The notes under the pieces: generated by a model
Database searches by the model: none
What the model saw: the letters and a program-made list of their open reading frames with translations, nothing else
What the model was told of the DNA's origin: nothing
Shown here: one piece after another, positions 1 to 64,000 of the stretch
Numbering within the stretch: position 1 is the stretch's first letter
Layout of the letters: every line of letters starts with the position of its first letter
Position numbers and translations under genes: made by a program
Source: Escherichia phage vB_EcoP-CHD5UKE1
Length of the DNA stretch: 64,000 nucleotides
Sequence record: NC_070989.1
Reading direction: 5' to 3' (one strand)

Positions 1-65
1 AGCCTTTCTCTCACTCTCTAAAGGGGTACTAAATAAACGGGTAGCTAATGAATAGGATGGTATAC

Positions 66-99
66 ACGGGGAAATAATTACGGGGAGTAGGCACGGGGA
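66..99 (+). repeat. Three direct copies of ACGGGGA (66-72, 80-86, 93-99) at 13-14 bp spacing in the leader region upstream of the packaging genes
   Basis: Read directly from sequence; non-coding region about 1.4 kb upstream of the terminase genes. Confidence 0.5.
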
Positions 100-550
100 A
101 AGGTGGAATGTTGAAAGGGAAGGTAAAGGCATTGCCATATGAGCTTTTTTAAATGAGGACTCCCCCTTTTTAGGAAACGCGCGGCGAGAGGCTAGCCCCA
201 TTCGGTCAAATCAGAATTTTAAACTCTTATATATAAGGTTGAAAGAGAACTTATGTGGAAAATTAAGTTAATCATTAAGCAATTCAAATGTGATCATGAG
301 TACTATCGGATACGCAAAGCTTACGGGGATGAAAGAGTTCACACCCTTTATAAGTCCACTTGGAGATGTAGTAAATGTGGTAAGCTTAAACACAGCACAT
401 GGATGGATAGGCCTTAACGTGACATGGCCTTTATGGGGGTGCCTTTATGACATACCCTTTACTTCAGCGTACACGGGTTGTTGGTATGGGGTGGCCTTTA
501 CGGGTTAGATATGCCTAGCCCTTTATACTCTTATTCAGAGGAGAAGAATT

Positions 551-805
551 ATGAATTTAGTATTAGACTTTCTATCAGAGATGGTGCCTCGGTTTAGAAC
601 GGAGACATACGCTTTCGTGGTCAATAGTGACTCTGAAGAAGGGATGGAAGCTACATGCTTAGGTCGTCTTGTCGACTTAGATGATGAAACAGATTTCGAT
701 ATTACAATTGATGTAAGTAGTTTTGGTTGGCTCTTCTTCAGAGCATTCCGCACTTACAGAAAAGAAACATACAAAGATTACAGCAAGGGAGATACAAATG
801 AATAA
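551..805 (+). CDS. hypothetical protein (84 aa), acidic
   Basis: ORF with GAGGAG Shine-Dalgarno about 8 nt upstream of ATG; overlaps next gene start by 8 nt. Confidence 0.5.
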   Translation: MNLVLDFLSEMVPRFRTETYAFVVNSDSEEGMEATCLGRLVDLDDETDFDITIDVSSFGWLFFRAFRTYRKETYKDYSKGDTNE

Positions 806-1430
806 TTTAATCCAAGCGATGGACCTTAACGATTACAATTCACAGCCATGTCGCTCTGGTTGTAGTTTACAGCATTTAGAAACTATGGGAAATGTTTCAG
901 GATTGGCTGTACAAGATTTATATAGTGGAAGTATTCTTAAACCAACTATTACGGAGAAGAAAGATATGATGAGTTTAGTAGAACAATACCGTGGACTTCA
1001 AGTCGGTACTATTGGTGATAAATATGAGAACTACTACAAAGATCGCTCAAAAGTACTTGAAGAAGTTGCACGGGCTAAGCCTTCTACTCTGGAGGTAGTT
1101 GAATATGAATCTACTAAACATGATCACCTCCCTGATTATGCTCGCGCAATGATTGAGATGATTGAAGAAGCTGAATATGAAATGCTCCATGATTACATTA
1201 CCTCCAAAGATGAATGGCATCGTGATGTTCGAATCGAAGAGGATGGTACAGAAACAATTACGTGGATTCACAAGAGTGAGCTAGTAGACGACGCACTGCG
1301 AGACTACGAAAAATTTTTGGTCGACGGCTCTATTCTTTTAGAGGAAGAGAAGGGTGCAGAACTTCCGTGGGAAGGTGAGACGATTGCTCTAGGTAAGATG
1401 TTTAACCTGTCCGTTGGTGATTGTAAGTAA
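798..1430 (+). CDS. hypothetical protein (211 aa from ATG at 798; track ORF begins 723)
   Basis: AAGGGAGA RBS before ATG 798; followed by a rho-independent terminator. Confidence 0.5.
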   Translation: MNNLIQAMDLNDYNSQPCRSGCSLQHLETMGNVSGLAVQDLYSGSILKPTITEKKDMMSLVEQYRGLQVGTIGDKYENYYKDRSKVLEEVARAKPSTLEVVEYESTKHDHLPDYARAMIEMIEEAEYEMLHDYITSKDEWHRDVRIEEDGTETITWIHKSELVDDALRDYEKFLVDGSILLEEEKGAELPWEGETIALGKMFNLSVGDCK

Positions 1431-1435
1431 TATTT

Positions 1436-1459
1436 GCCTCCGTTGGGAGGCTTTTTGTG
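1436..1459 (+). terminator. rho-independent terminator (GCCTCC-GTTG-GGAGGC + TTTTTG)
   Basis: Perfect 6-bp stem, 4-nt loop, T-run, immediately after stop at 1430. Confidence 0.7.
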
Positions 1460-1486
1460 TTGTTGATAATGTAGAAGGAGTATAAA

Positions 1487-1960
1487 ATGTTTGGAGAAAA
1501 CGGAGAACTCACGCCTGCACAGGTAGCTGAGATTACAGGAAGATTACCCGGAGTAACGGAAGAACTCGAAAGCCGTGGTATGAACCCAAGCAATGGGAAG
1601 TTTCAAAAGGGAAATAAATTCGGACGACCCAGAGGTAGTAGAGGTAAACTGACACAATTAATGTTGGACCGTGTTGCTGCAAGTCATTTGTCTCCTGATG
1701 AAGTGTTAATTCAAATTTACGAAGATCCTAATATTCCACCTGATCTTAGATTCAAGGCTGCATCAAAAGTTGCAGATCTGGTATATCCTAAGGCGGCCTC
1801 TGTTGAAGTTAAGATTGAGGAAGAGAATGTAATCAACGAAGAATCATTGAATGCACAAATCAAGGACTTCTTGACTGGAGCACTTGGTATCGACGTTATG
1901 CCTCCAGAAGAAGACAACTCTGAGGACGCTGAAAAGGGGGAGGAAGCGGACGAGAGTTAA
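1487..1960 (+). CDS. putative terminase small subunit / DNA-binding protein (157 aa)
   Basis: Position immediately upstream of the large terminase; basic N-terminal region, acidic C-terminus; AAGGAG RBS. Assignment is positional only. Confidence 0.4.
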   Translation: MFGENGELTPAQVAEITGRLPGVTEELESRGMNPSNGKFQKGNKFGRPRGSRGKLTQLMLDRVAASHLSPDEVLIQIYEDPNIPPDLRFKAASKVADLVYPKAASVEVKIEEENVINEESLNAQIKDFLTGALGIDVMPPEEDNSEDAEKGEEADES

Positions 1961-2029
1961 GTAAAGGAAAGAAGGGGAGGTTCTTTGACGAAGGGACTTT
2001 CCCTTTTCTATTTTTAAACTGGAGGAAGC

Positions 2030-3571
2030 ATGTCATTAGATAAACAAATTTATGAAGCTCTAACTGGTAACAACCTTAGTGTAGAGGAAAAGAAAGCACT
2101 ATTGAATATGTTGAAAGAGCGTGACCAATGGAGGAAGTATAATAAGATTTTGTCTTTCAAGGCGTATGACTTCCAAAAGAAATTTTATGCAGCAGGATTG
2201 AAGCATCGCTTTAGATTCTTGTGTGCAGCGAACCGTGTTGGTAAATCTTACAGCGAGGCATACGAGTTTGCTTGTCATGTCACAGGTCGCTACCCAACTT
2301 GGTGGACAGGATATAAATTTAAAAGACCTATCTTAGCATGGGCAGTTGGTATTACAGGGGATTCCACAAGGAAAGTATTGCAAAAGGAATTGTTTGGTAC
2401 ACCTATCGGAAAGGATACAAATTTATTGGGGACAGGTGTCATTCCTCGTGATGCTATCGTCATTGACACGATAGAACGAGATGGTAACAAACTTCAAATC
2501 GTACAAATCAAACATCAAAACGAAAGAGGAGAGTTTGACGGTTTAAGTACATTAGAATTCCGTTCAACCCAACAGGGTGAACACACATTGATGGGTGCAA
2601 CAGTTGACTACATTTGGTTAGACGAAGAAGATCCATACGAGTCTATGGCTATATTCGCACAGTGCGTCACACGTACACTCACAACTAAAGGTCTAGTTAC
2701 AATTACAGCTACACCAGAGAACGGTTTAACTGAACTGGTAGATAAATTCATGAAAGGTGAAGGGGATGAGAGCACAGGTTCTCTATATTTCCAGAATGCT
2801 TCTTGGTGGGATGCTCATGTAGACTTAGGTGGACATATCACTGACCAAGATATAAAAGATATGACTGAAGGTATTCCAGCGTGGCAGTTAGAGATGCGTT
2901 CGAAAGGTATGCCATTGTTAGGAAGTGGTTTGATTTATGATGTATCGGATGACACAATTAAATGTGAACCATTCGAAATTCCTGATACGTGGAAACGCGT
3001 CTGTGCAATTGATATTGGTATTGATCACCCAACTGCTGCTGTTTGGACAGCTTACGATGCAAACACGGATACTATCTATGTTTACGACTCATATAAAGAA
3101 GGTGGCTTTACTCCAGTGTATCATGCTCCAGCTATTAATGGTCGTGGTCAGTGGATTCCTGTCATCCTGCCGCACGATGCGGACAATATTGAGAAAGGTA
3201 GTGGATCATCTGTTGCTCAATTCTATAAGAATGCAGGAGTTAACGTACAGAGTGAGACCTTCTACAACAAAATTGGAATGGATGGTAAAAAGAACTTCTT
3301 TGTAGAACCGGGAATCACAGATATCCGAGAAAGAATGATGAGTGGACGCTTTAAAATCTTTAACACAGCCGCTAATGCTAAGCTATTCGAAGAGAAAGCT
3401 AGATATCACCGTAAGGTTGGTAAGATTATTAAAGAACATGATGACTTAATGGATGCAATGCGCTATTCAGCGTGCTCTGTTACACATCGTGGTCGCTCTA
3501 AGCATGACGTTAGCTACGGAAGTGCTTCTCTGTATGAGGCAAACGTAAGCAGATGGAATCAGAGCTACTAA
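2030..3571 (+). CDS. terL: terminase large subunit (513 aa)
   Basis: Walker A-like CAANRVGKS, Walker B-like IWLDEED, C-terminal nuclease-like region; located just upstream of portal. Confidence 0.88.
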   Translation: MSLDKQIYEALTGNNLSVEEKKALLNMLKERDQWRKYNKILSFKAYDFQKKFYAAGLKHRFRFLCAANRVGKSYSEAYEFACHVTGRYPTWWTGYKFKRPILAWAVGITGDSTRKVLQKELFGTPIGKDTNLLGTGVIPRDAIVIDTIERDGNKLQIVQIKHQNERGEFDGLSTLEFRSTQQGEHTLMGATVDYIWLDEEDPYESMAIFAQCVTRTLTTKGLVTITATPENGLTELVDKFMKGEGDESTGSLYFQNASWWDAHVDLGGHITDQDIKDMTEGIPAWQLEMRSKGMPLLGSGLIYDVSDDTIKCEPFEIPDTWKRVCAIDIGIDHPTAAVWTAYDANTDTIYVYDSYKEGGFTPVYHAPAINGRGQWIPVILPHDADNIEKGSGSSVAQFYKNAGVNVQSETFYNKIGMDGKKNFFVEPGITDIRERMMSGRFKIFNTAANAKLFEEKARYHRKVGKIIKEHDDLMDAMRYSACSVTHRGRSKHDVSYGSASLYEANVSRWNQSY

Positions 3572-3632
3572 AGCAGGGGGGAGGTTTGTCCTCCCTTCTT
3601 TTATTTAAGCTATCAACCGAGGGAGAGAATAG

Positions 3633-5876
3633 ATGGCTAAGCAAAAATATAGTGAAGAGGTGTTGGACGAGTTACGTGTTGACCTTCAACGTCGTTTTAA
3701 TTACGCTCAAGGCTACGTGGACATGGCTGTTAAGGGCTATGCTCGTGAAGCTTGGGAATATTTCTATGGTAACTTACCTGCACCAGTAACTGCTGGCAGC
3801 TCTAGTTGGGTAGATCGTACTGTTTGGGAATCTGTTAACGGTACATTGCAAGATATTATTAACGTATTCTGTTCTGGTGATGAAGCAGTTACTTTCGTAG
3901 CTGACAACCAACAGGATTCTGATGCTGCTGATGTAGCAACTAAATTAGTTAACCAAATTCTTCTGCGTGACAATCCGGGATACAATATTATCTCTTCTGC
4001 TGCACAAGAATGTCTGGTTACTCGTAACTCTTTTATCAAGTATTATTGGGATGAACAAACTTCTACTCAAACTGAAGAAGCTGAAGGTGTACCACCGGAA
4101 GCATTGGCTGCATATGTTCAGGGATTAGAAGCTGGTGGACTCAAGAATCTGGAAGTCTTCACTGAAGAAAATGAAGACGGTACAGTCGATGTTAAAGTTA
4201 CTTACGAACAAACTGTTAAACGTGTGAAAGTTGAATATGTTCCTTCAGAGCAAATCTTTGTTGATGAACATGCTACCTCTTTTGCAGATGCACAATACTT
4301 CTGTCATCGTGTACGTCGTTCTAAAGAAGATCTGGTTGCTATGGGCTTCCCTAAAGATGAGATTGAAGCATTCAACGACTGGACAGACACGATGGATACC
4401 ACTCAATCTACGGTTGCTTGGTCTCGTACTGACTGGCGTCAGGATATTGATGCTGATATTGGTACAGATACCGAAGATATCGCTTCTATGGTTTGGGTTT
4501 ATGAGCACTATATTCGTACTGGTGTTCTAGATAAGAATAAAGAGTCTAAACTCTATCAGGTTATTCAAGCTGGTGAGCATATCCTTCACACTGAAGAAGT
4601 AACTCACATTCCGTTTGTAACCTTCTGTCCGTATCCGATTCCGGGTTCCTTCTATGGTCAATCGGTCTATGACATTACGAAAGATATTCAAGATTTACGT
4701 ACCGCGTTAGTTCGTGGTTATATTGATAACGTCAACAATGCTAACTATGGTCGATACAAAGCTCTTGTTGGTGCATACGACCGTCGCTCTCTGCTTGATA
4801 ACCGTCCCGGTGGAGTGGTTGAAATGGAACGTCAGGACGCTATTGACCTGTTCCCATACCATAACCTACCTCAAGGTATTGACGGCCTTCTAGGCATGTC
4901 TGAGGAGCTTAAAGAGACACGTACCGGTGTAACCAAACTAGGCATGGGTATCAACCCTGATGTGTTTAAGAATGATAACGCTTATGCAACCGTAGGCTTG
5001 ATGATGAATGCTGCACAGAACCGCCTCCGTATGGTATGTCGTAACATTGCTCACAACGGTATGGTTGAACTGATGCGTGGTATTTACAATCTTATCAGAG
5101 AAAATGGTGAAGTTCCTATTGAGGTACAAACCCCTCGTGGTATGATTCAGGTAAATCCGAAACAATTACCAGCTCGTCACAATCTTCAAGTTGTTGTAGC
5201 TATCTCTCCTAATGAGAAAGCAGAACGTGCACAGAAACTGATTAGCTTGAAACAGCTGATTGCAGCAGATGCACAGTTAGCACCTCTCTTTGGTTTGGAG
5301 CAAGACCGTTACATGACTGCACAGATCTTTGAGTTGATGGGTATTAAAGATACACATAAATACCTTCTGCCTCTGGAACAGTATCAGCCTCCAGAACCTT
5401 CTCCGATGGAAATCCTCCAGCTCGAGATGACTAAAGCTCAGGTTGAGAACGTACAGGCTTCTTCTCAGAAGATGATTGCTGATGCATTCGACCAACGTGA
5501 ACGTACTACATTCGAACAGCAGAAAGCTGCGGATGAATTAAGTCTGCGTCAGGAAGAGTTGCAGTTCAAGCAAGAAAATGCAGCAGATGCAATGACTCTG
5601 GAAAACCGTAAAGAAGATAACAATGCTACTCTGGAACAAGCTAAGCACAAGTTAGCTCTTATGCAACAGCAGGTCCGTCAGTATGAATCTGTACTGAAAG
5701 AATTGCAGATGGTTATGTCTCATCAGGTAGACCAAGAGAAGATTGTTCAGCAAGCTCGTGTTCAGGACAAAACTTTGGAACTCCAAAAGAAAGAAGCTAA
5801 TGTAACTAAGAAAGAGCAACAAGCTTCTCTCAAAGATTCACGGATTCCAGGCAAACGTCTTGGAAGTAAAAAGTAA
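3633..5876 (+). CDS. portal protein (747 aa) with C-terminal coiled-coil
   Basis: Size, position between terminase and scaffold, Gln/Glu-rich coiled-coil tail. Confidence 0.8.
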   Translation: MAKQKYSEEVLDELRVDLQRRFNYAQGYVDMAVKGYAREAWEYFYGNLPAPVTAGSSSWVDRTVWESVNGTLQDIINVFCSGDEAVTFVADNQQDSDAADVATKLVNQILLRDNPGYNIISSAAQECLVTRNSFIKYYWDEQTSTQTEEAEGVPPEALAAYVQGLEAGGLKNLEVFTEENEDGTVDVKVTYEQTVKRVKVEYVPSEQIFVDEHATSFADAQYFCHRVRRSKEDLVAMGFPKDEIEAFNDWTDTMDTTQSTVAWSRTDWRQDIDADIGTDTEDIASMVWVYEHYIRTGVLDKNKESKLYQVIQAGEHILHTEEVTHIPFVTFCPYPIPGSFYGQSVYDITKDIQDLRTALVRGYIDNVNNANYGRYKALVGAYDRRSLLDNRPGGVVEMERQDAIDLFPYHNLPQGIDGLLGMSEELKETRTGVTKLGMGINPDVFKNDNAYATVGLMMNAAQNRLRMVCRNIAHNGMVELMRGIYNLIRENGEVPIEVQTPRGMIQVNPKQLPARHNLQVVVAISPNEKAERAQKLISLKQLIAADAQLAPLFGLEQDRYMTAQIFELMGIKDTHKYLLPLEQYQPPEPSPMEILQLEMTKAQVENVQASSQKMIADAFDQRERTTFEQQKAADELSLRQEELQFKQENAADAMTLENRKEDNNATLEQAKHKLALMQQQVRQYESVLKELQMVMSHQVDQEKIVQQARVQDKTLELQKKEANVTKKEQQASLKDSRIPGKRLGSKK

Positions 5877-5885
5877 GGACGTAGA

Positions 5886-6122
5886 ATGAACATTAGGCAT
5901 CAATTCAATAAAGAGCACGCCGCCGCTTTGGCGGCTCTCAATCTTAACGGCAGTCTTGACGCAGCATTAGAGGCATTGAAAGAAAGACTCATGACAGAGA
6001 TAGTTCAAACCGAACCTCATGAGAATAAGAAACGCGAAGATTGTTATCAAAAGTATAAAATGGTGGGTAGCTTAAAAGAGGTCATAAAAGCTGCTATCAA
6101 TAGTGCAGGAGATGTTTCATAA
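5886..6122 (+). CDS. hypothetical protein (78 aa)
   Basis: ORF tightly packed between portal and scaffold genes. Confidence 0.45.
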   Translation: MNIRHQFNKEHAAALAALNLNGSLDAALEALKERLMTEIVQTEPHENKKREDCYQKYKMVGSLKEVIKAAINSAGDVS

Positions 6123-7198
6123 TGCCACAAGATAATTATATTGACCCGAACGATTTTAAATCTTTCCTCCAACTGGATGACCTGAAAGGTTCTTTCAAAG
6201 AAGAACTCGGTCGATTAGAATCTGAACAAGAACCAGAAGTGGACATTGACGATGAGTTCCCGGAAAAAGACGGTGACGATTTCGACTTTGATACCGACCT
6301 TCTCGGTGAAAGCGATGAGCTTAAGTTCGAAGATGAAGATGGTTGGGAAGATCGTGAAGAGGAAGGCGAAGTCGAAGAAGATGAAGATGAATCCTCTGAA
6401 GCAGAAGAACAAGAGGAAGAAGATTCAAGCGATGCAGAGTATGAAGATGATTCTGCTGACGGTGAAGGTGAAGTCTTTGATGTAGACTACGAAACCGTTA
6501 TCACCCTTCCTGATGGACGTGAGATGACTATTGAAGAACTTTCTAATGGCTATCTTACTGGTGCTGATATGACAGAACGAGAATCAACTCTTCAGCGTCA
6601 TATGGAAGCATTCGAGGAACGTGTAGTAGGTTTGAAGGATGTATTAGAACTAGCGTCTTTAGAAGCAGACCGAGTAATTGAAGATTATAACGGTTTTGAT
6701 TGGGACAAGCTTGCAGTAGAAGATCCTCAAGCATATGTTGAAAACAAACGTTTCCTAGAGAAGTACACAGCTCGCCGTCAACAGCTTGAACAGGCTCAGG
6801 TCCGTATTAAGCAGGAAGCAGCAGCTAAAGAGCAGGAAGCTTTCCAAGCCAAGAGTATTGAATGTGTTAATATTCTGAAACGTGAGATTCCAAATTGGGA
6901 TGAAAACTTATATCAAAACTTAATGCAATACGCAATTGACTTAGGTGCCACTGAAGAAGAAGTACTGAAGGAAAACCGTCCGTCTATTTTCCTAGCTCTC
7001 CATAAAGCATACCAATTTGATAAAGGTAAGCAACAGGTGATGGCTAAGATTAAACGTCCCGGTGCTCCACGCAAGGTTGTGAAGTCTGATGCTGCAAAGT
7101 CTCGCACTTCCAATAAGCCCGACAACGCTAAGGTTGCCAAGGCATTCGCAGAGGGTCGCGTTAGTCACGAAGACGCATTCAAATTCCTCGTAGATTAA
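6122..7198 (+). CDS. scaffolding protein (358 aa), highly acidic N-terminal region, coiled-coil
   Basis: Asp/Glu-rich low-complexity segment, helical charged repeats, position directly upstream of capsid gene. Confidence 0.6.
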   Translation: MPQDNYIDPNDFKSFLQLDDLKGSFKEELGRLESEQEPEVDIDDEFPEKDGDDFDFDTDLLGESDELKFEDEDGWEDREEEGEVEEDEDESSEAEEQEEEDSSDAEYEDDSADGEGEVFDVDYETVITLPDGREMTIEELSNGYLTGADMTERESTLQRHMEAFEERVVGLKDVLELASLEADRVIEDYNGFDWDKLAVEDPQAYVENKRFLEKYTARRQQLEQAQVRIKQEAAAKEQEAFQAKSIECVNILKREIPNWDENLYQNLMQYAIDLGATEEEVLKENRPSIFLALHKAYQFDKGKQQVMAKIKRPGAPRKVVKSDAAKSRTSNKPDNAKVAKAFAEGRVSHEDAFKFLVD

Positions 7199-7239
7199 TC
7201 GACAAATTAAATTATTAATAGTATAGGAGCTAACATAAC

Positions 7240-8298
7240 ATGGCTAATCCAACTTTATTTGTATCGTATGACCAGAATGGTAAAAAACTCTCTTTTGCTA
7301 ACTGGATTTCTGTTCTGTCCCCTCAGGATACCCCGTTCGTATCTATGACCGGTAAAGAGTCTATCAACCAGACTATCTTTAGCTGGCAGACCGATGCACT
7401 GGCAAGCGTTGACGGTAATAACGCACACGTCGAAGGCTCTCGTGCTGAAGACGGCGAAATGAAACCGACTGTTATCAAATCTAACGTTACTCAGATTCTG
7501 CGTAAGGTTGTTCGCGTTTCTGATACTGCTAACACCACCGCTAACTACGGTCGTGGTCGTGAGCTGATGTATCAGCTGGAGAAGAAAGGTAAAGAGATCA
7601 AGCGTGACCTCGAGAAAATCCTTCTGTCCGGTCAGGCTCGTACCGATGTTCTGGCTGACCAGTATCTTACTAACTCCGCAGCTGATCCTGCTGTTGCTGG
7701 TCTGAATGACACCCATGCAGCTCGTAAGACTGGTGCATTCCAGTTCCTGTGTGCTCACGGTGGTCTGGCTGGTGGCGTTGTTGACAAGACCAAGAATGGT
7801 CCTGCTGACCCGGATACTGGTGCAGTAACTGTTAAAGTTGCACAGAATGCTTCTAACCCGACCACTAACATCGGTTTTGATGAAGCTGATATCTTTGATA
7901 TGACTCTGCAACTGTACACCGCTGGTTCTGAAGCAGATATCATCATGATTAACCCGGCTCATGCTAAGATCTTCGCTGGTCTGCAAGAAAATACTCAGGG
8001 TTCACGTAAGCGTATCTTTGAGAACACCAAGCAGTTCATCTACGAAGTTAACAGCATCACTGACCCGCTGGGCCAGAGCTACAAAATCATCGTTAACCGT
8101 TGGATGCCTACCGATGCAGTTTACTTCTTCCGTAGCGCTGACTGGACTCAGATGGTTCTGCGTGCTCCGAAACGTACTGAACTGGCTAAAGACGGTTCTT
8201 ACGAGAAGTGGATGATTGAAATGGAAGTTGGTCTGCGTCACCGCAACCCGTATGCTTCCGGAGTTCTGTTCACTGCTGCGGGAAAGGTGGTGGCGTAA
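7240..8298 (+). CDS. major capsid protein (352 aa)
   Basis: Position after scaffold, size, strong terminator downstream, slippery site at its 3' end. Confidence 0.72.
   Translation: MANPTLFVSYDQNGKKLSFANWISVLSPQDTPFVSMTGKESINQTIFSWQTDALASVDGNNAHVEGSRAEDGEMKPTVIKSNVTQILRKVVRVSDTANTTANYGRGRELMYQLEKKGKEIKRDLEKILLSGQARTDVLADQYLTNSAADPAVAGLNDTHAARKTGAFQFLCAHGGLAGGVVDKTKNGPADPDTGAVTVKVAQNASNPTTNIGFDEADIFDMTLQLYTAGSEADIIMINPAHAKIFAGLQENTQGSRKRIFENTKQFIYEVNSITDPLGQSYKIIVNRWMPTDAVYFFRSADWTQMVLRAPKRTELAKDGSYEKWMIEMEVGLRHRNPYASGVLFTAAGKVVA
8280..8286 (+). promoter_or_regulatory. Candidate -1 programmed ribosomal frameshift heptamer G_GGA_AAG in capsid frame, 10 nt before the capsid stop
   Basis: X_XXY_YYZ heptamer identical to the lambda G-T slippery sequence; the -1 frame is open for 179 codons downstream. 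Confidence 0.5.
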
Positions 8299-8822
8299 CA
8301 GTAGACAGTGTGACTGTTAGCCCTGCGTCTTTAGCAAGCCTAGAGACAGGGGCTACTCGGCAGTTCACTGCAAGCGCGGAGAAAAGTGATGGTTCTACCG
8401 AAACAACTGGCTTTACTTGGTCAGTGACAGGAGGTGGTTCTATCACTCAGTCGGGTTTGTATACTGCTCCGAGTGCGTCTCAATCCACTGATGTATCCAT
8501 TACTGCAACTTTAGAAGGTGTTTCTGGTACAGCAACCATTTCTGAAATTGTTGCTCCTGCTCCTACTATTGTAGCTAAGGGTCCAATTACAGGTAAAACT
8601 GGTGGTTCCTCCACTAATTTCACTACCATGTTTACTGTAACTAATTCTGCTGCTGCGGATTACACGTTTGTTGTAATTCCTACAGAAGCTGGTACAGTAA
8701 GCGCAGCTGGTGCGTTAACCTTAGATGCTGCTGCAAGTGGCGAAGTTACTGTTCAAGCAAGTTTGACAGCTGATCCGTCCATCAATGCAACATGCACTTT
8801 TACTGGTGTAACACCTGCTTAA
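8280..8822 (+). CDS. -1 frame C-terminal extension of capsid protein carrying a bacterial Ig-like (Big_2-type) domain
   Basis: Track ORF 8310-8822 has no RBS and begins at GTG; its frame is open back to the slippery site; sequence TVSPASLASLETGATRQFTASA is Big_2-like. Confidence 0.5.
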   Translation, partial: GKGGGVTVDSVTVSPASLASLETGATRQFTASAEKSDGSTETTGFTWSVTGGGSITQSGLYTAPSASQSTDVSITATLEGVSGTATISEIVAPAPTIVAKGPITGKTGGSSTNFTTMFTVTNSAAADYTFVVIPTEAGTVSAAGALTLDAAASGEVTVQASLTADPSINATCTFTGVTPA

Positions 8823-8829
8823 AACTAGA

Positions 8830-8853
8830 CCCTGCCTTCGGGCGGGGTTTTTT
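8830..8853 (+). terminator. rho-independent terminator (CCCTGCC-TTCG-GGCGGGG + TTTTTT)
   Basis: GC-rich hairpin with T6 run right after stop at 8822. Confidence 0.75.
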
Positions 8854-8923
8854 CGTTTTAAGACCTATACAAGCAAGTGTGTAATGTATATTCTTTGTCT
8901 ACATATAACAAGGAGGACAACCT

Positions 8924-9676
8924 ATGGCAATGCCAGATGTTCAATACCCCATCAATACCTATGGGTGGCTAAAGAAGGCCGTGGCCCTCTGGGCAGATAG
9001 GGACGACGATGAATTTGTTAATCAAATTCCAAACTTTATTAACTTTGCAGAGAAAGAGATTTATCGTAACTTACGTATCCCCCCTCTGGAAAAAGAAGTG
9101 TATTTAGATATTAAAGATGGAGTAGCTTATATTCCTCCTGATTACCTAGAAGCTCAATGGATGATGAGAGCCAAAGATGGTACAATCTTCCAAGTAACAT
9201 CTCCTGAAGAGATTAGCTATCGTAGACAGCATGGAACAATTAACCCATCTCACTGGAACAACCAACCTGTTAACTTTGCTCGTTTCGGTAGTCGTTTCAT
9301 TTTCTATCCTAGCATTGAAGCAGATACTCCGTACTACCCTGATGATGGAAGCCCTTTGATTCCAGCAGAAAACTCAGTGATTCTTAGCTATTATGCAGAC
9401 CCACCGGAATTCCATGAAGATACAGATACTAGTACTATTCTTACTATAGCACCAGAACTTCTTCTGTACTTCACCCTACGTCATGCTTGTCTCTTTGTTC
9501 AAGATGATAATGGTGTTCAGAAATGGTCAGCATTAGGAAAAGCTATCCTTGATGAAATGGTAGAACAGAATAAGAAACAAGAGTACTCAGGTTCACCTAT
9601 CGCAATTCCGAATAACATGACTCGACTTCAGAGCAGCCTGCCTGATATTTATGGTATTCGTACTTCTCGTGTATAA
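8924..9676 (+). CDS. virion structural protein (250 aa), possible head-tail adaptor
   Basis: Position between capsid and tail fiber genes; AGGAGGA RBS. Confidence 0.45.
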   Translation: MAMPDVQYPINTYGWLKKAVALWADRDDDEFVNQIPNFINFAEKEIYRNLRIPPLEKEVYLDIKDGVAYIPPDYLEAQWMMRAKDGTIFQVTSPEEISYRRQHGTINPSHWNNQPVNFARFGSRFIFYPSIEADTPYYPDDGSPLIPAENSVILSYYADPPEFHEDTDTSTILTIAPELLLYFTLRHACLFVQDDNGVQKWSALGKAILDEMVEQNKKQEYSGSPIAIPNNMTRLQSSLPDIYGIRTSRV

Positions 9677-9685
9677 GGAGATAAT

Positions 9686-12328
9686 ATGATCGTTTATAAT
9701 AACCAAGCACCTGATGCAGTGAATAACGTTGGGCAGTTTGGTGCTACTGAAGGCTCTATCGGGGCTTATAAGCAAGCAGCAGAATATGCAGCTGACTCCA
9801 AATATTGGGCACTGTTAGCAGAATCTAAGTTTGGTACAATTGATGATTTGATCGCTGAAGTAGAACGTTTATATCAGCAAGGTGTTCTGATGAAGCAGGA
9901 TATCGAAGATCTTAAGCAGGACTTTAAAGATCAAGATGCTCGTCTGATGAGTTTGATTGCTCAAACTAACGCAGCGGTATCAGATGCGAATAATGCTGTA
10001 GCTCTAATTAATCAGAAACTTATTGAAGTCCAGAACCAGCTTGACGTTCTGTTAGGAATGTCCGTTGATGTAACCACACTTCCTCCGGGAACTCCGGCTA
10101 CTGGTTCTTTTAATCCTAACACTGGTGTAATTTCTTTAGGTATCCCAGAAGGCGAACCCGGAAAGGATGGTTCTGTTAAGGATTTAGACACAGCTCCTAC
10201 TGGTGTTCCAGAGCTAGGTGACTTGGGTTTCTATGTTGATAAAGATGACAATACCGTCCATAAAACTACTCTAGAGAATATTGCTAACTTAATCCCATCT
10301 GTTCGTTCTGTTTCTGTTAATGGGGGACCAGCTCTTGATGGAGAGGTTGCTCTAACAATCAACAAAGAGACAGTAGGTTTAGGAAATGTTCTGAATGTTG
10401 CTCAGTACAGTCGTCAAGAGATTAATGACAAATTTGACAAGACTACCAAGACATACCAATCAAAAGCAGAAGCTGATGCTGATGCTCAGTATCGTCAAGT
10501 AGGTGAGAAAGTTTTAGTTTGGGAAGCTACTAAGTATGAATTCTATACTGTTGCTGCTAACAAAACATTGACTCCAGTTAAAACTGAAGGTAGAATTCTT
10601 ACCGTTAACTCCCGTTCTCCAGATTCCAGTGGTAACATTGACATTGCCATTCCAACAGGAAACCCTTCTCTGTATCTTGGTGAGATGGTGATGTTCCCTT
10701 ACGACCCATCTAAGAATATCTCCTACCCAGGAGTTCTTCCTGCTGATGGTCGTCTGGTATCAAAAGAATCTGCTTCAGATTTAGGCCCATCCCTTGTCAG
10801 CGGACAGCTCCCTGTTGTTTCAGAAACTGAATGGCAATCGGGGGCTAAACAGTACTTCTCTTGGGGCAAGTTAGCAGACGGTATTACCGATGCGGATTCT
10901 ACTAATTTTATCAACATTCGACTCCCTGATTGGACTGGAGGGGAGGCAATAAGAGCACCAGATTCTGATAAAGACTCTCAGTACAATGGGTCTGTACAGG
11001 CTCAGAAACCTTATGTTGTTACCGTAAATAACCAAGCTCCTGATGAGATTACTGGTAATGTGAACATCTCCAGATCAATTTTAGGTGCTGCTTCTTCTGG
11101 AGCAAACTCTGACATTACATCTTTATCTGGACTCACAACACCGCTATCCACCTCTCAAGGTGGGACAGGGGCTGGAGATGCTGCTGGTGCTCGTTCTAAT
11201 TTAGGTCTAGGCTCAACAGCTACCCTCAACACAATACCTGTAGCCAATGGTGGCACAGGAGCAACTACTGTTGATGTTGCTCGTTCCAATTTATCCATAG
11301 ACCGAATAGATCAAGCCTCCGGGGAGAGTAAATTATTATCCCCTAACAAAGAAACCTACCTCTTTGTGGATAACAATGGGTGGGGCTGTTATAGTACCTC
11401 AGCTGGAAGGGTTGGTGATGTGGCTCTTTCTGTTGAAAGAGGTGGTACTGGAGCTAAAAATGCTGCTAGTGCCCGATCTAACTTGGGGTTGGGGAGTGTT
11501 TCCACTCTAGATAACGTCCCTATCGCTAGTGGTGGGACAGGGGCTGGAGATGCTACTGGTGCAAGGTTTAATCTTGGGTTAGGTAACTCAGCCACAATGA
11601 ATACCGGAACTAACAGTGATAATGTTCTTAAGGTTGGTGATTTTGGAATTGGAAGACCTGACGGCGCTCTTGTTTTTGATACTACTTCACAAGACCAACT
11701 TCTTGCTGGACTTGACACTTATGGGCTGTGTGTGTTTAGGAATAACCAACAAATAGCAGCACCTTGGGACATATGGAACTACTCCTCAAACCTTTTCTTT
11801 AGGGCGGGTGACACATACAGTATGATAAGTATTCCGTTTGAGTCTGCTGGTAAGATAAAAGTTTTTGGTGGTGCATCGGGCAGTGGGTGGAAAACCTCAA
11901 GGACGGTATATGATACTGTAAATACAACTGTTGACGTCAATGGCTTTATCAAAGCAGCGTCACCAATAGTTAAGGTATTCCATGACGGAAGTTTTGAAAC
12001 AAACGAACAATCTGATGGAGTTAGTGTTAAGAAAATCTCCACCGGGGTTTATTTAATTTCAGGGTGTCTTGGTCTTAATTCTGATGCAGGATGGGGTGGT
12101 GTAGATGGAGGTTTTGAAATCCCAATAGACCGAAACAAACAACCTAGAGTTTGGATTGACTATGAGGTTAAAGAGGATGGTTCTCTTTTAATTAAAACTT
12201 ATCATAGAACCCATTCAACATCCCCAGCTTTTGCTAGAAACGAGTTGGAAGGTTTTTCTGACGGAGACCCTGTTGACATTCCTAAGGATGCGTTCATTTC
12301 GGTTCGTGTTGAAATGCCTTCTAAGTAA
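9686..12328 (+). CDS. tail fiber protein (880 aa) with four GGTGA-x-ARSNLGLG repeats
   Basis: Repeated motif GGTGAGDAAGARSNLGLGS / GGTGAKNAASARSNLGLGS etc., typical tail-fiber repeat architecture. Confidence 0.65.
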   Translation: MIVYNNQAPDAVNNVGQFGATEGSIGAYKQAAEYAADSKYWALLAESKFGTIDDLIAEVERLYQQGVLMKQDIEDLKQDFKDQDARLMSLIAQTNAAVSDANNAVALINQKLIEVQNQLDVLLGMSVDVTTLPPGTPATGSFNPNTGVISLGIPEGEPGKDGSVKDLDTAPTGVPELGDLGFYVDKDDNTVHKTTLENIANLIPSVRSVSVNGGPALDGEVALTINKETVGLGNVLNVAQYSRQEINDKFDKTTKTYQSKAEADADAQYRQVGEKVLVWEATKYEFYTVAANKTLTPVKTEGRILTVNSRSPDSSGNIDIAIPTGNPSLYLGEMVMFPYDPSKNISYPGVLPADGRLVSKESASDLGPSLVSGQLPVVSETEWQSGAKQYFSWGKLADGITDADSTNFINIRLPDWTGGEAIRAPDSDKDSQYNGSVQAQKPYVVTVNNQAPDEITGNVNISRSILGAASSGANSDITSLSGLTTPLSTSQGGTGAGDAAGARSNLGLGSTATLNTIPVANGGTGATTVDVARSNLSIDRIDQASGESKLLSPNKETYLFVDNNGWGCYSTSAGRVGDVALSVERGGTGAKNAASARSNLGLGSVSTLDNVPIASGGTGAGDATGARFNLGLGNSATMNTGTNSDNVLKVGDFGIGRPDGALVFDTTSQDQLLAGLDTYGLCVFRNNQQIAAPWDIWNYSSNLFFRAGDTYSMISIPFESAGKIKVFGGASGSGWKTSRTVYDTVNTTVDVNGFIKAASPIVKVFHDGSFETNEQSDGVSVKKISTGVYLISGCLGLNSDAGWGGVDGGFEIPIDRNKQPRVWIDYEVKEDGSLLIKTYHRTHSTSPAFARNELEGFSDGDPVDIPKDAFISVRVEMPSK

Positions 12329-12337
12329 ATTAACAAT

Positions 12338-12356
12338 GCTCCCTTCGGGGAGCTTT
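12338..12356 (+). terminator. terminator-like hairpin (GCTCCC-TTCG-GGGAGC + TTT)
   Basis: Perfect 6-bp stem and tetraloop after stop at 12328; short T-run. Confidence 0.55.
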
Positions 12357-12368
12357 AAGGAGATTTAA

Positions 12369-14540
12369 ATGGCTAGAGAATTAATGCCCAAATCTGGTAT
12401 AATGATGCCTCATGTGGTTGTAACCAGAGATGCGGCTGTTGTTGGTGTTTCTACCGTAGATGGACAGGCAGGGGCTATTGACCTCACTGGAAAGTATCTA
12501 CAGAAAACTGACGCAGCTGCTACCTACCAGACTAAAACAGAAGGCGCATCTAAAGATTTTGTGCTGGATTCAATTCAACCTATTATGTCTGGTGCTTTGT
12601 TCCGAGAAGATCCTTGGGTTGTGAACGACACACCTTTCCGCTCTACTGGAGCTAACGGAGTAGAGTCAGTGGATATGATGAAGGTCACTCCTGATAACTC
12701 AATTAAGATTGGCAGCTATGCTTCCTCGGTTCAAGGCGTAGAAATTCATTCTGCTGGTCGTCTTCAGGTTGTTGACCAGAATGACAGTGGTGTAGAAACT
12801 AAGTATCCAGTTTATTCTAAACGTTATCGTCCCGAGATTGAGGATTTACCTTTCGCTGCGATTGGTTCTTATGTTAAAGACTCCAAAGGTCGGACTATCG
12901 GTGTTACTCGTACAGGGATTAACTCTGATATCAAACAGCTTACTCAGAAAGTAACTTTTACCCAACCTGTTACTGTAGCAGATGCTGTAGGCGATTATGA
13001 TGCAGTGACACTGAGGCAACTTCGTAATAGTGGTGGCGGTTCTGGTGGTCCTACCATGAGTGGTATCTCAAACTTTGGTATCGGTGATTTCCATCTTCGT
13101 GACAGTCGTGCTTTCATCCCCGCCTTCGAGGTTGTGTCGGATGGGCAGCTTTTGAATCGTGCTGACTACCCAGATTTATGGGCTTATGCACAACTGCTAT
13201 CCCCAATTGAAGACTCTCTTTGGTTGTCTAATATCTATCAGAGGGGTAGGTATTCTACCGGAAACGGTACAACAACTTTCCGTGTTCCTGACCGAAATGG
13301 CATCCAAGAGGGGTCACTGAGAGCTTTATATGGCCGTGGTGATGGTGGTAATTCTGCTGCAAACGGTCAAGTGTTTGATTCTGCTGCACCGAACATCACA
13401 TATGCGTCCCCTCACACAATGGTAACACTAGCCTCCGCTCCTGGGCAGGTGGCGACTAACGGGGCAATTCAATCAATCACCTCTACAGACGATGTGGCTC
13501 CAGTGGGGGCTGGAGGTAAATACATATCCACAAACTTTGACGCATCACGTTCCAGTCCTATTTATGGTCGCTCCACTGAGGAGATTCTGACCCGTAACTT
13601 TGTTGGTGTTTGGACTATCCGTGCTCATGGTGGTTTTGTAGCAGCTAATACTTCTTGGTCTGTTATCAACAGGGACAGCGCAGCTCCGGCTTTAAACACT
13701 TCTGTAGTTGGTGGTAAGGTGGAATCTAAATACACTAACCCAACCTCCTCTCAATATGCTCGTATGTATATTTCCTCTTCTTGGGGGAGTGTTTGTTCTG
13801 CCGTGATTGAAGCACAAGGTACAAGTACTCACGCTTATAAGTTTTATGAGGATGGCACTGTTGATTTTAGGCAGTCTGGTAAGACAAACCCATTCCGCAT
13901 GTACACACCAACTGGAATTTGGTCTGGACTGACGGATGCGGGGCCAAACAATTTAACCACCGATGGAATGGACAGGGTGGCGATTTCTGGTGGCTCTGAC
14001 ACAGTGGTGCGTGGGTACTCTATTGGAGGATCTAAACCTAATGGTTATCCAACCAAGGTTGGGTATCATATGTATTTGCCGGGAAATGACGCCTTCGGTA
14101 TCGCCTGTACAACTATTGGAGGAGACAACGGAAGGTTCTGTCGATATTTTTACGACATAGACGGGCAGATATATGGCTCAACTGATTATGGAAACTTTAG
14201 CTATACAAAGAGTGGTGTCTCGGATGAAAACCTGAAACATAACATTGTTGATATTGATGCAGAAAGAGCTATTGAAGTAATAAAAGGACTGAAGTTCAAA
14301 TCCTTTGTTTACAACGATGATGAGAAGAATCGATCTCGTCGTGGTATCATTGCACAGCAGGCAGAGACGGTAGAACCTCTGTATGTCAAGACTCGTAAGT
14401 ATCCCGGAACTGGAAACGGCGATTCTATGAAAGAGCAGAAAGAGTTAGACACAACTCCTATGCTACTTGACACTATGCAGGTTGTTCAGAATTTGCTGAA
14501 GCGTGTAGAAGAGTTAGAAGCTCAACTGGCTGCTAAGTAA
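12369..14540 (+). CDS. tail fiber/tailspike (723 aa) with C-terminal peptidase S74-type intramolecular chaperone domain
   Basis: C-terminal SDENLKHNIVDIDAERAIEVIKGLKFKSFVY motif (autocleaving chaperone of endosialidase-type fibers), spanning about 14219-14537. Confidence 0.7.
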   Translation: MARELMPKSGIMMPHVVVTRDAAVVGVSTVDGQAGAIDLTGKYLQKTDAAATYQTKTEGASKDFVLDSIQPIMSGALFREDPWVVNDTPFRSTGANGVESVDMMKVTPDNSIKIGSYASSVQGVEIHSAGRLQVVDQNDSGVETKYPVYSKRYRPEIEDLPFAAIGSYVKDSKGRTIGVTRTGINSDIKQLTQKVTFTQPVTVADAVGDYDAVTLRQLRNSGGGSGGPTMSGISNFGIGDFHLRDSRAFIPAFEVVSDGQLLNRADYPDLWAYAQLLSPIEDSLWLSNIYQRGRYSTGNGTTTFRVPDRNGIQEGSLRALYGRGDGGNSAANGQVFDSAAPNITYASPHTMVTLASAPGQVATNGAIQSITSTDDVAPVGAGGKYISTNFDASRSSPIYGRSTEEILTRNFVGVWTIRAHGGFVAANTSWSVINRDSAAPALNTSVVGGKVESKYTNPTSSQYARMYISSSWGSVCSAVIEAQGTSTHAYKFYEDGTVDFRQSGKTNPFRMYTPTGIWSGLTDAGPNNLTTDGMDRVAISGGSDTVVRGYSIGGSKPNGYPTKVGYHMYLPGNDAFGIACTTIGGDNGRFCRYFYDIDGQIYGSTDYGNFSYTKSGVSDENLKHNIVDIDAERAIEVIKGLKFKSFVYNDDEKNRSRRGIIAQQAETVEPLYVKTRKYPGTGNGDSMKEQKELDTTPMLLDTMQVVQNLLKRVEELEAQLAAK

Positions 14541-14546
14541 AGGATT

Positions 14547-14564
14547 GCCCCTTCGGGGGCTTTT
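14547..14564 (+). terminator. rho-independent terminator (GCCCC-TTCG-GGGGC + TTTT)
   Basis: Hairpin plus T-run after stop at 14540. Confidence 0.7.
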
Positions 14565-14634
14565 AGAAGTTAAACTAGTGAATAGGTAATGAAACTAATA
14601 TATCCCAAGAGGTTAATATATAGGAGACACTCAA

Positions 14635-14853
14635 ATGAAAATGATGAAACAAGCTGCATATGGTTTAATCTGTTTAGGTGCAGGTGTTGTGGTGTCAACC
14701 GCAGTTCCTGTAAGCGCAGTTCATCCACTAGTAACTGTCCCTGCTCCAGTAGAGAAGCTTAGCTCTCAATGCAAGCAGAGAACAATTCAAAATAACCTAG
14801 TTGTTATTTGTCCTGATGCTGAATCTAACGCTCTAAGAAAGATACTACCTTAA
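14635..14853 (+). CDS. small secreted/membrane protein (72 aa) with N-terminal hydrophobic signal-like segment
   Basis: MKMMKQAAYGLICLGAGVVVSTAVPVSA hydrophobic N-terminus; directly upstream of lysozyme. Confidence 0.45.
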   Translation: MKMMKQAAYGLICLGAGVVVSTAVPVSAVHPLVTVPAPVEKLSSQCKQRTIQNNLVVICPDAESNALRKILP

Positions 14854-14882
14854 TTTAAAGGGACCACAAAAGGAGGTTAGAA

Positions 14883-15374
14883 ATGGATAACGTCGCATTG
14901 CCACCTGTACAATTAAACTTAAGCCCAGCTGGAATGGAATTCATCATGAAGCATGAGGGTATGAGAACAAAGGCTTATAAAGATTCCGCAGGTATCTGGA
15001 CTATATGTGTAGGGGCTACGCGCGATATGAATGGTTATCCGGTTAGACAAGGATTAACGTATTCTATAGAGGATTGTCTAGCTCTGCTAGATAGAGACAC
15101 ACAAGACTCTGTTCGTGCTACTCAGAAGAACATAAAGGTTCCTTTACTAGTTCATGAGTTTGATGCACTCACTTCTTTCAACTTCAACGTTGGCAGTGGT
15201 GCTTTGAGCACATCTAAGTTAAGGAAAGTAATCAATGGAGATGTTAAGGGAGACGTTTATTCCGAATTTCTTCGTTGGGATAAAATAACGGTCAAGGGAG
15301 AGAAGCAGAGAAGTCAGGGTCTTCATAATAGAAGAGTTGCAGAAGCTAATCTTTACACCGAAGGTAAATATTAA
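14883..15374 (+). CDS. lysozyme, T4-lysozyme-like glycoside hydrolase family 24 (163 aa)
   Basis: Catalytic-region pattern KHEG...YKDSAGIWTICVGAT matching the T4 lysozyme Glu/Asp/Thr arrangement; AAGGAGG RBS. Confidence 0.85.
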   Translation: MDNVALPPVQLNLSPAGMEFIMKHEGMRTKAYKDSAGIWTICVGATRDMNGYPVRQGLTYSIEDCLALLDRDTQDSVRATQKNIKVPLLVHEFDALTSFNFNVGSGALSTSKLRKVINGDVKGDVYSEFLRWDKITVKGEKQRSQGLHNRRVAEANLYTEGKY

Positions 15375-15386
15375 TGGAGGTGCCTT

Positions 15387-16190
15387 TTGGCTATCGAAAC
15401 TAATGCGGTAGTTATTACCGATTTAAACCCACTCTATCCTAGAGACAGGGATTACATCTACGAGGGGGCGGCTCAAATCCGCCTCATTAAACAAACATTA
15501 CAGAATACATTCCCCAATGTTACAGAACCAGTTGATATTGATTCTGACACCTTTAAGATTATGTCAGAGAAGCTCAAGTTTACTGGTGATGCAATGGATG
15601 TTGGTGGTCTTATGATCAAGAACGTTACTCCGGGAACTGGCGACAAGGACGTTGTTACTAAAGGCCAGATGGAAGCGTTCATGAAGAACTGGATGGAGAA
15701 TAAGCTCTATCGAATTGGTTCTTACTACATCACTGAAGAAGATATTAACCCCGGTGATTCTATCTCCTTAGGGTTTGGTTCTTGGGCTAAAGTGACTGGT
15801 GTCATTATGGGCACTGGTGTAGTAAACCCTGATGGTTCTGTCCCTAATGCTCAGAGAGTTGAGTTCCAAGCAGGTGGTACTGGTGGTCGTGTCTTCAACA
15901 CCATTCGAACAGAGAACGTACCTTTGATGACAGTTAATGGCTCCAGCTTCTCCTTATCCAGTAACACCCACAGCCACAATATGGTATTTGGTCGTGGAGA
16001 TGCTAGTGGTCATAACAGCTCGCCAAACTGGTATAGCCCGGGTGGTGGTTACAGCCAGAGAACTGATAATGACACACATACTCATACAATCTCTGGTAGT
16101 GTAAGTCTTGGTCGTGATGATATCTCTCGTCAACCTATTAACACTTTGCCACCATTCAGAGCAGCTCACATTTGGAGACGTATTAGCTAA
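15387..16190 (+). CDS. tail structural protein (267 aa), apparent TTG start
   Basis: Codon at 15387 is TTG with GGAGG 6 nt upstream; no in-frame ATG nearby. Confidence 0.45.
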   Translation: MAIETNAVVITDLNPLYPRDRDYIYEGAAQIRLIKQTLQNTFPNVTEPVDIDSDTFKIMSEKLKFTGDAMDVGGLMIKNVTPGTGDKDVVTKGQMEAFMKNWMENKLYRIGSYYITEEDINPGDSISLGFGSWAKVTGVIMGTGVVNPDGSVPNAQRVEFQAGGTGGRVFNTIRTENVPLMTVNGSSFSLSSNTHSHNMVFGRGDASGHNSSPNWYSPGGGYSQRTDNDTHTHTISGSVSLGRDDISRQPINTLPPFRAAHIWRRIS

Positions 16191-16199
16191 GGAGGAATT

Positions 16200-19100
16200 A
16201 TGGCGCTGTATCCAATAAAGTCGCTAGGTGCTGTAGGCGTTATCGCTGATCAGGCTCCGACAGACTTAGCTCCTAATGCTTTCACTAATGCTATAAATGC
16301 TCGATTTGTTGAGCAGAGAGTATTTAAGACGGGGGGCAATGCCCCTCTTTCTTATGTAGACGAAGATAAGGATTTAACCCCTCTGTCTTTCGTTTCTATG
16401 CCTTTCGATTATTATAGCGCAGGTAATAGCTTTCTTGTTGTAGGTACAGATAAGAAGTTATATAAACTGACAGATGAAAGCTTGACTGATATTAGCCGTA
16501 AGGTTGCTACAGTCACCAAGAAGGCTTCTGCCTCAATTAAGATTTATCCAGTTGTTTCTCAGATCGTTCCTAAAGAATCAACTATCTCAATGAACTTCAA
16601 TCAGACCAAGAATCTAGAGGTTTCTCTTCTCCCTGCCGATGCTAACAATACTGATCTTATTTGGGAGGTTAGTAATTCATCCTATGGAAGTGTTATGGTA
16701 GACCCTAGTGACTCCAAACTTGCTACTCTAACATCTTTTGAGAAAGAGGGTAATCTTGTAGTAACTATCTCTACTGCCAATGAATCCGTAGTGGCTCAGA
16801 TTGCTGTTAATATCATCGATGGTGATTCAGGCATCTTCTTGAGTCAAGATACTGTTACAATTCGTAAAGGAGGGACTACTACTCTCACGGTTGTTACTGG
16901 CAAAACCCCTGTAACTTGGTCCAGCAATAACGCTTCTATTGTATCTGTAACCCCTAACGCCAACTCTTTAACTGCTGTCATTACAGCGAATGGAGAAGGT
17001 AATGTAACAATCACTGCTGATAACGGGACTAAGACTGCTTCTTGTGAGATTGTTTCTATCCCTCAGATTGATAGTATCTCTTTAAGCCAGTCAGATGTTA
17101 CTGTGAGTAGAGGTTCTCAGTATATTTTAACTGCCACCCTTTCTCCTGCTAACGCCCCTAATCAAAACATTACTTGGACCTCTTCTAACCCAAATATTGC
17201 AACAGTATCAGGGACTAGCACACAAGGGACAGTAAATGCTTTACTTGCTGGCTTTACTGAGATTACAGCTACCACTGAAGAAGGTAATAGAGTTGCTGTC
17301 TGTACTGTACGTGTAGATTTAGCTGGAAGGACAATGAGAACAAGTGCTATGGCATTTGCTGCTCCTGTATCAGAGTCGGTAGAAACTCAAGATGAGGAAG
17401 TAGTAACTCCTCCTGAAAGTGAGGAAGTTGTTTATTTTGCTGAGCCTACATCTGGTATAGATACGTCAGGGATGTATGAAGGTAATAACTTCTATGACTA
17501 CTCTAACGTGAATGATATTGAAGGTTTTGCAAGAGCTTCTTTACTGGCAACCCCTTTGTCATCTGTAACCTTAGATATTGTCAGCGCTTCTCTTGATGTT
17601 GGTGAAGAGATTGTCATTACAGCCACAGCTTCTCCAGAAGGTGAGTACTCTTATCAGTGGTCTGTTGATAAAACTGGTTATGTTTCTACAACTTCAGTTA
17701 CTGGTAAATCTATCAAACTGGTTGCTCTTCGTAAAGGAGAGATTAACGTAACATGTACTGTCAGTCAGATGACTCAGAAAGATTACGATGCTTTTGATGA
17801 CTATCCTTGGTATCACGCTGTTATCTCTAACTGTGCAGTTGCTACAACTCACTATGAAACTCCTCAGGTAAAAGAATTCGAATCAGAATACTTTGTAGAC
17901 CTTCCGGGGTGGGGTGAGCAAACAGTTGTTGATAATGATGGAAACCCTTCAGTCAAGAAGTTTAACTGGAAATGTGAGAGAGTGAGATCTTTTAACAACC
18001 GTCTTTTTGCCCTGAATATGAGAGAGGCTAATGCTTCTGGTGTTACCACTAACTACCCGCTTCGTCTTCGTTGGTCTAACTTTGCCAATGAGAACAAGGC
18101 TCCTACACTGTGGGATGATTTTGCTTACGATCGTGTTGTGTCTTCGGACTTAGCTTCTAACATCGTAGGGCAGACTCAGGCTCTAGAGAATGGATATGCT
18201 GGTTACATTGATTTAGCTGACTCTAACGGCAGCTTGATTGATATCCTACCTCTTAAAGATTACTTGTTCGTTTATACAGAGTTTGAAACGTATATAGGTT
18301 CTCCGACTAATAACACGTACCAACCTCTAATGTTCAAGAAGCTCTTTAATGACTCTGGTATCCTTGCTCCTGAGTGTGTGGTTGAAGTAGAAGGTAGTCA
18401 CTTCGTAGTTACTCAGAACGATGTAATCTTACACAATGGTGCAACCAAGAAGTCAATTGCATCTAACCGTGTCAAGAACATGTTGATTAACGAGGTGTGT
18501 CTGGTTAACCCTCTAGCAACTCGAGTACACTTGCATCAGGATAAGAAAGAAGTTTGGGTTCTGTACGTAGGTCCGGGAGAACCAAAAGAAAGCTTCGCTT
18601 GTACTAAAGCTGCTGTATGGAATTATGAGTTTGATACTTGGTCTTTCCGTACTATTCCATATGCTCAGTGTATCGGTCTTGTTGATCCTCCTGTTTTAGA
18701 AAGAGGTCCAATCTGGTCTGACTTCCAAGAAATCACTTGGGATGACCCATCTATTAAAGAACTTGTTTGGAGAAAGGATGCAACAAACTTCAGACAGAGG
18801 GTTACGATAGTAGGTTCGTTCTTGAGGGGATTCTATCAGGTGGATGTAGGTGCTCTTGACTATTTCTATGACAGGCTAAACGATGTTGTTATAGAGAAGC
18901 CTCTGGAAATGAGGTTGGAGAGGACTGGTATAGATTTTGATAATGTGACTAATGAGTGGAATCAGAAGCATATTAACAGGTTCCGGCCTCAGACAACCGG
19001 TTCAGGTACTTACATATTTGAAGCTGGTGGTAGTCAATTCTCAAATGAATATGGACACCCACACACATCGAAGACTTATACAATTGGTGTTGACAGGCAT

Positions 19101-19217
19101 GTCTCGGTGAGACTGAACCATCCATACCTTTTCTATAATGTTATAGATAATGATGTTAACAGTAATGCTGCTATCAATGGTTTAACGATAGAGTTTGCTG
19201 TTGGTGGGCGGAGATAA
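16200..19217 (+). CDS. large tail protein (1005 aa) with tandem Big_2-type Ig-like domains in the N-terminal third
   Basis: Repeated TVTxxG...A-rich beta-strand segments; size and position consistent with tail tube/nozzle or adhesin. Confidence 0.55.
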   Translation: MALYPIKSLGAVGVIADQAPTDLAPNAFTNAINARFVEQRVFKTGGNAPLSYVDEDKDLTPLSFVSMPFDYYSAGNSFLVVGTDKKLYKLTDESLTDISRKVATVTKKASASIKIYPVVSQIVPKESTISMNFNQTKNLEVSLLPADANNTDLIWEVSNSSYGSVMVDPSDSKLATLTSFEKEGNLVVTISTANESVVAQIAVNIIDGDSGIFLSQDTVTIRKGGTTTLTVVTGKTPVTWSSNNASIVSVTPNANSLTAVITANGEGNVTITADNGTKTASCEIVSIPQIDSISLSQSDVTVSRGSQYILTATLSPANAPNQNITWTSSNPNIATVSGTSTQGTVNALLAGFTEITATTEEGNRVAVCTVRVDLAGRTMRTSAMAFAAPVSESVETQDEEVVTPPESEEVVYFAEPTSGIDTSGMYEGNNFYDYSNVNDIEGFARASLLATPLSSVTLDIVSASLDVGEEIVITATASPEGEYSYQWSVDKTGYVSTTSVTGKSIKLVALRKGEINVTCTVSQMTQKDYDAFDDYPWYHAVISNCAVATTHYETPQVKEFESEYFVDLPGWGEQTVVDNDGNPSVKKFNWKCERVRSFNNRLFALNMREANASGVTTNYPLRLRWSNFANENKAPTLWDDFAYDRVVSSDLASNIVGQTQALENGYAGYIDLADSNGSLIDILPLKDYLFVYTEFETYIGSPTNNTYQPLMFKKLFNDSGILAPECVVEVEGSHFVVTQNDVILHNGATKKSIASNRVKNMLINEVCLVNPLATRVHLHQDKKEVWVLYVGPGEPKESFACTKAAVWNYEFDTWSFRTIPYAQCIGLVDPPVLERGPIWSDFQEITWDDPSIKELVWRKDATNFRQRVTIVGSFLRGFYQVDVGALDYFYDRLNDVVIEKPLEMRLERTGIDFDNVTNEWNQKHINRFRPQTTGSGTYIFEAGGSQFSNEYGHPHTSKTYTIGVDRHVSVRLNHPYLFYNVIDNDVNSNAAINGLTIEFAVGGRR

Positions 19218-19222
19218 CAACA

Positions 19223-19246
19223 AGGGGCTTCGTGCCCCTTTTATTG
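19223..19246 (+). terminator. rho-independent terminator (AAGGGGC-TTCGT-GCCCCTT + T-run)
   Basis: Hairpin directly after stop at 19217. Confidence 0.65.
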
Positions 19247-19260
19247 TTTTGGAGGAACTT

Positions 19261-20229
19261 ATGGGTGCAGGTGGTTTTCGTAAGAATACTGGTCGCAACA
19301 ACACCACACTCCCGTACAACGTTGGGTTTCTCAATAATGTACAGGACACAGAAACATATAACGTAGCCGTGTATGATGAATTACAAAAAGTTAGCACAGC
19401 TACTAACCAAATGTTCCAAGCTATAGATGAAATTCACGAAGAGATTGATGTTCGTATTAAAGCTCTTAATGCAATGAATCTACAATTTGATGAGCTTGAG
19501 AATAGAATTACTACAGAGATAGAAACAGCTATTGCAGATATCCAAACACAGATGGGGAATCTCTCCACTGAAGATATTTGGGATAATTCTGTTCAACCTC
19601 CTGTAAAATTAGAAAGCACTGTATCTGGCTTTAAAACAAGTATTGAGGGTAACACAACTAAGATTCAAACGGTAGAAGGTATTGTCAACGACCAAGGTCA
19701 AGAGATTGCTTTAGTTCAGACAGAGATTCAAAATATTAATGGAAGCCTCTCTCAGTATATGAAGCTTTCTGAATATGAAGCTACATGGGGAGTCAACTCT
19801 ACAGTAAACGGAAGATATGCTGGGGTCAAGTTAACTAACAACGGAACAAACAGTCAATTCCAAGTAACAGCTAACAAGTTTATTGTTGGTGATGGCAGCT
19901 CTGGTAACACACCTTTTGTGTTTGAGGGTGGTAGGGCTAGAATGGAATTCGCTGACATAAAGAACGTCAATATCACAACAGCTCAGATTGCTAACGCTAG
20001 AATCCAATGGGCACAGATCGATAACGTATCCATCTCCAATGCTCAGATTCAGAACTTGTCAGCGGATAAGATTACTGCTGGCTCTATGTGGGGTTCTAAC
20101 TGGAGACTTACTGTTGGTGGGGACTTTGTTATGGGTGGCACAGGTGGGGCACAATTGTGGATGAATGGTAACAGAATAGACTTCTACGATGGAAGCGGTG
20201 CTCTGAGAATCAGGATAGGGAGTTGGTAA
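19261..20229 (+). CDS. tail fiber-like protein (322 aa from ATG 19261) with coiled-coil and AQIxN repeats
   Basis: GGAGGAA RBS before ATG 19261; the track start at 19195 overlaps the terminator. Confidence 0.5.
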   Translation: MGAGGFRKNTGRNNTTLPYNVGFLNNVQDTETYNVAVYDELQKVSTATNQMFQAIDEIHEEIDVRIKALNAMNLQFDELENRITTEIETAIADIQTQMGNLSTEDIWDNSVQPPVKLESTVSGFKTSIEGNTTKIQTVEGIVNDQGQEIALVQTEIQNINGSLSQYMKLSEYEATWGVNSTVNGRYAGVKLTNNGTNSQFQVTANKFIVGDGSSGNTPFVFEGGRARMEFADIKNVNITTAQIANARIQWAQIDNVSISNAQIQNLSADKITAGSMWGSNWRLTVGGDFVMGGTGGAQLWMNGNRIDFYDGSGALRIRIGSW

Positions 20230-20230
20230 T

Positions 20231-21262
20231 ATGGCATACGGAATATGGACACAACCAGTAGGGCCGGGGCCAGCAACCCCCGCTCCCTTATTTATTGATA
20301 GCGGAAGCACTTTCCCTCAGTTCAAGAATAGTATAAGAGGGAGTTTTAACTTTAATGGGGCTGGGAGATCTTTCCCTATTAGTGGATGGGATGGCAGTGG
20401 TCAGATAGTTATTGTTCCTACCGGTTCTTTATGCTGGCAATGGGAAGTCCCTCCTAACCTAGTTCCTGATGTTTATTGTGTGAATAATATCTACGTAGAA
20501 AACAGTTCCTCTTTTAGAGTTACTCTGAATCAGAACCCCGGCAGTAACCCCTTATTTGACTGTGGGTTCAACGTATATCAAATATGGCCTAGAGCGGATA
20601 GGAATTACGGAATTACCTTTTCTAATACAGCAGACTACTTCTCGATATCTGATAGTGGGGTCGTCGGTCAATGTATTTGGGCTTGGCAGGGGACCATAAA
20701 CAATGCCCTTCAGATACCAAATATCGGTGGGTTCAATATGACCAATGCTGTTGTGTTTGCTAATTGGTCTGATGGAGGGATAGGACTATCTTATACCTCT
20801 GATGACAGGGTTATTCGTGTTTATCAGAACAGACCTTACATAAACGGCAACACTAACGAGGGTGGTTCTGTGTTTGCTAGAGTTGCAGTATTCTGCAATG
20901 GAGCAGGAGTTCCGGAACATAATGGAGGTTTGAATATTTATTCTCCGGGTACCACGCAATGTGTCTTCTCTACTAACAGAACACCTTTCACTGTGGATAC
21001 TTTTATAGGCTCAGGAGGCGGTAACACTGGAATGGCATACCCTATGATACCTCTTACCTCTGGAATAGGTGCGATAAAAGGCCAAGGCAGTGGATGGAGA
21101 TATCAGCAAATGAGATCTCACACCATGAGTGGTTCTACGATAGGAACGGGCTATGGAAGGTATTTATTTCAGTGGGATCAGAATTACGACCTAGGAGCTG
21201 ATACTGTAGTTAATTTATCAGTTCCTGTAATAAATGCAGCTAAGGTTTTTGCTGGACTATAA
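20231..21262 (+). CDS. virion/tail protein (343 aa)
   Basis: Tightly coupled ORF in the structural operon. Confidence 0.45.
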   Translation: MAYGIWTQPVGPGPATPAPLFIDSGSTFPQFKNSIRGSFNFNGAGRSFPISGWDGSGQIVIVPTGSLCWQWEVPPNLVPDVYCVNNIYVENSSSFRVTLNQNPGSNPLFDCGFNVYQIWPRADRNYGITFSNTADYFSISDSGVVGQCIWAWQGTINNALQIPNIGGFNMTNAVVFANWSDGGIGLSYTSDDRVIRVYQNRPYINGNTNEGGSVFARVAVFCNGAGVPEHNGGLNIYSPGTTQCVFSTNRTPFTVDTFIGSGGGNTGMAYPMIPLTSGIGAIKGQGSGWRYQQMRSHTMSGSTIGTGYGRYLFQWDQNYDLGADTVVNLSVPVINAAKVFAGL

Positions 21263-21274
21263 CAAGGAGATATT

Positions 21275-22057
21275 ATGGCAATTAAGATGGGTATTGAAGA
21301 ACTAGACCCAATGGTTCAACAGGCTTCAAAGAAGTATGGGATTCCTGCTGCTTTGATTCATGCTGTAATCCAAAGAGAGTCTAGTGGTCGTCCTACAGTA
21401 GCCTCTGGAACTGGTCCTGTAGGCTTAATGCAGATCAGTAAAGGGTTGGCTAAAGACTACGGTTACAAACTAGAAGACAGACTTGACCCAGCAAAGAATA
21501 TTGATATGGGTGCTCGTTATATTCGAGATAACTTAAAGGCTTTTAATGGTGATGTTAAGAAAGCAATGGTTGGTTATTCAGAAGGTATTGGTGGAGCTAA
21601 GCAAATGTTCGCTGGTAAAAAGGGATTTACACCTCAAGCCCTTGACTCAATGAACAACAAACACTTTCTTCCTTTCTATGGTGATGCAGCTTCTCAGATT
21701 GCTAACCCTATCGGAGCTTTGCAAGCTGTTCAACCAGTTAACCAATTTAGTCCGGATATTCTTGATAGAGAGAAGGCTTCTCAAGCTCCAACTCAGGCAG
21801 AAATTGCTGCTTCTAAGACTGGTGCTTTAGGTGGTAATCCAGTAGAGTTTTACTCTGATGGGGCACAAGAAGGGGAAGATCAGAAGCATCAGCAGAACTT
21901 TGGTAATGCAGTATTAGGGGTAGCTGCTATGCTTGCTGGTAAACCTCCCACCTCTCAAACAGTTCAGAGGGCAAGTGCACCACATGCAGCAGGTTCTCAG
22001 TACAGCCCACAAACACAAGCAGTGCTCCGACGTCTGGCTAGCATTGGTATAAAGTAA
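21275..22057 (+). CDS. virion-associated lytic transglycosylase (SLT domain) protein (260 aa)
   Basis: QRESSGRP...GLMQIS motif typical of soluble lytic transglycosylase catalytic domain. Confidence 0.7.
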   Translation: MAIKMGIEELDPMVQQASKKYGIPAALIHAVIQRESSGRPTVASGTGPVGLMQISKGLAKDYGYKLEDRLDPAKNIDMGARYIRDNLKAFNGDVKKAMVGYSEGIGGAKQMFAGKKGFTPQALDSMNNKHFLPFYGDAASQIANPIGALQAVQPVNQFSPDILDREKASQAPTQAEIAASKTGALGGNPVEFYSDGAQEGEDQKHQQNFGNAVLGVAAMLAGKPPTSQTVQRASAPHAAGSQYSPQTQAVLRRLASIGIK

Positions 22058-22076
22058 TAATCTTTAAGGAGGACTT

Positions 22077-23129
22077 ATGTCTTTATTTGGAAAATCAGCT
22101 TCTAGCAAAACCACAGTGGCCCCTTCCTCTCAGGTTGATGCCCTGCTGAAGCAGATTGTTGCTAATGCTCAGAATATGCAGAACAACGATCCGGGATTCA
22201 TCTCCCAACAGCTGGCTGGGTTTAATGGCAATCAACAAGGCGCTCTGAACAACTTAGCAGCTTCTACTACTCAGAAGCAATTGGCTGATATGTACACGCC
22301 TCGTACACAGCAAGGGTTGGACCAATTAAACTCTCTTGCACAGCAGTATCAGAATATTGTCAACGGTGGTGGTCTAACTGCTGATGGTGTTAATAACTTC
22401 AGTAAAGGATTGAATAACTCAGCTCTTGCTCAAGCGACTAGTAAGGCAGCTTCCAATGTATCTCTCGGAAATGGTTCTGATTCAGGCTCTCTCCGTAGAG
22501 CTGCTGCTCAAGGTGCTGCTCTGAACAGTGCTAACACTAACCTGTCTCGTACTATCAGTGGTAAGAATATGGGTGTAAGTGCTCTGCAACAAGATCAGAA
22601 CTTCCAGAGAGGGTTGCTTGGTGCTCAGTCTGGTTTAGCTGGACAGAACCTCAATCTTGGTGCTCAAGGCGTTCAGGCAACTCAACAAGCTATTCAGAAT
22701 CAGCTGATGGCTGGTAATCTGCAACAGCAACAAGCTCAAGCTCAAGCTGATATTAATTGGCAGAACGCTATTGGCTCTCAGCAGTATGGGTGGAATCAGC
22801 TTAACAACCAACTTAATGTATTAAATAGTGTAAGCCCAATGGCTGGGTATACAATTAAGAATGCTGCTCCGGGGGTTAATACTGGACAACAGCTCCTAGG
22901 TGCTGGTATCACTGGTTTAGGTATTGCAGGTCGTATGGGTGCTTTCTCTCCTAACCAACAGACTCAGAATGCTTGGAGTTCCTATAACAACTCAGGTGGG
23001 CAATCTGGAATGGCTGGTCCTATGATTGGAGGTTCTAATCTTTCTCAACAGAAAGGTCAGTCTAACTGGTTATCCACAGCAGGTAGTAATATCTTAGGTG
23101 GTGTCTTAGGGGCATTTGGAGCAAACTAA
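22077..23129 (+). CDS. Gln/Asn/Gly-rich virion protein (350 aa), paralog of the next gene
   Basis: Low-complexity Q/N-rich composition; shared ALNNLA motif with 23142-24110. Confidence 0.5.
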   Translation: MSLFGKSASSKTTVAPSSQVDALLKQIVANAQNMQNNDPGFISQQLAGFNGNQQGALNNLAASTTQKQLADMYTPRTQQGLDQLNSLAQQYQNIVNGGGLTADGVNNFSKGLNNSALAQATSKAASNVSLGNGSDSGSLRRAAAQGAALNSANTNLSRTISGKNMGVSALQQDQNFQRGLLGAQSGLAGQNLNLGAQGVQATQQAIQNQLMAGNLQQQQAQAQADINWQNAIGSQQYGWNQLNNQLNVLNSVSPMAGYTIKNAAPGVNTGQQLLGAGITGLGIAGRMGAFSPNQQTQNAWSSYNNSGGQSGMAGPMIGGSNLSQQKGQSNWLSTAGSNILGGVLGAFGAN

Positions 23130-23141
23130 AGGAGATTTGAT

Positions 23142-24110
23142 ATGGGACTTTTCGGAGGCGGGGGTAGTAAAACTACTTCCCAAATGATTCGCCCTGAATA
23201 CATTCAACAGTATATTGACCAGCTTAACCAACAGATTGGTAATACTAGTTCAGGGGATTACGTTTATCGTGACAATGTAGGATTTAATAATAACCAGACA
23301 GAGGCACTTAATAACTTAGCACAATCTGGCGCTTTAGGCACGCTCTCACAGCAATATATGGATGCAGCAGGTCAAGGCTTGGGCTATCTAGATAATGCCT
23401 ATAAAGGTTATCAGAGCCTCTCTGGACAAGGTGGGATTACTGGAGAACAGATTGGTGCTCTCGCTGGTCAACTGTATGACGATGACGCTGTGCAAGCAGC
23501 CATTACCGCTAATAATGAACAGGTTCAACAGAACTTGGCACGTAATGCTCTTCCTCAGTTAGCTCAACAGTTTGCTGGTCAACAAGGTTCAGGTGCTCGT
23601 ATGGCTAAGTCTTTTGCCCAAGGTGATGCTCTGAATCAGATGCAGGGCCAAGCAACAGATATTACCAATAGTGCCTATAACTCGGCTATTAGCCAAGCTG
23701 AAAGCATCCTCTCTGGTAATAGACAGAATCAGGCAGCTGCTCTCTCTGGTCTTTCTAATATTGGTTCTAACCTTTCTAACCTAGGTCAGCAGGGTGCTAA
23801 TTTGTCTCAACAGCAAATAATGAATCAATGGAATGCAGGGTTGCAGCAACAACAGCAACAACAGAATGAATATGATAATGCCTACCAGAATGCTCAGAAC
23901 GCAGCTAATTGGGGATGGCAAGATATCAATAACCAACTCGGTGCAGCAGGTGTACTTAACGGTGCTCTCGGACAAACTACAACTACTAAAACATCTGGTG
24001 GCAAAGGTGGTTTCCTTGGTGGAGCTATGAGTGGTGCAGCAGCTGGCTCTTCCTTTGGACCTTGGGGTGCATTAGCTGGGGGTGTAATCGGTGGGTTGGC
24101 TAGTACTTAA
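23142..24110 (+). CDS. Gln/Asn/Gly-rich virion protein (322 aa), paralog of the previous gene
   Basis: Poly-Q stretch, Gly-rich C-terminus. Confidence 0.5.
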   Translation: MGLFGGGGSKTTSQMIRPEYIQQYIDQLNQQIGNTSSGDYVYRDNVGFNNNQTEALNNLAQSGALGTLSQQYMDAAGQGLGYLDNAYKGYQSLSGQGGITGEQIGALAGQLYDDDAVQAAITANNEQVQQNLARNALPQLAQQFAGQQGSGARMAKSFAQGDALNQMQGQATDITNSAYNSAISQAESILSGNRQNQAAALSGLSNIGSNLSNLGQQGANLSQQQIMNQWNAGLQQQQQQQNEYDNAYQNAQNAANWGWQDINNQLGAAGVLNGALGQTTTTKTSGGKGGFLGGAMSGAAAGSSFGPWGALAGGVIGGLAST

Positions 24111-24123
24111 TTAGGAGATAAAT

Positions 24124-25773
24124 ATGCAACAGACAACTTACGCTCAGGTCAGAAGTCGTGACCCGAGAAATACTTTCTATGGTGTTAATCCGGGAGCGGC
24201 TTCGGCCTCTCCTTATATGGCTAGACCAACTCAGACAGCAGATATTTCTATGTATCAACGTCCTGCTGTACCTGCTGGGCTTTCCTCTCTTGTAGGTCAA
24301 ACTTCAGTAGATTATCAGAATATGTTGAATCCTGTTCAGAGTAATGGTCTTCCTTCTGATATCCCAAATGATGTACAACCTCAAGCACAACAGGCTGTAA
24401 CTCTTCCTGAGTTTGAGAATCAAGAAACCATGCAAGCTGCTGGACTTTCTCCTTCTTCTATTCCTCCAGAATCAGAACCTCTTCCGGTAACACCTCCTAC
24501 TAAACCGTTAGAAGCTGGTCCTATGGAGTTTACTCCTTCTCAGGTGGAACAGGCACAAGGTGTGATTAATACTCTTGCTCAAGGACAAGACGCTGGTGAT
24601 GGAATGACTGCTGCTACTCGTGCTAAAGATCAGGAACGCGTCAACAACGATATCTTGCAAGTTGCGAAAGCTAAAGACCCTTCGGAAGCTTGGAACAAAC
24701 TACAGAAAGAACCATTCTATCAGAACTCTAGTTTCTACACAGGTTTGATGGGTGTAGGTCTTTCCATTATGTCAGGTAAGTCTCCTATTGAAGCTTTCCA
24801 GATTGGTCAGGGAATGGCTAATCAAGATGAGACTAAGAAGCAACTGGAAGCTAACCGTGATGCTCTGATTGAACAAGGCTTCTCTCAAGACTCGATCGCA
24901 GCTGCTATTGCTAACGGAGACCCATCTCTACTGAAGATGAGAGCTGTAGACCCTGCTCAGAAAGAAGCGCTGTATACTGCTCGTGAAGAACGACAAAATG
25001 CTGAATGGGATAGACGTCAACAGATTCAAGAGCAAACTATGCGTGAGCGTGCTGATGAAACTCGTCGTGCCGCTGAAGAAAGAGCTAACATGAACTTTGA
25101 ACGTCAGAAAGAGTTGATTGGTTATCGTGATAAGGTTAAGGCTGAACGTGCTGAACAAGCTGCTCAGAGTTTTAACTTTAACCCGAAAGAAGTTCGTCTT
25201 GCTCAGAATACAGCTGAAGGTACGGTTGCTAAGCAGTGGGCAGAGAAAGGTGGCCTGTTTAACCAGTCTAACAAAGACTTGGATTTGGCTGATAAGGCTG
25301 TTAAGGATAAAGACTATCAGACAGCTCGTTCTGCTTACATGCAGGCTATCATGAACTCCGCAAGGGCTGAAATCGGTGCTACTCGTTCTCTTACCGAAGA
25401 AGACTTGGGGCACTTTGCAGAAGACCCATCAATCTTCGTTCGTGTTGGCAACAAGTTTGCACTGAAATCTGGATGGCGTCCTACTGATTCTGCTCTTGCT
25501 TATGCTCGTAAGCAAGCTAACGTTGGTCACACCTCTGCAATGAAAGGTGTTGCTGATGCTAAGAGAGCTACGATTGAAGCTTACATCGGTTCTGGTATGG
25601 ATAAGAAGAGAGCTACTGCATTGGTTAACCGTGCAATCCCTTCTGGTGGTTTCTATGACCCTCTAGGTGTTTTCTCTGAACAAGCAGAAGAAGCAGTTGG
25701 TGGTGCAGCAACCAATCCTAAGCTTAATGGTGCTTTATCAGCTGTCGAAGACACTAGCTGGTTTACTCAATAA
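24124..25773 (+). CDS. virion protein (549 aa), candidate internal/ejection protein
   Basis: Position between Q/N-rich proteins and the large coiled-coil protein; Pro/Gln-rich N-terminal region. Confidence 0.45.
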   Translation: MQQTTYAQVRSRDPRNTFYGVNPGAASASPYMARPTQTADISMYQRPAVPAGLSSLVGQTSVDYQNMLNPVQSNGLPSDIPNDVQPQAQQAVTLPEFENQETMQAAGLSPSSIPPESEPLPVTPPTKPLEAGPMEFTPSQVEQAQGVINTLAQGQDAGDGMTAATRAKDQERVNNDILQVAKAKDPSEAWNKLQKEPFYQNSSFYTGLMGVGLSIMSGKSPIEAFQIGQGMANQDETKKQLEANRDALIEQGFSQDSIAAAIANGDPSLLKMRAVDPAQKEALYTAREERQNAEWDRRQQIQEQTMRERADETRRAAEERANMNFERQKELIGYRDKVKAERAEQAAQSFNFNPKEVRLAQNTAEGTVAKQWAEKGGLFNQSNKDLDLADKAVKDKDYQTARSAYMQAIMNSARAEIGATRSLTEEDLGHFAEDPSIFVRVGNKFALKSGWRPTDSALAYARKQANVGHTSAMKGVADAKRATIEAYIGSGMDKKRATALVNRAIPSGGFYDPLGVFSEQAEEAVGGAATNPKLNGALSAVEDTSWFTQ

Positions 25774-25840
25774 GACCTAAGTCCTGCCTTCTATAATGTA
25801 TATAGGGGGTAGGACATTTTTATTTATAAAAGGAGACGTT

Positions 25841-28800
25841 ATGGCTAACATTAAACCGTGGGAAGAAGCTTCCAAAGCTCCTGCGTATCTGAATGCCTCT
25901 CCGGAGCAACAAGCTCAAATGAGAGAACAATATAAGGCAGCAGGTGGCTCTATTCCTGAGGAACAACCAGTAGCACAACCACAACAAGAAGAACGTGGTG
26001 CTATAGGTGAGTTTGCTCAAGGTGTGTCAAATGCTCTTCAATCTGGTGGTGCAAATATTGCAGCTAGTGCTGCTAAAGGTATTGGTGGTTTAGTTGAGAT
26101 TGGTGAGAATCTAGCTGGAGCACAAACTAGTTATGGTAAGCGTATCCAAGAGAACTCTCAGAACCTTCTGAAAGAACGTATGGATAAGATTGAGGATGGG
26201 ATTGGTAAAACTGTCGGTCAGTATGCTGGCGTTGCTGGTGATATCGGTTTGACAGTTGCTAACCCATTGGCTGCTGCTGCTATCATCGCAGGTCGTGAGA
26301 CAGGTCGTGCATATGCAGACCAAACCCCTGAAGAGGGAGAAGATAAGTCTATTCTAGATGCAGCCTTAGTTGGTGGTGCTAACTATGCGGCTCAGAGAAT
26401 CCTTCCGGGTGCTGTCGGTACAGCTGAGTCCACGCTTGGACGTATTGGTCAGAACGTTGCTAGTAACGCAGTGGCTGGTGCTAAAGGTGGTGCTCTTGTG
26501 GGTGCTGCTGAAGCTCAGAATAAGCACGGAGATGACACAACCTTTGCTAATATATTAGAAGGTGCTATCGAAGAAGGTGCTATGGGTGCTGCATTCGGTG
26601 GTGCAGTTGGTGGGGTTCATGGTTTGATTAGCCGTCCGGATTCTGCTGTCTTCAAGAATACTCCAGAGTATGCGAAGACTGATATTGCTGCTGATGATGA
26701 ACTAATTCGTAGTGCTAAGAATATTGATGAACTGAAAGAAGCTTACTCTAAAGCTGAAACTGCTAACGCTGCTTCTGCTCTTAACCTTCTGGATGAGAAT
26801 GGATTCCGTATTACAGATGCTGTTGCTGTAGATTCTCCTGCTGCTCAGCGTATTCTTAATACTGACCAAGCTCGTGCTGAGAAAGCTGCTTCTGTTCAGA
26901 AAGAACATTCCAACATTCCGGGCCTTAATCCTTTATCTTCTCCTGCTAAGACTCGTGGTAAATCATTTGCTGATAATGAGCACAACCAGAAGCAGGCTGT
27001 TGCTATGAAGGATGCAATGGCTGACTACACCAAAGACAACACGAAAGCTCTTACAGATGTTCTAGATAACCTAGACCGTGAATTAACTTCTCTCCGAGCT
27101 TCTGGTGATTTTACTGGTAGTCCGATTGATATTAAGAATCGTACACAAGCTGACCGTGATTTCATTGATGCTTACAAGACTTTCTACAATGAAGCAAATC
27201 GATTCAAAGCTCGTGATGGTGAAGACTTTAATAACTTTGTAGAGAAAGCTGCTGAACTACAGAAGATGGCTGATAATGTTTCTCCAGAGATGAAGAAAGC
27301 TATTGGTGGGTTGAAGAAACTGAAAGGTATGCCTGAAGGTTTTAATCCTATTCAAGATGCTTACACTCTGAACAATACAGCTAAATTCATGAGCAACCAA
27401 GATCGTGGTTGGACTTCCTTGACTGATGATGGATTCCGTGAGGCTTCTTCTCCTAGTCTGGTGATGAACACTCTCGGTGCTGCTAAATATGCTCTGAATC
27501 GCTTCTCTTCTCAGCGTGCCCGTTCTCAACGTGTTAAGCAACAAGAGTCTAATAGTGAAGCTATCCGCTCTCTGGCTCGTGGTGATTTGGAAGTTGCTCG
27601 TGCTAAATCTACTGCTGATGAAGCTCGTGCTAAGATGGAAGAAGAACCAGTTGTTGATGACATTAAATTTAAGACGCAAAATGACGTGGAAACCGAACCG
27701 GTTCGGGAGCCTTCTTCTAGTACTGTGACGGAAGAAAATCTTCCTTCTTCTACTCCTCAAGAAACCCCTCTCACAGCTCGTGATTTAGTTGCGCAAAGAC
27801 GCGCTATCCGTCAGGCTGAACAGCGTCGCGCTGAAGAAGAGGCAGCAGCAGCTCAAGAAGCTCCGGTCGAACAAGCTCCACAGGCTGAACCTCTCCCTGC
27901 TCGTAACCCTTTAGAGGAACGTCGTGCAATGGAACAGCAACGTGCTCAAGAAGAGGCCGCACAGGCTCCAGAACCAACCGTAGAGGAACCAACAGTCAAA
28001 GCTGAGCCATTACCTGCTCGTGCTCCTAAAGCTCCTAAGGAAGCTGTACAGGACGTTAAACCGGCAAGTGGTGTAGAACGTTTAGCTGCTATGTCTAGTG
28101 CTGCTCGTCAGGCTACTAAAGATCGTGCAGAACGCTTTGCTCGTTCTCTGTACTCTAAGGCTGCTAAAGCTAAAGCTACTGCTGAAAACTTCTTGGCTTA
28201 TAAAGGCGATCCTAAGGAACTGATGCGTCGTATTCGTCAGGAAGATAATGCTATCAACACTGAACGTCATGAAGAAATGGCTCGTAACCAGCTGGCCTCT
28301 CAGCAAGGTATTGCTACTGCTAAGAACAACACTGTACGAACTAATTTTGCTGAATGGGTTAAAGAACGTGGTCTGCCAGAAGACATTGCTACTAAGGCAT
28401 TACGTGCTGAAGAGAAAGGTTTAGGTGGGAACGTAACTAACTTGGATAGTCTGAAACGTCGTGCTGAAAGGTTGTATCAGAAGCAGCGTGAGGATGAGTT
28501 TGATAGACTGTACCAACAAGCTCTAGAAGAGAACAAAGCTTTCGATAAGAAAGATGCTCCTAAACTGGTTGATCAGAAGAAAGAGCTTCAGTCTGAGATT
28601 GATGCTTTGATTGATTCAGAACCTTTACGTCCTGCTCAGAAAGATGCTATGCGTAAGCTGATGAATGACTTTGTAGATGGGAAGTTTAAATCTTCAGAGA
28701 AGGCTGGTAGGGAAGAGGCTTTGGAAGTTGGTCAGATGAAGGATATTTGGGATGGGTTTATTAACACCTACAACAGAGAAGTGAATGCCTTCAACAAAGC

Positions 28801-30262
28801 TAACAAGAACTCTCAGTACGAAGCTGCTGCTAAGCACTTACAGGCTCGTGAAGAACGTCTTGCTACCCTCAGGAAAAAGGCTCAGGCTCGTTCAGATGCT
28901 AAGGCTGCTGTTGAGAATGAACGTAAAACTTTAGAGGCTATTGCAGCTCAGAAGAGTGAGATTGAGAAGATGATGGAAGGTTTACCTAAACCTGTTCGTG
29001 AGGCTCAGGAATCTCGTACATTGAAACAGTTGGCTGCTCACCATGACAAGAACTCTCCAGTTCCTCCAGAGAAGTTCCGTAGTTACATTGAACGTATCCA
29101 CAACGCCGAGTCAGATTATCTTGATCGTCAGCGTCGTTTAACTGATGCAGAGGAAGATGCTCGTCAGGCCAAGTGGAACAAGATGTACGAGCAAGCGGAA
29201 GAGATGAACCGTAAGTTTGATGTGGACAAGAGAGTTAAGCGCAGTGAAGAGCTTAAAGCGGCCCAAGAGCGTGAGAATGATCTTATGGCAGTACAACGTC
29301 AACGTGATGACATTCATCGCCGCCTGATGCGTACTATGGAAGATAAGGGCATATCTAGAGAGGATGCTGAAGCGTTTGCTGGTTCCTATATGGACAACCG
29401 TTATGCACTTCTTGAGAAACCTATGACTCCTACTGAACATCAGAATGCTCGTTCTCGTATCGAAGCTGATGTTGAGAAGTTTGCTAAGAAGTACGAATCA
29501 ATGACTCCTATCGAGAAAGAGATTGTTAAGGTTACTGGAGATACTGAAGGTAAGCTTGATAACTTGGATGCGGATACTAGGAAGGCTATTGAGGAGGCTC
29601 AGAAGGTTGACTCTGATATTAAGAAACTGCAAGAGGAAGAATTGGAGATGGAGAAGATTCGTTCTGCTCTGCCTGATGATGAAAAATCTCAAGCAAATTC
29701 TGATATCTTGGAAAGCATTAAACAACAGGAAGAGGTCTTTGCTGATAAAGTAGAGAAAGCTTTCTTGAGTGGGAAGAGCTTGGATGAGTTGGCTAGTGTG
29801 GCTGAAGTTTTAGACAGGGTTCATGGTGCAGATAAGGCTGGTAACAACCGTCGCTTTGTACGTGCATTGCAGACTGCTGCTGAAAACAAGAAGAAGTATG
29901 GTGATAATCCAGTAGCTTGGTTTAGTGCTGATGATTACTCTGCCATTGCTAAACTTGGTGCTTCTTCCGCAGGTGGTAACAAATCCAGAGCACTGGAGAA
30001 GATCTTTGGTTCTACAGCTGAACAGGCTAAGAGTAAGTTGCTTGGTAGGGATGATGTAGCGAAGATGAGACGTGTGATTGAAGAGAACCCTGATATTAAG
30101 ATTCCTTCTTACAAGACAACGAATCGTACTGAGTACTTGCAGTTCTTGGAGAAGTTTAATGACGAAGGGAAGCCGAAGATTAAACGTGGCTCATTGTCAG
30201 AGAAGCTTGAACGCAGTAAGCGTCAATCGAGACTCCGTGTAAGAGTTCGACCTAAGGAGTGA
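25841..30262 (+). CDS. very large Ala/Glu/Lys-rich coiled-coil virion protein (1473 aa from ATG 25841), candidate internal core/ejection or tape-measure-like protein
   Basis: AAGGAG RBS before ATG 25841; extensive helical charged repeats; last gene of the late arm. Confidence 0.5.
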   Translation: MANIKPWEEASKAPAYLNASPEQQAQMREQYKAAGGSIPEEQPVAQPQQEERGAIGEFAQGVSNALQSGGANIAASAAKGIGGLVEIGENLAGAQTSYGKRIQENSQNLLKERMDKIEDGIGKTVGQYAGVAGDIGLTVANPLAAAAIIAGRETGRAYADQTPEEGEDKSILDAALVGGANYAAQRILPGAVGTAESTLGRIGQNVASNAVAGAKGGALVGAAEAQNKHGDDTTFANILEGAIEEGAMGAAFGGAVGGVHGLISRPDSAVFKNTPEYAKTDIAADDELIRSAKNIDELKEAYSKAETANAASALNLLDENGFRITDAVAVDSPAAQRILNTDQARAEKAASVQKEHSNIPGLNPLSSPAKTRGKSFADNEHNQKQAVAMKDAMADYTKDNTKALTDVLDNLDRELTSLRASGDFTGSPIDIKNRTQADRDFIDAYKTFYNEANRFKARDGEDFNNFVEKAAELQKMADNVSPEMKKAIGGLKKLKGMPEGFNPIQDAYTLNNTAKFMSNQDRGWTSLTDDGFREASSPSLVMNTLGAAKYALNRFSSQRARSQRVKQQESNSEAIRSLARGDLEVARAKSTADEARAKMEEEPVVDDIKFKTQNDVETEPVREPSSSTVTEENLPSSTPQETPLTARDLVAQRRAIRQAEQRRAEEEAAAAQEAPVEQAPQAEPLPARNPLEERRAMEQQRAQEEAAQAPEPTVEEPTVKAEPLPARAPKAPKEAVQDVKPASGVERLAAMSSAARQATKDRAERFARSLYSKAAKAKATAENFLAYKGDPKELMRRIRQEDNAINTERHEEMARNQLASQQGIATAKNNTVRTNFAEWVKERGLPEDIATKALRAEEKGLGGNVTNLDSLKRRAERLYQKQREDEFDRLYQQALEENKAFDKKDAPKLVDQKKELQSEIDALIDSEPLRPAQKDAMRKLMNDFVDGKFKSSEKAGREEALEVGQMKDIWDGFINTYNREVNAFNKANKNSQYEAAAKHLQAREERLATLRKKAQARSDAKAAVENERKTLEAIAAQKSEIEKMMEGLPKPVREAQESRTLKQLAAHHDKNSPVPPEKFRSYIERIHNAESDYLDRQRRLTDAEEDARQAKWNKMYEQAEEMNRKFDVDKRVKRSEELKAAQERENDLMAVQRQRDDIHRRLMRTMEDKGISREDAEAFAGSYMDNRYALLEKPMTPTEHQNARSRIEADVEKFAKKYESMTPIEKEIVKVTGDTEGKLDNLDADTRKAIEEAQKVDSDIKKLQEEELEMEKIRSALPDDEKSQANSDILESIKQQEEVFADKVEKAFLSGKSLDELASVAEVLDRVHGADKAGNNRRFVRALQTAAENKKKYGDNPVAWFSADDYSAIAKLGASSAGGNKSRALEKIFGSTAEQAKSKLLGRDDVAKMRRVIEENPDIKIPSYKTTNRTEYLQFLEKFNDEGKPKIKRGSLSEKLERSKRQSRLRVRVRPKE

Positions 30263-30270
30263 TAAAAGAA

Positions 30271-30300
30271 AAGCCCCAACCGAAAGGAAGGGGCTTTATT
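30271..30300. terminator. bidirectional rho-independent terminator at the convergence point of the plus and minus arms
   Basis: AAGCCCC...GGGGCTT hairpin flanked by A-run on the left and T-run on the right. Confidence 0.7.
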
Positions 30301-30451
30301 TGTTTCTAAGTTTTAAAAACCATCAAATTCGTCATACATCCCAATTCTCTTCAGAAGTCTGGATGTTCATCTTCAAAGCATCCTGAGATGCCTCCGTAGA
30401 ACCAATCTGATTTATTGCCAAGAATGACAACTTCTTCATTCATATACCCTC

Positions 30452-30613
30452 CTAGATTGTGTTTATAAAATTAGTAAGTTTCTCTTCACTTTCATCAAAA
30501 GCTTTTCCAGCTGCTTCCATCTCCCAAGTATCGGCATTGTCAATAAAGCTCTGAGCTTCTAATAGGTCGTGGATTAAGTCGAAGAGTTTATTTTTATCTG
30601 CTTGTGTGATCAT
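30452..30613 (-). CDS. small hypothetical protein (53 aa)
   Basis: ORF below track cutoff with AGGAA RBS; translation MITQADKNKLFDLIHDLLEAQSF... Confidence 0.3.
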   Translation of the reverse strand: MITQADKNKLFDLIHDLLEAQSFIDNADTWEMEAAGKAFDESEEKLTNFINTI

Positions 30614-30621
30614 GTCAGTTC

Positions 30622-30879
30622 CTAGATTAAATCGTAATACTGAATAATGTCAGAGAGTTTGAACTCTCGAATCTCATCTTTCTCTACATCTATCGCTGTC
30701 ATAATCCAACAAGGTTTGCCACCGTTATGAAAACGGGAGCTAGCAACGGAGGTTCGGAGTGGAATAACGGACCGGTCAGCAACCTCGCCTCTCCAATTGC
30801 GATAGCGAAAGCGAAGCATTTGTTGCGTAGATTTTTGATCATCACTCATTTCCTTTTTTGAATTGTTTTCTTGCATCAT
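30622..30879 (-). CDS. hypothetical protein (about 86 aa from internal ATG; track ORF 30622-30990)
   Basis: Overlaps 3' end of the HNH gene in another frame. Confidence 0.35.
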   Translation of the reverse strand: MMQENNSKKEMSDDQKSTQQMLRFRYRNWRGEVADRSVIPLRTSVASSRFHNGGKPCWIMTAIDVEKDEIREFKLSDIIQYYDLI

Positions 30880-31243
30880 TCTCTTCTTTTGTTTTAATCT
30901 TATGACAAGGGTCTTTACACAGAACCTGAAAACCTTCTTTCTCACACAGAGCACGAGAGATGATCTCATCCCAAGTGGCTTCATGGTCAAGAGGAACTAT
31001 AGGCTCTATGTGGTCAATAGCCATATCCTTTACAGGGTGGTCAGAACCACACATGGCACACTTAAAGTGCATTGCCAGTCTGCCTGTCTTTGGATTAATC
31101 TTCTGCTCTGTCTTGGCGTCTGCTAGTGCATCGAACATGGGCTTCCACTTTCTAGTCAGAGAACGAATCCCTGACTTGATGAAAGAGTTATAACGAGCTT
31201 CAGTCCACATTCCACTACAGCGAGTCTTCTCAGACTTCGCCAT
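30842..31243 (-). CDS. HNH endonuclease (133 aa)
   Basis: CxxC...H-x-DHIEP motif arrangement typical of the HNH nuclease core. Confidence 0.7.
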   Translation of the reverse strand: MAKSEKTRCSGMWTEARYNSFIKSGIRSLTRKWKPMFDALADAKTEQKINPKTGRLAMHFKCAMCGSDHPVKDMAIDHIEPIVPLDHEATWDEIISRALCEKEGFQVLCKDPCHKIKTKEENDARKQFKKGNE

Positions 31244-31409
31244 AATCAGCTTCTTCCCAAACTCGTTTGTTTACACGATGGCTTACCTTACCCTCTCGAG
31301 GAATACGACCAGTCCGCTGATCAAACAGTTGATGTTTAATCTTTTGGTCTTTACGAGATTCACGGTTGGAGGAGTTTTCATCATATGAACGATAATCAAA
31401 TTTACCCAT
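31230..31409 (-). CDS. small basic hypothetical protein (59 aa)
   Basis: ORF with AAGGA RBS, overlaps HNH start; not in track (below 60 aa). Confidence 0.3.
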   Translation of the reverse strand: MGKFDYRSYDENSSNRESRKDQKIKHQLFDQRTGRIPREGKVSHRVNKRVWEEADYGEV

Positions 31410-31422
31410 TATAATATCCTTA

Positions 31423-32265
31423 TTACCAAGATTTATCTAACCATGTCCAGTCGAACAGGTCTTCCGGAGTCTGACCAACAAAGAGAAGCCGAGCATTCTC
31501 AAGCATCTTCTCTTCATCTTCAGTATCGAACTTCTTATAATATTCCATTCGTACTATATGATACATGGTCCACTTATCTGTAACACCAGCTAGTAATTTA
31601 GCTGCTGCCTTCTTCCCTACTCCTTGACGTCGAAGCTGAAGCTTACCCCCCCACATGACTTCTTCACGTTCCCCACATCCGGGGATATTATCCGTACCAT
31701 CTCCAATCAACATTTGATAGAAGAAGTTTTGCCATGAAACTAAATCAGATACATAGTGAGGAGGAACCTCTTTTTGTCTTTCTCCACAAGCCCAACGGTA
31801 ATGCCATCCGGGAGTTATCAACAAATCTTTGTCTCTAGTACAGATGATAGTGTTCTTATCTCTACGTTGCCTTTCAGCTAGTGCATCATCAGCTTCTCTA
31901 CCAAAGACCTCAATGTATTCGTACTTGGCTTTAATGTAATCACCAACGTTTTGCCAGTGAAAAGGTCTTTCTCCGGGAGGTCTGTTTGCCTTGTAGTCTT
32001 GTTGCTTAGCAACATCGAAACGGAAGTTACCACCTTCGCTGAAGTAGAATACAACCTTACTACAACCCGAGCGAGCTATGATTGTATCGATCTTGTACTG
32101 AAGTCGTTCAATCATGAAATTGTAATCAACTGGAACACGTCCTGTGTCAAGGAAGGGATGCTCCTGAGTAAGAGCACCTACTTCATACCGAAGAACGTCA
32201 GCGTCCACTATAGCAACTTCAGGGAGCTTAACCTCTTCCATAAATATCATCCTGAGCTTGAGCAA
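31423..32265 (-). CDS. 5'-3' exonuclease / flap endonuclease, T7 gp6-like (280 aa)
   Basis: Motifs DYKANR, EADDA, CTRDKDL, IGDGTDNIPG parallel T7 exonuclease conserved blocks. Confidence 0.82.
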   Translation of the reverse strand: MLKLRMIFMEEVKLPEVAIVDADVLRYEVGALTQEHPFLDTGRVPVDYNFMIERLQYKIDTIIARSGCSKVVFYFSEGGNFRFDVAKQQDYKANRPPGERPFHWQNVGDYIKAKYEYIEVFGREADDALAERQRRDKNTIICTRDKDLLITPGWHYRWACGERQKEVPPHYVSDLVSWQNFFYQMLIGDGTDNIPGCGEREEVMWGGKLQLRRQGVGKKAAAKLLAGVTDKWTMYHIVRMEYYKKFDTEDEEKMLENARLLFVGQTPEDLFDWTWLDKSW

Positions 32266-33117
32266 TAATCCAATCTAGATCTGATACTGCTGATTCAATA
32301 GTTGAGTCATTAAATAGTAGATATGTTTTTCTCTGCTCTCCTTCAATATATGAGCGAGAGTCTCCATCAAAAGAGCAACCATCTCTAAGAACTTGGACAA
32401 CTTGGACATGGAAATTCTTTTCTAGTTCTCGTACCTCTGCATCAAAACCTCCGTCAGTAAACATGACAATATCATCCTGACCTAACCCTTCTTGTTTGAT
32501 GCTTTTTACAGCAAGATTCCCCATATGGTTGTTGCCAAACATAGGTTTTAAGAAGTCTTCACTTGTAGAAATCATCAAATCTCTTACAGACTTCCCTCCC
32601 CATTCTGGTCTAGGTTTTTCTTTCCATTCACGGTCTTCATAGCGTGCTAGAAAGTTTTCTAGAGGTATGCCTAGTGCAGCAGCAGCTACCTTGTACATTG
32701 GCTCCTTGAAGGATTTGGTTGAATAATTGTGATGGTATGAATGGGCATTGACCCAAGCATTGGCTATCGTATCTTTACCACAACCCGGAGGCCCATTAAG
32801 AATTACTACTAAAGGCTTATAATGGGAATCTACCACCATATTGGTCAGTGCTGGATTGCCTTGAGATTCCATTTCTAATTGCTCCGTGTGGTCATGTGAG
32901 TAGTCTACTGGAGAAGTTTTGTTACCAGTAACTTTAGGTAAAATCGCTCTAGTTGTTTCTACGTATTTACCGCCATCAATATTGATTTGAAACTCTACAA
33001 GCTCATTCTGTAACTCATATCCTGATAAGTTGGATAGCTCCTCCAACTCATCTCTGATGAAATTTAAATGTTTGATTTTAATTGCAAGAGCTTTCTTTAA
33101 AGCTTTTACCTCTTCAC

Positions 33118-33127
<10 letters not shown>
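32228..33127 (-). CDS. P-loop kinase, dNMP-kinase-like (299 aa) with N-terminal coiled-coil
   Basis: Walker A GPPGCGKDT resembling the T4 gp1 dNMP kinase GKDT signature; substrate not determinable. Confidence 0.55.
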
Positions 33128-34613
<1,486 letters not shown>

Positions 34614-34614
<1 letters not shown>

Positions 34615-34874
34615 TATTTTATCCCACGCTCTTTCAGAGCTTCTAACAATCCATTGTGATTGGCAGCACATTCTGTGTACTGGTCCTGATACCACTCCAA
34701 CGTAGTGGCTAGTGCCTTTCCTTGAGCACTCTCTAAAAGAGGTAGGTCAACCCTACATTCAGCTTTTAGGTTTGTTGGTAAGGGCATTGATTGCCTGCTG
34801 TTGTCGCTCGTTGAACATGCGGACATAGTCATCGCTAGCGCAGACATTATAAAAAACTGGTTTAGTTTTCTCAT
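34614..34874 (-). CDS. outer-membrane lipoprotein, o-spanin candidate (about 86 aa)
   Basis: Signal peptide with lipobox-like MSAC, Pro-rich, two further Cys; start embedded in i-spanin gene in another frame. Confidence 0.5.
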
Positions 34875-35109
34875 AATGCATCTCTTTATAAATGGTTTCC
34901 GTGTTCTTCTTCCAGTTAGATAAACCGGTAAGAACTCTCTGAGCAACCTCATCAGCTGCCTTGCTTCTTTCAATCTCTAACTCTTGTTGATGTTTCTCTT
35001 TATCTAGATTACTACTGTCTGTTTGGTACTCGTTAAACTTCATACCACCAAAGAATACAAGAGCTGAGAAAACGATAAACCCTAAGTTATCACTTAATGT
35101 GTTTTGCAT
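34759..35109 (-). CDS. i-spanin candidate (116 aa from ATG 35109): N-terminal TM helix plus periplasmic coiled-coil
   Basis: LGFIVFSALVFFGG TM segment then charged helical region; GGAG RBS before ATG 35109. Confidence 0.5.
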   Translation of the reverse strand: MQNTLSDNLGFIVFSALVFFGGMKFNEYQTDSSNLDKEKHQQELEIERSKAADEVAQRVLTGLSNWKKNTETIYKEMHYEKTKPVFYNVCASDDYVRMFNERQQQAINALTNKPKS

Positions 35110-35121
35110 GTTGTCTCCAAC

Positions 35122-35145
35122 GAAAAAAGCCACCCGAAGGTGGCT
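35122..35145 (-). terminator. rho-independent terminator on minus strand (AGCCACC-TTCG-GGTGGCT + U6)
   Basis: Perfect 7-bp stem, tetraloop, U-run; lies between HNH gene and the spanins. Confidence 0.75.
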
Positions 35146-35167
35146 AAGCTATAACAAGGAGAGTTAT

Positions 35168-35581
35168 TTATATGAATTTCTGCATACCTTTGATACGAGG
35201 GTTATCATCACCAACTCTCGATTTACAGTAAGCGATAAAAGATTCAGTATTGAGGTTATCCTTTTGAGAACCCCACTGGAGATTGTCTGCTCTATTGTTG
35301 CTCGGATTATCATCCAGATGCATAACAACAGCGTTAGGAAAAGGTTTCTCACCATGAAAAGTCTCACACACTAAGATATGAATCCTTTTCTTAAACTTTC
35401 TTTTCCTGTTTACAAACACCATTCTTCCATCTTTCTCTCTATATCCGCTATATGGTTTTCCTACGAAAAGCCTAACTCCACCATTATTCGTTATGGCTGT
35501 GAAAGGCTTAATCTTAACTCTACCAAAAGATGATACGGAAAGGAAATCATAATAGGGGTGATCTTTCCAGACTTCTTCCAC
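35168..35581 (-). CDS. HNH homing-type endonuclease (137 aa)
   Basis: HLDDNPSNNRADNLQWGSQKDN motif (HNH_3-type). Confidence 0.7.
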   Translation of the reverse strand: MEEVWKDHPYYDFLSVSSFGRVKIKPFTAITNNGGVRLFVGKPYSGYREKDGRMVFVNRKRKFKKRIHILVCETFHGEKPFPNAVVMHLDDNPSNNRADNLQWGSQKDNLNTESFIAYCKSRVGDDNPRIKGMQKFI

Positions 35582-35590
35582 TATTTATCC

Positions 35591-36337
35591 TCAAAATGGG
35601 CTATCGTTGTCGTCTTCATAAGTAGAAGCAGGCTCTTTATCAATCGTAGGGATTGAAGGAGTAGCTTCTTTCTGCTCTGTTTCAGAAGCACGAGTAATTT
35701 CACGACCAGCCAGAGGCATGTTCTTAGCGTCATTAGCTTGGGTAAGCAGGTTGCGCTGGAACGGGAACATCAGTTGATAGGATGCTACGTTCTCATCGGT
35801 TTCCGCATACGGTTCGAAGAATACCAGAGGACTGCGAGCTTCACCAACTGCTGCACGATATTTGGTTGGGATTGGAGAAATGGTTTTGATGGAGTTTTTA
35901 ACTTCACCAGCTTTGTTAGTGTAAGAGTTAACCAGAATATTAACAGGCTGACCTAACAGAACATCCTTGAACCAAGACAGATCACCTTTCAGTGCTTGAA
36001 TACTTGGGTCAATCATCTTGCAAAGATCAAGAATACCAGAGTTCTTAGCTCGTGGGTTTACATCATAACTCTTGAACTGGCAAGCCGGACGTGGTTCTAA
36101 TGCCTTACCATCGGAATCTTTACCAGTAGCATCAACACCAATCAGCTCGAAAGCCAAATCCATACGGAAAGCCGGATTCTTAGGAGTTACTGCTTTGGTC
36201 TTCGGGTCAATCCAAGGGTCACGATTGTGAACACCCAAACCTACTACACGAACGATACGTGCTTCGTATTCACCATCAGGGATTACATCGTAGTTGGATT
36301 TACGGGAAGCAGTTGCGATAGTTGGAATCATAGACAT
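35591..36337 (-). CDS. putative ssDNA-binding protein (248 aa) with acidic C-terminal tail
   Basis: Acidic C-terminus ending EDDNDSPF (SSB-like tail); first gene after a long intergenic region; weak assignment. Confidence 0.35.
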   Translation of the reverse strand: MSMIPTIATASRKSNYDVIPDGEYEARIVRVVGLGVHNRDPWIDPKTKAVTPKNPAFRMDLAFELIGVDATGKDSDGKALEPRPACQFKSYDVNPRAKNSGILDLCKMIDPSIQALKGDLSWFKDVLLGQPVNILVNSYTNKAGEVKNSIKTISPIPTKYRAAVGEARSPLVFFEPYAETDENVASYQLMFPFQRNLLTQANDAKNMPLAGREITRASETEQKEATPSIPTIDKEPASTYEDDNDSPF

Positions 36338-36339
36338 AT

Positions 36340-36750
36340 TTTAATTTCCTTATTTAATTTGAAAGATTGTTGCTCTCTTTGAGCGGTTATGTATAGTATA
36401 CATTACGCTTATACCGATAAGAGTACTATATAATATAAGTATCTTTGGTAGTAGATATAACACACTAGTAATGTATATATTGTATAGCTGATAAAGTTAT
36501 TGCAGGCTTGTATATTGGGCAATTCACAGAATCCCTTGCAAGTACCGAAGGGCAGGAGCCACCTGCGAGATAAAAATAGAGAATTAAGGAATCCTTGATT
36601 TAGGTTGTAGGGACTCCTAGGGACTTTGATTCTCTATTTAAAAGAATATTAATTACTTATTACCTAAATAATTAACTAACTTACTTAAACCAAATTCAAG
36701 AATAATAGATAAAAAGATTATTCCTAAGAAAGCTAAAAAGTAAAGGATAT
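36340..36750 (-). promoter_or_regulatory. AT-rich 410-bp intergenic region, likely early promoter/regulatory or origin region; contains tandem TAGGGACT direct repeat at 36608-36625
   Basis: Largest non-coding gap in the minus arm, many TATA-like tracts, direct repeat read from sequence. Confidence 0.4.
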
Positions 36751-36753
36751 AAG

Positions 36754-36981
36754 TTACCATTCAAGTAAACCTTTAAAGTTAGTTTGTTCTACTATCCTCT
36801 GATAACGAAGATTAGAATCAGCTTGTTTCTTTAACATCTCATTATATTGATCTCTGATAGAGTCTTTATAAACTACAGGTTCTTTAAATACTGAGATCTT
36901 CTTTTTCTCAGAGTTAGATAGTACATCCATCACAGGTAAGATCTCCGAGAAGGGACAGTGATAACAAACGAGACTGCTCAT
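36754..36981 (-). CDS. hypothetical protein (about 75 aa from internal ATG; track ORF 36754-37053)
   Basis: Overlaps 36914-37129 in a different frame. Confidence 0.35.
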   Translation of the reverse strand: MSSLVCYHCPFSEILPVMDVLSNSEKKKISVFKEPVVYKDSIRDQYNEMLKKQADSNLRYQRIVEQTNFKGLLEW

Positions 36982-37129
36982 CGCTATACAGTTGATCAAT
37001 CTCTTCTTTAAGTTTTGCCAACTCAATGAAATTGATAAGTTGACCATGTTCAAGACAGTCTGTTTTTAGTATAAATAAAACTTCAGCGTCTGTTGAATCT
37101 TCACTTGAGTATTTATCAATGTATTCCAT
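36914..37129 (-). CDS. hypothetical protein (71 aa)
   Basis: ORF with helical charged sequence; C-terminal CDGC. Confidence 0.4.
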   Translation of the reverse strand: MEYIDKYSSEDSTDAEVLFILKTDCLEHGQLINFIELAKLKEEIDQLYSDEQSRLLSLSLLGDLTCDGCTI

Positions 37130-37285
37130 TTTTTACTCCTATTAATTATGACCAAGATTTAACTTTTACTTCGACGTATGTTTTAACTTCACCTTTCAAG
37201 ACTTCCTGAGAAGCATTTGCACTTTCCTCAGAGTGATGTACAACGGTGATATCTTTCTTTCCAATCTTATAAGTGTGAATCCAAA

Positions 37286-37486
37286 TCATACTTCTTCCTT
37301 ATATTCCCAATTTCTTTCATAATACCCAGAGTTGTAGTTTAGGACGCACCTCTCGGCCTCTTCTATGTCGTCAGTGTTTAGGATATTTACCCATCCTCCA
37401 ACTTCATCAAAACCTTCTTCTACTTCGTTAAACCATACACTATACTTTTTCATCGAGAAGTTCTTCCCCAATCTTTTACATAGCAT
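37286..37486 (-). CDS. hypothetical protein (66 aa)
   Basis: ORF in early operon. Confidence 0.4.
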   Translation of the reverse strand: MLCKRLGKNFSMKKYSVWFNEVEEGFDEVGGWVNILNTDDIEEAERCVLNYNSGYYERNWEYKEEV

Positions 37487-37622
37487 CGACCGTTAACCCA
37501 CTTTGTCTCTGACTTAAATTCTTGAGACAATCCCACTTCACAGTCTTCTCTACTGGCATCTCCTCCGATATCAATCAGATACAGGAATAGAGCTATACCT
37601 AAAGCCCAAAGAATTATCTTCT

Positions 37623-38015
37623 TCATCGAATCACCAAAGGCTCTTCAGAGTACACAGGAGCGGCTATTTCTACAGGAGGTGCTGCCCTAAGGTCATTAAG
37701 TCTTACGCCCTTCAGCATACCGTCTAGGTGGTCCTTTTTGGGGATTCCAACAGGGAAGTCGTCAATCCAAATATCGACGAAGAAACCTAGCTGTCGACAG
37801 ACCTCATCCTTCTGTACACCATTACAAAAGATAATAGGAATCTGCAAACACTCTGCATCAATCTTAATGTCGTGGTTATCGTACCCATTAGGCTCTGCAA
37901 AGCGATAAGTTACAAAGCGTACATCGTAGCCCTTTTCTTGCATTAATGCCACCACAGAGCGCCACAGCTTTTTATCTGAGGTGTAAGTGTCATCATAATC
38001 TAAACCAACATTCAT
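37623..38015 (-). CDS. small HAD-like phosphatase candidate (130 aa from ATG 38015)
   Basis: N-terminal MNVGLDYDDTY matches the HAD motif I DxDxT; AAAGGA RBS. Confidence 0.4.
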   Translation of the reverse strand: MNVGLDYDDTYTSDKKLWRSVVALMQEKGYDVRFVTYRFAEPNGYDNHDIKIDAECLQIPIIFCNGVQKDEVCRQLGFFVDIWIDDFPVGIPKKDHLDGMLKGVRLNDLRAAPPVEIAAPVYSEEPLVIR

Positions 38016-38034
38016 GTCAAATCCTTTAGACAAG

Positions 38035-38054
38035 AAAAGCCGCCCGAAGGCAGC
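38035..38054 (-). terminator. terminator-like hairpin on minus strand (GCUGCC-UUCG-GGCGGC + U-run)
   Basis: 6-bp stem with one G-U pair, tetraloop, followed by UUUUCUUG. Confidence 0.5.
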
Positions 38055-38061
38055 TTCTTAT

Positions 38062-38238
38062 TTAACTGTTCACTTTAGCTTCAAGTGTTTCGTTTTCAAT
38101 ACTCAAGTCAATCACTACACCAGTAAGCTCAACGACTGCTTGGCGAAGGGCATCTTTACCCATAGAGTGTACTTGAGATAAGAAGAAAGCTTTACCTTCT
38201 TCAGTGGATAGGGTTTCTTTTAATTCAGAAGCAGTCAT
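38062..38238 (-). CDS. small hypothetical protein (58 aa)
   Basis: ORF MTASELKETLSTEEGKAFFLSQ... below track cutoff. Confidence 0.3.
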   Translation of the reverse strand: MTASELKETLSTEEGKAFFLSQVHSMGKDALRQAVVELTGVVIDLSIENETLEAKVNS

Positions 38239-38247
38239 TGATATTCC

Positions 38248-38442
38248 TTATGTTATGTTATAAATTCGCATGATTGTACCACCATTGGCTTCAATAGCAG
38301 CAACCATTTGGTTTCGTTCTTCATCCGTGTAAACTAACACACTTCTAAACTCACCTGTTGCATCAGTATAAAGGATGTTATATTTCGGAGGTGGCTTACG
38401 GTAAATACCTTCCATCACTCTTTCTCCTCTCGCTCTTTCCAC
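38248..38442 (-). CDS. hypothetical protein (64 aa)
   Basis: ORF in early operon. Confidence 0.4.
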   Translation of the reverse strand: MERARGERVMEGIYRKPPPKYNILYTDATGEFRSVLVYTDEERNQMVAAIEANGGTIMRIYNIT

Positions 38443-38598
38443 AGTTCGGCTAGCTCTAGATAGAACTCAGCCTCATCAGGACGACCTTGTTCATTACAGA
38501 TGGCGCTCTGACGATAACACCAATCCGATGGCATCTCTTCCACTTCAATCTCCTTGTTACGAACCAATCAATAAGAATAGTTCATTCGTCTTATTTAT

Positions 38599-38793
38599 TC
38601 ACTCTACCAATGCAGGTACTTCTATCCTTTTAACTGTGAATGTCTTGTTTGGAAACTTTCGAACTAGCTCTGCTGCTTTGGTTATTGCTAAGTTCTCTGT
38701 CTCAAAGATACACAGTTGACCATTTAATGCTACGAGAGTGGAGCCACCGCTGAAGACGGCCCAAGATTCATAATAACCACGAACACTCATCAC
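38599..38793 (-). CDS. hypothetical protein (64 aa)
   Basis: ORF overlapping next gene stop by 4 nt. Confidence 0.4.
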   Translation of the reverse strand: MMSVRGYYESWAVFSGGSTLVALNGQLCIFETENLAITKAAELVRKFPNKTFTVKRIEVPALVE

Positions 38794-39158
38794 TCAACCT
38801 CGATACTATATAGAGTTTTCAGTGTATCTTTAATCCAAGCCCGTCGTTTTGGATTCTTATGATGTGCCCCGTTTTCCCTATCTATAAAATACTGATCACA
38901 TCCGAATGGGTATGTTGGGTCCAAAAACTTTTCTTGATTAAACATATTCTTCATGTCGTCAATATCTAAATGCTTTGTGAAATAGTAATACCTCTTATAA
39001 CAGCGAAAGTTGAAGCATAATCCGTGATCTTCACTAAACCATTTTGGATAAATTCCAGTCTTAGTTATTTCATAATATTGGAGGAGGAAATCCTCCATCC
39101 CCCTCTCTTTAGCTAAACATCTCAATGTTCTGTAGATGATATTGGTTTCTTTCATCAC
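38790..39158 (-). CDS. hypothetical protein (122 aa)
   Basis: ORF immediately downstream of DNA polymerase. Confidence 0.45.
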   Translation of the reverse strand: MMKETNIIYRTLRCLAKERGMEDFLLQYYEITKTGIYPKWFSEDHGLCFNFRCYKRYYYFTKHLDIDDMKNMFNQEKFLDPTYPFGCDQYFIDRENGAHHKNPKRRAWIKDTLKTLYSIEVE

Positions 39159-39163
39159 TCACC

Positions 39164-41008
39164 TTAGTGTGTATGCATCCAGTTAAGTCCAATCTGACAA
39201 TCAGATGCCAGAGGACATTCCATATTCAGATACTCGCCAGCTTTCTTAACACAAAGCTCGGTGTGCTCTTTGAGTTTCTGTACATCATTACGGTTTACTG
39301 AGAATTGACCTTCATCGTGCATATCAATTACCTTAGCACAATGAACCTTATCTTTCTCAATCCACTTGTTAAGGAACATCATAGCATATTTCATAACAAC
39401 AGCACCAGCACATTGCAGGAGTGTGTTAAGGGCTTTATGAACCATAACCTTACCAGTGGCATCCCGTCTCATTGTAATCTTACGACCATCAACTCCAATC
39501 AAGTATCCTTGAGCAGCTTTCTCTGTCATACGATCAATGAGGATTGCAATACATGGATTCTCTGCCAAGAAACGTGCTCGCATCACTGAACCTTCGTCAG
39601 CCCCACCACCTACAATTGAACCAAGCTTAGCGTCGCCAGCGCCATAGTTAAATGCATAGATAAACGTCTTAGCGTTGTCACGAGTAGGAAGACCAGCAAG
39701 TTTCTGGTTGTGGGAGTGGATATCACCTTCAAGGAGAATATCACGATACATAATAGCAGAAGCTAAACCACGTTCTGCCAGAGCTTTCTTAGCTGGGTTG
39801 TTCTCTTCGATTGCCTCAGCAAGCATATCCCTACACTCTTTAATGAGGTAGTGAGCGAGCATACGAAGTTCAAGTCCAGAACCATCATACCCTAAGAATA
39901 CTTCTTTACCAGCGGGTATGTAATATTTGTAAGCGCCTACAGGTTTGTCTTTCTTCCCCGGCTTACCTTTCTCGTAAATTACGTTAGTACCTTTTCGTAT
40001 ATAACAACCATCAGGAACAACGTTAGTAATAACGAAAGGACGAGAGTGATCACTGTCTGAGTTATAGTCAGACTCAAACAAACTGCGACACTCGTGACCA
40101 AACAGACCACGGGAGGGAATATTAACCACGATACGATGTTTGAATCGAAAAGTCGGCGTAGCGCAGCTGTTAGCTTCTGCCGAAAGTTTACCATCTTCGC
40201 GTTCCTTTGCTATGAGTCCACTGATAAGACCTAGCCTGTGAGCCGCTACAACGCGTCTCTTAAGCAAACTTCCGACACTCCCTAGCTCACCCCCTAACCC
40301 TTCTTCAAGAGTCTCCTCGAGGTTTGTAGGAGCTGTAGGCCACTTGTTTGATGTGGCTAGTGCTTTCTTAATCTCATCAAACGTTACAGGATTACGGCGA
40401 TTAGGGTTCAACCCCAAACCAAATACGTAAGCCTTCATGTAATTCTTAGTCTTAAACCTGAAATGCTTTTCTAAGAACTTCTTAATATCAGCGTCAACCA
40501 TCTCGGCTGTCTGCTTCTGCTTAGCATTGCCTCGCATCCAAGCAGTATACCATGCTTGGTATGTTCCATACTTTCTCATATCTTTCTTAATTTCGAAAGT
40601 ATTCCAAGGCTTCTTAGATACGTTAAACTCTGGAGGAAGAAAGCCCTCATCCATAAGAGCTTCTTTAACTCGTGCATCTTTCGATGGGTCAAAGTCTACG
40701 TATTCGACACAGGTGAAAGCTCCACCAATATCTTCTCTCTTCAGCCCAACCCTATCACAATAGGCTTGAGGCCACTTCTGTAAAGCTCCAGACTTCTTAA
40801 ATGGCTTCATGTAAGTAGAGCCATCTAATCTCATCTTAGGTAAGAGAGGAATCAACTCTCTGTCAATATTAACAATAATCTCTTTAAGGAGGTGAACATA
40901 CCACCGAGCATTTCTTCGGTTGAAACTCACTCCGTGCTTTGCTTGCTTAGAGATTATATCAGCGACAGTCATCTCTGTCAAAAATGGAAGAGCGTCCGGG
41001 TTGCTCAC
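39164..41008 (-). CDS. DNA polymerase, family A polymerase domain (614 aa), T7 gp5-like, lacking its own 3'-5' exonuclease domain
   Basis: Motif A YDGSGLELR, motif B RDNAKTFIYAFNYGAG, motif C IDMHDEG. Confidence 0.85.
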   Translation of the reverse strand: MSNPDALPFLTEMTVADIISKQAKHGVSFNRRNARWYVHLLKEIIVNIDRELIPLLPKMRLDGSTYMKPFKKSGALQKWPQAYCDRVGLKREDIGGAFTCVEYVDFDPSKDARVKEALMDEGFLPPEFNVSKKPWNTFEIKKDMRKYGTYQAWYTAWMRGNAKQKQTAEMVDADIKKFLEKHFRFKTKNYMKAYVFGLGLNPNRRNPVTFDEIKKALATSNKWPTAPTNLEETLEEGLGGELGSVGSLLKRRVVAAHRLGLISGLIAKEREDGKLSAEANSCATPTFRFKHRIVVNIPSRGLFGHECRSLFESDYNSDSDHSRPFVITNVVPDGCYIRKGTNVIYEKGKPGKKDKPVGAYKYYIPAGKEVFLGYDGSGLELRMLAHYLIKECRDMLAEAIEENNPAKKALAERGLASAIMYRDILLEGDIHSHNQKLAGLPTRDNAKTFIYAFNYGAGDAKLGSIVGGGADEGSVMRARFLAENPCIAILIDRMTEKAAQGYLIGVDGRKITMRRDATGKVMVHKALNTLLQCAGAVVMKYAMMFLNKWIEKDKVHCAKVIDMHDEGQFSVNRNDVQKLKEHTELCVKKAGEYLNMECPLASDCQIGLNWMHTH

Positions 41009-41024
41009 TTTATACTCCTTTAAA

Positions 41025-41447
41025 TTATTGGTAAAGTAAATCTGTAAATGCTTGGTTATCTTCTACTACATTCAACATGGTAGCTTCATCACTATAAGCC
41101 CTAACCGTCCCGTTGACAACTGTCCAAGGAGGAGGTGGAGGTGGTGTATGGTTAGCCCTAGCTTCACGAGGTTGCTCTCGTACTAAATGAGCCACAACCC
41201 TTTGGTTAGCGACTTCTTCTCTTTCTCTAATAGCTCTCTGGATATAGGCCAGCTTCATGCCCCAAGCTTCTTCAAACTCTTGAGGATGCTTATCACTGAT
41301 AACCACATACTGACGTTCAGAAATACCAGAGCGAATCTCTGATAATAATTCATGGAACAAATCTAGTTCGTGCTCAGTGAGATTCATTTCAATATCATCC
41401 CACTTTAGAACTAGGAAACGGTTTTGGTGTCTAGCTGGTAATGGCAT
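41025..41447 (-). CDS. hypothetical protein (140 aa)
   Basis: ORF with Pro-rich stretch TPPPPPPWT. Confidence 0.45.
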   Translation of the reverse strand: MPLPARHQNRFLVLKWDDIEMNLTEHELDLFHELLSEIRSGISERQYVVISDKHPQEFEEAWGMKLAYIQRAIREREEVANQRVVAHLVREQPREARANHTPPPPPPWTVVNGTVRAYSDEATMLNVVEDNQAFTDLLYQ

Positions 41448-41450
41448 AAC

Positions 41451-41735
41451 TCAACCTCTTGGGAATGGCATCAAAAATTCCACAGCAGATTTAATTTCAC
41501 TATTGATTCTTGAATCACGATAAGAGATAAACTTACCTTTGCTATCACGTAACATCACATGAGTTCTGGCTGTTTTGTGAGGGAGTAGTGTGACACTAGT
41601 TGGGATAGTATCAATCCCTACAGCGTATTTGTCAATAGTCTTACTTTCAGCCAACAGATAAGACCAAGTACGCGGTTTCTGCTCCGGGCGGTTGGGGTAT
41701 GTGTCTCGAATCTGTACCATAGCTAACTTATTCAT
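41451..41735 (-). CDS. hypothetical protein (94 aa), paralog of 41737-41991
   Basis: Shared C-terminal pattern KTARTxVxLRxxxGKFISY...PFPxG. Confidence 0.45.
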   Translation of the reverse strand: MNKLAMVQIRDTYPNRPEQKPRTWSYLLAESKTIDKYAVGIDTIPTSVTLLPHKTARTHVMLRDSKGKFISYRDSRINSEIKSAVEFLMPFPRG

Positions 41736-41736
41736 A

Positions 41737-41991
41737 TTAAACTCCTTTAGGGAATGGAATGAGATTTTCTACTGCAACACGGAAAGATTTTTCTACGTTC
41801 TTATTCTTATAAGAGATAAATTTTCCATCAGCTCCGCGAAGGAGTACGTTAGTGCGAGCTGTTTTTGGGTTAATCTCAATCATCCGTTCGATGATCTTGT
41901 TTGATTTGTTGTGGTGGTTAGTGAAAGTCCACTTAACAACCTTGCCATCTCTGGTTACATCAAAAATATTTACGATTTTTACAATAGACAT
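41737..41991 (-). CDS. hypothetical protein (84 aa), paralog of 41451-41735
   Basis: Same conserved C-terminal motif as the neighbour. Confidence 0.45.
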   Translation of the reverse strand: MSIVKIVNIFDVTRDGKVVKWTFTNHHNKSNKIIERMIEINPKTARTNVLLRGADGKFISYKNKNVEKSFRVAVENLIPFPKGV

Positions 41992-42025
41992 ACTTATTAC
42001 CTAGGAAGTTTAGTTTGGTTTATAT

Positions 42026-42054
42026 AAAAGAAAAGGCCACCCATTTGGGTAGCC
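42026..42054 (-). terminator. rho-independent terminator on minus strand (GGCUACCC-AAAU-GGGUGGCC + U-run)
   Basis: 8-bp stem with one G-U, followed by UUUUCUUUU. Confidence 0.65.
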
Positions 42055-42059
42055 TTATA

Positions 42060-42377
42060 TTACGATGAGCTTAAAGCTCCTTTGCGTGCTCCAGCTGCTT
42101 TTCCAGCTCGATCACCACTTTTGCCGCCGTTTGAACGGTTTGAGCTGACTGATTCAACACATAAGTTGCTTGACGCATTAGAGCCTCCAGACTTGACAGC
42201 TCGTTTGTGTCCAACATCTTTACCTCTGACAGCAGCTTTTCCATCGCGCTTTTCAACGATGCGACGTGCACGGTGGCGCTGAGCATCTCCGCTCTTGCTC
42301 CCAACGCCTGTTTCACCACGGGCAATTGCGGTACGTCTTTCTTGTGCATAATCTCTCTTTCCTACATGGTCTGCCAT
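42060..42377 (-). CDS. small basic Gly/Ser/Arg/Lys-rich protein (105 aa), locally GC-rich
   Basis: Strong AAGGAG RBS 6 nt before ATG 42377; terminator immediately downstream; a second long ORF (42071-42349) overlaps in another frame. Confidence 0.45.
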   Translation of the reverse strand: MADHVGKRDYAQERRTAIARGETGVGSKSGDAQRHRARRIVEKRDGKAAVRGKDVGHKRAVKSGGSNASSNLCVESVSSNRSNGGKSGDRAGKAAGARKGALSSS

Positions 42378-42431
42378 TTAAAACTCCTTAATATATCAGT
42401 GTACACTAAGGAGTATACATTATGGATGCTA

Positions 42432-42620
42432 TTAAAACTCTGCTAAGTATTTAATATCAGAGGCATATACCTCATCAAAGGAAATAACTTCTCCGTTGTA
42501 AAGAAGTTCTATCTTCAGTATACCAGAGCATTTGGTGTCTTTAGAGTCGACTCTGATAGAGAGCTTATCAACTATCTGAGCTTTAATCTCTTCTATTACT
42601 AACTCTTGAGTATTACTCAC
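42432..42620 (-). CDS. hypothetical protein (about 62 aa from GTG 42620; track ORF 42432-42680)
   Basis: GGGAGG RBS before GTG; starts just after stop of the upstream gene. Confidence 0.35.
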   Translation of the reverse strand: MSNTQELVIEEIKAQIVDKLSIRVDSKDTKCSGILKIELLYNGEVISFDEVYASDIKYLAEF

Positions 42621-42798
42621 TCCACCCTCCCGGTGGTACAAAATCATCAGGAACGTCAATGATAGTAGGTTCTCCATCATTCATGCAGGTGTCTTCATTG
42701 AACTCTTCACACTCAAAACATGCTCGTTCGATATTTTTGTAGAAGTCGATGGTTGCTGAACCATCACCACAATCTCGGATAACTAAAGAGACTTTCAT
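42613..42798 (-). CDS. small Cys-rich protein (61 aa)
   Basis: CGDGS...CFEC...C pattern; start overlaps PhoH stop. Confidence 0.4.
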   Translation of the reverse strand: MKVSLVIRDCGDGSATIDFYKNIERACFECEEFNEDTCMNDGEPTIIDVPDDFVPPGGWSE

Positions 42799-43538
42799 TT
42801 ATCTTGTTCCTTTTCCATAGCTTTAACAATGGCTTTACAGAAACCAGAACGAACAATATCATCCGACTCACCGTCTACAATCTCAGCGAACTCATACAGA
42901 TCATGTTCATCAATAAAGTTGGTAGCCCAAGTAAGACCACTCTCACGACCACGCATATCATGCTGGTTAGTATCACCCATGCAGAACAGCTGAGAGGTTT
43001 CTCCCAATCGAGTCATGATTGAGAAGGCTTCATCTTTAGTGGTGTTCTGGAACTCATCAACAATAACAATAGCATCATTGAAAGAACGACCACGGAGATA
43101 TTCCAGAGGTACGAACTCAATGTTGCTATTACCAAGTTGGCATTCATAGAACCCCTTACCATATCGCTGAGTGATAACATCAATGATAGGCATCAGGTAT
43201 GGTTCAAACTTCTCACGCATTCCTCCCGGAAGTAACCCAAGAGAGTTGCCCATGCCAACCGAAGGGCGACTCAGAATGATCTTCTGAATCTTACCACTCT
43301 TCAGTGCATCAATAACCGTGGAAGTGATTACAAAGGTCTTACCACAGCCCGCAGGAGCGTCTGTGAACACAACTTGTTTAGTCTTAATAGCATTGAGTAG
43401 CTCAGACTGAAACTGGTTCTGAGGGACTACAGGCTTTGCTAAAACCACCTCTTCATACTCTCGCTTACCTTTACGAGTAACAAGTGCTTCCCGACGAAGG
43501 TCTTTCCGTGATTCTTTCCGTGATTGACGACGACTCAT
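42795..43538 (-). CDS. phoH: PhoH-like ATPase (247 aa)
   Basis: Walker A APAGCGKTF, LLPGGMREKFEPYLMPIID, IVDEFQN blocks characteristic of PhoH. Confidence 0.75.
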   Translation of the reverse strand: MSRRQSRKESRKDLRREALVTRKGKREYEEVVLAKPVVPQNQFQSELLNAIKTKQVVFTDAPAGCGKTFVITSTVIDALKSGKIQKIILSRPSVGMGNSLGLLPGGMREKFEPYLMPIIDVITQRYGKGFYECQLGNSNIEFVPLEYLRGRSFNDAIVIVDEFQNTTKDEAFSIMTRLGETSQLFCMGDTNQHDMRGRESGLTWATNFIDEHDLYEFAEIVDGESDDIVRSGFCKAIVKAMEKEQDK

Positions 43539-43720
43539 TTACGCTCTCCAATTTCTTCGTAATGACACTCAGTAGTTAAGCAGTCTTTACAGATTGCTGT
43601 ATAAACCCTGACGTTAGTAAATCGTTTATTCTTCCCTTTGGTTGGAGAGCCTTTGGCAAGCTCTCTGATAACCTTGTTACTTAAATGAAGGTTTGTTCCT
43701 TCACATCTAGAGCACTTCAT
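43535..43720 (-). CDS. small zinc-ribbon protein (61 aa)
   Basis: CxxC...CxxC pairs (CSRCEG / CKDCLTTEC). Confidence 0.4.
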   Translation of the reverse strand: MKCSRCEGTNLHLSNKVIRELAKGSPTKGKNKRFTNVRVYTAICKDCLTTECHYEEIGERK

Positions 43721-44036
43721 GGTTCATATCTTTATGAATCCTGTAAACAGCTGTCGCCATACAAGCAACAGCCTCATTATGTGGGAGGTGCATTCCTGTA
43801 GAACCATCCCAATCTTTGAACTCAGCGTCAAAGACTCCGGTAGGCTCTGGATACAGAGCTTGCAGCTCCACTAGATCATTAGCAACTTGTTGCCATTTAT
43901 CATCAGACCAGATAGGGTCATCCAACCAGTAATACAAATAGGAATGGATGATCAATTGCCTTCTATGCCGATTGATTACTTCAGCTGGACTTATCTCACT
44001 TCCATTTGAAGTCCTAAATGTATTACCGTCGATCAT
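43707..44036 (-). CDS. hypothetical protein (109 aa) resembling the N-terminal Ia domain of NAD-dependent DNA ligase
   Basis: Pattern LIIHSYLYYWLDDPIWSDDKWQQVANDLVELQALYPE parallels LigA N-terminal LxxHxxxYYxxDxPxxxDxEYDxLxxxLxxLE. Confidence 0.35.
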   Translation of the reverse strand: MIDGNTFRTSNGSEISPAEVINRHRRQLIIHSYLYYWLDDPIWSDDKWQQVANDLVELQALYPEPTGVFDAEFKDWDGSTGMHLPHNEAVACMATAVYRIHKDMNHEVL

Positions 44037-44239
44037 TATGAAAATTTCCGTTCTGTTAAAAAGTATATAACTTCACCATCCGGAGACCGAACTTTCTCTC
44101 CGTTTACCAACTTCTTGGCGTCTTCATATGAAGAACAATCTAAAGCAGGGTTATCAGGTGTTGGTTTCCTTAGGAAATATTTCCAAGTCCAACGCTCTCC
44201 GTCATCGTCTTGGCAGTCAAGAGTCCACAAAGTTTTCAT
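44036..44239 (-). CDS. hypothetical protein (67 aa)
   Basis: ORF, ATGA overlap with upstream gene. Confidence 0.4.
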   Translation of the reverse strand: MKTLWTLDCQDDDGERWTWKYFLRKPTPDNPALDCSSYEDAKKLVNGEKVRSPDGEVIYFLTERKFS

Positions 44240-44401
44240 TTCACAACCTTAAATTTGAATGTTGTTGGGTGATAATAGTGCAACCTGTTAATGGTGTGCT
44301 TTGTTTCAAGATATATCCTACAAGAGTGACACATGACATGAGACAGACCAGTCACAGAGTTGGGTTTGAAGTTGGCGATAGGCTTCTCTTTCTTACAGAA
44401 G

Positions 44402-44421
<20 letters not shown>
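44236..44421 (-). CDS. small zinc-finger protein (about 61 aa from internal ATG; track ORF 44236-44484)
   Basis: CSFCKK...CHSC motif. Confidence 0.4.
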
Positions 44422-44746
<325 letters not shown>

Positions 44747-44895
44747 CAGAAATTCCTGCTAATCCTCTGAGTTGTGGGAACAGCAATATTCACATACTCC
44801 ACAACAAGGGCAAATTTCTACACTTGGGTCGTATGCATCATCAACTGTCATCCCACACTTAGTGCAGAACACATCATCATCTTCCTCTTCCAATA

Positions 44896-45552
44896 TTAAC
44901 TCTCCAAAGTTTTCTTCAGGGCTGCCCATGAGATTGGGTAAAGTTTAGCCATCTCTTCATCCAGAGATTGAGCAAACACTCGAACTTCGTATTGAGCGTG
45001 AGAGGAGAGTCGCTGACGACACAACTCAAACCAGCCATATAAAGAACCAGTCCACACCCACTCAGTGATCATTCCCTGAGGAAGAACAAATCGGGCTTGC
45101 TCTGGTGCAACGAATTCGATTAACTTGTCATATGCTGCTAGAGAAGCTTCATATGCATCGTTAATCAACATTAATGCTTCAGCTCGTTCTCCATCGATGA
45201 GTTGAACCCCTGAACCTGCATGGAGGTCCGAAGGTCTCGCAAAAATCTCTTTAGGGATGAAGACTTCAACTGCTCCATCTTTATACCGCCGGGACATTTC
45301 GTTCCACGAGAATCCAACCTGATGCTTGCCCAGCTGTCTCGCAATTGCGATAGGTGCTTTGCATCGGAAACTGACTTGCGGGTGTCGGAATGGGGTAACA
45401 TGCTTCTCTCTTGCGAGAAAGTTGATGAGACGTTCATCACGTTCATTTAAATCACCTTCACGGGTTACGCCAAAGGAAACTCGAGCTGCGTTTACTACGC
45501 TACGATCACTTCCCATAGCTTCGATTAATGTTGCTTGTAGTTGTTCATTCAT
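44896..45552 (-). CDS. thyX: flavin-dependent thymidylate synthase ThyX-like (218 aa)
   Basis: ThyX signature region GKHQVGFSWNEMSRRY (canonical RHR-x7-S with K-H-Q in place of R-H-R) and C-terminal ThyX-like block. Confidence 0.7.
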   Translation of the reverse strand: MNEQLQATLIEAMGSDRSVVNAARVSFGVTREGDLNERDERLINFLAREKHVTPFRHPQVSFRCKAPIAIARQLGKHQVGFSWNEMSRRYKDGAVEVFIPKEIFARPSDLHAGSGVQLIDGERAEALMLINDAYEASLAAYDKLIEFVAPEQARFVLPQGMITEWVWTGSLYGWFELCRQRLSSHAQYEVRVFAQSLDEEMAKLYPISWAALKKTLES

Positions 45553-45567
45553 CCGTGAATATCCTTA

Positions 45568-45843
45568 TTACTTATTTCTCAGGGCTGTGTCCAAAAATGC
45601 TTTCAGGTTTGCTTCAGTCTGCATACCGGAGAGGCTGTAGTGCGCACCACTGTTACGGTCAGGCACAACGAAAGCAGGGATACTTCGTACACCATACTTA
45701 ACAGCTTGTTCACGACCATCACCTTCAAGGATGTTAATCTCTTCCACTTCTACATCAAACTCCTTAACAACCTTCTCAAAGATAGGAGCCATTGCTTTAC
45801 ATGGAGCACACTGATCACTATAAAACTTAATTACTTTAGACAT
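45568..45843 (-). CDS. thioredoxin-like protein (91 aa)
   Basis: Active-site-like CAPCK in thioredoxin-type context. Confidence 0.7.
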   Translation of the reverse strand: MSKVIKFYSDQCAPCKAMAPIFEKVVKEFDVEVEEINILEGDGREQAVKYGVRSIPAFVVPDRNSGAHYSLSGMQTEANLKAFLDTALRNK

Positions 45844-45851
45844 GTAAATCC

Positions 45852-46031
45852 TTATGCGGTCAGGAGGTGAAGCAGGAACGGGATAACAACAGCTACGATA
45901 ACCATGATAGTTGATGCTGTTTGAATCTCACCTTTCTTATCAGGAGTTTCTTCAATAAGCTTACTAGAAGCCCAATAAATACCACCACCAATAAAGATAG
46001 CCCAAATACCCCATACGATTGCTGATAACAT
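45852..46031 (-). CDS. small membrane protein with two predicted TM helices (59 aa), holin-like candidate
   Basis: MLSAIVWGIWAIFIGGGIYW...IMVIVAVVIPFLL hydrophobic segments; AAGGA RBS; an alternative overlapping frame exists (45893-46165). Confidence 0.35.
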   Translation of the reverse strand: MLSAIVWGIWAIFIGGGIYWASSKLIEETPDKKGEIQTASTIMVIVAVVIPFLLHLLTA

Positions 46032-46091
46032 ATATCTATATCCTTATAAATAAGTTCGCCCCACCTCGGGTTAGGAGACAGGGCGGAGGTT

Positions 46092-46691
46092 TTAGTAAGA
46101 CACGTCACCACTTGAATGGGACATGTTGCTCTTGACGAAGTAGCAATACTTGCCAAGACCTTCATTAATTTCTTGAAGCATACTCTGATCGACAGGGTAG
46201 GTGGCTAAATCACCATCAAACTCATCCATCTTCTCAATAATACACATCAAGGTCATGCACATATCAGAGAGCATACCGTCCATGTCTAGATCAGCATTAC
46301 CCTCTGAGAACCAAGCATGAGAGAGATAGTTAGCTGCTGTAGCATCCACTTTAACGCAGTGGTAACGCATACGTTCAGCGATACGATCTCCTACCTGTCG
46401 TGCGTAATCTTCCAGCTCATCAAACATACCATGAACACCCTGAAATCCTGCACCAGAGACGTTCCAGTGGTAGTTTTTAGCTTTGATATGCAATAGTTCC
46501 ATGTTAGCTTGTAAGCAGCTCAGGATGTGTTCTAGGCTGTTTGCACTAATCATACCTTGCATCGTTTCAAGGCGAGAGATTGAAAGCTCAGACCGGTCTA
46601 ACATACTATAACTGTCACGACCAATCTCAGGTAAATCAAAGACATTCTTATGCATTTGGGTTTTCTCCATCAAGTTCAACTGAGTTAGCAA
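46092..46691 (-). CDS. Dps/ferritin-like protein (199 aa)
   Basis: Dps-like block LHIKAKNYHWNVSGAGFQGVHGMFDELEDYARQVGDRIAERM. Confidence 0.6.
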   Translation of the reverse strand: MLTQLNLMEKTQMHKNVFDLPEIGRDSYSMLDRSELSISRLETMQGMISANSLEHILSCLQANMELLHIKAKNYHWNVSGAGFQGVHGMFDELEDYARQVGDRIAERMRYHCVKVDATAANYLSHAWFSEGNADLDMDGMLSDMCMTLMCIIEKMDEFDGDLATYPVDQSMLQEINEGLGKYCYFVKSNMSHSSGDVSY

Positions 46692-46977
46692 CGTTACGTG
46701 AAATATTATCCATTACCTGCTGGGTAATTACGATGCAGTTCTGTGGGTCTACTGACTTAGAACGCCCCATTTCAGGGTCATACACCTTAACTCGCTTAGC
46801 AGTTGAACCTGTGACCTGAAGAACCTTCAACAGATACCCCTGATTACCAATAGACCAAGCAACAACATCACGATTCTTGATAAAGCGACCAAGCATATCA
46901 CGATGATAAAACTGTTGCATCACCTTGGATTTTGTAATCTCTTCAGTGGGCGGGGCCACTTTACTCAAATCTAACAT
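46648..46977 (-). CDS. hypothetical protein (109 aa)
   Basis: ORF in operon. Confidence 0.45.
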   Translation of the reverse strand: MLDLSKVAPPTEEITKSKVMQQFYHRDMLGRFIKNRDVVAWSIGNQGYLLKVLQVTGSTAKRVKVYDPEMGRSKSVDPQNCIVITQQVMDNISRNVANSVELDGENPNA

Positions 46978-47049
46978 AACTCTCTCCTGTAAAATACAAA
47001 TTCTTATTGTACTCTATATACATTTGAGAGTTATCATATCTACTACCAA

Positions 47050-47259
47050 TCAGTAGTAAATTACTTTAGACATAAAAGAACCAGTGTTAGGGTCTTCATA
47101 CCAGCGATGTATGTCAGCGCTTTTTACTATTGTGCCCAGAGTCTTCAACTGTTTCTTAGCAATACGAGCCTCTTTGCGAGTGTCAAACAATTTGATGTTA
47201 TCTTTTCTCATGTGTTGCTCAAGATCCCAAACAACATGAATAGCCCACATCTTTTTCAT
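47050..47259 (-). CDS. small basic protein (69 aa), member of a tandem three-gene paralog family
   Basis: Shares size, basic character and C-terminal KVxYY-type ending with the two upstream ORFs. Confidence 0.45.
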   Translation of the reverse strand: MKKMWAIHVVWDLEQHMRKDNIKLFDTRKEARIAKKQLKTLGTIVKSADIHRWYEDPNTGSFMSKVIYY

Positions 47260-47468
47260 TAGTAATGTACCTTTCCGCTGATATAAACACGACCAGAAGA
47301 ATACTCCTTGGCCTTATGAATACTGATGCTCTTAGTTAAGTCTACATTGAACATAGACTTTTTAAAATCTCGAGCCTGTTGACGAGTGGGTAGTGCAGTC
47401 ATAGTCATACCACCTGATGCCCACTTAATCTTTGCTAACCAAAATTGTCTCATAGTGATCGGTCTCAT
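47259..47468 (-). CDS. small basic protein (69 aa), paralog family member
   Basis: Tandem paralog; 1-nt overlap with neighbours. Confidence 0.45.
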   Translation of the reverse strand: MRPITMRQFWLAKIKWASGGMTMTALPTRQQARDFKKSMFNVDLTKSISIHKAKEYSSGRVYISGKVHY

Positions 47469-47665
47469 TAATAATAAACCTTACTGTTAACACAAAAAGC
47501 ACCTTCACTATTCACGATAGCTTTTCCTAGTGTAACCTTATTAAGTCTAAAAGTAGATTTGTATTGATTTTTGACCCTACGTGCGTGCTCTCGAGTCTTA
47601 ACAAAATCTACAGCTACTAACTCTCCAGTCGTGTTATCATGTACACGAACAATCCACTTTTTCAT
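47468..47665 (-). CDS. small basic protein (65 aa), paralog family member
   Basis: Tandem paralog ending SKVYY. Confidence 0.45.
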   Translation of the reverse strand: MKKWIVRVHDNTTGELVAVDFVKTREHARRVKNQYKSTFRLNKVTLGKAIVNSEGAFCVNSKVYY

Positions 47666-48199
47666 TTACACACCTTTAGATGCAACTACACCTTCAGAGT
47701 TATTATAACGACCCTTCACTGCATAGGAGTGCTCCCCTGCATGAGAGTGCTCAAACATGACCATCTGACCAACACGCATACCAGCACGAACTCGTAAGCT
47801 GTGGTGCTTGGTTACGTTATGGAATTCAAATGTCAGCTTACTGCTATTAAATCCTGCATCTGCCCAACCTGCGTGAAGGTGGTTCAAACCACAACGAGCC
47901 ATAGATGAACGCAGAACAAACAGACTTGAGATGTTGTCTGGAAGATTAAACTCCTCCATAGAGTGAGCCAAGAAGAACTGACCCGGAGTGATAACCAAAC
48001 CCTCTTCAGGAATCTTTACTTCCTTCCACTGAAGATTCTCTTTCGCATCAATATCAACGATGCCATCAGCCTGTTCTTCAACAAGGATAGTATCACCAAT
48101 ACGGATATCCACACTAGCAGCGTTAACATACTTATGCTCCGCATCCAGATAGCCATTGTCAATTACATCATGCAGTTCAACACTTCCTAGTAAACTCAT
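47666..48199 (-). CDS. dCTP deaminase/dUTPase-family protein (177 aa)
   Basis: Size and ASVDIRIGD block resembling the Dcd/dUTPase beta-barrel family. Confidence 0.55.
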   Translation of the reverse strand: MSLLGSVELHDVIDNGYLDAEHKYVNAASVDIRIGDTILVEEQADGIVDIDAKENLQWKEVKIPEEGLVITPGQFFLAHSMEEFNLPDNISSLFVLRSSMARCGLNHLHAGWADAGFNSSKLTFEFHNVTKHHSLRVRAGMRVGQMVMFEHSHAGEHSYAVKGRYNNSEGVVASKGV

Positions 48200-48208
48200 T
48201 CTTATTCC

Positions 48209-49570
48209 TTAGTTATTTGTTTCCATGTCAAAAGAGATTCCACGACCCGCTTCATCGGCAAACCGAACTGTTCGGGTTTGAGGTTCTAATACTTCAGGGT
48301 TGTTAGCAACAAACCGATCAGCGAGACTACGACTGACAGTCTCAGCTAATTCACCATGAGAAGGGATATCAAGACTACCTACCACATCTTGGGCCACACC
48401 TTCATCAGTCCACACAGCCCTAACAGGTGCGTTGATATCACCAACAGCAAAACCCTGACCAGAGAACTGACGTGCGCTAACAGTTAAACCGTTTGGTCGA
48501 CCACGAGAAGGTCTAGCCATCCATCGCTCCATAGAATCACTTGTAATACCAAGAGCTTCTTCAAAAGATGTTCTACGAGTAGGGCTTACTCTTCGTGACT
48601 CTTGTGCTCGACGCATTGCAGGGGCTACAAACACCCCTTCAATTGCATTGTGTCGGTTAGGTTCCTCTTCTCGACCAAGCAGATCACCACCCGTGTTAGT
48701 CGTTAAATTTGTCAACCCCTCAGACCAATACGCATGAATCTGACCAGAACCGTGAAGACTAGACATAATCTGAATCTCTTCATAAGGGATTCCAAAGAAT
48801 CGACTCATGTCTCGGTTGACACAATATAGAGCACTTGTTGTATCTTCAATAAGAGAAACCTGACCTAATCCATTGACTAGATGACTAACTGGCTGAGGTG
48901 TGGGAAGATATCGAGTTTGGGCCATGTATTGATGTGCAACTGCTGGAGAGGAAAATCTCAACACTTGTGAGTTAGGCCACTTCTTGTGAACATACCTGAT
49001 TTCACGACTAGAGACAACCACTGGACAAGGGGAAGTCATAGCCAAATATCCGTGAGAAGTCATGAATAAGTTGTCAAGAGTCATCGCACCACGGCACATC
49101 ATGGGAAAATTATCCAATACCTCTTCAATAGAAGTAGGATAATTAAACATGAATTGGATACGAACCCCATTCCACTGAAACTCAATAATATCAGTGAATG
49201 TTAATTGAGAACCCCCAGCATAGGATTCGTTTGTAGCTTCAGCAAGAAGTGATGCATATTCAATATCTTGTGACTCTAGCCATTCCTTCACATTACTTTC
49301 AATCTCCCGTCCAAGCTCTTGCCAACGATCAGTTGGGATGAAAGTGTTTTGAGTTCTTGGTGTTTGTCCTCTGACAATAAAGATATCAATGTCATGTGGA
49401 GCTATGTTATTAAGGACAGCATCACGAACAGCCCCACCAGTAATGATGGGACAGATACCATCTGGAATCAAGTTGTTATTAATCAACTGTTCAATGAAGT
49501 GACGACCAACAGTGATATCAGGTTGTTGAGCAACCTTATCTTCAATTTGGTTAATCGGGATAACAATCAT
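48209..49570 (-). CDS. nucleotidyltransferase with CCA-adding/poly(A)-polymerase-type head domain (about 453 aa from ATG 49570)
   Basis: GGAVRD followed by DIDIF (class II tRNA nucleotidyltransferase/PAP head signature GGxVRD...DxD); start 1 nt after the stop of the exonuclease gene. Confidence 0.55.
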   Translation of the reverse strand: MIVIPINQIEDKVAQQPDITVGRHFIEQLINNNLIPDGICPIITGGAVRDAVLNNIAPHDIDIFIVRGQTPRTQNTFIPTDRWQELGREIESNVKEWLESQDIEYASLLAEATNESYAGGSQLTFTDIIEFQWNGVRIQFMFNYPTSIEEVLDNFPMMCRGAMTLDNLFMTSHGYLAMTSPCPVVVSSREIRYVHKKWPNSQVLRFSSPAVAHQYMAQTRYLPTPQPVSHLVNGLGQVSLIEDTTSALYCVNRDMSRFFGIPYEEIQIMSSLHGSGQIHAYWSEGLTNLTTNTGGDLLGREEEPNRHNAIEGVFVAPAMRRAQESRRVSPTRRTSFEEALGITSDSMERWMARPSRGRPNGLTVSARQFSGQGFAVGDINAPVRAVWTDEGVAQDVVGSLDIPSHGELAETVSRSLADRFVANNPEVLEPQTRTVRFADEAGRGISFDMETNN

Positions 49571-49571
49571 T

Positions 49572-50129
49572 TTACATTTTCCAATATAATGAAGGTGGGT
49601 CGTAAGGGTCAAATCCCGTGAGTTCACACAAGAAAAGATAAACCTTAACAGTTAAGTTAACGTCCTGTTCACAATAAGTAAACATATCTTCAGTGAAAGC
49701 ATCCCATGCTTCCTCTTGCTCACCATAATCGCCCTTAAGCTCTCCTAAGAACTCACCCCACTGCTTCAAACCATGACCTCTTGGGCCACGTCTAGGGTCG
49801 CCTTTCGGATACTCAGGACTGTCACCAATACGGTCAGGTTTAAGATATCGACTAAGACATAAAGTGTCAAAGACGTTAAAATTATATTTAATCAAAGAGG
49901 GATACATCTTTTTCAGAGCAGGTAAGTCGAAGTCAATAATATTATGACCCACTAGTACATCTGCTTCTGTAAGTTTACGAATCCCATCTTCAATTTGGTG
50001 AGGCCGATAGCCCCACCTTTCACCAGTTTCAACATCAAAGATATAAATACACCATACTTTAGTTATGTCATCGTACAGTGCATTACTCTCGATATCGAAT
50101 GCAAACACTTTCTTCTTTTTCTTTACCAC
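49572..50129 (-). CDS. DnaQ-like DEDDh 3'-5' exonuclease (185 aa), separately encoded proofreading-type domain
   Basis: Exo I FDIES, Exo [11 protein letters not shown], Exo III YCEQD motifs. Confidence 0.75.
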
Positions 50130-59534: not shown

Positions 59535-60498
59535 TGTAATACTCCACTAGTTCAGAAAAGAGAGATGAGATTGTGTTACCAACTTCTTCAAGAGTAAGAC
59601 CGGAATCTGCTCCAGTTCTTTGAATCAGTCGGGCTGTAAAGTTTTGTACTGTAATGTTTCCCAACTTGTCGTCTATTGCTTCACGTTTGTGACCATAACA
59701 GTTGGACCAGAGTCTTAACCACTCTGACATTGTTTCATACTCGTCCGGGTCTTGATCTTTAGCACGAGCAAATCTTCGTAAGGCATCTTGGTTATGGTTA
59801 CGAACATAACCATTCTCGTTGTCGCCAACACCGAAGGGGTTTTGAACCCATACTTGCTTCGTGTATTCATCAGAGTCTACAACCAAAGGAAGGAATGCTG
59901 CTGCTGACATATTGTTGTTAATAACAATAGAGGTGCTCTCACTACTCCCATTGGCTCTTCCTCGTTGAGACCATCCACCGAAGAAGTCACGACCCAACCC
60001 AGCTAACACTAGAGCGATGCCGATGCGTTTACGCTTCAGCCACTCTTCCCTGTCTTCAATTCCTTCTGCTAGGAAATCCATTCCACGATATTGCCCTTCC
60101 AGAATACTACGAAAGAGCATAAGTCCTGTGAAGATCTGATCTGCTGGATGCTCACGAAGGTTGACAGCAACACTATTCGCTGAAGTGATCGTAAATACGT
60201 CACGATAGCAAGACATGGAGTTCATAATGTCTGCTGTTTCAACCAAGTTCTTTTCAATATCAGATGCAACATGACCGTGAAAAGAGTGAGTCCAGTAATT
60301 CAACATCTCCAGTTGCAAGTTGATATCACGGTTGAAGCGACGATAACGCCCTTCTTCCGAGATAACTTCACCATTAATGTCATTTACACACTGGCCTTGC
60401 ATGTAGTTGTGGATACCGAAGCACCCACGACCTAAGAACTTCTGTTCCCCTAAATCCTGTTGAAGATTAAGAGGTACGATCGTTGTGGAGATTGACAT
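59527..60498 (-). CDS. hypothetical protein (323 aa) within the ligase cassette
   Basis: ORF; no recognisable motif. Confidence 0.45.
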   Translation of the reverse strand: MSISTTIVPLNLQQDLGEQKFLGRGCFGIHNYMQGQCVNDINGEVISEEGRYRRFNRDINLQLEMLNYWTHSFHGHVASDIEKNLVETADIMNSMSCYRDVFTITSANSVAVNLREHPADQIFTGLMLFRSILEGQYRGMDFLAEGIEDREEWLKRKRIGIALVLAGLGRDFFGGWSQRGRANGSSESTSIVINNNMSAAAFLPLVVDSDEYTKQVWVQNPFGVGDNENGYVRNHNQDALRRFARAKDQDPDEYETMSEWLRLWSNCYGHKREAIDDKLGNITVQNFTARLIQRTGADSGLTLEEVGNTISSLFSELVEYYND

Positions 60499-60508
60499 AA
60501 CTAACCTT

Positions 60509-61705
60509 TTATTTTCCTAAAAATAATCCGCTCATAATACCATCCCACTCAGAGGACGGAATCACTGAATACTCCGAACTTTGGTCCAGAGTTCCGCTAC
60601 TGAATCGCTGAACAATATTATAAATATTGAACATATCTTTAGTCTCAGCGCGATAAGCGTAGACTAATCTGTCAGCTGTTCTTTCATCTTTAGATACCCG
60701 ACGAGCAAAGGTAACCAGAAGATTGTCACCTTTGAGTATTTCTGACTCATCTTTTACTAGATCAGGGTGCATAACCGGCAAGAACATTGAGTTGTTCACT
60801 CGTAACTCTGCTGTTTCATCATTCTCATAATGAATCCATTTAAAATCTTCATCACGAAAGTGACCGCATCCATCTCTGTATGACTGTTGACGCCAAGGCA
60901 CTTGAAATGCTTCAGCGTATTTATCAGCCATGCCAACCGTAAATAGTGACGCTGGGAAAATACAAGCATCCCAATCGTTACCAACCAGAGTTGCTTTCGT
61001 TTCGCCCAAGAGGTTAGTGTAAGTGCTAACCATTCGTGAGTAAACATAAGCCTGAAGGATTGTCCAGCCTTCAACCAACCATTTATGGAGGAAGGTTTCA
61101 ACTTGACTCTCTTCATCTTCACAATAGAAGGTTCGGTCTAACATCAAATAGAACAGACAACGATCAGCAGGGATATTCTCAGTTGCTACCCCCATAAAAC
61201 CTTTATCGTGCCAGCGTAAACAGGAGGGACGATCTTTGTCCACAAATGCTTCCATAGCTTCCAGTACAGCACGAGGTGTGGTTCGGTGTTCAGGGTTTTT
61301 GTCGTTCCAACGTTCGATGTTATTTTTAGGAGGTGTGTCTTCATCTTCATATGAACACCAACTCAAAGCTTCAGCTACGTGCTTTTCATCACGCCAACGT
61401 CTAAAGCCTAACATCTTCATATGAGTTCCAGAGTTCCAGATATGCTTAATACTGCTCATATCCATCTCTCGACTTAATAAGAACTCTTCCCCATCAGCAC
61501 TACGAACGTTAGCATCTTCATGCCACACTCGAACGTGCATGTTCCATCCATGAGTTGCCTCATACATGTTAGGGTCGAAGTAGTCATCATCTTCGTCGTC
61601 TTCATCAACGCCACCATTATAGTTGCGAAGCTGAAGGAACCCATAACAAGGAGGGTTGACCGTTAAAACATTACCTTCAGTATCTTCTAATGTTACTGGA
61701 AACAT
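60509..61705 (-). CDS. hypothetical acidic protein (398 aa) within the ligase cassette
   Basis: ORF; no recognisable motif. Confidence 0.45.
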   Translation of the reverse strand: MFPVTLEDTEGNVLTVNPPCYGFLQLRNYNGGVDEDDEDDDYFDPNMYEATHGWNMHVRVWHEDANVRSADGEEFLLSREMDMSSIKHIWNSGTHMKMLGFRRWRDEKHVAEALSWCSYEDEDTPPKNNIERWNDKNPEHRTTPRAVLEAMEAFVDKDRPSCLRWHDKGFMGVATENIPADRCLFYLMLDRTFYCEDEESQVETFLHKWLVEGWTILQAYVYSRMVSTYTNLLGETKATLVGNDWDACIFPASLFTVGMADKYAEAFQVPWRQQSYRDGCGHFRDEDFKWIHYENDETAELRVNNSMFLPVMHPDLVKDESEILKGDNLLVTFARRVSKDERTADRLVYAYRAETKDMFNIYNIVQRFSSGTLDQSSEYSVIPSSEWDGIMSGLFLGK

Positions 61706-61716
61706 TATACCAACCT

Positions 61717-62079
61717 CTATTGGTTTTTAATCAACTCAATCGACTTACGGATATAAAGAATATCTCGGAAGTTTCGATAGTTGTTCATAAATTGGTGCTT
61801 CTGGAAAGTAGCTTCTTCCAGCGCTTTCTTTGCTTCTGCGTAGCTTTTACGGGCAAGATGTACAACCCGCTCTGGTAGCATGTTTGCATGACGGATGACA
61901 TACTTGTGAGCTTTCATATTGCTTTGCTCACGAGCAATCTTACCTTTAGCAACTTTGATACCATTTGCAATCCAAGCAAGTTCTTGCTCAAGCTCATCGT
62001 TGGACATTCCACCGAGGTTTGATGCAACCTTGTTCAGAGTTTCAATATTAACGTTGCCCTTGATGGGACGTGTATTCAT
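61717..62079 (-). CDS. hypothetical protein (120 aa)
   Basis: ORF at head of cassette operon. Confidence 0.45.
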   Translation of the reverse strand: MNTRPIKGNVNIETLNKVASNLGGMSNDELEQELAWIANGIKVAKGKIAREQSNMKAHKYVIRHANMLPERVVHLARKSYAEAKKALEEATFQKHQFMNNYRNFRDILYIRKSIELIKNQ

Positions 62080-62081
62080 AC

Positions 62082-62234
62082 TTACTCCTGTTGTTTACAC
62101 TCGTCAATAACCCACTGATAAGTGGATTGCCCAGAAAAGAAACACTGAATAAATCCAGATGTTCTCTGCGTTACCAGTGCTAGTGCACAAATCACTATCG
62201 CTGCTGCTAGCAGTTTTAAATCTAATTTAGACAT
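62082..62234 (-). CDS. small membrane/secreted protein (50 aa)
   Basis: MSKLDLKLLAAAIVICALALV hydrophobic N-terminus; GAGG RBS; below track cutoff. Confidence 0.3.
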   Translation of the reverse strand: MSKLDLKLLAAAIVICALALVTQRTSGFIQCFFSGQSTYQWVIDECKQQE

Positions 62235-62253
62235 ATTTCCTCTCGTTGAATTT

Positions 62254-62278
62254 AAAAAAGGACTCTCCGAAAAGAGTC
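62254..62278 (-). terminator. rho-independent terminator on minus strand (GACUCU-UUUCGG-AGAGUC + U6)
   Basis: Perfect 6-bp stem with U-run downstream of the membrane protein gene. Confidence 0.6.
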
Positions 62279-62460
62279 AAGCTTTAAATACAAAAAGATA
62301 TTACCCAATATCTGTGGATAACCTGCTCTTAAAATATCTATCCGACGGATGTTAGAGGAATGTTCCTCTCCCTAGCATCGGCCCCATACGGGAAATATAT
62401 TAAGATTAGGTTAGTTGAGTCAGAATAACTCACATAGCCCTCCGAAGAAGGCTATAGATG

Positions 62461-62928
62461 TTACTCTATCTTAACTGAAGGACAATACTTCTCTTTCTTG
62501 CTGCGATACATAACAACAATCCAGTTTGAATCACGACGCTCTTTCTTACGTCGTTTCTTTTCAGCACGAGTTTCATATGTGCTAGTTCGGTGGTCACGGT
62601 ATATTCCACGAAGTTCATAAAATGCCCAACCACCACCAAACACTGCACCAGCCAAAGCAGCCAAAGATGAGGCACCAAGAGCAGGGGCAGCGAACCATGT
62701 CCACCAGTCAAAGGTTGACACGTCGTTGTGCCCGAGAAGTGTCCCACCTACTCCAGTAAGTGCCGCACATATAACAGATAAGAATCCAGACAGTATAACA
62801 AAACGCAAAACTGTTCGCCAGAAGTATTCACAAAAGTTAGTCATGTTGTCCCAATAGGAATCAGAGAGACTTGACGTAGCTTTGTTGAATCTGTGCAACC
62901 ATCCGTTCTTATTAACCTTAATCATCAT
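62461..62928 (-). CDS. integral membrane protein (155 aa), 3-4 predicted TM segments
   Basis: Hydrophobic stretches VLRFVILSGFLSVICAALTGVGGTLLG and WFAAPALGASSLAALAGAVFGGGWAF. Confidence 0.5.
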   Translation of the reverse strand: MMIKVNKNGWLHRFNKATSSLSDSYWDNMTNFCEYFWRTVLRFVILSGFLSVICAALTGVGGTLLGHNDVSTFDWWTWFAAPALGASSLAALAGAVFGGGWAFYELRGIYRDHRTSTYETRAEKKRRKKERRDSNWIVVMYRSKKEKYCPSVKIE

Positions 62929-63158
62929 TTGCCTTTCTTAGCACGATCTTTGGCAGTTTTACCGGTGCGAATGCGATGGGAAACGTTAACCAGAGTGCCA
63001 CCATCAACTACGGTAACGCTCTTGTTTTTAGCCAGATCGAACACAGTTTTCTCCGTGCCACCCAAGCGAATTTGCTTAGGCTCACTGAAGGTTTGGGTTG
63101 ATTTGGATTGGAACTGGAACGGTTGACGGATTGCATCAATTGCACTTACTTTAGACAT
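62925..63158 (-). CDS. small basic protein (77 aa)
   Basis: ORF with AAGGAA RBS. Confidence 0.45.
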   Translation of the reverse strand: MSKVSAIDAIRQPFQFQSKSTQTFSEPKQIRLGGTEKTVFDLAKNKSVTVVDGGTLVNVSHRIRTGKTAKDRAKKGK

Positions 63159-63186
63159 AGGGGAAATTCCTTAAAAAGTCATAGCT

Positions 63187-63208
63187 GCGTAGAGGGAATT
63201 CCCTACGC
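63187..63208. promoter_or_regulatory. Imperfect palindrome GCGTAGAGGGAATTCCCTACGC in a 215-bp intergenic region, candidate operator or promoter element
   Basis: Inverted repeat read from sequence, centred on GGGAATTCCC. Confidence 0.4.
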
Positions 63209-63377
63209 AAATTGGGCCGCCCACAGAGAGGCGTCATAGTACTAAAAGGAGGAGAGAAGAGGGCTTATTTAGCTACCTTTTTCTGTCCGTTTACGAACCA
63301 GATAATTGAACCGTCAGGCTGTCGTTGACCGAAGCCTTTCTGGTTAATCATATCGTCATAAGAATATGCTTTACGTC

Positions 63378-63638
63378 TCATTTGTTTTCCTGTGGAGTTA
63401 AGATAATTTCAGCTTTACTAAACTTCTCACCAACAACCATATCACCAGAGATGACACGCAGTTCTCCAGTGCCTAAGTTAACAGCTCCAGCAGGTTGACA
63501 GCCCCTGCTCTTAGCTGTAAGCATATAAATCTTTTGATCCTTACATTCTTGGAGTGTGAATACGTCAGCCATGCTTAGGTCTTTAACATGGAGGATTATT
63601 TCCTCCTTGCTTTTAACTTTAATGTGAATAGTGCTCAT
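63378..63638 (-). CDS. hypothetical protein (86 aa)
   Basis: ORF. Confidence 0.45.
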   Translation of the reverse strand: MSTIHIKVKSKEEIILHVKDLSMADVFTLQECKDQKIYMLTAKSRGCQPAGAVNLGTGELRVISGDMVVGEKFSKAEIILTPQENK

Positions 63639-63640
63639 GA

Positions 63641-63886
63641 TTACTCCTGAACCACTGACATACGAATCACTTCAACTGGGGCATCACTTTTCATAACACC
63701 TAATACACCAGTAAGAAGATTAACTGTCGTAATCCAACCATCTTCTACAGAGATTTTGTTGGACACATTATTGACACGGATGTAATACTGAGGGGATGCC
63801 GTTCCTCTCTGAATTACGAAAGGGTTTCCGGGAATAATTGTAGCCAGTGAAACCGTGTTATCTTTAATCTTTGGGATGATCTTCAT
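63641..63886 (-). CDS. hypothetical protein (81 aa)
   Basis: ORF. Confidence 0.45.
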   Translation of the reverse strand: MKIIPKIKDNTVSLATIIPGNPFVIQRGTASPQYYIRVNNVSNKISVEDGWITTVNLLTGVLGVMKSDAPVEVIRMSVVQE

Positions 63887-64000
63887 TTAGAGTCCTTAAT
63901 AACGTTAGCTTCAACCTTAACAGGAATAACAGAGATACCCTCAACAGGACCACTCAAACTTCCATCTTCCAGCCTGACACACACGACTCGATCTCGTGCA
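63883..64000 (-). CDS. partial CDS (3' end only, 38 codons in window); 5' end lies beyond the window
   Basis: Open frame from window edge ending at TGA 63883-63885, ATGA overlap with downstream gene start. Confidence 0.35.
   Translation of the reverse strand, partial: ARDRVVCVRLEDGSLSGPVEGISVIPVKVEANVIKDSK

Follow-up and report, generated by a model that had tools for sequence, protein, structure and literature searches.

A conserved same-strand ladder of G-run motifs within the terminal repeat of a phiEco32-like phage as a possible packaging recognition array

Repeated sub-sites for the small terminase are found in the R-elements of lambda cosB and in the pacL and pacR boxes of SPP1, and the lambda R elements are 16-bp sequences that are spaced tens of bp apart and accompanied by an IHF bend. 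In phage T7 (NC_001604), direct reading of the sequence showed ACCTAAAG at positions 16, 40 and 59 inside the terminal repeat, as well as a CCTAAAG ladder with a 13-bp period at ~175-340, beside the terminal repeat. We know of no proven function for these T7 short-repeat arrays; the one to the right of the terminal repeat is said to have been named SRL by Dunn and Studier in 1983. In T7, the concatemer junction contains PacB, which the small terminase recognises; the PacB and PacC sites of T7 and T3 were defined by plasmid transduction and deletion. The TerS protein of PaP3, which has been treated as a cos phage having a ~20-bp site, is reported to form a ring, to bind DNA sequence-specifically in vitro and possibly to read repetitive sub-sites. 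Phage tf, which has a large terminase related to the one described below, carries short direct repeats within its 186-bp direct terminal repeat (DTR).

The DNA analysed here is a stretch of 64,000 nucleotides (the 64-kb window) from Escherichia phage vB_EcoP-CHD5UKE1 (NC_070989.1). Alignment shows that the window starts where a phiEco32-like (Kuravirus) genome starts: its first base aligns with base 1 of phiEco32, SU10, YF01, Paul and WFI101126, and positions 1-260 are 96.9% identical to positions 1-260 of the phiEco32 record. In the phiEco32 and YF01 records the first 193 nt are the same as the last 193 nt with 0 mismatches, a DTR is present at the end of the SU10 record, and a 193-bp DTR is annotated in the records of YF01 and Paul. 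The length of 193 bp was established for phiEco32 by restriction mapping, primer walking and sub-cloning, according to papers that cite the original work, while the DTR of SU10 was determined from read drop-off and that of YF01 by whole-genome nanopore reads. When the window was compared with 18 phages, both the expected length of ~193 bp and the conserved boundaries were found, and by homology to the mapped ends of the relatives, positions 1-193 are the predicted left copy of the DTR, that is, concatemer-junction sequence; the right end of the CHD5UKE1 genome lies outside the 64-kb window, so only the left copy was read. The DTR itself is an already known feature.

The two boundaries of the DTR have the cut context GCT^AGCC (where ^ marks the cut) in common. 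On the left, the boundary sequence AGCCTTTC (1-8, + strand) is preceded by ...CAGTGCT in concatemers and permuted records, and the left-boundary junctions (n=14) follow the pattern (G/A/C)CT^(A/G)GCC. The right boundary, GGCT^AGCC (190-197, + strand, with the cut at 193/194), includes the palindrome GCTAGC, and 17 of the 18 phages have sCT^AG(C/G)C at this position, the exception being 172-1 with CCC^AGCC.

Three exact copies of ACGGGGA were found on the + strand at 66-72, 80-86 and 93-99. Since no open reading frame (ORF) of at least 40 aa overlaps positions 1-252, this region is non-coding, which confirms the preliminary description of three direct repeats in non-coding DNA. That description had also called the copies evenly spaced, and this is nearly right, the start-to-start distances being 14 and then 13 nt. 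Copies 1 and 3 both extend to CACGGGGAAA, and copy 2 lies in the context TTACGGGGAGT. The spacers between the copies differ wholly (AATAATT vs GTAGGC), indicating that the array is not a recent tandem duplication. Because positions 1-193 correspond to the DTR, the copies would sit mid-DTR and hence in the concatemer junction, with 65 nt between the triplet and the left cut and 94 nt between the triplet and the right cut, and the triplet would occur at both ends of the virion DNA and once per concatemer junction. The proposal of a genome-end element, for which mapping of the termini to other positions had been named as the refuting outcome, was supported by the alignment at base 1 and by the 193-bp DTR mapped experimentally in relatives; that outcome was not seen in close relatives, the termini of which lie 65 nt left of copy 1. 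In contrast, the placement of the triplet in a leader upstream of, and next to, the packaging genes was not supported. The terminase genes start at 1487 and 2030, 1.4 kb away, behind three ORFs (253-417, 551-805 and 798-1430), a terminator-like hairpin (1436-1451, + strand) and a late-promoter motif of their own, TAATGTAGA (1467-1475, + strand), and the hairpin and this motif set the packaging genes apart from the left-end region. In the SU10 paper, a late promoter is located in the same intergenic gap before the terminase genes. Lying within the DTR, the triplet is thus a genome-end element rather than a packaging-gene leader.

The word count of ACGGGGA alone was unremarkable, with 4 copies in 64 kb vs 3.07 expected, and all 4 copies of the window fall, in the same orientation, within its first 330 nt. 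The cluster is the sole case in the 64-kb window of a non-trivial 7-mer present three times within 40 nt, and when the whole window was shuffled 300 times with its dinucleotides preserved, 19 of the shuffles contained at least one such cluster (p ~0.06, from sequence alone). In a post hoc test, the shorter motif A[CT]GGG was present 4 times in the DTR vs 0.25 expected and, again post hoc, 9 times on the + strand of the first 520 nt vs 0.68 expected; these first 520 nt contain 9 of the 84 + strand copies in the window, and the - strand has 1 copy in the same interval, so that the motif is biased towards the + strand.

As revealed by comparison of the DTRs, the triplet belongs to, and is the best preserved section of, a ladder at 23-99 in which 5-6 G-run motifs follow one another on the same strand, with the consensus A[C/T]GGG[G/T]A and a period of ~14 bp (about 14.4), for which we found no earlier description in the accessible phage literature. 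The ladder starts with a degenerate rung (AAAGGGGTA, 20-28, + strand), the G-run of which, at 23, is present in every Kuravirus and LAMP-like DTR and missing in Nieuwekanaalvirus and Suseptimavirus. The following rung, ACGGGTA at 37-43 (+ strand), has a constant position in four lineages, and A[C]GGG was found at position 37 in 18 of 18 DTRs compared. The rungs of Kuravirus are at 37, 66, 80 and 93, and those at 37, 66 and ~94 are kept by all four lineages. Copy 1 of the triplet keeps its position throughout and reads ATGGGTA in Suseptimavirus; copy 2 is absent from Suseptimavirus and has as its equivalent in the LAMP-like and Nieuwekanaalvirus phages an ACGGGAT shifted by 2 nt; and copy 3 is represented by a rung at 93-97 in all lineages. 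The LAMP-like phages have spacings of 16 and 12 and the motifs ACGGGAT and ACGGGAA, the Nieuwekanaalvirus ladder has six copies, and Suseptimavirus, in which the DTR-homologous region is 56-57 nt longer, carries ATGGGTA at 66, 94 and 109. A DTR of ~250 bp is annotated for NC-B, and the published DTR of SU7 is 53 bp long. Another conserved CTATGGGG is located left of the junction cut, at a distance of ~66 nt.

Among 11 Kuravirus DTRs, 70 of the 193 columns vary, none of them among the 28 heptamer columns (0/28 vs 70/165 elsewhere; Fisher p ~1e-6), and against the local background at 30-110, where 22 of 53 columns vary, the p-value was ~1e-5; since the compared phage sequences are related, both values are optimistic. 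When the lineages are compared, 14 of the 20 columns of the ACGGG core show no variation, vs 19 of 53 other columns at 30-110 (p = 0.009). The heptamers are therefore under strong purifying selection, and their motif, number and spacing turn over by lineage. As we read the alignments, it is this comparative conservation, above the sequence-only statistics, that is the decisive evidence for the triplet. The ladder refines a known feature and is no new kind of system.

We tentatively interpret the ladder, by its position and by analogy, as a possible recognition array with multiple subsites, serving the small terminase or the machinery that processes concatemer junctions. The ladder would serve as a docking array of several subsites on junction DNA, at which an oligomeric small terminase (1487-1960), or a junction-processing partner, would bind several rungs at once; this binding would mark the junction and position the large terminase for two sequence-related cuts, GCT^AGCC, at the DTR boundaries, making the ladder the functional counterpart of T7 PacB. 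Two features looked for in a small-terminase site were present, namely a location at the junction and the cut sites (65 and 94 nt) and repeated sub-sites under selection (5-6 motifs, 0/28 vs 70/165 variable columns), and turnover of motif, number and spacing by lineage, as seen in the alignments, is typical of what binding-site arrays would show. The terminase recognition site suggested in the preliminary description is thus plausible by position, architecture and analogy, and has the standing of a candidate. We infer the reader protein of the ladder and the step that it would serve from sequence and analogy.

The closest architectural likeness is to T7. Both T7 and the CHD5UKE1 phage are podoviruses with short exact DTRs and with concatemers as the substrate of packaging, and both have one-strand heptamers in a short DTR (160 bp in T7) with a second ladder to its right; in the window, the heptamers in the DTR have a period of 13-14 bp, and an sCCTTTA ladder with a period of 14 lies a few hundred bases to the right. 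However, the motifs are unrelated (ACGGGGA and sCCTTTA in the window, CCTAAAG in T7), the likeness being architectural only, and the two ladders of the window use different motifs, whereas the T7 arrays use one. The large terminase of the window is nearest to P22 and PaP3-type enzymes, and according to the SU10 paper, phiEco32-like phages are without their own RNA polymerase, T7 end formation involving T7 RNA polymerase. Like PacB-PacC of T7 and T3, the ladder is part of the concatemer junction in a phage with a DTR, and the candidate array together with the two boundary cut sites sharing a sequence context would be the counterpart of PacB-PacC; unlike those sites, established by plasmid transduction and deletion, the ladder is known from sequence alone. 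The sub-sites of lambda and SPP1 resemble the ladder in being short, in the same orientation and near the cut, and are read there by an oligomeric small terminase, but they show no sequence similarity to the ladder and belong to phages with cohesive-end or headful packaging rather than exact direct terminal repeats.

The large terminase subunit (513 aa; 2030-3571, + strand) matched Pfam Terminase_6N (E 2.9e-15) and Terminase_6C (E 4.4e-14) and is 99% identical to that of phiEco32 and 38-39% identical to those of PaP3/LUZ24-type phages, the group that includes tf. Directly upstream, at 1487-1960 on the + strand, a 157-aa protein is encoded that is the putative small terminase subunit and candidate reader of the ladder; its homologue in YF01 is annotated as 'putative terminase small subunit'. 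Searches of Pfam, NCBIfam and PHROG gave no name for this protein, its AlphaFold model, of moderate confidence only (pLDDT 68), had no significant Foldseek match, and a single-sequence PDB search was without match, solved small terminases being reached only via a profile of 30 homologues (7joq, E 0.0029; PaP3 6w7t, E 0.055). The family matches these PaP3/NV1-type proteins in the oligomerisation core, whereas the N-terminal DNA-binding part is unalignable to them and carries a conserved basic KGNKFGRPKGSR segment in the window family; the candidate site also differs, with a ladder in the window phage in place of the ~20-bp site of PaP3. A point against the proposed reading is that lineages with differing motifs have small terminases that share 90-98% identity. 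The SU7 protein has the substitutions N33E, N36T, K38R and Q40T (residues 33-40), none of which occurs in the other five sequences compared, and the lineage of SU7 uses ATGGGTA; because one phage stands for one lineage, this cluster, though suggestive, is not independent evidence.

Recognition of the rungs on duplex DNA has to be weighed against their period, since ~14 bp is no multiple of the helical repeat, so that successive rungs face different sides of the duplex, which is awkward for one-face binding. In addition, the most conserved block of the DTR lies outside the ladder, at 143-172 (+ strand, GCTTTTTTAAATGAGGACTCCCCCTTTTTA), and is a candidate for the terminase site in place of the ladder or alongside it. 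Within it, TGAGGACTCCCCC is invariant in 18 of 18 DTRs from four lineages, a stronger conservation than that of the ladder, and since it is invariant in four lineages, this block fits a conserved small terminase better than the ladder does; judging by the alignment, 143-172 may be the real recognition site instead. A conserved region at ~130-170 was noted in the YF01 paper, and the SU10 paper describes CCCTTTTTTA-N10-CCCTTTTTTA with a T-run of variable length. To the right of the DTR, the alignment also showed a nearly invariant block, TTCGGTCAAATCAGAATTTTAAACTCTTATATATAAG (198-236, + strand). Positions 209-221 resemble an IHF site, with one mismatch by eye to WATCAANNNNTTR, which we take to be the consensus. 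The second ladder, sCCTTTA (426-526, + strand), has its copies at 428, 442, 456, 495 and 520, with a period of 14 or multiples, and A[CT]GGG copies at 433, 473, 486 and 500 interleave with it. A CCTTTA ladder is carried in the same non-coding gap by YF01, Paul, phiEco32, LAMP, SU7 and KBNP1711.

Instead of a packaging signal, the ladder could be an element of replication, recombination or end biology, read by a protein other than the terminase for end protection, priming or DTR duplication, an alternative that we consider unlikely but which several properties of the DTR would suit. The top strand at 20-140 is 72% purine, the 99.8th percentile of the window, and both DTR strands as ssDNA fold worse than shuffles (z = +2.1 and +1.9; of 200 shuffles, 199 and 198, respectively, reached an equal or better fold), consistent with a purine-rich G-strand that is kept unstructured so that 3' overhangs anneal into concatemers. 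The DTR must be single-stranded at some stage of T7-type replication (YF01 and SU10 papers), and the ~14 bp period ignores the duplex helical repeat, as recognition of a single strand would predict. On the other hand, purine richness cannot account for seven invariant bases amid varying purine-rich spacers, and this alternative comes without a candidate protein. A variant of it, a non-canonical G-quadruplex formed on the G-strand of the DTR, draws on the G4Hunter score of the ladder, 1.72, which is the maximum of the 64-kb window, but the score falls to 1.08-1.24 in the DTRs of the LAMP-like phages and Suseptimavirus, where the ladder is still kept, and nowhere in the window was a canonical arrangement found, in which four G-runs, each 3 G or longer, are joined by loops no longer than 12 nt. 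A canonical G-quadruplex at the ladder was rejected on these grounds, and a candidate at 68-119 appears only when the loops may be as long as 20 nt. We hold it very unlikely that the rungs are recognised on an exposed DTR strand, either as ssDNA or as a G-quadruplex that is long-looped or intermolecular; such recognition could take place at the right end, on the 3' overhang left unreplicated, or on the strand displaced during duplication of the terminal repeat and, if true, would link packaging to the formation of concatemers or the duplication of the repeat in a phage without the T7 RNA polymerase on which T7 relies at this step.

It seems improbable that gp36, the sigma factor of the phage, has a promoter in the DTR, with the repeats lying at about +6 to +39 of its transcript or acting as sites for a regulator. 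The candidate promoter, TAATGAATA at 46-54 on the + strand, with a start near 61, is weak. It has one mismatch to tAATGTATA (AATGAA in the window vs AATGTA), keeps the four contacted bases A-14, A-13, T-12 and G-11, and is preceded by a -35-like GGTACTAAAT that resembles the GGTAGTAGAT of two middle promoters with a 1-nt offset; the rung at 37-43 falls between both promoter elements, and six relatives (Paul, LAMP, SGF2, N1203, O18-011 and Bas94) have the exact AATGTA at this site. However, 9-mer matches with one mismatch are at chance level (17 found vs 18 expected), the site ranked 193 of 127,900 positions with a position weight matrix from seven clear promoters, and the element is missing from the Suseptimavirus DTRs although the ladder is kept there. 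None of the gp36 promoters described in the accessible papers (three middle and three late) lies in the DTR, and the packaging genes have a promoter motif of their own behind the terminator-like hairpin. The predicted RNA at 58-180 had a fold z of -0.04, no better than shuffles, and with no match at E <=1 in an Rfam search of 1-1500, a structured RNA or riboswitch-like leader was rejected. Pairing of GGGGAGT with ACTCCCC was without covariation, the TCCCCC block being invariant while the Suseptimavirus motif becomes ATGGGTA, and a consensus scan of the DTR gave no sigma-70 promoter or intrinsic terminator. Of the alternatives, a promoter comes nearest to the word 'leader' in the preliminary description.

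That the triplet has no sequence-specific function and is a relic of duplication or slippage hitch-hiking in a DTR conserved for other reasons is highly improbable: the sequence-only cluster statistic is marginal (p ~0.06) and shared ancestry weakens the conservation tests, the related genomes being mostly 84-97% identical over the region, but with 70 DTR columns varying in 11 phages none of the 28 heptamer columns does, the inter-copy spacers are unrelated, and diverged lineages rebuild the ladder with other spacing, copy number and even motif, unlike drift.

With the packaging array as the favored reading, three mutable targets are offered by this region, namely the ladder, the invariant block at 143-172 and the GCT^AGCC context at both boundaries, and at least one sister genus, Suseptimavirus, has another ladder motif (ATGGGTA). 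These targets allow tests of DNA recognition and cutting in phiEco32-like phages and could help to define minimal packaging signals for engineered transducing particles of this group. Phages of the phiEco32-like type are often isolated as therapy candidates.

To survey a wider set of genomes, IMG/VR was scanned for ACGGGGA-N(4-10)-ACGGGGA-N(4-10)-ACGGGGA, which returned more than 120 unrelated contigs, in most of which the period was exactly 12 nt, and was uninformative; among the matches listed, the 34-nt geometry of the triplet was seen in phiEco32 only. A scan with the conserved flank GGTCAAAT...AATTTTRAAC added a handful of Kuravirus-like contigs, four of which duplicate phages already compared (phiEco32, NJ01, KBNP1711 and ECBP2). 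As for more distant C3-morphotype phages, comparison with LAh_6 was uninformative, and Aeromonas phage APT65, the record of which is without a DTR, carries numerous GCATGR motifs, as well as a CCCCTTTTTAG block, upstream of the terminase genes.

The heptamer ACGGGGA is present on the + strand at 66-72, 80-86 and 93-99, with start-to-start distances of 14 and 13 nt, confirming the triple repeat recorded in the preliminary description. Copies 1 and 3 share the longer form CACGGGGAAA, the inter-copy spacers (AATAATT and GTAGGC) do not resemble one another, and no ORF of at least 40 aa overlaps positions 1-252. ACGGGGA is not over-represented in the 64 kb (4 copies observed vs 3.07 expected); all four copies lie in the first 330 nt, and nowhere else in the window does a non-trivial 7-mer have three copies inside 40 nt. 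When the 64 kb were shuffled 300 times with dinucleotides preserved, 19 shuffles contained at least one such cluster, giving a sequence-only p of ~0.06, so that the case for a real feature depends on location and conservation.

As to location, the window represents the left 64 kb of a phiEco32-like coliphage (Kuravirus, subfamily Gordonclarkvirinae), and its first 3 kb match 98 phage records, mostly at 95-99% identity. Base 1 of the phiEco32, SU10, YF01, Paul and other records aligns with window base 1, the first and last 193 nt are identical in the phiEco32 and YF01 records, and 1-193 is labelled direct terminal repeat (DTR) in the YF01 and Paul records. The 193-bp DTR of YF01 was established by whole-genome-spanning nanopore reads (YF01 paper), and alignment to the mapped repeat of these relatives places the three ACGGGGA copies in the middle of the DTR. 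The repeats were thus rightly called a genome-end element, and by this alignment they are predicted to be present at both ends of virion DNA and once at each concatemer junction. In this phage group the two DTR boundaries have a common cut context, GCT/AGCC (slash, cut; + strand), reading ...CAGTGCT/AGCCTTTC left of base 1 in relatives and ...GGCT/AGCCCC at 190-197. The cut splits the palindrome GCTAGC at its centre, which agrees with the report of blunt ends in SU10 and would fit a single nuclease making both cuts. Annotated repeat lengths conflict among relatives (172 bp in LAMP, 250 bp in NC-B). The SU7 paper gives a terminal repeat of only 53 bp; since the first 260 nt of SU7 align throughout with the 250-bp NC-B repeat, this suggests that the SU7 repeat was under-called. 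In the WFI101126 record (MK373770.1, 76708-77307), the closing copy of the terminal repeat is reverse-complemented; the two ends of this record are therefore inverted and not direct repeats, which is probably an artefact of its assembly or finishing. No mention of the ACGGGGA repeats was found in the accessible papers, including the SU10 paper, which describes another DTR-internal repeat, CCCTTTTTTA-N10-CCCTTTTTTA, and the YF01 paper, whose sole remark of this sort concerns a conserved region at ~130-170.

The repeats had also been described as lying in the leader upstream of the packaging genes, which is wrong, since three ORFs (253-417, 551-805 and 798-1430), a terminator-like hairpin (1436-1451) and the late-promoter motif TAATGTAGA (1467-1475) intervene. 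The putative small-terminase gene (1487-1960, + strand, 157 aa) lies just upstream of the large-terminase gene, which starts at 2030 on the + strand and carries Pfam Terminase_6N and Terminase_6C; the SU10 paper placed a phage-sigma promoter in the gap that corresponds to that of the late-promoter motif. The fourth ACGGGGA copy (323-329) is within ORF 253-417, the first right of the DTR, whose 54-aa product has a C-x-H ... C-x2-C pattern of zinc-ribbon-like look (PHROG 7696, function unknown).

Alignment of 18 DTRs from four lineages showed that the triplet is part of a same-strand ladder of G-run motifs (rungs) that recur about every 14.4 bp, at 23, 39, (55), 68, 82 and 95, and have the consensus A[C/T]GGG[G/T]A. 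All 12 Kuravirus DTRs carry ACGGGTA at 37 and ACGGGGA at 66, 80 and 93, and the slot at 55 is also filled in Paul, SGF2 and N1203 and, in the next lineage, in LAMP. LAMP and Bas94 have ACGGGGC, ACGGGAT and ACGGGAA at spacings of 16 and 12, Nieuwekanaalvirus (EP335, KBNP1711) has six copies, and Suseptimavirus (SU7, ECBP2, NC-B), in which the DTR-homologous region is 56-57 nt longer, has ATGGGTA at 66, 94 and 109; every lineage retains rungs at 37, 66 and ~94. In the first 520 nt, A[CT]GGG occurs nine times on the + strand (0.68 expected) and once on the - strand. Right-end unique DNA ~66 nt left of the left DTR boundary carries a conserved CTATGGGG in nearly all phages compared (in SU10, the variant CTATGGAG).

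Across 11 Kuravirus DTRs, 70 of 193 columns are variable, as opposed to 0 of 28 in the four heptamers (Fisher p ~1e-6; p ~1e-5 against the local background at 30-110, where 22 of 53 columns vary). When Kuravirus, LAMP-like and Nieuwekanaalvirus sequences were compared, 14 of 20 columns of the ACGGG core were invariant vs 19 of 53 others (p = 0.009), despite a displacement of two rungs by 1-2 nt; all of these p-values are optimistic because the sequences share ancestry. Judged from the alignments, the words are fixed, the spacers are free, and spacing, number and motif shift by lineage, which is the pattern of short recognition sites; a relic of duplication is not expected to show fixed words, free spacers and lineage-specific turnover.

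The best-supported reading, and a plausible one, is that the ladder is a putative multi-subsite recognition array for the packaging machinery; the interpretation in the preliminary description is partly supported, its terminase site being plausible and unproven. The machinery would read the array at the concatemer junction, and one enzyme placed from a single docking site would make both boundary cuts, which the common cut context fits. [quoted passage not shown] The candidate reader here is the putative 157-aa small terminase. This protein received no family name from the Pfam, NCBIfam or PHROG libraries, and a profile of 30 homologues matched solved small terminases (7joq, E 0.0029; PaP3 6w7t, E 0.055) within the oligomerisation core only. 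A fold search was non-significant overall, with PaP3 TerS at ranks 2, 4 and 7. A basic segment conserved in this family, F-x-KGNKFGRPKGSR-x-KLTQ, precedes the core that matches PaP3-type TerS at profile level only. Together, segment and core match support the label 'putative small terminase' of one record. Counting against the array, TerS is 90-98% identical across lineages with differing motifs; co-variation is hinted at only in SU7, whose TerS has four substitutions clustered within residues 33-40 that the other five sequences compared lack.

For so conserved a TerS, a block at 143-172, TGAGGACTCCCCC followed by a T-run, is a stronger candidate site than the ladder and may be what is actually recognised; it is invariant in 18 of 18 terminal repeats, and in SU10 the length of the flanking T-run repeat differs between reads.

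A further weak point of the array is that a ~14 bp period turns successive rungs to different faces of the duplex, which suggests a second reading, in which the ladder serves replication, end biology or a function at the single-strand level. The top strand at 20-140 is 72% purine (99.8th percentile of the window), and as ssDNA both strands of the DTR (1-193) fold more poorly than shuffled sequences, with z-scores of +2.1 and +1.9 (198-199 of 200 shuffles fold at least as well); the two findings together suggest such an element. An annealing overhang may have been selected to stay free of structure, or the poor folding may simply follow from the G/A-rich ladder. Right of the DTR, 198-236 is near-invariant in all four lineages (TCGGTCAAATCAGAATTTTAAAC...TATATATAAG) and includes a candidate IHF-like site (209-221, AATCAGAATTTTA) with one mismatch to the IHF consensus.

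A promoter for gp36, the phage sigma factor, within the DTR is a weak possibility. The sequence TAATGAATA at 46-54 has a single mismatch to the motif tAATGTATA with the four contacted bases retained, the -35-like GGTACTAAAT (24-33) is similar to an element of two middle promoters, and six relatives have an exact AATGTA at this site; however, one-mismatch matches occur at chance frequency, the site ranks 193 of 127,900 by a PWM built from seven clear promoters, and it is absent from Suseptimavirus. If active, it would fire rightward from each terminal repeat and across the junction in concatemers. A structured RNA was rejected (the 58-180 fold is at shuffle level, z = -0.04; no Rfam match in 1-1500; no covariation across the DTR alignment for the predicted long-range pairing GGGGAGT/ACTCCCC), as were a sigma-70 promoter or intrinsic terminator inside the DTR by consensus scan and a canonical G-quadruplex with loops of up to 12 nt. 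The window maximum of the G4Hunter score (1.72) falls in the ladder, but LAMP-like and Suseptimavirus DTRs reach only 1.08-1.24.

A second ladder, sCCTTTA, occupies the non-coding gap upstream of ORF 551 (426-526, + strand), with copies at 428, 442, 456, 495 and 520, spaced by 14 or multiples of it; CCTTTA occurs 25 times on the + strand of the 64 kb, five of these being in the ladder. A[CT]GGG at 433, 473, 486 and 500 alternates with it. It was found in all six relatives checked, from four lineages (YF01, Paul, phiEco32, LAMP, SU7 and KBNP1711). The left end of T7, read directly, has ACCTAAAG at 16, 40 and 59 inside its 160-bp terminal repeat and a CCTAAAG ladder of 13-bp period at ~175-340. 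The window likewise has a DTR-internal heptamer ladder with a period of 13-14 bp, and its sCCTTTA ladder a few hundred bases rightward resembles the T7 CCTAAAG ladder beside the repeat, whereas its repeat words are unrelated to those of T7. Phage tf, whose large terminase is related to that of the window, also has a DTR (186 bp) with short direct repeats in it. With the layout shared and the words unrelated, the ladder is a sequence-unrelated case of a known genome-end architecture; the DTR itself and this architecture are known, and what is new, as judged from these comparisons, is the sequence-unrelated ladder within the DTR. Aeromonas phage APT65, a distant relative of elongated-head (C3) morphotype whose record has unmapped genome ends, carries nine GCATGR motifs in the 850 nt upstream of its terminase genes (1-850), and a CCCCTTTCCCCTTTTTAG block in the same 850 nt recalls the Kuravirus CTCCCCCTTTTTAG.

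Follow-up and report, generated by a model that had tools for sequence, protein, structure and literature searches.

A probable −1 ribosomal frameshift joining tandem Ig-like domains to the major capsid protein of a Kuravirus

The window analysed here is a stretch of 64,000 nucleotides from Escherichia phage vB_EcoP-CHD5UKE1 (NC_070989.1), a Kuravirus, that is, an E. coli phage of the phiEco32/SU10 type. Its nucleotide identity is 99.2% to LorandFenyves_Bas91, 98.7% to SU10 and 98.0% to phiEco32. The major capsid protein gene, and the elements that follow from it or lie close to its 3′ end, are arranged as follows.

7225..7229, + strand: Shine-Dalgarno sequence AGGAG of the capsid gene, read from the sequence, 10 nt 5′ of the ATG
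7240..8298, + strand: major capsid protein gene, zero frame, 352 aa, 38.6 kDa, HK97 fold
8280..8286, + strand: slippery heptamer G_GGA_AAG in X_XXY_YYZ phase, read from the sequence and conserved in relatives
8286..8822, + strand: −1 frame extension, 178 codons plus TAA (8820-8822), from the open frame and pN/pS
8286..8294, + strand: Gly-Gly-Gly linker, the first three −1 codons (GGT GGT GGC)
8287..8326, + strand: candidate 3′ stimulatory hairpin, which includes the zero-frame stop, proposed from folding
8295..8549, + strand: predicted Ig-like (Big_2-type) domain 1, extension residues ~4-88, AlphaFold strands E6-12 to E79-85
8296..8298, + strand: zero-frame stop TAA of the capsid gene, within the 5′ arm of the candidate hairpin
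8559..8819, + strand: predicted Ig-like domain 2, extension residues ~92-178, from the AlphaFold model
8827..8860, + strand: intrinsic terminator closing the capsid transcription unit, a stem followed by a T-run

The AGGAG at 7225..7229 is the only ribosome entry site for both capsid products. The zero-frame protein matches Pfam SU10_MCP (PF17236) with E = 1e-76 and, over residues 1-351, the solved SU10 capsid protein (PDB 7z45_A) with E = 1.9e-236. Its open reading frame ends GC[G GGA AAG] GTG GTG GCG TAA. A preliminary description of this DNA had placed a G_GGA_AAG heptamer at this point, and there it lies, in the X_XXY_YYZ phase of ORF 7240-8298; the spacing from heptamer to stop, given in that description as 10 nt, is 9 nt here, the difference being one of counting convention.

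How much weight can the motif bear by itself? The bare heptamer occurs six times in the window where 7.5 occurrences are expected, so that there is no enrichment. Mechanically called open reading frames of at least 100 aa contain 75 in-phase X_XXY_YYZ sites in the window. Among these the capsid site yields by far the longest −1 product, extending 174 codons past the stop. Only one other in-phase site yields more than 50 codons, a TTTAAAT on the minus strand in ORF 60796-61122, and this ORF is spurious, nested in a real 398-aa gene at 60509-61705. With a motif that is not enriched and a −1 product that is the longest, what makes the capsid site significant is its context and how well it is conserved, rather than the motif by itself.

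If a ribosome slips at this heptamer, what does it go on to read? The −1 frame continues GGT GGT GGC GTA ACA... and is indeed open, as first described, its length being 178 sense codons where about 179 had been given. The fusion product is thus 349 + 178 = 527 aa, with a mass of 55.6 kDa. The strong terminator said to follow the frame is also present, just 3′ of TAA 8820-8822: a 10-bp, G+C-rich stem at 8827-8850, with six G-C pairs, followed by TTTTCGTTTT. The same terminator is annotated in the SU10, Paul and 4E8 records.

The alignment-based AlphaFold model of the extension (pLDDT 96.1) shows two β-sandwiches in tandem, which we read as two Big_2-type Ig-like domains; a single-sequence model (pLDDT 53) was set aside. 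The best match to a solved fold is to the tandem Big domains of LigA (8gyr; E = 3.9e-10, TM 0.56). Further fold matches are to intimin, invasin, Big_2-CBM56 and the BIG2 domain of the phi29 capsid protein gp8, and the top viral match is to phage Paul's 894-aa capsid protein, itself a frameshift fusion. At the level of sequence the signal is fainter. The whole extension scores 23.1 bits against Pfam Big_2 (PF02368), marginally above the cut-off of 22.8, while domain 1 (18.8 bits) and domain 2 (15.6 bits) each fall below it; a sequence search of the extension against the PDB gave marginal matches only (E = 0.09-0.16). Domain 2 matches PHROG 13745 and 33551, both ‘Ig domain containing protein’. 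The Big_2-like assignment of the preliminary description stands as to fold, on the AlphaFold model and the LigA match, but its single domain becomes two in tandem.

Could the downstream frame be entered independently? It had been said to have neither a ribosome-binding site nor an ATG of its own, and we find the same: its first ATG is extension codon 114, and its first NTG, the GTG at 8310 (codon 9), has no GGAG-like motif 5-13 nt upstream. This GTG is replaced by ATA or GTA in L004, L005, L006, Paul, EK010 and EP335. There, as in Privateervirus, no NTG occurs until 33-60 codons into the first domain. Gene callers have assigned at least seven different N-termini to the downstream frame. The first β-strand of the model (residues 6-12) begins 5′ of GTG 8310. 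A diagnostic tryptic peptide predicted for the fusion is GGGVTVDSVTVSPASLASLETGATR, and the predicted frameshift junction peptide begins GGGVTVDSVTVSPASL. Because the first eight residues of GGGVTVDSVTVSPASLASLETGATR are encoded 5′ of GTG 8310, this peptide could arise only by frameshifting.

GGGAAAG is found in phase, 0-15 nt 5′ of the capsid stop, in all 18 of the Gordonclarkvirinae and Privateervirus sequences examined, the window included. It is invariant in these 18 while nearby synonymous sites vary, and its conservation extends as far as Proteus P59 and Cronobacter 009, with 57% capsid identity and with unrelated flanks and an unrelated extension. An open −1 frame of 169, 178-180, 370-372 or 545 codons follows the heptamer in every sequence examined but SU10: 545 codons in Paul and YF01, 370-372 in EK010 and EP335, 178 in phiEco32 and 169 in Privateervirus. 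In phage ES17 the frameshift site and the Ig frame are intact, a one-base excess of length falling outside the Ig frame. The extension has a pN/pS of 0.29-0.40 in the −1 frame, against 1.3-1.9 in the other two frames; there is clear purifying selection on it in the −1 frame only. The linker tells the same story on a smaller scale. It reads GGG, GSGG, GGS or VGSA in relatives, the differences in its length are multiples of three, and its nucleotide differences are silent in the −1 frame while they change residues in the zero frame (VVA, AAA, VAA, AGA).

Is the slip assisted by structure in the RNA? The region 8287-8326 can fold into a hairpin whose core stem pairs UAACAGU (8296-8302) with ACUGUUA (8313-8319), and which is extended by the pairing of 8292-8294 with 8320-8322 and of 8287-8290 with 8323-8326. 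Its free energy is −15.5 kcal/mol (z = −1.7). Every relative is able to form it: across 10 distinct relatives 90% of the cells are paired, against 35-50% with slid partners. Eight of the 15 pairs never vary in these relatives, and covariation among them is no better than in shuffles, 403 of 500 of which score as high. Wider folds were not significant against shuffled sequence (8287-8400, z = −1.5; 8260-8350, z = −0.4), and no Rfam or curated frameshift element matched the window at its gathering score, the sub-threshold matches at 8756-8871 all overlapping the terminator. We infer that this hairpin may act as a frameshift stimulator, from its sequence and predicted folding.

Two other candidates were considered. 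A GGAG at 8260-8263, 16 nt upstream of the heptamer, is GGCG or GGTG in most relatives; since it is not conserved, no 5′ stimulator is evident. The SU10 paper proposed a stem-loop (CTGCTGC/GGTGGTG) that puts the heptamer in its loop (PMC4281155), whereas the hairpin at 8287-8326 has the zero-frame stop inside its stem. The published structure can form in the window with G-U pairs, but it is unlikely to stimulate the shift, since a ribosome sitting on the heptamer would presumably already have melted it.

SU10 is the sole phage among the 18 sequences in which the −1 frame is broken, and the disrupting lesion is confined to SU10 records among the 62 records that match the junction. This bears on two conflicting sets of data. 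The cryo-EM study of SU10 found neither Ig density nor a larger band; because the −1 frame of SU10 is broken, this result has no bearing on the window. The mass spectrometry of SU10 published in 2014 includes a ‘9+10’ entry with a coverage of 50.29% (PMC4281155). However, 50.29% of ~527 aa is ~265 aa, whereas gp9 by itself has 275 aa covered; the entry can thus be accounted for with no peptides from the Ig part, and the support from this source is weak. Judged from the sequence, the loss of the SU10 extension looks like a palindrome-perfecting mutation in the hairpin. It is possible, if rather doubtful, that the hairpin is both a real stimulator and a quasipalindrome mutation hotspot and that, jointly with this, the Ig extension aids adherence to mucin or glycans in gut Kuraviruses such as ES17. 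A template switch would then have made the 7-nt arms a perfect 12-nt palindrome in SU10, with loss of the Ig extension. The study of ES17 itself attributed binding to mucin and heparan sulfate to the tail fibre, the only part tested.

The evidence best supports reading the locus as a −1 programmed frameshift by which the major capsid protein acquires Ig-like domains. Ribosomes would load at the capsid Shine-Dalgarno sequence and the ATG at 7240, and the majority would stop at TAA 8296 to give the 352-aa HK97-fold capsid protein. A minority, with GGA and AAG (8281-8286) in the P and A sites, would slip back one base and re-pair on GGG and AAA. These would read the Gly3 linker and the two Big_2-type domains as far as TAA 8820, yielding the 527-aa, 55.6-kDa fusion, which would be built into the prolate head as a minor component, its Ig domains facing outward. 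Frameshift rates are quoted as roughly 3.5% for lambda and 10% for T3/T7 (PMC9965538), and the SU10 head is reported to contain 715 capsid subunits. By analogy, rates in the range from lambda to T3/T7 would make the fusion some 25-70 of the 715 subunits of SU10. The Ig domains presumably serve to bind carbohydrates weakly on the surfaces of bacteria or mucosa.

Might the Ig-like frame instead be a separate gene, started at GTG 8310 and encoding a free 170-aa head-decoration protein, possibly by termination-reinitiation? Most GenBank records do carry two CDSs, ‘major head protein’ and ‘Ig domain containing protein’; the GTG is only 11 nt downstream of the capsid stop, and the authors of the SU10 cryo-EM study thought gp10 possibly a loosely bound minor capsid protein. 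But the GTG lacks a Shine-Dalgarno sequence within 5-13 nt and is not conserved among lineages, and the annotated N-termini vary by record and by caller. The stretch from the heptamer to GTG 8310 is moreover kept open and encodes a conserved Gly/Ser linker and the first β-strand, and relatives make capsid–Ig fusions in frame. We consider a separate gene improbable. Nor is it any more probable, and perhaps a shade less so, that the site and ORF are inherited while frameshifting is negligible or dispensable, virions containing in effect the 352-aa protein only, as reported for SU10. That phage, though lacking the extension, is viable and its heads are normal, the capsid proteins of Aeromonas and Vibrio relatives are bare, and our search found no strongly supported stimulatory RNA element. 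Yet in the window the −1 frame is intact, purifying selection on the extension is clear throughout the group, the heptamer is invariant (18/18), the lesion is limited to SU10 records among 62, and G_GGA_AAG in lambda G-T shifts at ~3.5% (figure from PMC9965538) without elaborate stimulators.

A fusion might also be made by slippage of RNA polymerase, not of the ribosome, at GGGAAAG. The protein would be identical by either route, and the two are not strictly separable by analysis of the sequence. Productive transcriptional slippage, however, depends on homopolymers of A or T some 6-9 or more residues long, and the runs here are only G3 and A3. Phase would be irrelevant to the polymerase, yet the site is in phase in 18 of 18 sequences, and both motif and phase are exactly those of tandem tRNA slippage. 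Transcriptional slippage is accordingly the least probable of these alternatives, and by a wide margin an unlikely one.

We conclude that the major capsid gene of this phage very probably undergoes −1 programmed ribosomal frameshifting at its 3′ end, as described for Kuravirus-group phages. The frameshift fusion proposed in the preliminary description is borne out by the conserved in-phase heptamer, selection in the −1 frame, the unconserved downstream start and the linker changes that are silent in the −1 frame. It had been offered by implication as a new prediction, which it is not. The capsid–Ig frameshift is already published for Kuravirus-group phages, having been described for phiEco32, SU10, Paul, Privateer and YF01: for phiEco32 in passages of PMC4281155 and PMC7881722 and in a note to the Paul RefSeq record, which annotates the frameshift as a joined CDS, and for YF01 in PMC9965538. 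The present analysis itself supplies the phase of the heptamer, the open frame, conservation, the evidence that selection acts in the −1 frame, the missing independent start and the Ig fold; that both products are made and are present in virions comes from the literature on relatives, not from this genome. On SDS-PAGE the capsid protein of Privateer gives two bands, and mass spectrometry of virions detected the longer form (PMC7881722). We found no report of heptamer mutagenesis in the literature on these relatives.

How does the locus compare with known systems? The orthologous phiEco32 gp11/gp12 locus has 98% nucleotide identity and nothing material differs: heptamer, 9-nt distance to the stop, Gly linker and 178-codon two-domain extension are all shared. 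The linker nucleotides are GTGGTGG in the window, GTGGCGG in phiEco32 and GCGGCGG in SU10. Privateervirus, Privateer included, likewise has an in-phase heptamer at the capsid C-terminus and a −1 extension, of 169 codons; however, its capsid identity is 57%, its heptamer adjoins the stop (GGGAAAG TAA), its extension and downstream RNA are unrelated, and it lacks the Gly linker. Gene 10A/10B of T7 and gene 10 of T3 also use a −1 shift near the capsid end to make a minor, C-terminally extended subunit of the head, but their capsid family is unrelated by sequence. The T3 extension is Ig-like (PMC9965538, PMC5009743), while T7 has G_GU as X_XX of its shift site, an extension that is not Ig-like and a need for a distal 3′ element (PMC5009743). 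Lambda G-T differs in that its gene encodes a tail chaperone, the product being an assembly factor and not a virion decoration. We take the heptamer there to be the same G_GGA_AAG, read by the same E. coli tRNAs.

Other phages reach a similar protein by other means. Gp8 of phi29, with its BIG2 domain, resembles the predicted fusion, as do the head proteins (585-586 aa) of the Salmonella phages 7-11 and SE131: all carry a C-terminal Big_2-type Ig domain on an HK97-fold capsid protein of a prolate head, but by in-frame fusion. Phages 7-11 and SE131 fix the proportion of plain and tailed subunits by having two capsid genes, not by recoding. Relatives without the heptamer (SE131, A24, L012, L013) have their Ig-like tails in frame on a second capsid paralogue, which shows that for this capsid family the product under selection is a capsid–Ig fusion. 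Hoc of T4 also places Ig-like domains on the capsid exterior, with a proposed role in weak glycan adhesion (the bacteriophage-adherence-to-mucus model); unlike the fusion, Hoc is a decoration protein made separately, which attaches to heads once they are assembled.

For annotation, the two CDSs of most GenBank records, Bas91 included, should become one capsid gene with a joined 527-aa −1 product, as in the Paul RefSeq record. The lesion in SU10 may reconcile the conflicting proteomic and cryo-EM reports on that phage. Since ES17 belongs to the Kuravirus group, what the Ig domains do could be relevant to phage therapy aimed at the gut. Within one capsid family, then, there are three routes with respect to the display of Ig domains: recoding, duplicated capsid genes, and no display at all.

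Over the capsid region 7240-8900 the window is 99.2% identical to LorandFenyves_Bas91, 98.7% to vB_EcoP_SU10 and 98.0% to phiEco32, all of them, like the window, Kuravirus (Gordonclarkvirinae), prolate-headed podophages of E. coli. Across positions 1-64000 no tRNA genes and no Rfam families at gathering score were found. The elements in and around the capsid gene are as follows.

6122-7198: scaffolding gene, on one side of the capsid gene
7240-8298: major capsid protein gene, HK97-fold (Pfam SU10_MCP, E = 1e-76; solved SU10 capsid chain 7z45_A, E = 1.9e-236)
8296-8302 with 8313-8319: UAACAGU with ACUGUUA, the 7-bp core of the candidate hairpin, lying on either side of a variable loop and holding the zero-frame TAA
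8827-8850: terminator-like hairpin 3' of the extension, a 10-bp G+C-rich stem with a T-run after it
8924-9676: adaptor gene (Pfam SU10_adaptor), on the other side of the capsid gene

In the zero frame the capsid gene ends ACT GCT GCG GGA AAG GTG GTG GCG TAA. The GGGAAAG at 8280-8286 lies in exact X_XXY_YYZ phase, and the stop codon (8296-8298) follows after 9 nt. The codons after a slip are GGT GGT GGC GTA ACA GTA GAC... (GGGVTVDSVTVSPASL...), and this -1 frame remains open for 178 codons, to the TAA at 8820-8822. The extension contains no ATG ahead of codon 114; its earliest NTG is the GTG at 8310, for which no Shine-Dalgarno motif occurs at a usable spacing. The slippery site, the open frame, the terminator behind it and the want of a start signal, all claimed in the preliminary description, are real, although the distance to the stop measures 9 nt.

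The bare heptamer is not enriched in the window (6 observed, 7.5 expected). Of the 75 X_XXY_YYZ sites that lie in phase within mechanical ORFs of 100 aa or more, however, none yields a longer -1 product beyond the stop than this one (174 codons). Just one other exceeds 50 codons, an in-phase TTTAAAT with an apparent 109-codon -1 frame, and it is an artefact: its minus-strand ORF, 60796-61122, is mechanical and spurious, nested within a real 398-aa gene (60509-61705).

Might the extension instead be translated independently? For comparison, 29 related loci were examined. GGGAAAG stands in phase, 0-15 nt before the capsid stop, in 18 of 18 Gordonclarkvirinae and Privateervirus sequences; the former comprise the window, SU10, ShigP1, phiEco32, Paul, LAMP, 101114UKE3, EK010, EP335, 4E8, ES17 and four further IMG/VR contigs. 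It persists in the Privateervirus phages Proteus P59 and Cronobacter 009 at 57% capsid identity, where the flanking nucleotides and the extension are both unrelated and where the heptamer abuts the stop codon, in contrast to the 9-nt gap of the window. Pairwise pN/pS of the extension is 0.29-0.40 in the -1 frame but 1.3-1.9 in the other two. Directly 3' of the heptamer the -1 frame codes for a Gly/Ser linker (GGG, GSGG, GGS, VGSA), in which nucleotide differences are silent in the -1 frame while altering the zero-frame tail (VVA, AAA, VAA, AGA), and indels are multiples of three. Several lineages have ATA or GTA in place of the GTG at 8310; in these, and in Privateervirus, the earliest possible start falls 33-60 codons into the first domain. 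Public proteins called from the -1 frame have at least seven different internal starting points. Together, the conserved phase, the selection on the -1 frame, the linker pattern, the lost start codon and the disagreement among callers speak strongly against translation of the extension on its own and in favour of ribosomes arriving from the capsid frame. The observation, that these sequence elements are present, is confirmed, and we regard its interpretation, a capsid-Ig fusion made by -1 slippage, as very probable.

On G_GGA_AAG, the P-site tRNA-Gly can leave GGA to pair with GGG, and the A-site tRNA-Lys can likewise move from AAG to AAA. Since the window encodes no tRNAs, host tRNAs would make this slip. 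What might stimulate it? A hairpin at 8287-8326 is the candidate 3' stimulator. It can form in 10 of 10 distinct junction sequences, with pairing in 90% of cells against 35-50% in slid controls. But eight of its 15 pairs are invariant and shuffles show as much covariation, so that its role as a stimulator is one we infer only. The upstream GGAG (8260-8263) is not conserved among relatives and was rejected as a stimulator. Quoted shift rates are ~3.5% for lambda and ~10% for T3/T7 (PMC9965538). An SU10-type head has 715 subunits; by extrapolation, a rate between these values would place the Ig pair on ~25-70 of them.

The preliminary description had assigned the extension one Big_2-like domain. 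By sequence this match is a marginal one, at 23.1 bits where the cut-off is 22.8, and the two halves score 18.8 and 15.6 bits, both sub-threshold. AlphaFold failed from the single sequence (pLDDT 53) but with 24 homologues gave a model at pLDDT 96.1, in which two β-sandwich modules are linked by APAPT:

extension residues ~4-88: Ig-like module 1
extension residues ~92-178: Ig-like module 2

In this model the first β-strand (residues 6-12) starts ahead of residue 9, the one encoded by GTG 8310. Foldseek ranks the tandem Big domains of LigA from Leptospira first (E = 3.9e-10); intimin, invasin, Big_2-CBM56 and the phi29 capsid protein's BIG2 domain come next. Of the viral models, the frameshift-fusion "Major capsid protein" of phage Paul (894 aa) matches best, and a further match is the head protein of Salmonella phage 7-11 (585 aa). 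ES17 (MN508615; locus L029, 1241-1783), a Kuravirus that binds mucin and heparan-sulfate, retains an intact heptamer and an intact 178-codon Ig frame. The ES17 study credits the tail fibre, the only part tested, and left capsid Ig-like domains out of consideration.

Extension lengths are modular (169, 178-180, 370-372 and 545 codons). In Paul, EK010 and EP335 the extension diverges from window 8286-8822 much faster than the capsid body, and against loci L004, L005 and L006 its pS is 0.4-0.6, though at the capsid protein these loci share 93-98% identity with the window. Modular length and fast divergence suggest domain shuffling at this position.

The capsid-Ig frameshift of this phage group is already published. 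The YF01 paper describes -1 slippage and an extended capsid isoform across the whole Kuravirus-like group (PMC9965538); for Privateer the same signal is reported, together with two bands of capsid protein and detection by mass spectrometry (PMC7881722); the RefSeq record of Paul joins the CDS and remarks "Frameshift at GGGAAAG"; and capsid-Ig frameshifts (T3, A2, A118 and others) are a recognised class (PMC5009743). Most GenBank records, the nearest included, nevertheless annotate two separate CDSs at the junction. What our analysis adds is modest: a correction of annotation, the hairpin hypothesis and an explanation for SU10. Separately, positions 19785-19924 of MZ417522.1 ('Mycolicibacterium phage J1', 24,953 bp) match the capsid junction of the E. 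coli Kuravirus phages with 95.7% identity; the record is probably mislabelled or contaminated.

Why, then, was the extension not seen in SU10 by cryo-EM or SDS-PAGE (PMC9965538)? The YF01 authors noted a premature stop in the SU10 -1 frame, which we confirm: the frame is open for 11 codons only, and this closure would explain the absence. Relative to window 8296-8320, SU10 (KM044272; locus L001, 2557-2582) shows a cluster of three changes (G→C, G→C, +T), which turn TAACAGT-N10-ACTGTTA, with 7-nt arms, into the perfect palindrome TAACAGTAGACA-C-TGTCTACTGTTA, with 12-nt arms; the predicted hairpin free energy falls from -15.5 to -26.5 kcal/mol. All three raise self-complementarity, the signature of quasipalindrome template-switching, and the lesion looks like such a mutation, or possibly an assembly artefact. 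Among 62 junction-matching records, the two SU10 records alone match the SU10 junction at 99% or more (next best, 96.5%). The 2014 mass spectrometry of SU10 (Table 2) lists a '9+10' entry with 50.29% coverage and 22 peptides, against 78.1% of 352 aa and 23 peptides for gp9 alone (PMC4281155). We compute ~265 of ~527 aa for the former, fewer than the ~275 of gp9, and infer that this published support for the fusion requires no Ig-part peptide.

How do relatives lacking the heptamer build their heads? In the Aeromonas and Vibrio phages and in loci L008-L011 the capsid protein is bare and ends ...ASG(I/V)LKVKA. Salmonella SE131, Cronobacter A24 and loci L012 and L013 carry two to four tandem capsid paralogues:

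SE131 (L017): 2485-3423; 3501-5261
A24 (L018): 3492-4430; 4511-5596
L012: 4001-4946; 5038 onwards
L013 (125-kb viral contig, four copies): 32-1346; 1413-2739; 2800-3868; 4001-4931

Some of these paralogues bear in-frame C-terminal tails of 58-274 residues, that of SE131 (274 residues) being annotated "Ig domain containing protein". Tandem paralogues of which some are tailed indicate that recoding and gene duplication are two routes to a mixture of plain and tailed subunits. Judged from these gene arrangements, duplication is an alternative to frameshifting for making mixed capsids.

What the first reader, a model, noticed from the sequence alone, without database searches (positions are those of the whole stretch)
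39164..50129. Split family-A DNA polymerase: polymerase and 3'-5' exonuclease encoded as separate genes 8.5 kb apart
The polymerase gene (39164-41008) carries motifs A, B and C but no DEDD exonuclease motifs, while a standalone DnaQ-like DEDDh exonuclease (49572-50129) is encoded next to the primase-helicase. This implies trans-acting proofreading.
Basis: partly seen in the sequence, partly recalled or inferred. Interest (0 to 1): 0.4.

Follow-up and report, generated by a model that had tools for sequence, protein, structure and literature searches.

The report
Split phage DNA polymerase, already known
This phiEco32-like E. coli phage encodes its T7-type DNA polymerase as two genes, a proofreading exonuclease and an exonuclease-less polymerase 8.6 kb apart; this is real but typical of the phage group, already annotated and already described in print.

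Summary
The window is a Kuravirus (phiEco32-like) E. coli podophage; the polymerase gene is 99.9% identical to phage Bas91. The gene-level observation holds. ORF 39164-41008 (-) is a 614-aa family A polymerase with motifs A, B and C and no trace of an exonuclease domain. ORF 49572-50129 (-) is a 185-aa 3'-5' exonuclease whose start overlaps the stop of the primase-helicase gene. The spacer is 8,563 bp with about 20 genes. One detail is wrong: the exonuclease is the Pol-A/T7 type (DEDDy, Y152-x3-D156, Pfam PF01612), not DEDDh. Joined end to end, the two proteins are collinear with T7 gp5, and the break falls at T7 residues 201/202, in the exo-pol linker. This is gene fission, not recruitment of a foreign DnaQ, and not an intron, intein or assembly artefact. 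The same split and gene order occur in Crifsvirus (7.7 kb spacer) and LUZ24-like Bruynoghevirus (1.7 kb). Public records already annotate a "DNA polymerase exonuclease subunit", and at least two papers state the split. Proofreading by a non-covalently bound subunit is the likely mechanism but is untested. Verdict: real, ordinary for this lineage, already known; low interest.

The parts
50123..51913 (-). T7 gp4-like primase-helicase (596 aa). Its C-terminus is acidic and ends in Trp. Its stop codon overlaps the exo start codon.
   Evidence: Pfam DnaB_C E 9.9e-11 and Toprim_2. phrog_239 DNA primase/helicase E 1e-175. Sequence. Overlap GTGGTAA.
49572..50129 (-). Stand-alone 3'-5' proofreading exonuclease subunit (185 aa), DEDDy type, homologous to the N-terminal domain of T7 gp5.
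   Evidence: PF01612, 35.3 bits. phrog_38876/403 'DNA polymerase exonuclease subunit'. T7 gp5 residues 3-178, E 1.5e-12. Invariant D12, E14, N63, D68, D156; Y152 and H119 at least 90% conserved. All 65 database homologues are stand-alone, 101-247 aa.
41009..49571 (-). 8,563-bp spacer with about 20 co-oriented genes. They include a nucleotidyltransferase (48209-49570), dCTP deaminase (47666-48199), a ferritin/Dps-like DNA-binding protein (46092-46691), thioredoxin (45568-45843), ThyX (44896-45552), a stand-alone Nlig-Ia domain (43707-44036), PhoH (42795-43538) and small ORFs of unknown function.
   Evidence: Pfam and PHROG scans. Bas91 annotation lists 20 CDS between the two genes. No exo or pol remnant in any frame. 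No intron in Rfam.
39164..41008 (-). Exonuclease-less family A (T7-like) DNA polymerase catalytic subunit (614 aa). It begins at the equivalent of T7 gp5 residue 202. It has a shortened thioredoxin-binding region and a roughly 85-90 aa helical insertion (residues about 133-222).
   Evidence: PF00476, 82.7 bits. phrog_17 positions 836-1233. T7 gp5 E 6e-33. AlphaFold2 model pLDDT 90.3. Foldseek top hits are all T7 DNA polymerase, E 2e-26. Collinearity. Insertion census.
45568..45843 (-). Phage thioredoxin (91 aa, CAPC active site). Candidate processivity partner of the polymerase; this role is inferred, not shown.
   Evidence: PF00085 E 3.5e-13. Sequence. The hypothesis was raised for the related phage Privateer in PMC7881722.
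31423..32265 (-). Separately encoded 5'-3' exonuclease (FEN-like). This is the third Pol I-type activity encoded as its own gene.
   Evidence: PF02739 E 5.8e-7, but 29.8 bits is below the 34.3 cut-off. The ORF at the corresponding position in Bas91 is annotated 'exonuclease'. PMC9965538 lists a separate 5'-3' exonuclease in this phage group.

Best explanation
This is the standard replication module of phiEco32-like (Kuravirus) phages. An ancestral T7-gp5-like family A polymerase gene underwent fission in the linker between its 3'-5' exonuclease and polymerase domains. The exonuclease half stayed just downstream of the primase-helicase gene, with overlapping stop and start codons that suggest translational coupling. 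About 8.6 kb of nucleotide-metabolism and small genes accumulated between it and the polymerase half. Both halves remain intact: the exonuclease keeps every DEDDy catalytic residue and the polymerase keeps motifs A, B and C. Most likely the 185-aa exonuclease docks non-covalently on the 614-aa polymerase where the T7 exo domain sits. That would rebuild a two-subunit proofreading replicase working with the gp4-like primase-helicase. The steps shown here are the identity, integrity and collinearity of the two halves, the conservation of the split and the absence of a joining mechanism. The steps inferred are the physical association and the proofreading function.
For: - Identity: the window is a Kuravirus. 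The pol gene is 99.9% identical to phage Bas91. The 12.75-kb pol-to-primase module matches 121 phage records, 60 of them over at least 80% of its length.
- Two halves of one enzyme: exo and pol map to adjacent stretches of one PHROG profile. Both have T7 gp5 as best solved relative. The concatenation aligns collinearly with T7 gp5 and fused homologues, with the break at T7 201/202; the LUZ24-like break is at 204/205.
- No exo remnant in pol or anywhere else in the window.
- The exo catalytic residues are invariant across the stand-alone family.
- Co-divergence of exo / pol / primase-helicase identity: 56/49/58% to Crifsvirus A24, 39/44/46% to Bruynoghevirus 'otherone', 39/37/31% to T7.
- Conserved gene order (amidotransferase, ATP-grasp, gamma-glutamyl cyclotransferase, primase-helicase, exo, spacer, pol) with spacers of 1.66 kb, 7.7 kb and 8.6 kb.
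- The nearest roughly 110 pol homologues are all exo-less. All 65 exo homologues are stand-alone.
- For a different, adjacent-gene exo/pol fission in cyanophage S-SBP1, a published AlphaFold2 complex superposes on an unsplit relative (PMC10201439).
Against: - No experiment or computation here shows that the two proteins bind each other. My only complex attempt, a single-sequence AlphaFold2 run on the concatenation, gave pLDDT 34 and is uninformative.
- The exo gene overlaps the helicase gene, not the polymerase gene, so its stoichiometry need not match the polymerase.
- The lineage-specific helical insertion in pol shows that the enzyme has diverged from T7 in ways not yet understood.
Confidence: 0.75

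Rival explanations
1. The exonuclease is a free, dissociable enzyme that is not a stable polymerase subunit. It would edit 3' ends distributively after the polymerase dissociates, or serve another role such as recombination, end processing or host DNA degradation. The exo-less polymerase would replicate alone.
For: The genes are 8.6 kb apart and are not translationally coupled to each other. No interaction data exist. Exo-less family A polymerases can be functional on their own (established knowledge, for example Taq Pol I).
Against: The exo is the specific orthologue of the T7 gp5 exo domain and has co-diverged with pol. Its conserved C-terminal tail (GFDPxxPP) aligns with the T7 inter-domain linker. 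PMC10201439 notes that family A polymerases are known to need the exo domain, even an inactive one, for stability.
Confidence: 0.17
2. The exonuclease is tethered mainly to the primase-helicase, to whose gene it appears translationally coupled. Proofreading would then be a property of the helicase-associated replisome and not of a pol-exo heterodimer.
For: The exo start overlaps the primase-helicase stop in Kuravirus (7 nt), Crifsvirus (4 nt) and Bruynoghevirus (38 nt).
Against: The adjacency is simply the ancestral T7 order, gene 4 then gene 5. No helicase-binding element was identified in the exo, which aligns end to end with the T7 exo domain and has no extra segment.
Confidence: 0.06
3. 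The split is not real at the protein level. The two parts would be joined by a split intein or RNA splicing, or the split would be an assembly or frameshift artefact or a pseudogene.
For: Group I introns do interrupt this polymerase gene in relatives (L005:5354-5617, RF00028, 102 bits; LUZ24 intron noted in PMC3517423). Split inteins join DnaE halves in cyanobacteria (established knowledge).
Against: - The exo ends and the pol begins exactly at the linker, with no spare residues for intein halves.
- Rfam finds no intron in the window.
- About 20 protein-coding genes lie between the two parts.
- The same arrangement is present in 121 independently sequenced phage records.
Confidence: 0.02

Closest known systems
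phiEco32 / Kuravirus (Gordonclarkvirinae) replication module, e.g. phages SU10, YF01, Bas91
   Same: Essentially identical. The pol gene is 98-99.9% identical at the DNA level and the 12.75-kb module has the same gene order. The exo is annotated 'DNA polymerase exonuclease subunit'. The separation of pol from its 3'-5' and 5'-3' exonucleases is stated to be common to the whole group in PMC9965538 and is attributed to phiEco32 in PMC3517423.
   Different: Nothing of substance. Compared with Bas91 the window has about 0.5 kb more in the spacer (coordinates).
LUZ24-like Pseudomonas phages (Bruynoghevirus): 'DNA polymerase part I' and 'part II'
   Same: Same fission point (T7 204/205 against 201/202). 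Same flanking gene order, with exo overlapping the primase-helicase gene. Pol is 44% and exo 39% identical. They share part of the helical insertion in pol (60 aa).
   Different: The spacer is only 1.66 kb with six small ORFs. The pol is 545 aa instead of 614. No thioredoxin is annotated in the 10.4-kb stretch examined. LUZ24 itself carries an intron in the pol gene (PMC3517423).
Bacteriophage T7 gene 5 DNA polymerase (with E. coli thioredoxin and the gp4 primase-helicase)
   Same: Best solved relative of both halves. Same motifs, including the motif B tyrosine and the exo-site histidine (H119, equivalent to T7 His123). The primase-helicase gene lies upstream, and its product has an acidic C-terminal tail ending in an aromatic residue.
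   Different: T7 gp5 is a single 704-aa polypeptide. Here the thioredoxin-binding region is shorter, a roughly 85-90 aa helical insertion follows it, and the phage carries its own thioredoxin gene.
S-SBP1-like cyanopodovirus split PolA (Czernecki et al. 2023, PMC10201439)
   Same: Fission of a T7-like PolA into exo and pol genes. The association is predicted to be preserved. I found 17 such adjacent splits among 70 IMG/VR loci.
   Different: There the genes are adjacent or overlapping and arose by a recent +1 frameshift. Here the split is old, being shared by at least three phage genera, and the genes are separated by 8.6 kb. That paper called its case the first in PolAs, but PMC3517423 (2012) had already noted the split in the LUZ24 group and cites Savalia et al. 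2008 for phiEco32.
E. coli Pol III alpha-epsilon (DnaE-DnaQ)
   Same: Polymerase and proofreading exonuclease are separate polypeptides that act as a complex. This is an analogy of mechanism.
   Different: A different polymerase family (C) and a different exonuclease subtype (DEDDh). The window exonuclease has no H-x4-D motif and is not a DnaQ orthologue.

Membership tests
Family A DNA polymerase (T7-like cluster) | Pfam PF00476 above the gathering score | tested here: met
   82.7 bits against a cut-off of 34.3, residues 361-611.
Family A DNA polymerase (T7-like cluster) | Catalytic motifs A (DxSxxELR), B (RxxxKxxxxxxxYG) and C (HDE) | tested here: met
   D375GSGLELR, R443DNAKTFIYAFNYG and H564DE. 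These residues are invariant in the 41-sequence alignment A2.
Family A DNA polymerase (T7-like cluster) | Fold similar to T7 gp5 | tested here: met
   AlphaFold2 model pLDDT 90.3. Foldseek ranks 1-27 are all T7 DNA polymerase; best E 2.1e-26, TM 0.57.
Family A DNA polymerase (T7-like cluster) | 3'-5' exonuclease domain in the same polypeptide (typical of T7 gp5, not required for family membership) | tested here: not met
   The exo-family HMM gives 0.9 bits on pol with filters off, against 112 bits on T7 gp5. Pol residue 1 aligns with T7 residue 202.
DEDDy 3'-5' exonuclease of Pol A type (PF01612) | Exo I (DxE), Exo II (Nx4D) and Exo III (Yx3D) motifs; Pfam above the gathering score | tested here: met
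   D12-I-E14, N63-IIDF-D68 and Y152-CEQ-D156. Invariant or at least 90% conserved. PF01612 at 35.3 bits against 23.6.
DEDDh DnaQ/epsilon-type exonuclease | Exo III motif H-x4-D; match to the RNase_T/DnaQ profile | tested here: not met
   No H-x4-D in the protein. The only Pfam hits at E<=0.01 are PF01612 and PF13482.
Kuravirus / LUZ24-type split exo + pol replicase | Stand-alone exo immediately downstream of, and overlapping, the primase-helicase gene; exo-less pol further downstream on the same strand; break in the exo-pol linker | tested here: met
   The same layout occurs in Bas91, Crifsvirus A24 and Bruynoghevirus otherone.
Kuravirus / LUZ24-type split exo + pol replicase | The two proteins form a functional proofreading complex | not testable with these tools
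   The only attempt, a concatenated single-sequence AlphaFold2 run, gave pLDDT 34. I found no biochemical data for this group in the searched literature.
Split-intein (protein trans-splicing) polymerase | Intein N- and C-fragments at the broken ends | tested here: not met
   Exo and pol abut at T7 201/202 with no unaligned extra sequence. No intein domain in Pfam.
Intron-interrupted polymerase gene | Group I or II intron between the coding parts | tested here: not met
   Rfam finds no match in the window. The same run detected a group I intron (102 bits) in the related contig L005, which serves as a positive control.

The most novel reading that the evidence does not exclude
The fission may be more than a neutral cut of a T7-like enzyme and may go with a changed replisome architecture. 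Every exo-less polymerase sampled from this lineage (35 of 35) carries a confidently folded 60-90 aa helical insertion beside the shortened thioredoxin-binding region. None of the 6 fused relatives has it. In addition, the exo gene's start overlaps the primase-helicase gene's stop in all three genera examined. The insertion could be a new docking or processivity module, for the exo subunit, the phage thioredoxin or the helicase tail. Exo dosage or recruitment could be regulated separately from polymerisation, which would give tunable proofreading.
Probability: 0.12. Interest if true: 0.5.

Novelty: already known. Interest (0 to 1): 0.15.

Why it matters
Little is new here. The arrangement is the norm for more than 100 sequenced Kuravirus-like phages, is annotated as such and is stated in the literature. 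Its remaining value is as a model system. It is a natural, ancient two-gene family A replicase in an easily grown E. coli phage (the BASEL collection holds Bas90 and Bas91). It could be used to ask how a Pol A exonuclease domain works as a separate subunit and whether proofreading can be dosed independently. That biochemistry does not appear to have been done.

Tried and rejected
- **Cryptic exo domain in pol: rejected.** The exo-family HMM with filters off gives 0.9 bits. The only D-x-E, at residue 49, lies in a predicted helix.
- **Second exo copy or remnant next to pol: rejected.** A six-frame HMM scan finds one exo and one pol.
- **DnaQ/DEDDh identity: rejected**.
- **Split intein: rejected.** There are no spare residues at the break.
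- **Intron: rejected** for the window. An intron does explain the 437-460 aa 'truncated' pol homologues, at least for P0079.
- **Exo+pol complex model: failed.** I submitted the concatenation without an alignment.
- **Savalia et al. 2008 (PMC2587145): not available.** The paper is not held in the library. What it says about phiEco32 is known to me only through PMC3517423.
- **Biochemistry of a split Pol A from these phages: nothing found** in the literature searches.
- **gp2.5-like SSB with an acidic tail: not found.** The 'DNA binding protein' at 46092-46691 is ferritin/Dps-like.
Full report
**What the window is.** The polymerase ORF is 99.9% identical in DNA to Escherichia phage LorandFenyves_Bas91. 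It is 98-99% identical to vB_EcoP_SU10, YF01 and other phiEco32-like (Kuravirus) podophages. The 12.75-kb stretch from the polymerase to the primase-helicase matches 121 phage records, 60 of them over at least 80% of its length. All genes of the region lie on the minus strand.

**Checking the observation: the polymerase.**
- ORF 39164-41008 (-) encodes 614 aa and has an AGGAG site 7 nt before its GTG start.
- It carries motif A (D375GSGLELR), motif B (R443DNAKTFIYAFNYG) and motif C (H564DE).
- Its only Pfam hit is PF00476, at 82.7 bits against a cut-off of 34.3.
- Its best solved relative is T7 gp5, E 6e-33.
- An AlphaFold2 model built from 41 homologues has mean pLDDT 90.3. The 27 best Foldseek matches in the PDB are all T7 DNA polymerase, best E 2e-26.

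**Checking the observation: the exonuclease.**
- ORF 49572-50129 (-) encodes 185 aa.
- It hits PF01612 (DNA_pol_A_exo1, 35.3 bits against 23.6) and PHROGs named 'DNA polymerase exonuclease subunit'.
- It aligns with T7 gp5 residues 3-178, E 1.5e-12.
- Its GTG start overlaps the stop codon of the primase-helicase ORF 50123-51913 (GTGGTAA).
- The two genes are separated by 8,563 bp.

I built an HMM of the stand-alone exonuclease family without T7 and ran it with all filters off. It scores 112 bits on T7 gp5 residues 2-193 and 155-159 bits on the N-termini of fused homologues. It scores only 0.9 bits on the window polymerase, inside the palm. A six-frame scan of the whole window finds exactly one exo and one pol, and no remnants. 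The polymerase therefore truly lacks an exonuclease domain.

**One detail is wrong.** The exonuclease is not DEDDh. Exo III reads Y152-C-E-Q-D156, and the protein has no H-x4-D. In an alignment of 20 homologues, D12, E14, N63, D68 and D156 are invariant and Y152 is at least 90% conserved. It is the DEDDy, Pol-A-type domain. A conserved H119 aligns with T7 gp5 His123. From my own knowledge, that residue is needed for T7 exonuclease activity.

**What it is.**
- The two ORFs map to consecutive stretches of a single PHROG polymerase profile: exo to positions 667-826 and pol to 836-1233 of phrog_17.
- A MAFFT alignment of the exo+pol concatenation with T7 gp5 and six fused homologues is collinear. 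The last exo residue pairs with T7 residue 201 and the first pol residue with T7 residue 202, in the inter-domain linker. The LUZ24-like pair breaks at 204/205.
- No residues are left over for intein halves. Rfam finds no intron in the window, although the same run found a group I intron in a related contig.
- This is therefore fission of a T7-gp5-like gene. It is neither recruitment of an unrelated DnaQ nor a gene joined after transcription or translation.

**How old and how widespread the split is.**
- All 65 database homologues of the exo are stand-alone proteins of 101-247 aa.
- The nearest roughly 110 pol homologues are exo-less. Fused forms appear only at 43-45% identity over two thirds of the query.
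- Gene order is conserved: amidotransferase, ATP-grasp enzyme, gamma-glutamyl cyclotransferase, primase-helicase, exo, spacer, pol. It holds in Bruynoghevirus 'otherone' (spacer 1.66 kb, genes annotated 'DNA polymerase part I/II'), Crifsvirus A24 (7.7 kb) and Kuravirus (8.6 kb).
- Identity of exo / pol / primase-helicase to the window falls in parallel: 56/49/58% for A24, 39/44/46% for otherone and 39/37/31% for T7. This fits vertical co-inheritance of one replication module.
- Among 80 IMG/VR loci with a related exo, 53 have a fused polymerase and 17 have a split one with adjacent genes. The two closest loci (L007, L008) have a stand-alone exo with no pol within 4.6 kb and 2.2 kb downstream.

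**Mechanism.** Shown here:
- Both halves are intact and conserved.
- They are the two halves of a T7-type enzyme.
- No joining mechanism exists.

Inferred:
- The exo binds the pol non-covalently at the position of the T7 exo domain and proofreads within that complex.

Indirect support:
- PMC10201439 notes that family A polymerases are known to need the exo domain for stability.
- For the independent S-SBP1 cyanophage fission, the same paper reports an AlphaFold2 complex that superposes on an unsplit relative.
- The conserved C-terminal tail of the stand-alone exo (GFDPxxPP) aligns with the T7 linker.

My own attempt at a complex model failed. It was a single-sequence run on the concatenation and gave pLDDT 34. 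The rivals are a free exonuclease, a helicase-tethered exonuclease, and an artefact or spliced product. The first two cannot be excluded without biochemistry. The third is effectively excluded.

**Comparison with what is known.**
- The public annotation of Bas91 already reads 'DNA polymerase' and 'DNA polymerase exonuclease subunit'.
- PMC9965538 says that in YF01 the polymerase and the 5'-3' and 3'-5' exonuclease subunits are separately encoded. [quoted passage not shown]
- PMC3517423 (2012) notes that in all LUZ24-group phages polymerase and proofreading exonuclease are separate genes, and that a similar organisation was reported for phiEco32, citing Savalia et al. 2008. I could not read that 2008 paper.
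- PMC10201439 (2023) describes an adjacent-gene fission in T7-like cyanophages as the first in PolAs. The Kuravirus and LUZ24 cases predate that claim.
- I found no biochemical study of any of these split enzymes.

**Verdict.** The finding is real and correctly read at the gene level, apart from the DEDDh label. It is the ordinary, published and annotated state of this phage lineage. Novelty: already known. Interest: low (0.15).

**Residual novelty.** A confidently modelled 60-90 aa helical insertion sits next to the shortened thioredoxin-binding region. It is present in 35 of 35 exo-less homologues sampled and absent in 6 of 6 fused ones. The overlap of the exo start with the helicase stop is also conserved. 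Either might point to a changed replisome architecture. These are single-lineage correlations and remain speculative.

Noticed in passing
window 39164-41008 (-), pol residues ~133-222 (about window 40343-40612): A helical insertion of about 85-90 aa relative to T7 gp5, modelled with pLDDT 87-96. It follows a thioredoxin-binding region that is about 30 aa shorter than in T7. It is present (60-90 aa) in all 35 exo-less homologues sampled and absent (0-5 aa) in all 6 fused homologues. Its function is unknown.
   Followed up: partly
window 43707-44036 (-): A 109-aa protein consisting only of the Ia (NAD+-binding) domain of NAD-dependent DNA ligase (PF22745, E 6.8e-35). Related phages annotate it as 'DNA ligase', although it has no adenylation or OB domain. 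It might modulate the host LigA.
   Followed up: no
window 45568-45843 (-): Phage-encoded thioredoxin (91 aa, CAPC active site) inside the exo-pol spacer. Crifsvirus A24 also has one. It has been proposed as a T7-style processivity factor for the related phage Privateer (PMC7881722), but this is untested.
   Followed up: partly
window 48209-49627 (-): A nucleotidyltransferase gene lies immediately after exo (phrog_12715, E 4e-263; weak Pol-beta/poly(A)-polymerase head hit, PF01743, E 0.0024). The real start is probably the ATG at 49570 (453 aa, as in Bas91). The C-terminal third has no family hit at the thresholds used. The gene is absent at this position in Crifsvirus A24 and in LUZ24-like phages.
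   Followed up: no
window 50123-50230 (-), C-terminus of the primase-helicase: The C-terminal tail is acidic and ends in Trp (...[11 protein letters not shown]...GASPW*). It resembles the acidic, Phe-terminated tail of T7 gp4 that contacts the polymerase (from my own knowledge of T7). The exo GTG start overlaps the stop codon (GTGGTAA).
   Followed up: no
L005:5354-5617 (ENA metagenome contig, Kuravirus-like, 77 kb): A group I intron (Rfam RF00028, 102 bits) interrupts the polymerase gene at motif B, giving ORFs of 454 and 139 aa. This probably explains the many 437-460 aa 'truncated' polymerase homologues and the C-terminal-fragment PHROGs. The window's gene is uninterrupted.
   Followed up: yes
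window 31423-32265 (-): A separately encoded 5'-3' exonuclease (FEN-like; PF02739, E 5.8e-7, below the gathering score). All three Pol I-type activities are therefore separate genes in this phage, as PMC9965538 notes.
   Followed up: partly
window 46092-46691 (-): A protein annotated 'DNA binding protein' in relatives gives a ferritin/Dps-like hit (PF00210, E 2.8e-7). It is not an SSB of the T7 gp2.5 type. I did not identify an obvious SSB in the spacer.
   Followed up: no

Follow-up and report, generated by a model that had tools for sequence, protein, structure and literature searches.

A stand-alone, class II-type nucleotidyltransferase with a putative replication-linked role in Escherichia phage vB_EcoP-CHD5UKE1

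A gene in the replication module of Escherichia phage vB_EcoP-CHD5UKE1 encodes a protein that carries the head signature of class II tRNA nucleotidyltransferases and poly(A) polymerases, followed by a remainder without recognisable neck or body domains. What could such a protein do, and what is its relation to the replication genes that surround it? We addressed this question for a stretch of 64,000 nucleotides from record NC_070989.1 (the window). The source genome of the window is a kuravirus (Gordonclarkvirinae), i.e. a phiEco32/SU10-like podovirus of E. coli. The gene for the nucleotidyltransferase (NTase) and its neighbours are the following:

50123..51913, minus strand: T7 gp4-like primase/helicase, the upstream member of a conserved four-gene block
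49572..50129, minus strand: separate 3'-5' exonuclease subunit of DNA polymerase A (Pol A), directly upstream of the NTase
48209..49570, minus strand: NTase coding sequence, 453 aa plus stop, equivalent to Bas91_0067, SU10 CDS74, phiEco32 gp73 and PHROG 12715
47666..48199, minus strand: dCTP deaminase gene, which starts 9 nt past the NTase stop and is the invariant downstream neighbour

The gene was known before. Its annotation as a class II-type nucleotidyltransferase domain goes back at least to 2014, to the SU10 paper, which classed the NTase as an early gene and reported a peptide of it from mass spectrometry of an SU10 preparation (PMC4281155). With the gene as a 1362-nt query, 68 phage records were found at an identity of at least 80%. 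Its counterpart in Escherichia phage LorandFenyves_Bas91 (Kuravirus), 99.6% identical, is already labelled "nucleotidyltransferase" in GenBank, and the BASEL authors drew attention to the NTase of Gordonclarkvirinae in 2025 (PMC11990801). PHROG 12715 was matched over the full length (NTase residues 1-453 versus profile positions 1-457 of 457, E=3.3e-263), and none of the NCBIfam models matched the protein. In the literature on the kuravirus NTase and on the short NTases of Autographiviridae, which are discussed below, we found annotation-level mentions only and no functional study. The reading frame begins with an ATG at 49570. Translation from a GTG at 49627 is possible and would give a longer protein, but this start is not needed because all homologues begin with MIxIP at the ATG.

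The first-pass annotation of this DNA had placed the gene in a replication module, and its position beside the exonuclease subunit of Pol A and the primase/helicase bears this out. Primase/helicase, exonuclease, NTase and dCTP deaminase form one co-directional block. Beyond the dCTP deaminase, ThyX, thioredoxin and a ferritin-like gene follow downstream, and in Bas91 the polymerase subunit of Pol A comes about 8 kb beyond, on the downstream side. The TAA stop of the exonuclease gene lies 1 nt before the NTase ATG, so it is likely that the NTase is translationally coupled to the exonuclease subunit gene. All relatives examined, including those at only 29% identity, share this order of the four genes; the slot is fixed across Gordonclarkvirinae.

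Along the protein, the catalytic motif and three regions of different character can be told apart:

49385..49438, minus strand: motif A, GGAVRD through DID with two catalytic carboxylates, residues 45-62
48926..49570, minus strand: conserved core, a Pol-beta/class II head plus a short helical extension, residues 1-215, pLDDT >90
48701..48925, minus strand: helices specific to the kuravirus lineage, residues 216-290, pLDDT 71-94
48209..48700, minus strand: predicted disordered tail, residues 291-453, with 19 Arg and 0 Lys

GGAVRD (residues 45-50, window 49421-49438) followed by DID (residues 60-62, window 49385-49393) had been read at first pass as the class II head signature, and this reading stands. 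G45, G46, R49, D50, D60 and D62 are invariant across 25 family members which are only 21-33% identical. The same holds for F64, Y117, I128, Q139, P156, Y193 and K197, and position 127 is D or E in every member. The Pfam model of the PolyA_pol head, PF01743, matched the window NTase with E=0.0023 and 18.7 bits, below its gathering cut-off of 23; it matched 17 of the 25 members, all of them under the curated cut-off. When the family profile was aligned by hhalign with a class II profile (nine sequences, Bst CCA among them), residues 22-62, i.e. a helix and motif A, were matched with E=3e-6 and a probability of 88%. Because of the invariance in 25 members, the PF01743 matches and the hhalign match, motif A is more than a chance resemblance. 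Among PDB sequences, the window NTase found nothing by phmmer; the family profile matched only CCA enzymes and these only in the motif-A stretch, with 6ibp (E=0.0026) as the sole match under E=0.01.

The similarity to class II enzymes ends there. Beyond motif A, hhalign detected no similarity between the NTase and the class II profile (E=0.9), and with E. coli Cca alone it likewise aligned only motif A. Motif B (RRD), which senses the ribose 2'-OH, and motif D (EDxxR), the protein template for CTP and ATP, are both absent from the sequence, and no neck, body or tail domain that would bind the acceptor and T-arm of a tRNA can be recognised. Transitive profile alignment puts NFPMMCRG at the RRDFTxNA position, with the invariant Pro156 where an Asp is expected. 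The family carries R-[DE]-x-x-Y193-x-x-K-K197; taking this as an equivalent of EDxxR was a manual inference which no tool backed, and it was rejected. A mapping of SIEEVLDNF by hand to SLEEDLKRRDF of motif B was also rejected, its support being only transitive, via the profile of the Autographiviridae NTases.

The first-pass annotation had made its reading depend on a Pol-beta-type fold, to be examined by structure prediction and by profile searches, and both pointed to one. In addition to the class II profile match over motif A, the family core was linked to the profile of the Autographiviridae NTases with E=8e-8. An AlphaFold2 model built on the 25-sequence alignment was confident for residues 1-290, with a pLDDT >90 to about residue 220 and of 71-94 to residue 290. 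In a Foldseek search of the PDB with this model, the top 42 matches were all class II enzymes. The hallmark of the Pol-beta superfamily is present, namely an hG[GS] turn and then a DxD strand on an alpha-beta-alpha-beta-alpha-beta core fold. Candidates for the third catalytic carboxylate are position 127, which is always acidic, and Gln139, which lies opposite an invariant Asp of the Autographiviridae relatives.

The remainder of the protein had been described as not obviously matching the neck and body domains, and the model agrees with this. Residues 216-290 have a median identity of 11% to distant relatives. Residues 292-453 are predicted to be disordered, with a pLDDT <50 except for a weak helix at 405-423. 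The tail is a polyampholyte with a pI of 10.9 in its basic first half and of 4.35 in its acidic second half. Within Kuravirus it contains a linker prone to indels (residues 378-410), after which a conserved C-terminal motif makes up the last 43 residues (411-453); family members of 278-300 aa have no such tail. The catalytic core has a pI of about 4.7. We considered this acidity as evidence against nucleic-acid binding and dropped the argument as weak, since the bona fide CCA enzymes compared span pI 5.4 to 8.4.

How widespread is this protein? When 1.84 billion representative proteins were searched exhaustively by phmmer, the family comprised only 32 clusters. Its members are 278-482 aa long, and homology spans residues 1 to about 215 or 290; the tails cannot be aligned. 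The members from cultured phages come from 96 Gordonclarkvirinae records, Escherichia and Shigella phages only, and a scan of viral contigs found the NTase at 4 loci. It is thus probably an accessory gene and not a core replication gene.

More distant relatives were reached by structure. Foldseek against BFVD led from the NTase to gp03 of Aeromonas phage phiAS7 (H6UK10, 203 aa) with E=1.5e-6 and a target TM of 0.56, and tblastn with phiAS7 gp03 matched 177 phage records, nearly all of them T7-like phages of 40-46 kb. T7 itself is without a direct analogue of this short NTase (PMC7693777). By hhalign, the family core matched a profile of seven Autographiviridae short NTases over 160 columns, with a probability of 94.5% and the E-value given above; the window NTase matched PHROG 1614 with E=1.7e-7, and the precomputed Pfam family PF26128 is recorded for kuravirus NTases and Autographiviridae short NTases alike. 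The seven-member profile in turn matched the class II profile with a probability of 96% and E=3e-9, here with the motif B region included, and one Autographiviridae short NTase passed the PF01743 cut-off. Against 5.8 billion proteins, the significant homologues of the short-NTase profile were all single-domain proteins of 170-254 aa. No informative domain fusions of short NTases were found in this set, one longer match (E=7e-4) being a canonical CCA enzyme. In Autographiviridae genomes from several subfamilies, the short NTase gene adjoins the DNA polymerase gene or is at most two small genes away from it (7 of 7).

Judged from these sequence and profile comparisons, the kuravirus NTase belongs to a podovirus-specific clade of small NTases that are encoded beside DNA polymerase A genes. 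The adjacency to Pol A could have been inherited with the T7-like replication module and need not reflect function. The two branches also differ at conserved polar positions. The Autographiviridae short NTases have kept an invariant Asp on an 'hDhL' strand and an FD..N remnant of motif B. In phiAS7 numbering, the invariant residues D134, D151 and N155 correspond to Gln139, Pro156 and Cys159 of the kuravirus NTase, the last of these being Cys, Ala or Ser across the family. With three invariant polar residues changed, the activity of the kuravirus NTase could be weak, altered or lost.

The gene slot is conserved far better than the enzyme encoded in it. When the window was compared with other genera and with environmental contigs, the amino acid identity was 77-95% for the primase/helicase, 57-86% for the exonuclease, 70-99.5% for ThyX and, in five of six comparisons, 75-96% for the dCTP deaminase (Bas89, 58.5%), whereas it was 29-40% for the NTase core. 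Among the recognisable enzymes that occupy a fixed gene slot in Gordonclarkvirinae, none comes near the NTase in divergence. One contig (L015) shares with the window 99.5% identity in ThyX and 96% in the dCTP deaminase and only 39% in the NTase. In the phage collection the identity classes are bimodal: besides the 68 records at 80% or above there are 28 below 60% and none between.

The limits of the divergent unit can be read from the nucleotide identity. Over the final 190 nt of the exonuclease gene it is 78-80%, and where the NTase ORF begins it drops to 55-57%. Motif A stands at 63-69% and the remainder of the ORF at 47-57%, with a recovery at the stop codon. Since the identity drops at the ORF start and recovers at the stop, the divergent unit is the whole NTase ORF. 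A recombination breakpoint just past the DxD, which we had read from BLASTN matches, was withdrawn, because the identity counts put the drop at the ORF start and leave motif A as a conserved island.

Within Kuravirus, dN/dS is 0.076 for residues 1-64, 0.13 for residues 65-290 and 0.42 for the tail. The core is under purifying selection. At the same time the dS of the NTase is 2-3 times that of the flanking genes. An approximately twofold higher dN/dS cannot yield an approximately tenfold higher divergence; thus the between-genus alleles are probably much older than the phage backbone and have been exchanged by recombination. The low dN/dS of the core, together with the peptide found in SU10, makes it likely that the NTase is active, or at least constrained.

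Our preferred reading, which we hold tentatively and regard as possible rather than probable, is that the NTase acts as an accessory, replication-linked terminal nucleotidyltransferase of the class II-type Pol-beta kind, very divergent and stand-alone. It has kept the catalytic head plus a reduced helical extension; the DxD site of the head would bind two metals and take a nucleoside triphosphate as its substrate. It has lost the class II motifs that read ribose and base, as well as the body and tail that hold the tRNA, and in kuraviruses it carries a predicted disordered, arginine-rich tail of about 160 residues instead. Expressed with the replication genes and translationally coupled to the exonuclease subunit of the polymerase, it may carry out untemplated addition of one or a few nucleotides to the 3'-OH of a nucleic-acid end met during phage replication. 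The acceptor might be, for example, a DNA end, or a primer or other RNA, and binding of the target or of a partner would be supplied by the variable C-terminal part and the tail. Its alleles are deeply divergent and would be exchanged between phage backbones that are otherwise nearly identical.

A further-reaching interpretation, which we consider unlikely, sees in the NTase a conflict module that is attached to the replisome and can be swapped. Its chemistry would be kept, motif A and a few further residues being invariant, while the rest of the ORF would exist as ancient, deeply divergent alleles; these would be exchanged as whole-gene cassettes between phage genomes that are otherwise almost the same, and a variable target would be nucleotidylated or capped. 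This target could be a component of a host defence, or a nucleic-acid end sensed by such defences. If this were true, the small Pol A-linked NTases of podoviruses would be a new class of counter-defence enzymes.

The protein might also be an effector of counter-defence or host takeover. It would nucleotidylate some component of the host or of a defence that varies, e.g. a protein, small molecule or signalling nucleotide, or would serve as a decoy for this component. This would explain the strong divergence of the NTase between related phages. It is consistent with the low between-genus identity of the NTase next to a well-conserved primase/helicase and dCTP deaminase, with the closely related backbone of contig L015, with the drop in DNA identity that is confined to the ORF from start to stop, with the gap between the two identity classes and with the raised dS. 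The Autographiviridae homologues behave alike; they too are fast-evolving, and in related Pectobacterium phages the short NTase is 99% identical in one case and 48% in another (PMC7693777). On the other hand, the putative active-site residues are invariant in all alleles and dN/dS is well below 1, which gives no direct sign of positive selection. The NTase matched none of the PADLOC defence-protein models (CD-NTase/cGAS, MenT/AbiEii and others), a library that covers defence and not phage counter-defence proteins, and of the defence systems tested against Gordonclarkvirinae only Fun/Z was effective (PMC11990801). On balance we find this role quite unlikely.

RNA tailing in the manner of a poly(A) polymerase, by which host transcripts would be marked for decay or phage RNAs (primers, transcripts) modified, appears quite unlikely as well. 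The arginine-rich disordered tail recalls the C-terminal region of PAP I, which is likewise arginine-rich and basic. However, many family members and all of the Autographiviridae relatives have no such tail, PAP I leads the CCA enzymes as a structural match by less than 1 Z unit, and RRD and EDxxR, both retained by PAP I, are missing. Transcription of the NTase with the replication genes, and its early class in the SU10 paper (PMC4281155), would suit this role.

Repair of tRNA 3' (CCA) ends, which would counter host nucleases or toxins acting on acceptor ends, had been put forward in the first-pass annotation and did not hold up well. It draws on the nearest solved structures, which are CCA-, CC- and A-adding enzymes, on the one tRNA-Arg(UCU) that Bas91 carries, and on the bona fide CCA enzymes encoded by large phages (PMC7824862). 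Yet this single tRNA gene of Bas91, which lies outside the window, encodes its own CCA, and the host has Cca. Within the window, ARAGORN found no tRNA genes, and no Rfam families were found. The NTase gene is linked to DNA polymerase and not to tRNA or RNA-ligase genes. Where body and tail domains would hold the tRNA, residues 292-453 are disordered, and the members of 278-300 aa have no tail at all; RRD and EDxxR are lacking, the sequence similarity stopping at motif A. CCA repair is the rival that is least compatible with the anatomy of the NTase, and we regard it as very unlikely.

A catalytically impaired pseudo-enzyme, which binds a nucleotide or a nucleic-acid end and partners the split DNA polymerase in a structural or regulatory role, would account for the invariant Gln139 in place of the invariant Asp of the Autographiviridae relatives and for the loss of the Asp and Asn of motif B. 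The tight coupling to the exonuclease subunit gene would fit, and so would the conserved C-terminal motif in the disordered tail, which is typical of a partner-binding element. But GG..RD and DxD never vary and position 127 carries an acidic residue throughout, the simplest reading of which is a working site for metal and NTP. We consider a pseudo-enzyme highly improbable.

The least probable of all readings is a pathway of covalent DNA modification or of unusual nucleotides together with the adjacent dCTP deaminase: the invariant dCTP deaminase neighbourhood speaks for it, and the loss of the ribose-sensing motif could permit the use of dNTPs, but we know of no Pol-beta/class II NTase in DNA base modification, dCTP deaminase and ThyX are a standard route of dTTP supply, and the stretches examined around the Autographiviridae homologues, which adjoin DNA polymerase, contain no annotated dCTP deaminase. 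The idea is that of the BASEL authors, who raised it to explain the resistance of Gordonclarkvirinae to restriction-modification systems; this resistance is reported to be striking, and the phages have no known modification pathway (PMC11990801).

The NTase has the anatomy of an ordinary, uncharacterised accessory enzyme; what is unusual is its pattern of evolution. New here are its non-CCA architecture and motifs and its membership in a clade of small NTases beside the Pol A genes of T7-like and phiEco32-like podoviruses. The recurrent linkage to the polymerase and the cassette-like divergence of the alleles make it a reasonable experimental target. The acceptor, if found, would reveal the function of an accessory gene that recurs in the replication modules of podoviruses, and this function might bear on the restriction-modification resistance of these therapeutically used E. 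coli phages.

With the class II tRNA nucleotidyltransferases, i.e. the CCA-adding enzymes of Bst (1MIV), Tm (3H37) and human (1OU5), the A-adding enzymes 4WBY and 1VFG and the CC-adding enzyme 3WFO, the kuravirus NTase has in common motif A (GGxVRD, about 9 residues, DxD) and the helix before it. Unlike them it has no RRD, no EDxxR and no neck, body or tail domains, and a disordered tail takes the place of their tRNA-binding domains. To our knowledge, every class II enzyme characterised so far uses RNA 3' ends and not DNA as its substrate. Canonical phage CCA enzymes are a separate, easily recognised group (477 phage records), mostly from large phages with genomes of 120-370 kb among the matches listed; the 30 matches listed contained no kuraviruses. 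By its architecture and motifs the kuravirus NTase does not belong to the canonical CCA-adding enzymes. E. coli poly(A) polymerase I (PcnB, 3AQL) has the same head fold at 14% sequence identity, but retains a full neck and body in addition to the two motifs and is basic overall (pI 9.7), in contrast to the acidic core of the NTase. NP_344798.1 of Streptococcus pneumoniae (2LA3), a bacterial protein that resembles a CCA enzyme and consists of the head domain only, is a much weaker structural match and has no known context of replication genes. The short NTases of Autographiviridae (phiAS7 gp03, VP93 gp16, PM16 gp16, PP1 gp18) differ from the tailed kuravirus NTase in that they have 170-215 aa and no tail. 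They are homologous to it over about 160 residues, match its conserved core in size and are encoded, as it is, inside a T7-like replication module beside Pol A or its exonuclease subunit.

The gene adjoining the nucleotidyltransferase gene encodes a dCTP deaminase (window 47666-48199), which is 58.5% identical to its counterpart in phage Bas89 (comparison locus L006, 7296-7850) as against 75-96% in other genera. Thus this neighbouring gene, too, is now and then swapped for a divergent allele. In related phages, HNH homing-endonuclease genes are inserted at differing points around the block formed by the primase, exonuclease, nucleotidyltransferase and dCTP deaminase genes, and they could be a vehicle of allele exchange around it. 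They lie at the following positions, in the comparison loci's own coordinates:

L006 3184-3675, HNH homing-endonuclease gene
L006 7834-8343, HNH homing-endonuclease gene
L018 7352-7810, HNH homing-endonuclease gene
L022 3228-3689, HNH homing-endonuclease gene

The disordered tails of the nucleotidyltransferases are rich in arginine and nearly free of lysine in all members of the family (3-26 Arg versus 0-2 Lys in alignment A2, the family alignment). The DNA encoding the tail (window 48209-48700, residues 291-453) has a GC content of about 48%, compared with 42.5% for the window. The sole tRNA of the phage lies beyond the window and was located in the near-identical phage Bas91; its 3' CCA is encoded in the gene, and its 5' end shares 10 nt with an annotated homing endonuclease gene:

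Bas91 63450-63525 (L031 2451-2526), tRNA-Arg(UCU)

A further gene cluster is situated upstream of the replication genes:

window about 52100-60000 (L001 1-9438), minus strand, genes for a COOH-NH2 ligase, an amidoligase, a glutamine amidotransferase-like protein, an ATP-grasp (RimK-like) protein and a gamma-glutamyl cyclotransferase

Distant relatives have kept this cluster, and its ATP-grasp protein is also fairly divergent (43-66% identity between genera). This gene content suggests synthesis of a metabolite that resembles a peptide, or of a peptide tag.

At one site the window differs from Bas91:

window 44535-44591 (with flanks about 44480-44645), homopolymer run of 57 nt, A on the plus strand

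A direct duplication of 55 bp is found on both sides of the run, whereas in Bas91 the 55 bp are present once and the run is absent. Run and duplication together disrupt a small minus-strand ORF, whose Bas91 counterpart (Bas91_0056) is annotated as 'anti-restriction nuclease'. The difference has the look of an artefact of the assembly or the library, or else of an insertion with target-site duplication.

DNA polymerase A is split into two genes about 8 kb apart, which encode an exonuclease subunit of 185 aa and a polymerase subunit of 614 aa; the phage also encodes a thioredoxin:

window 49572-50129, exonuclease subunit of DNA polymerase A
L001 20085-21929, polymerase subunit of DNA polymerase A
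window 45568-45843, thioredoxin

The phage thioredoxin may act as a processivity factor in the style of T7.
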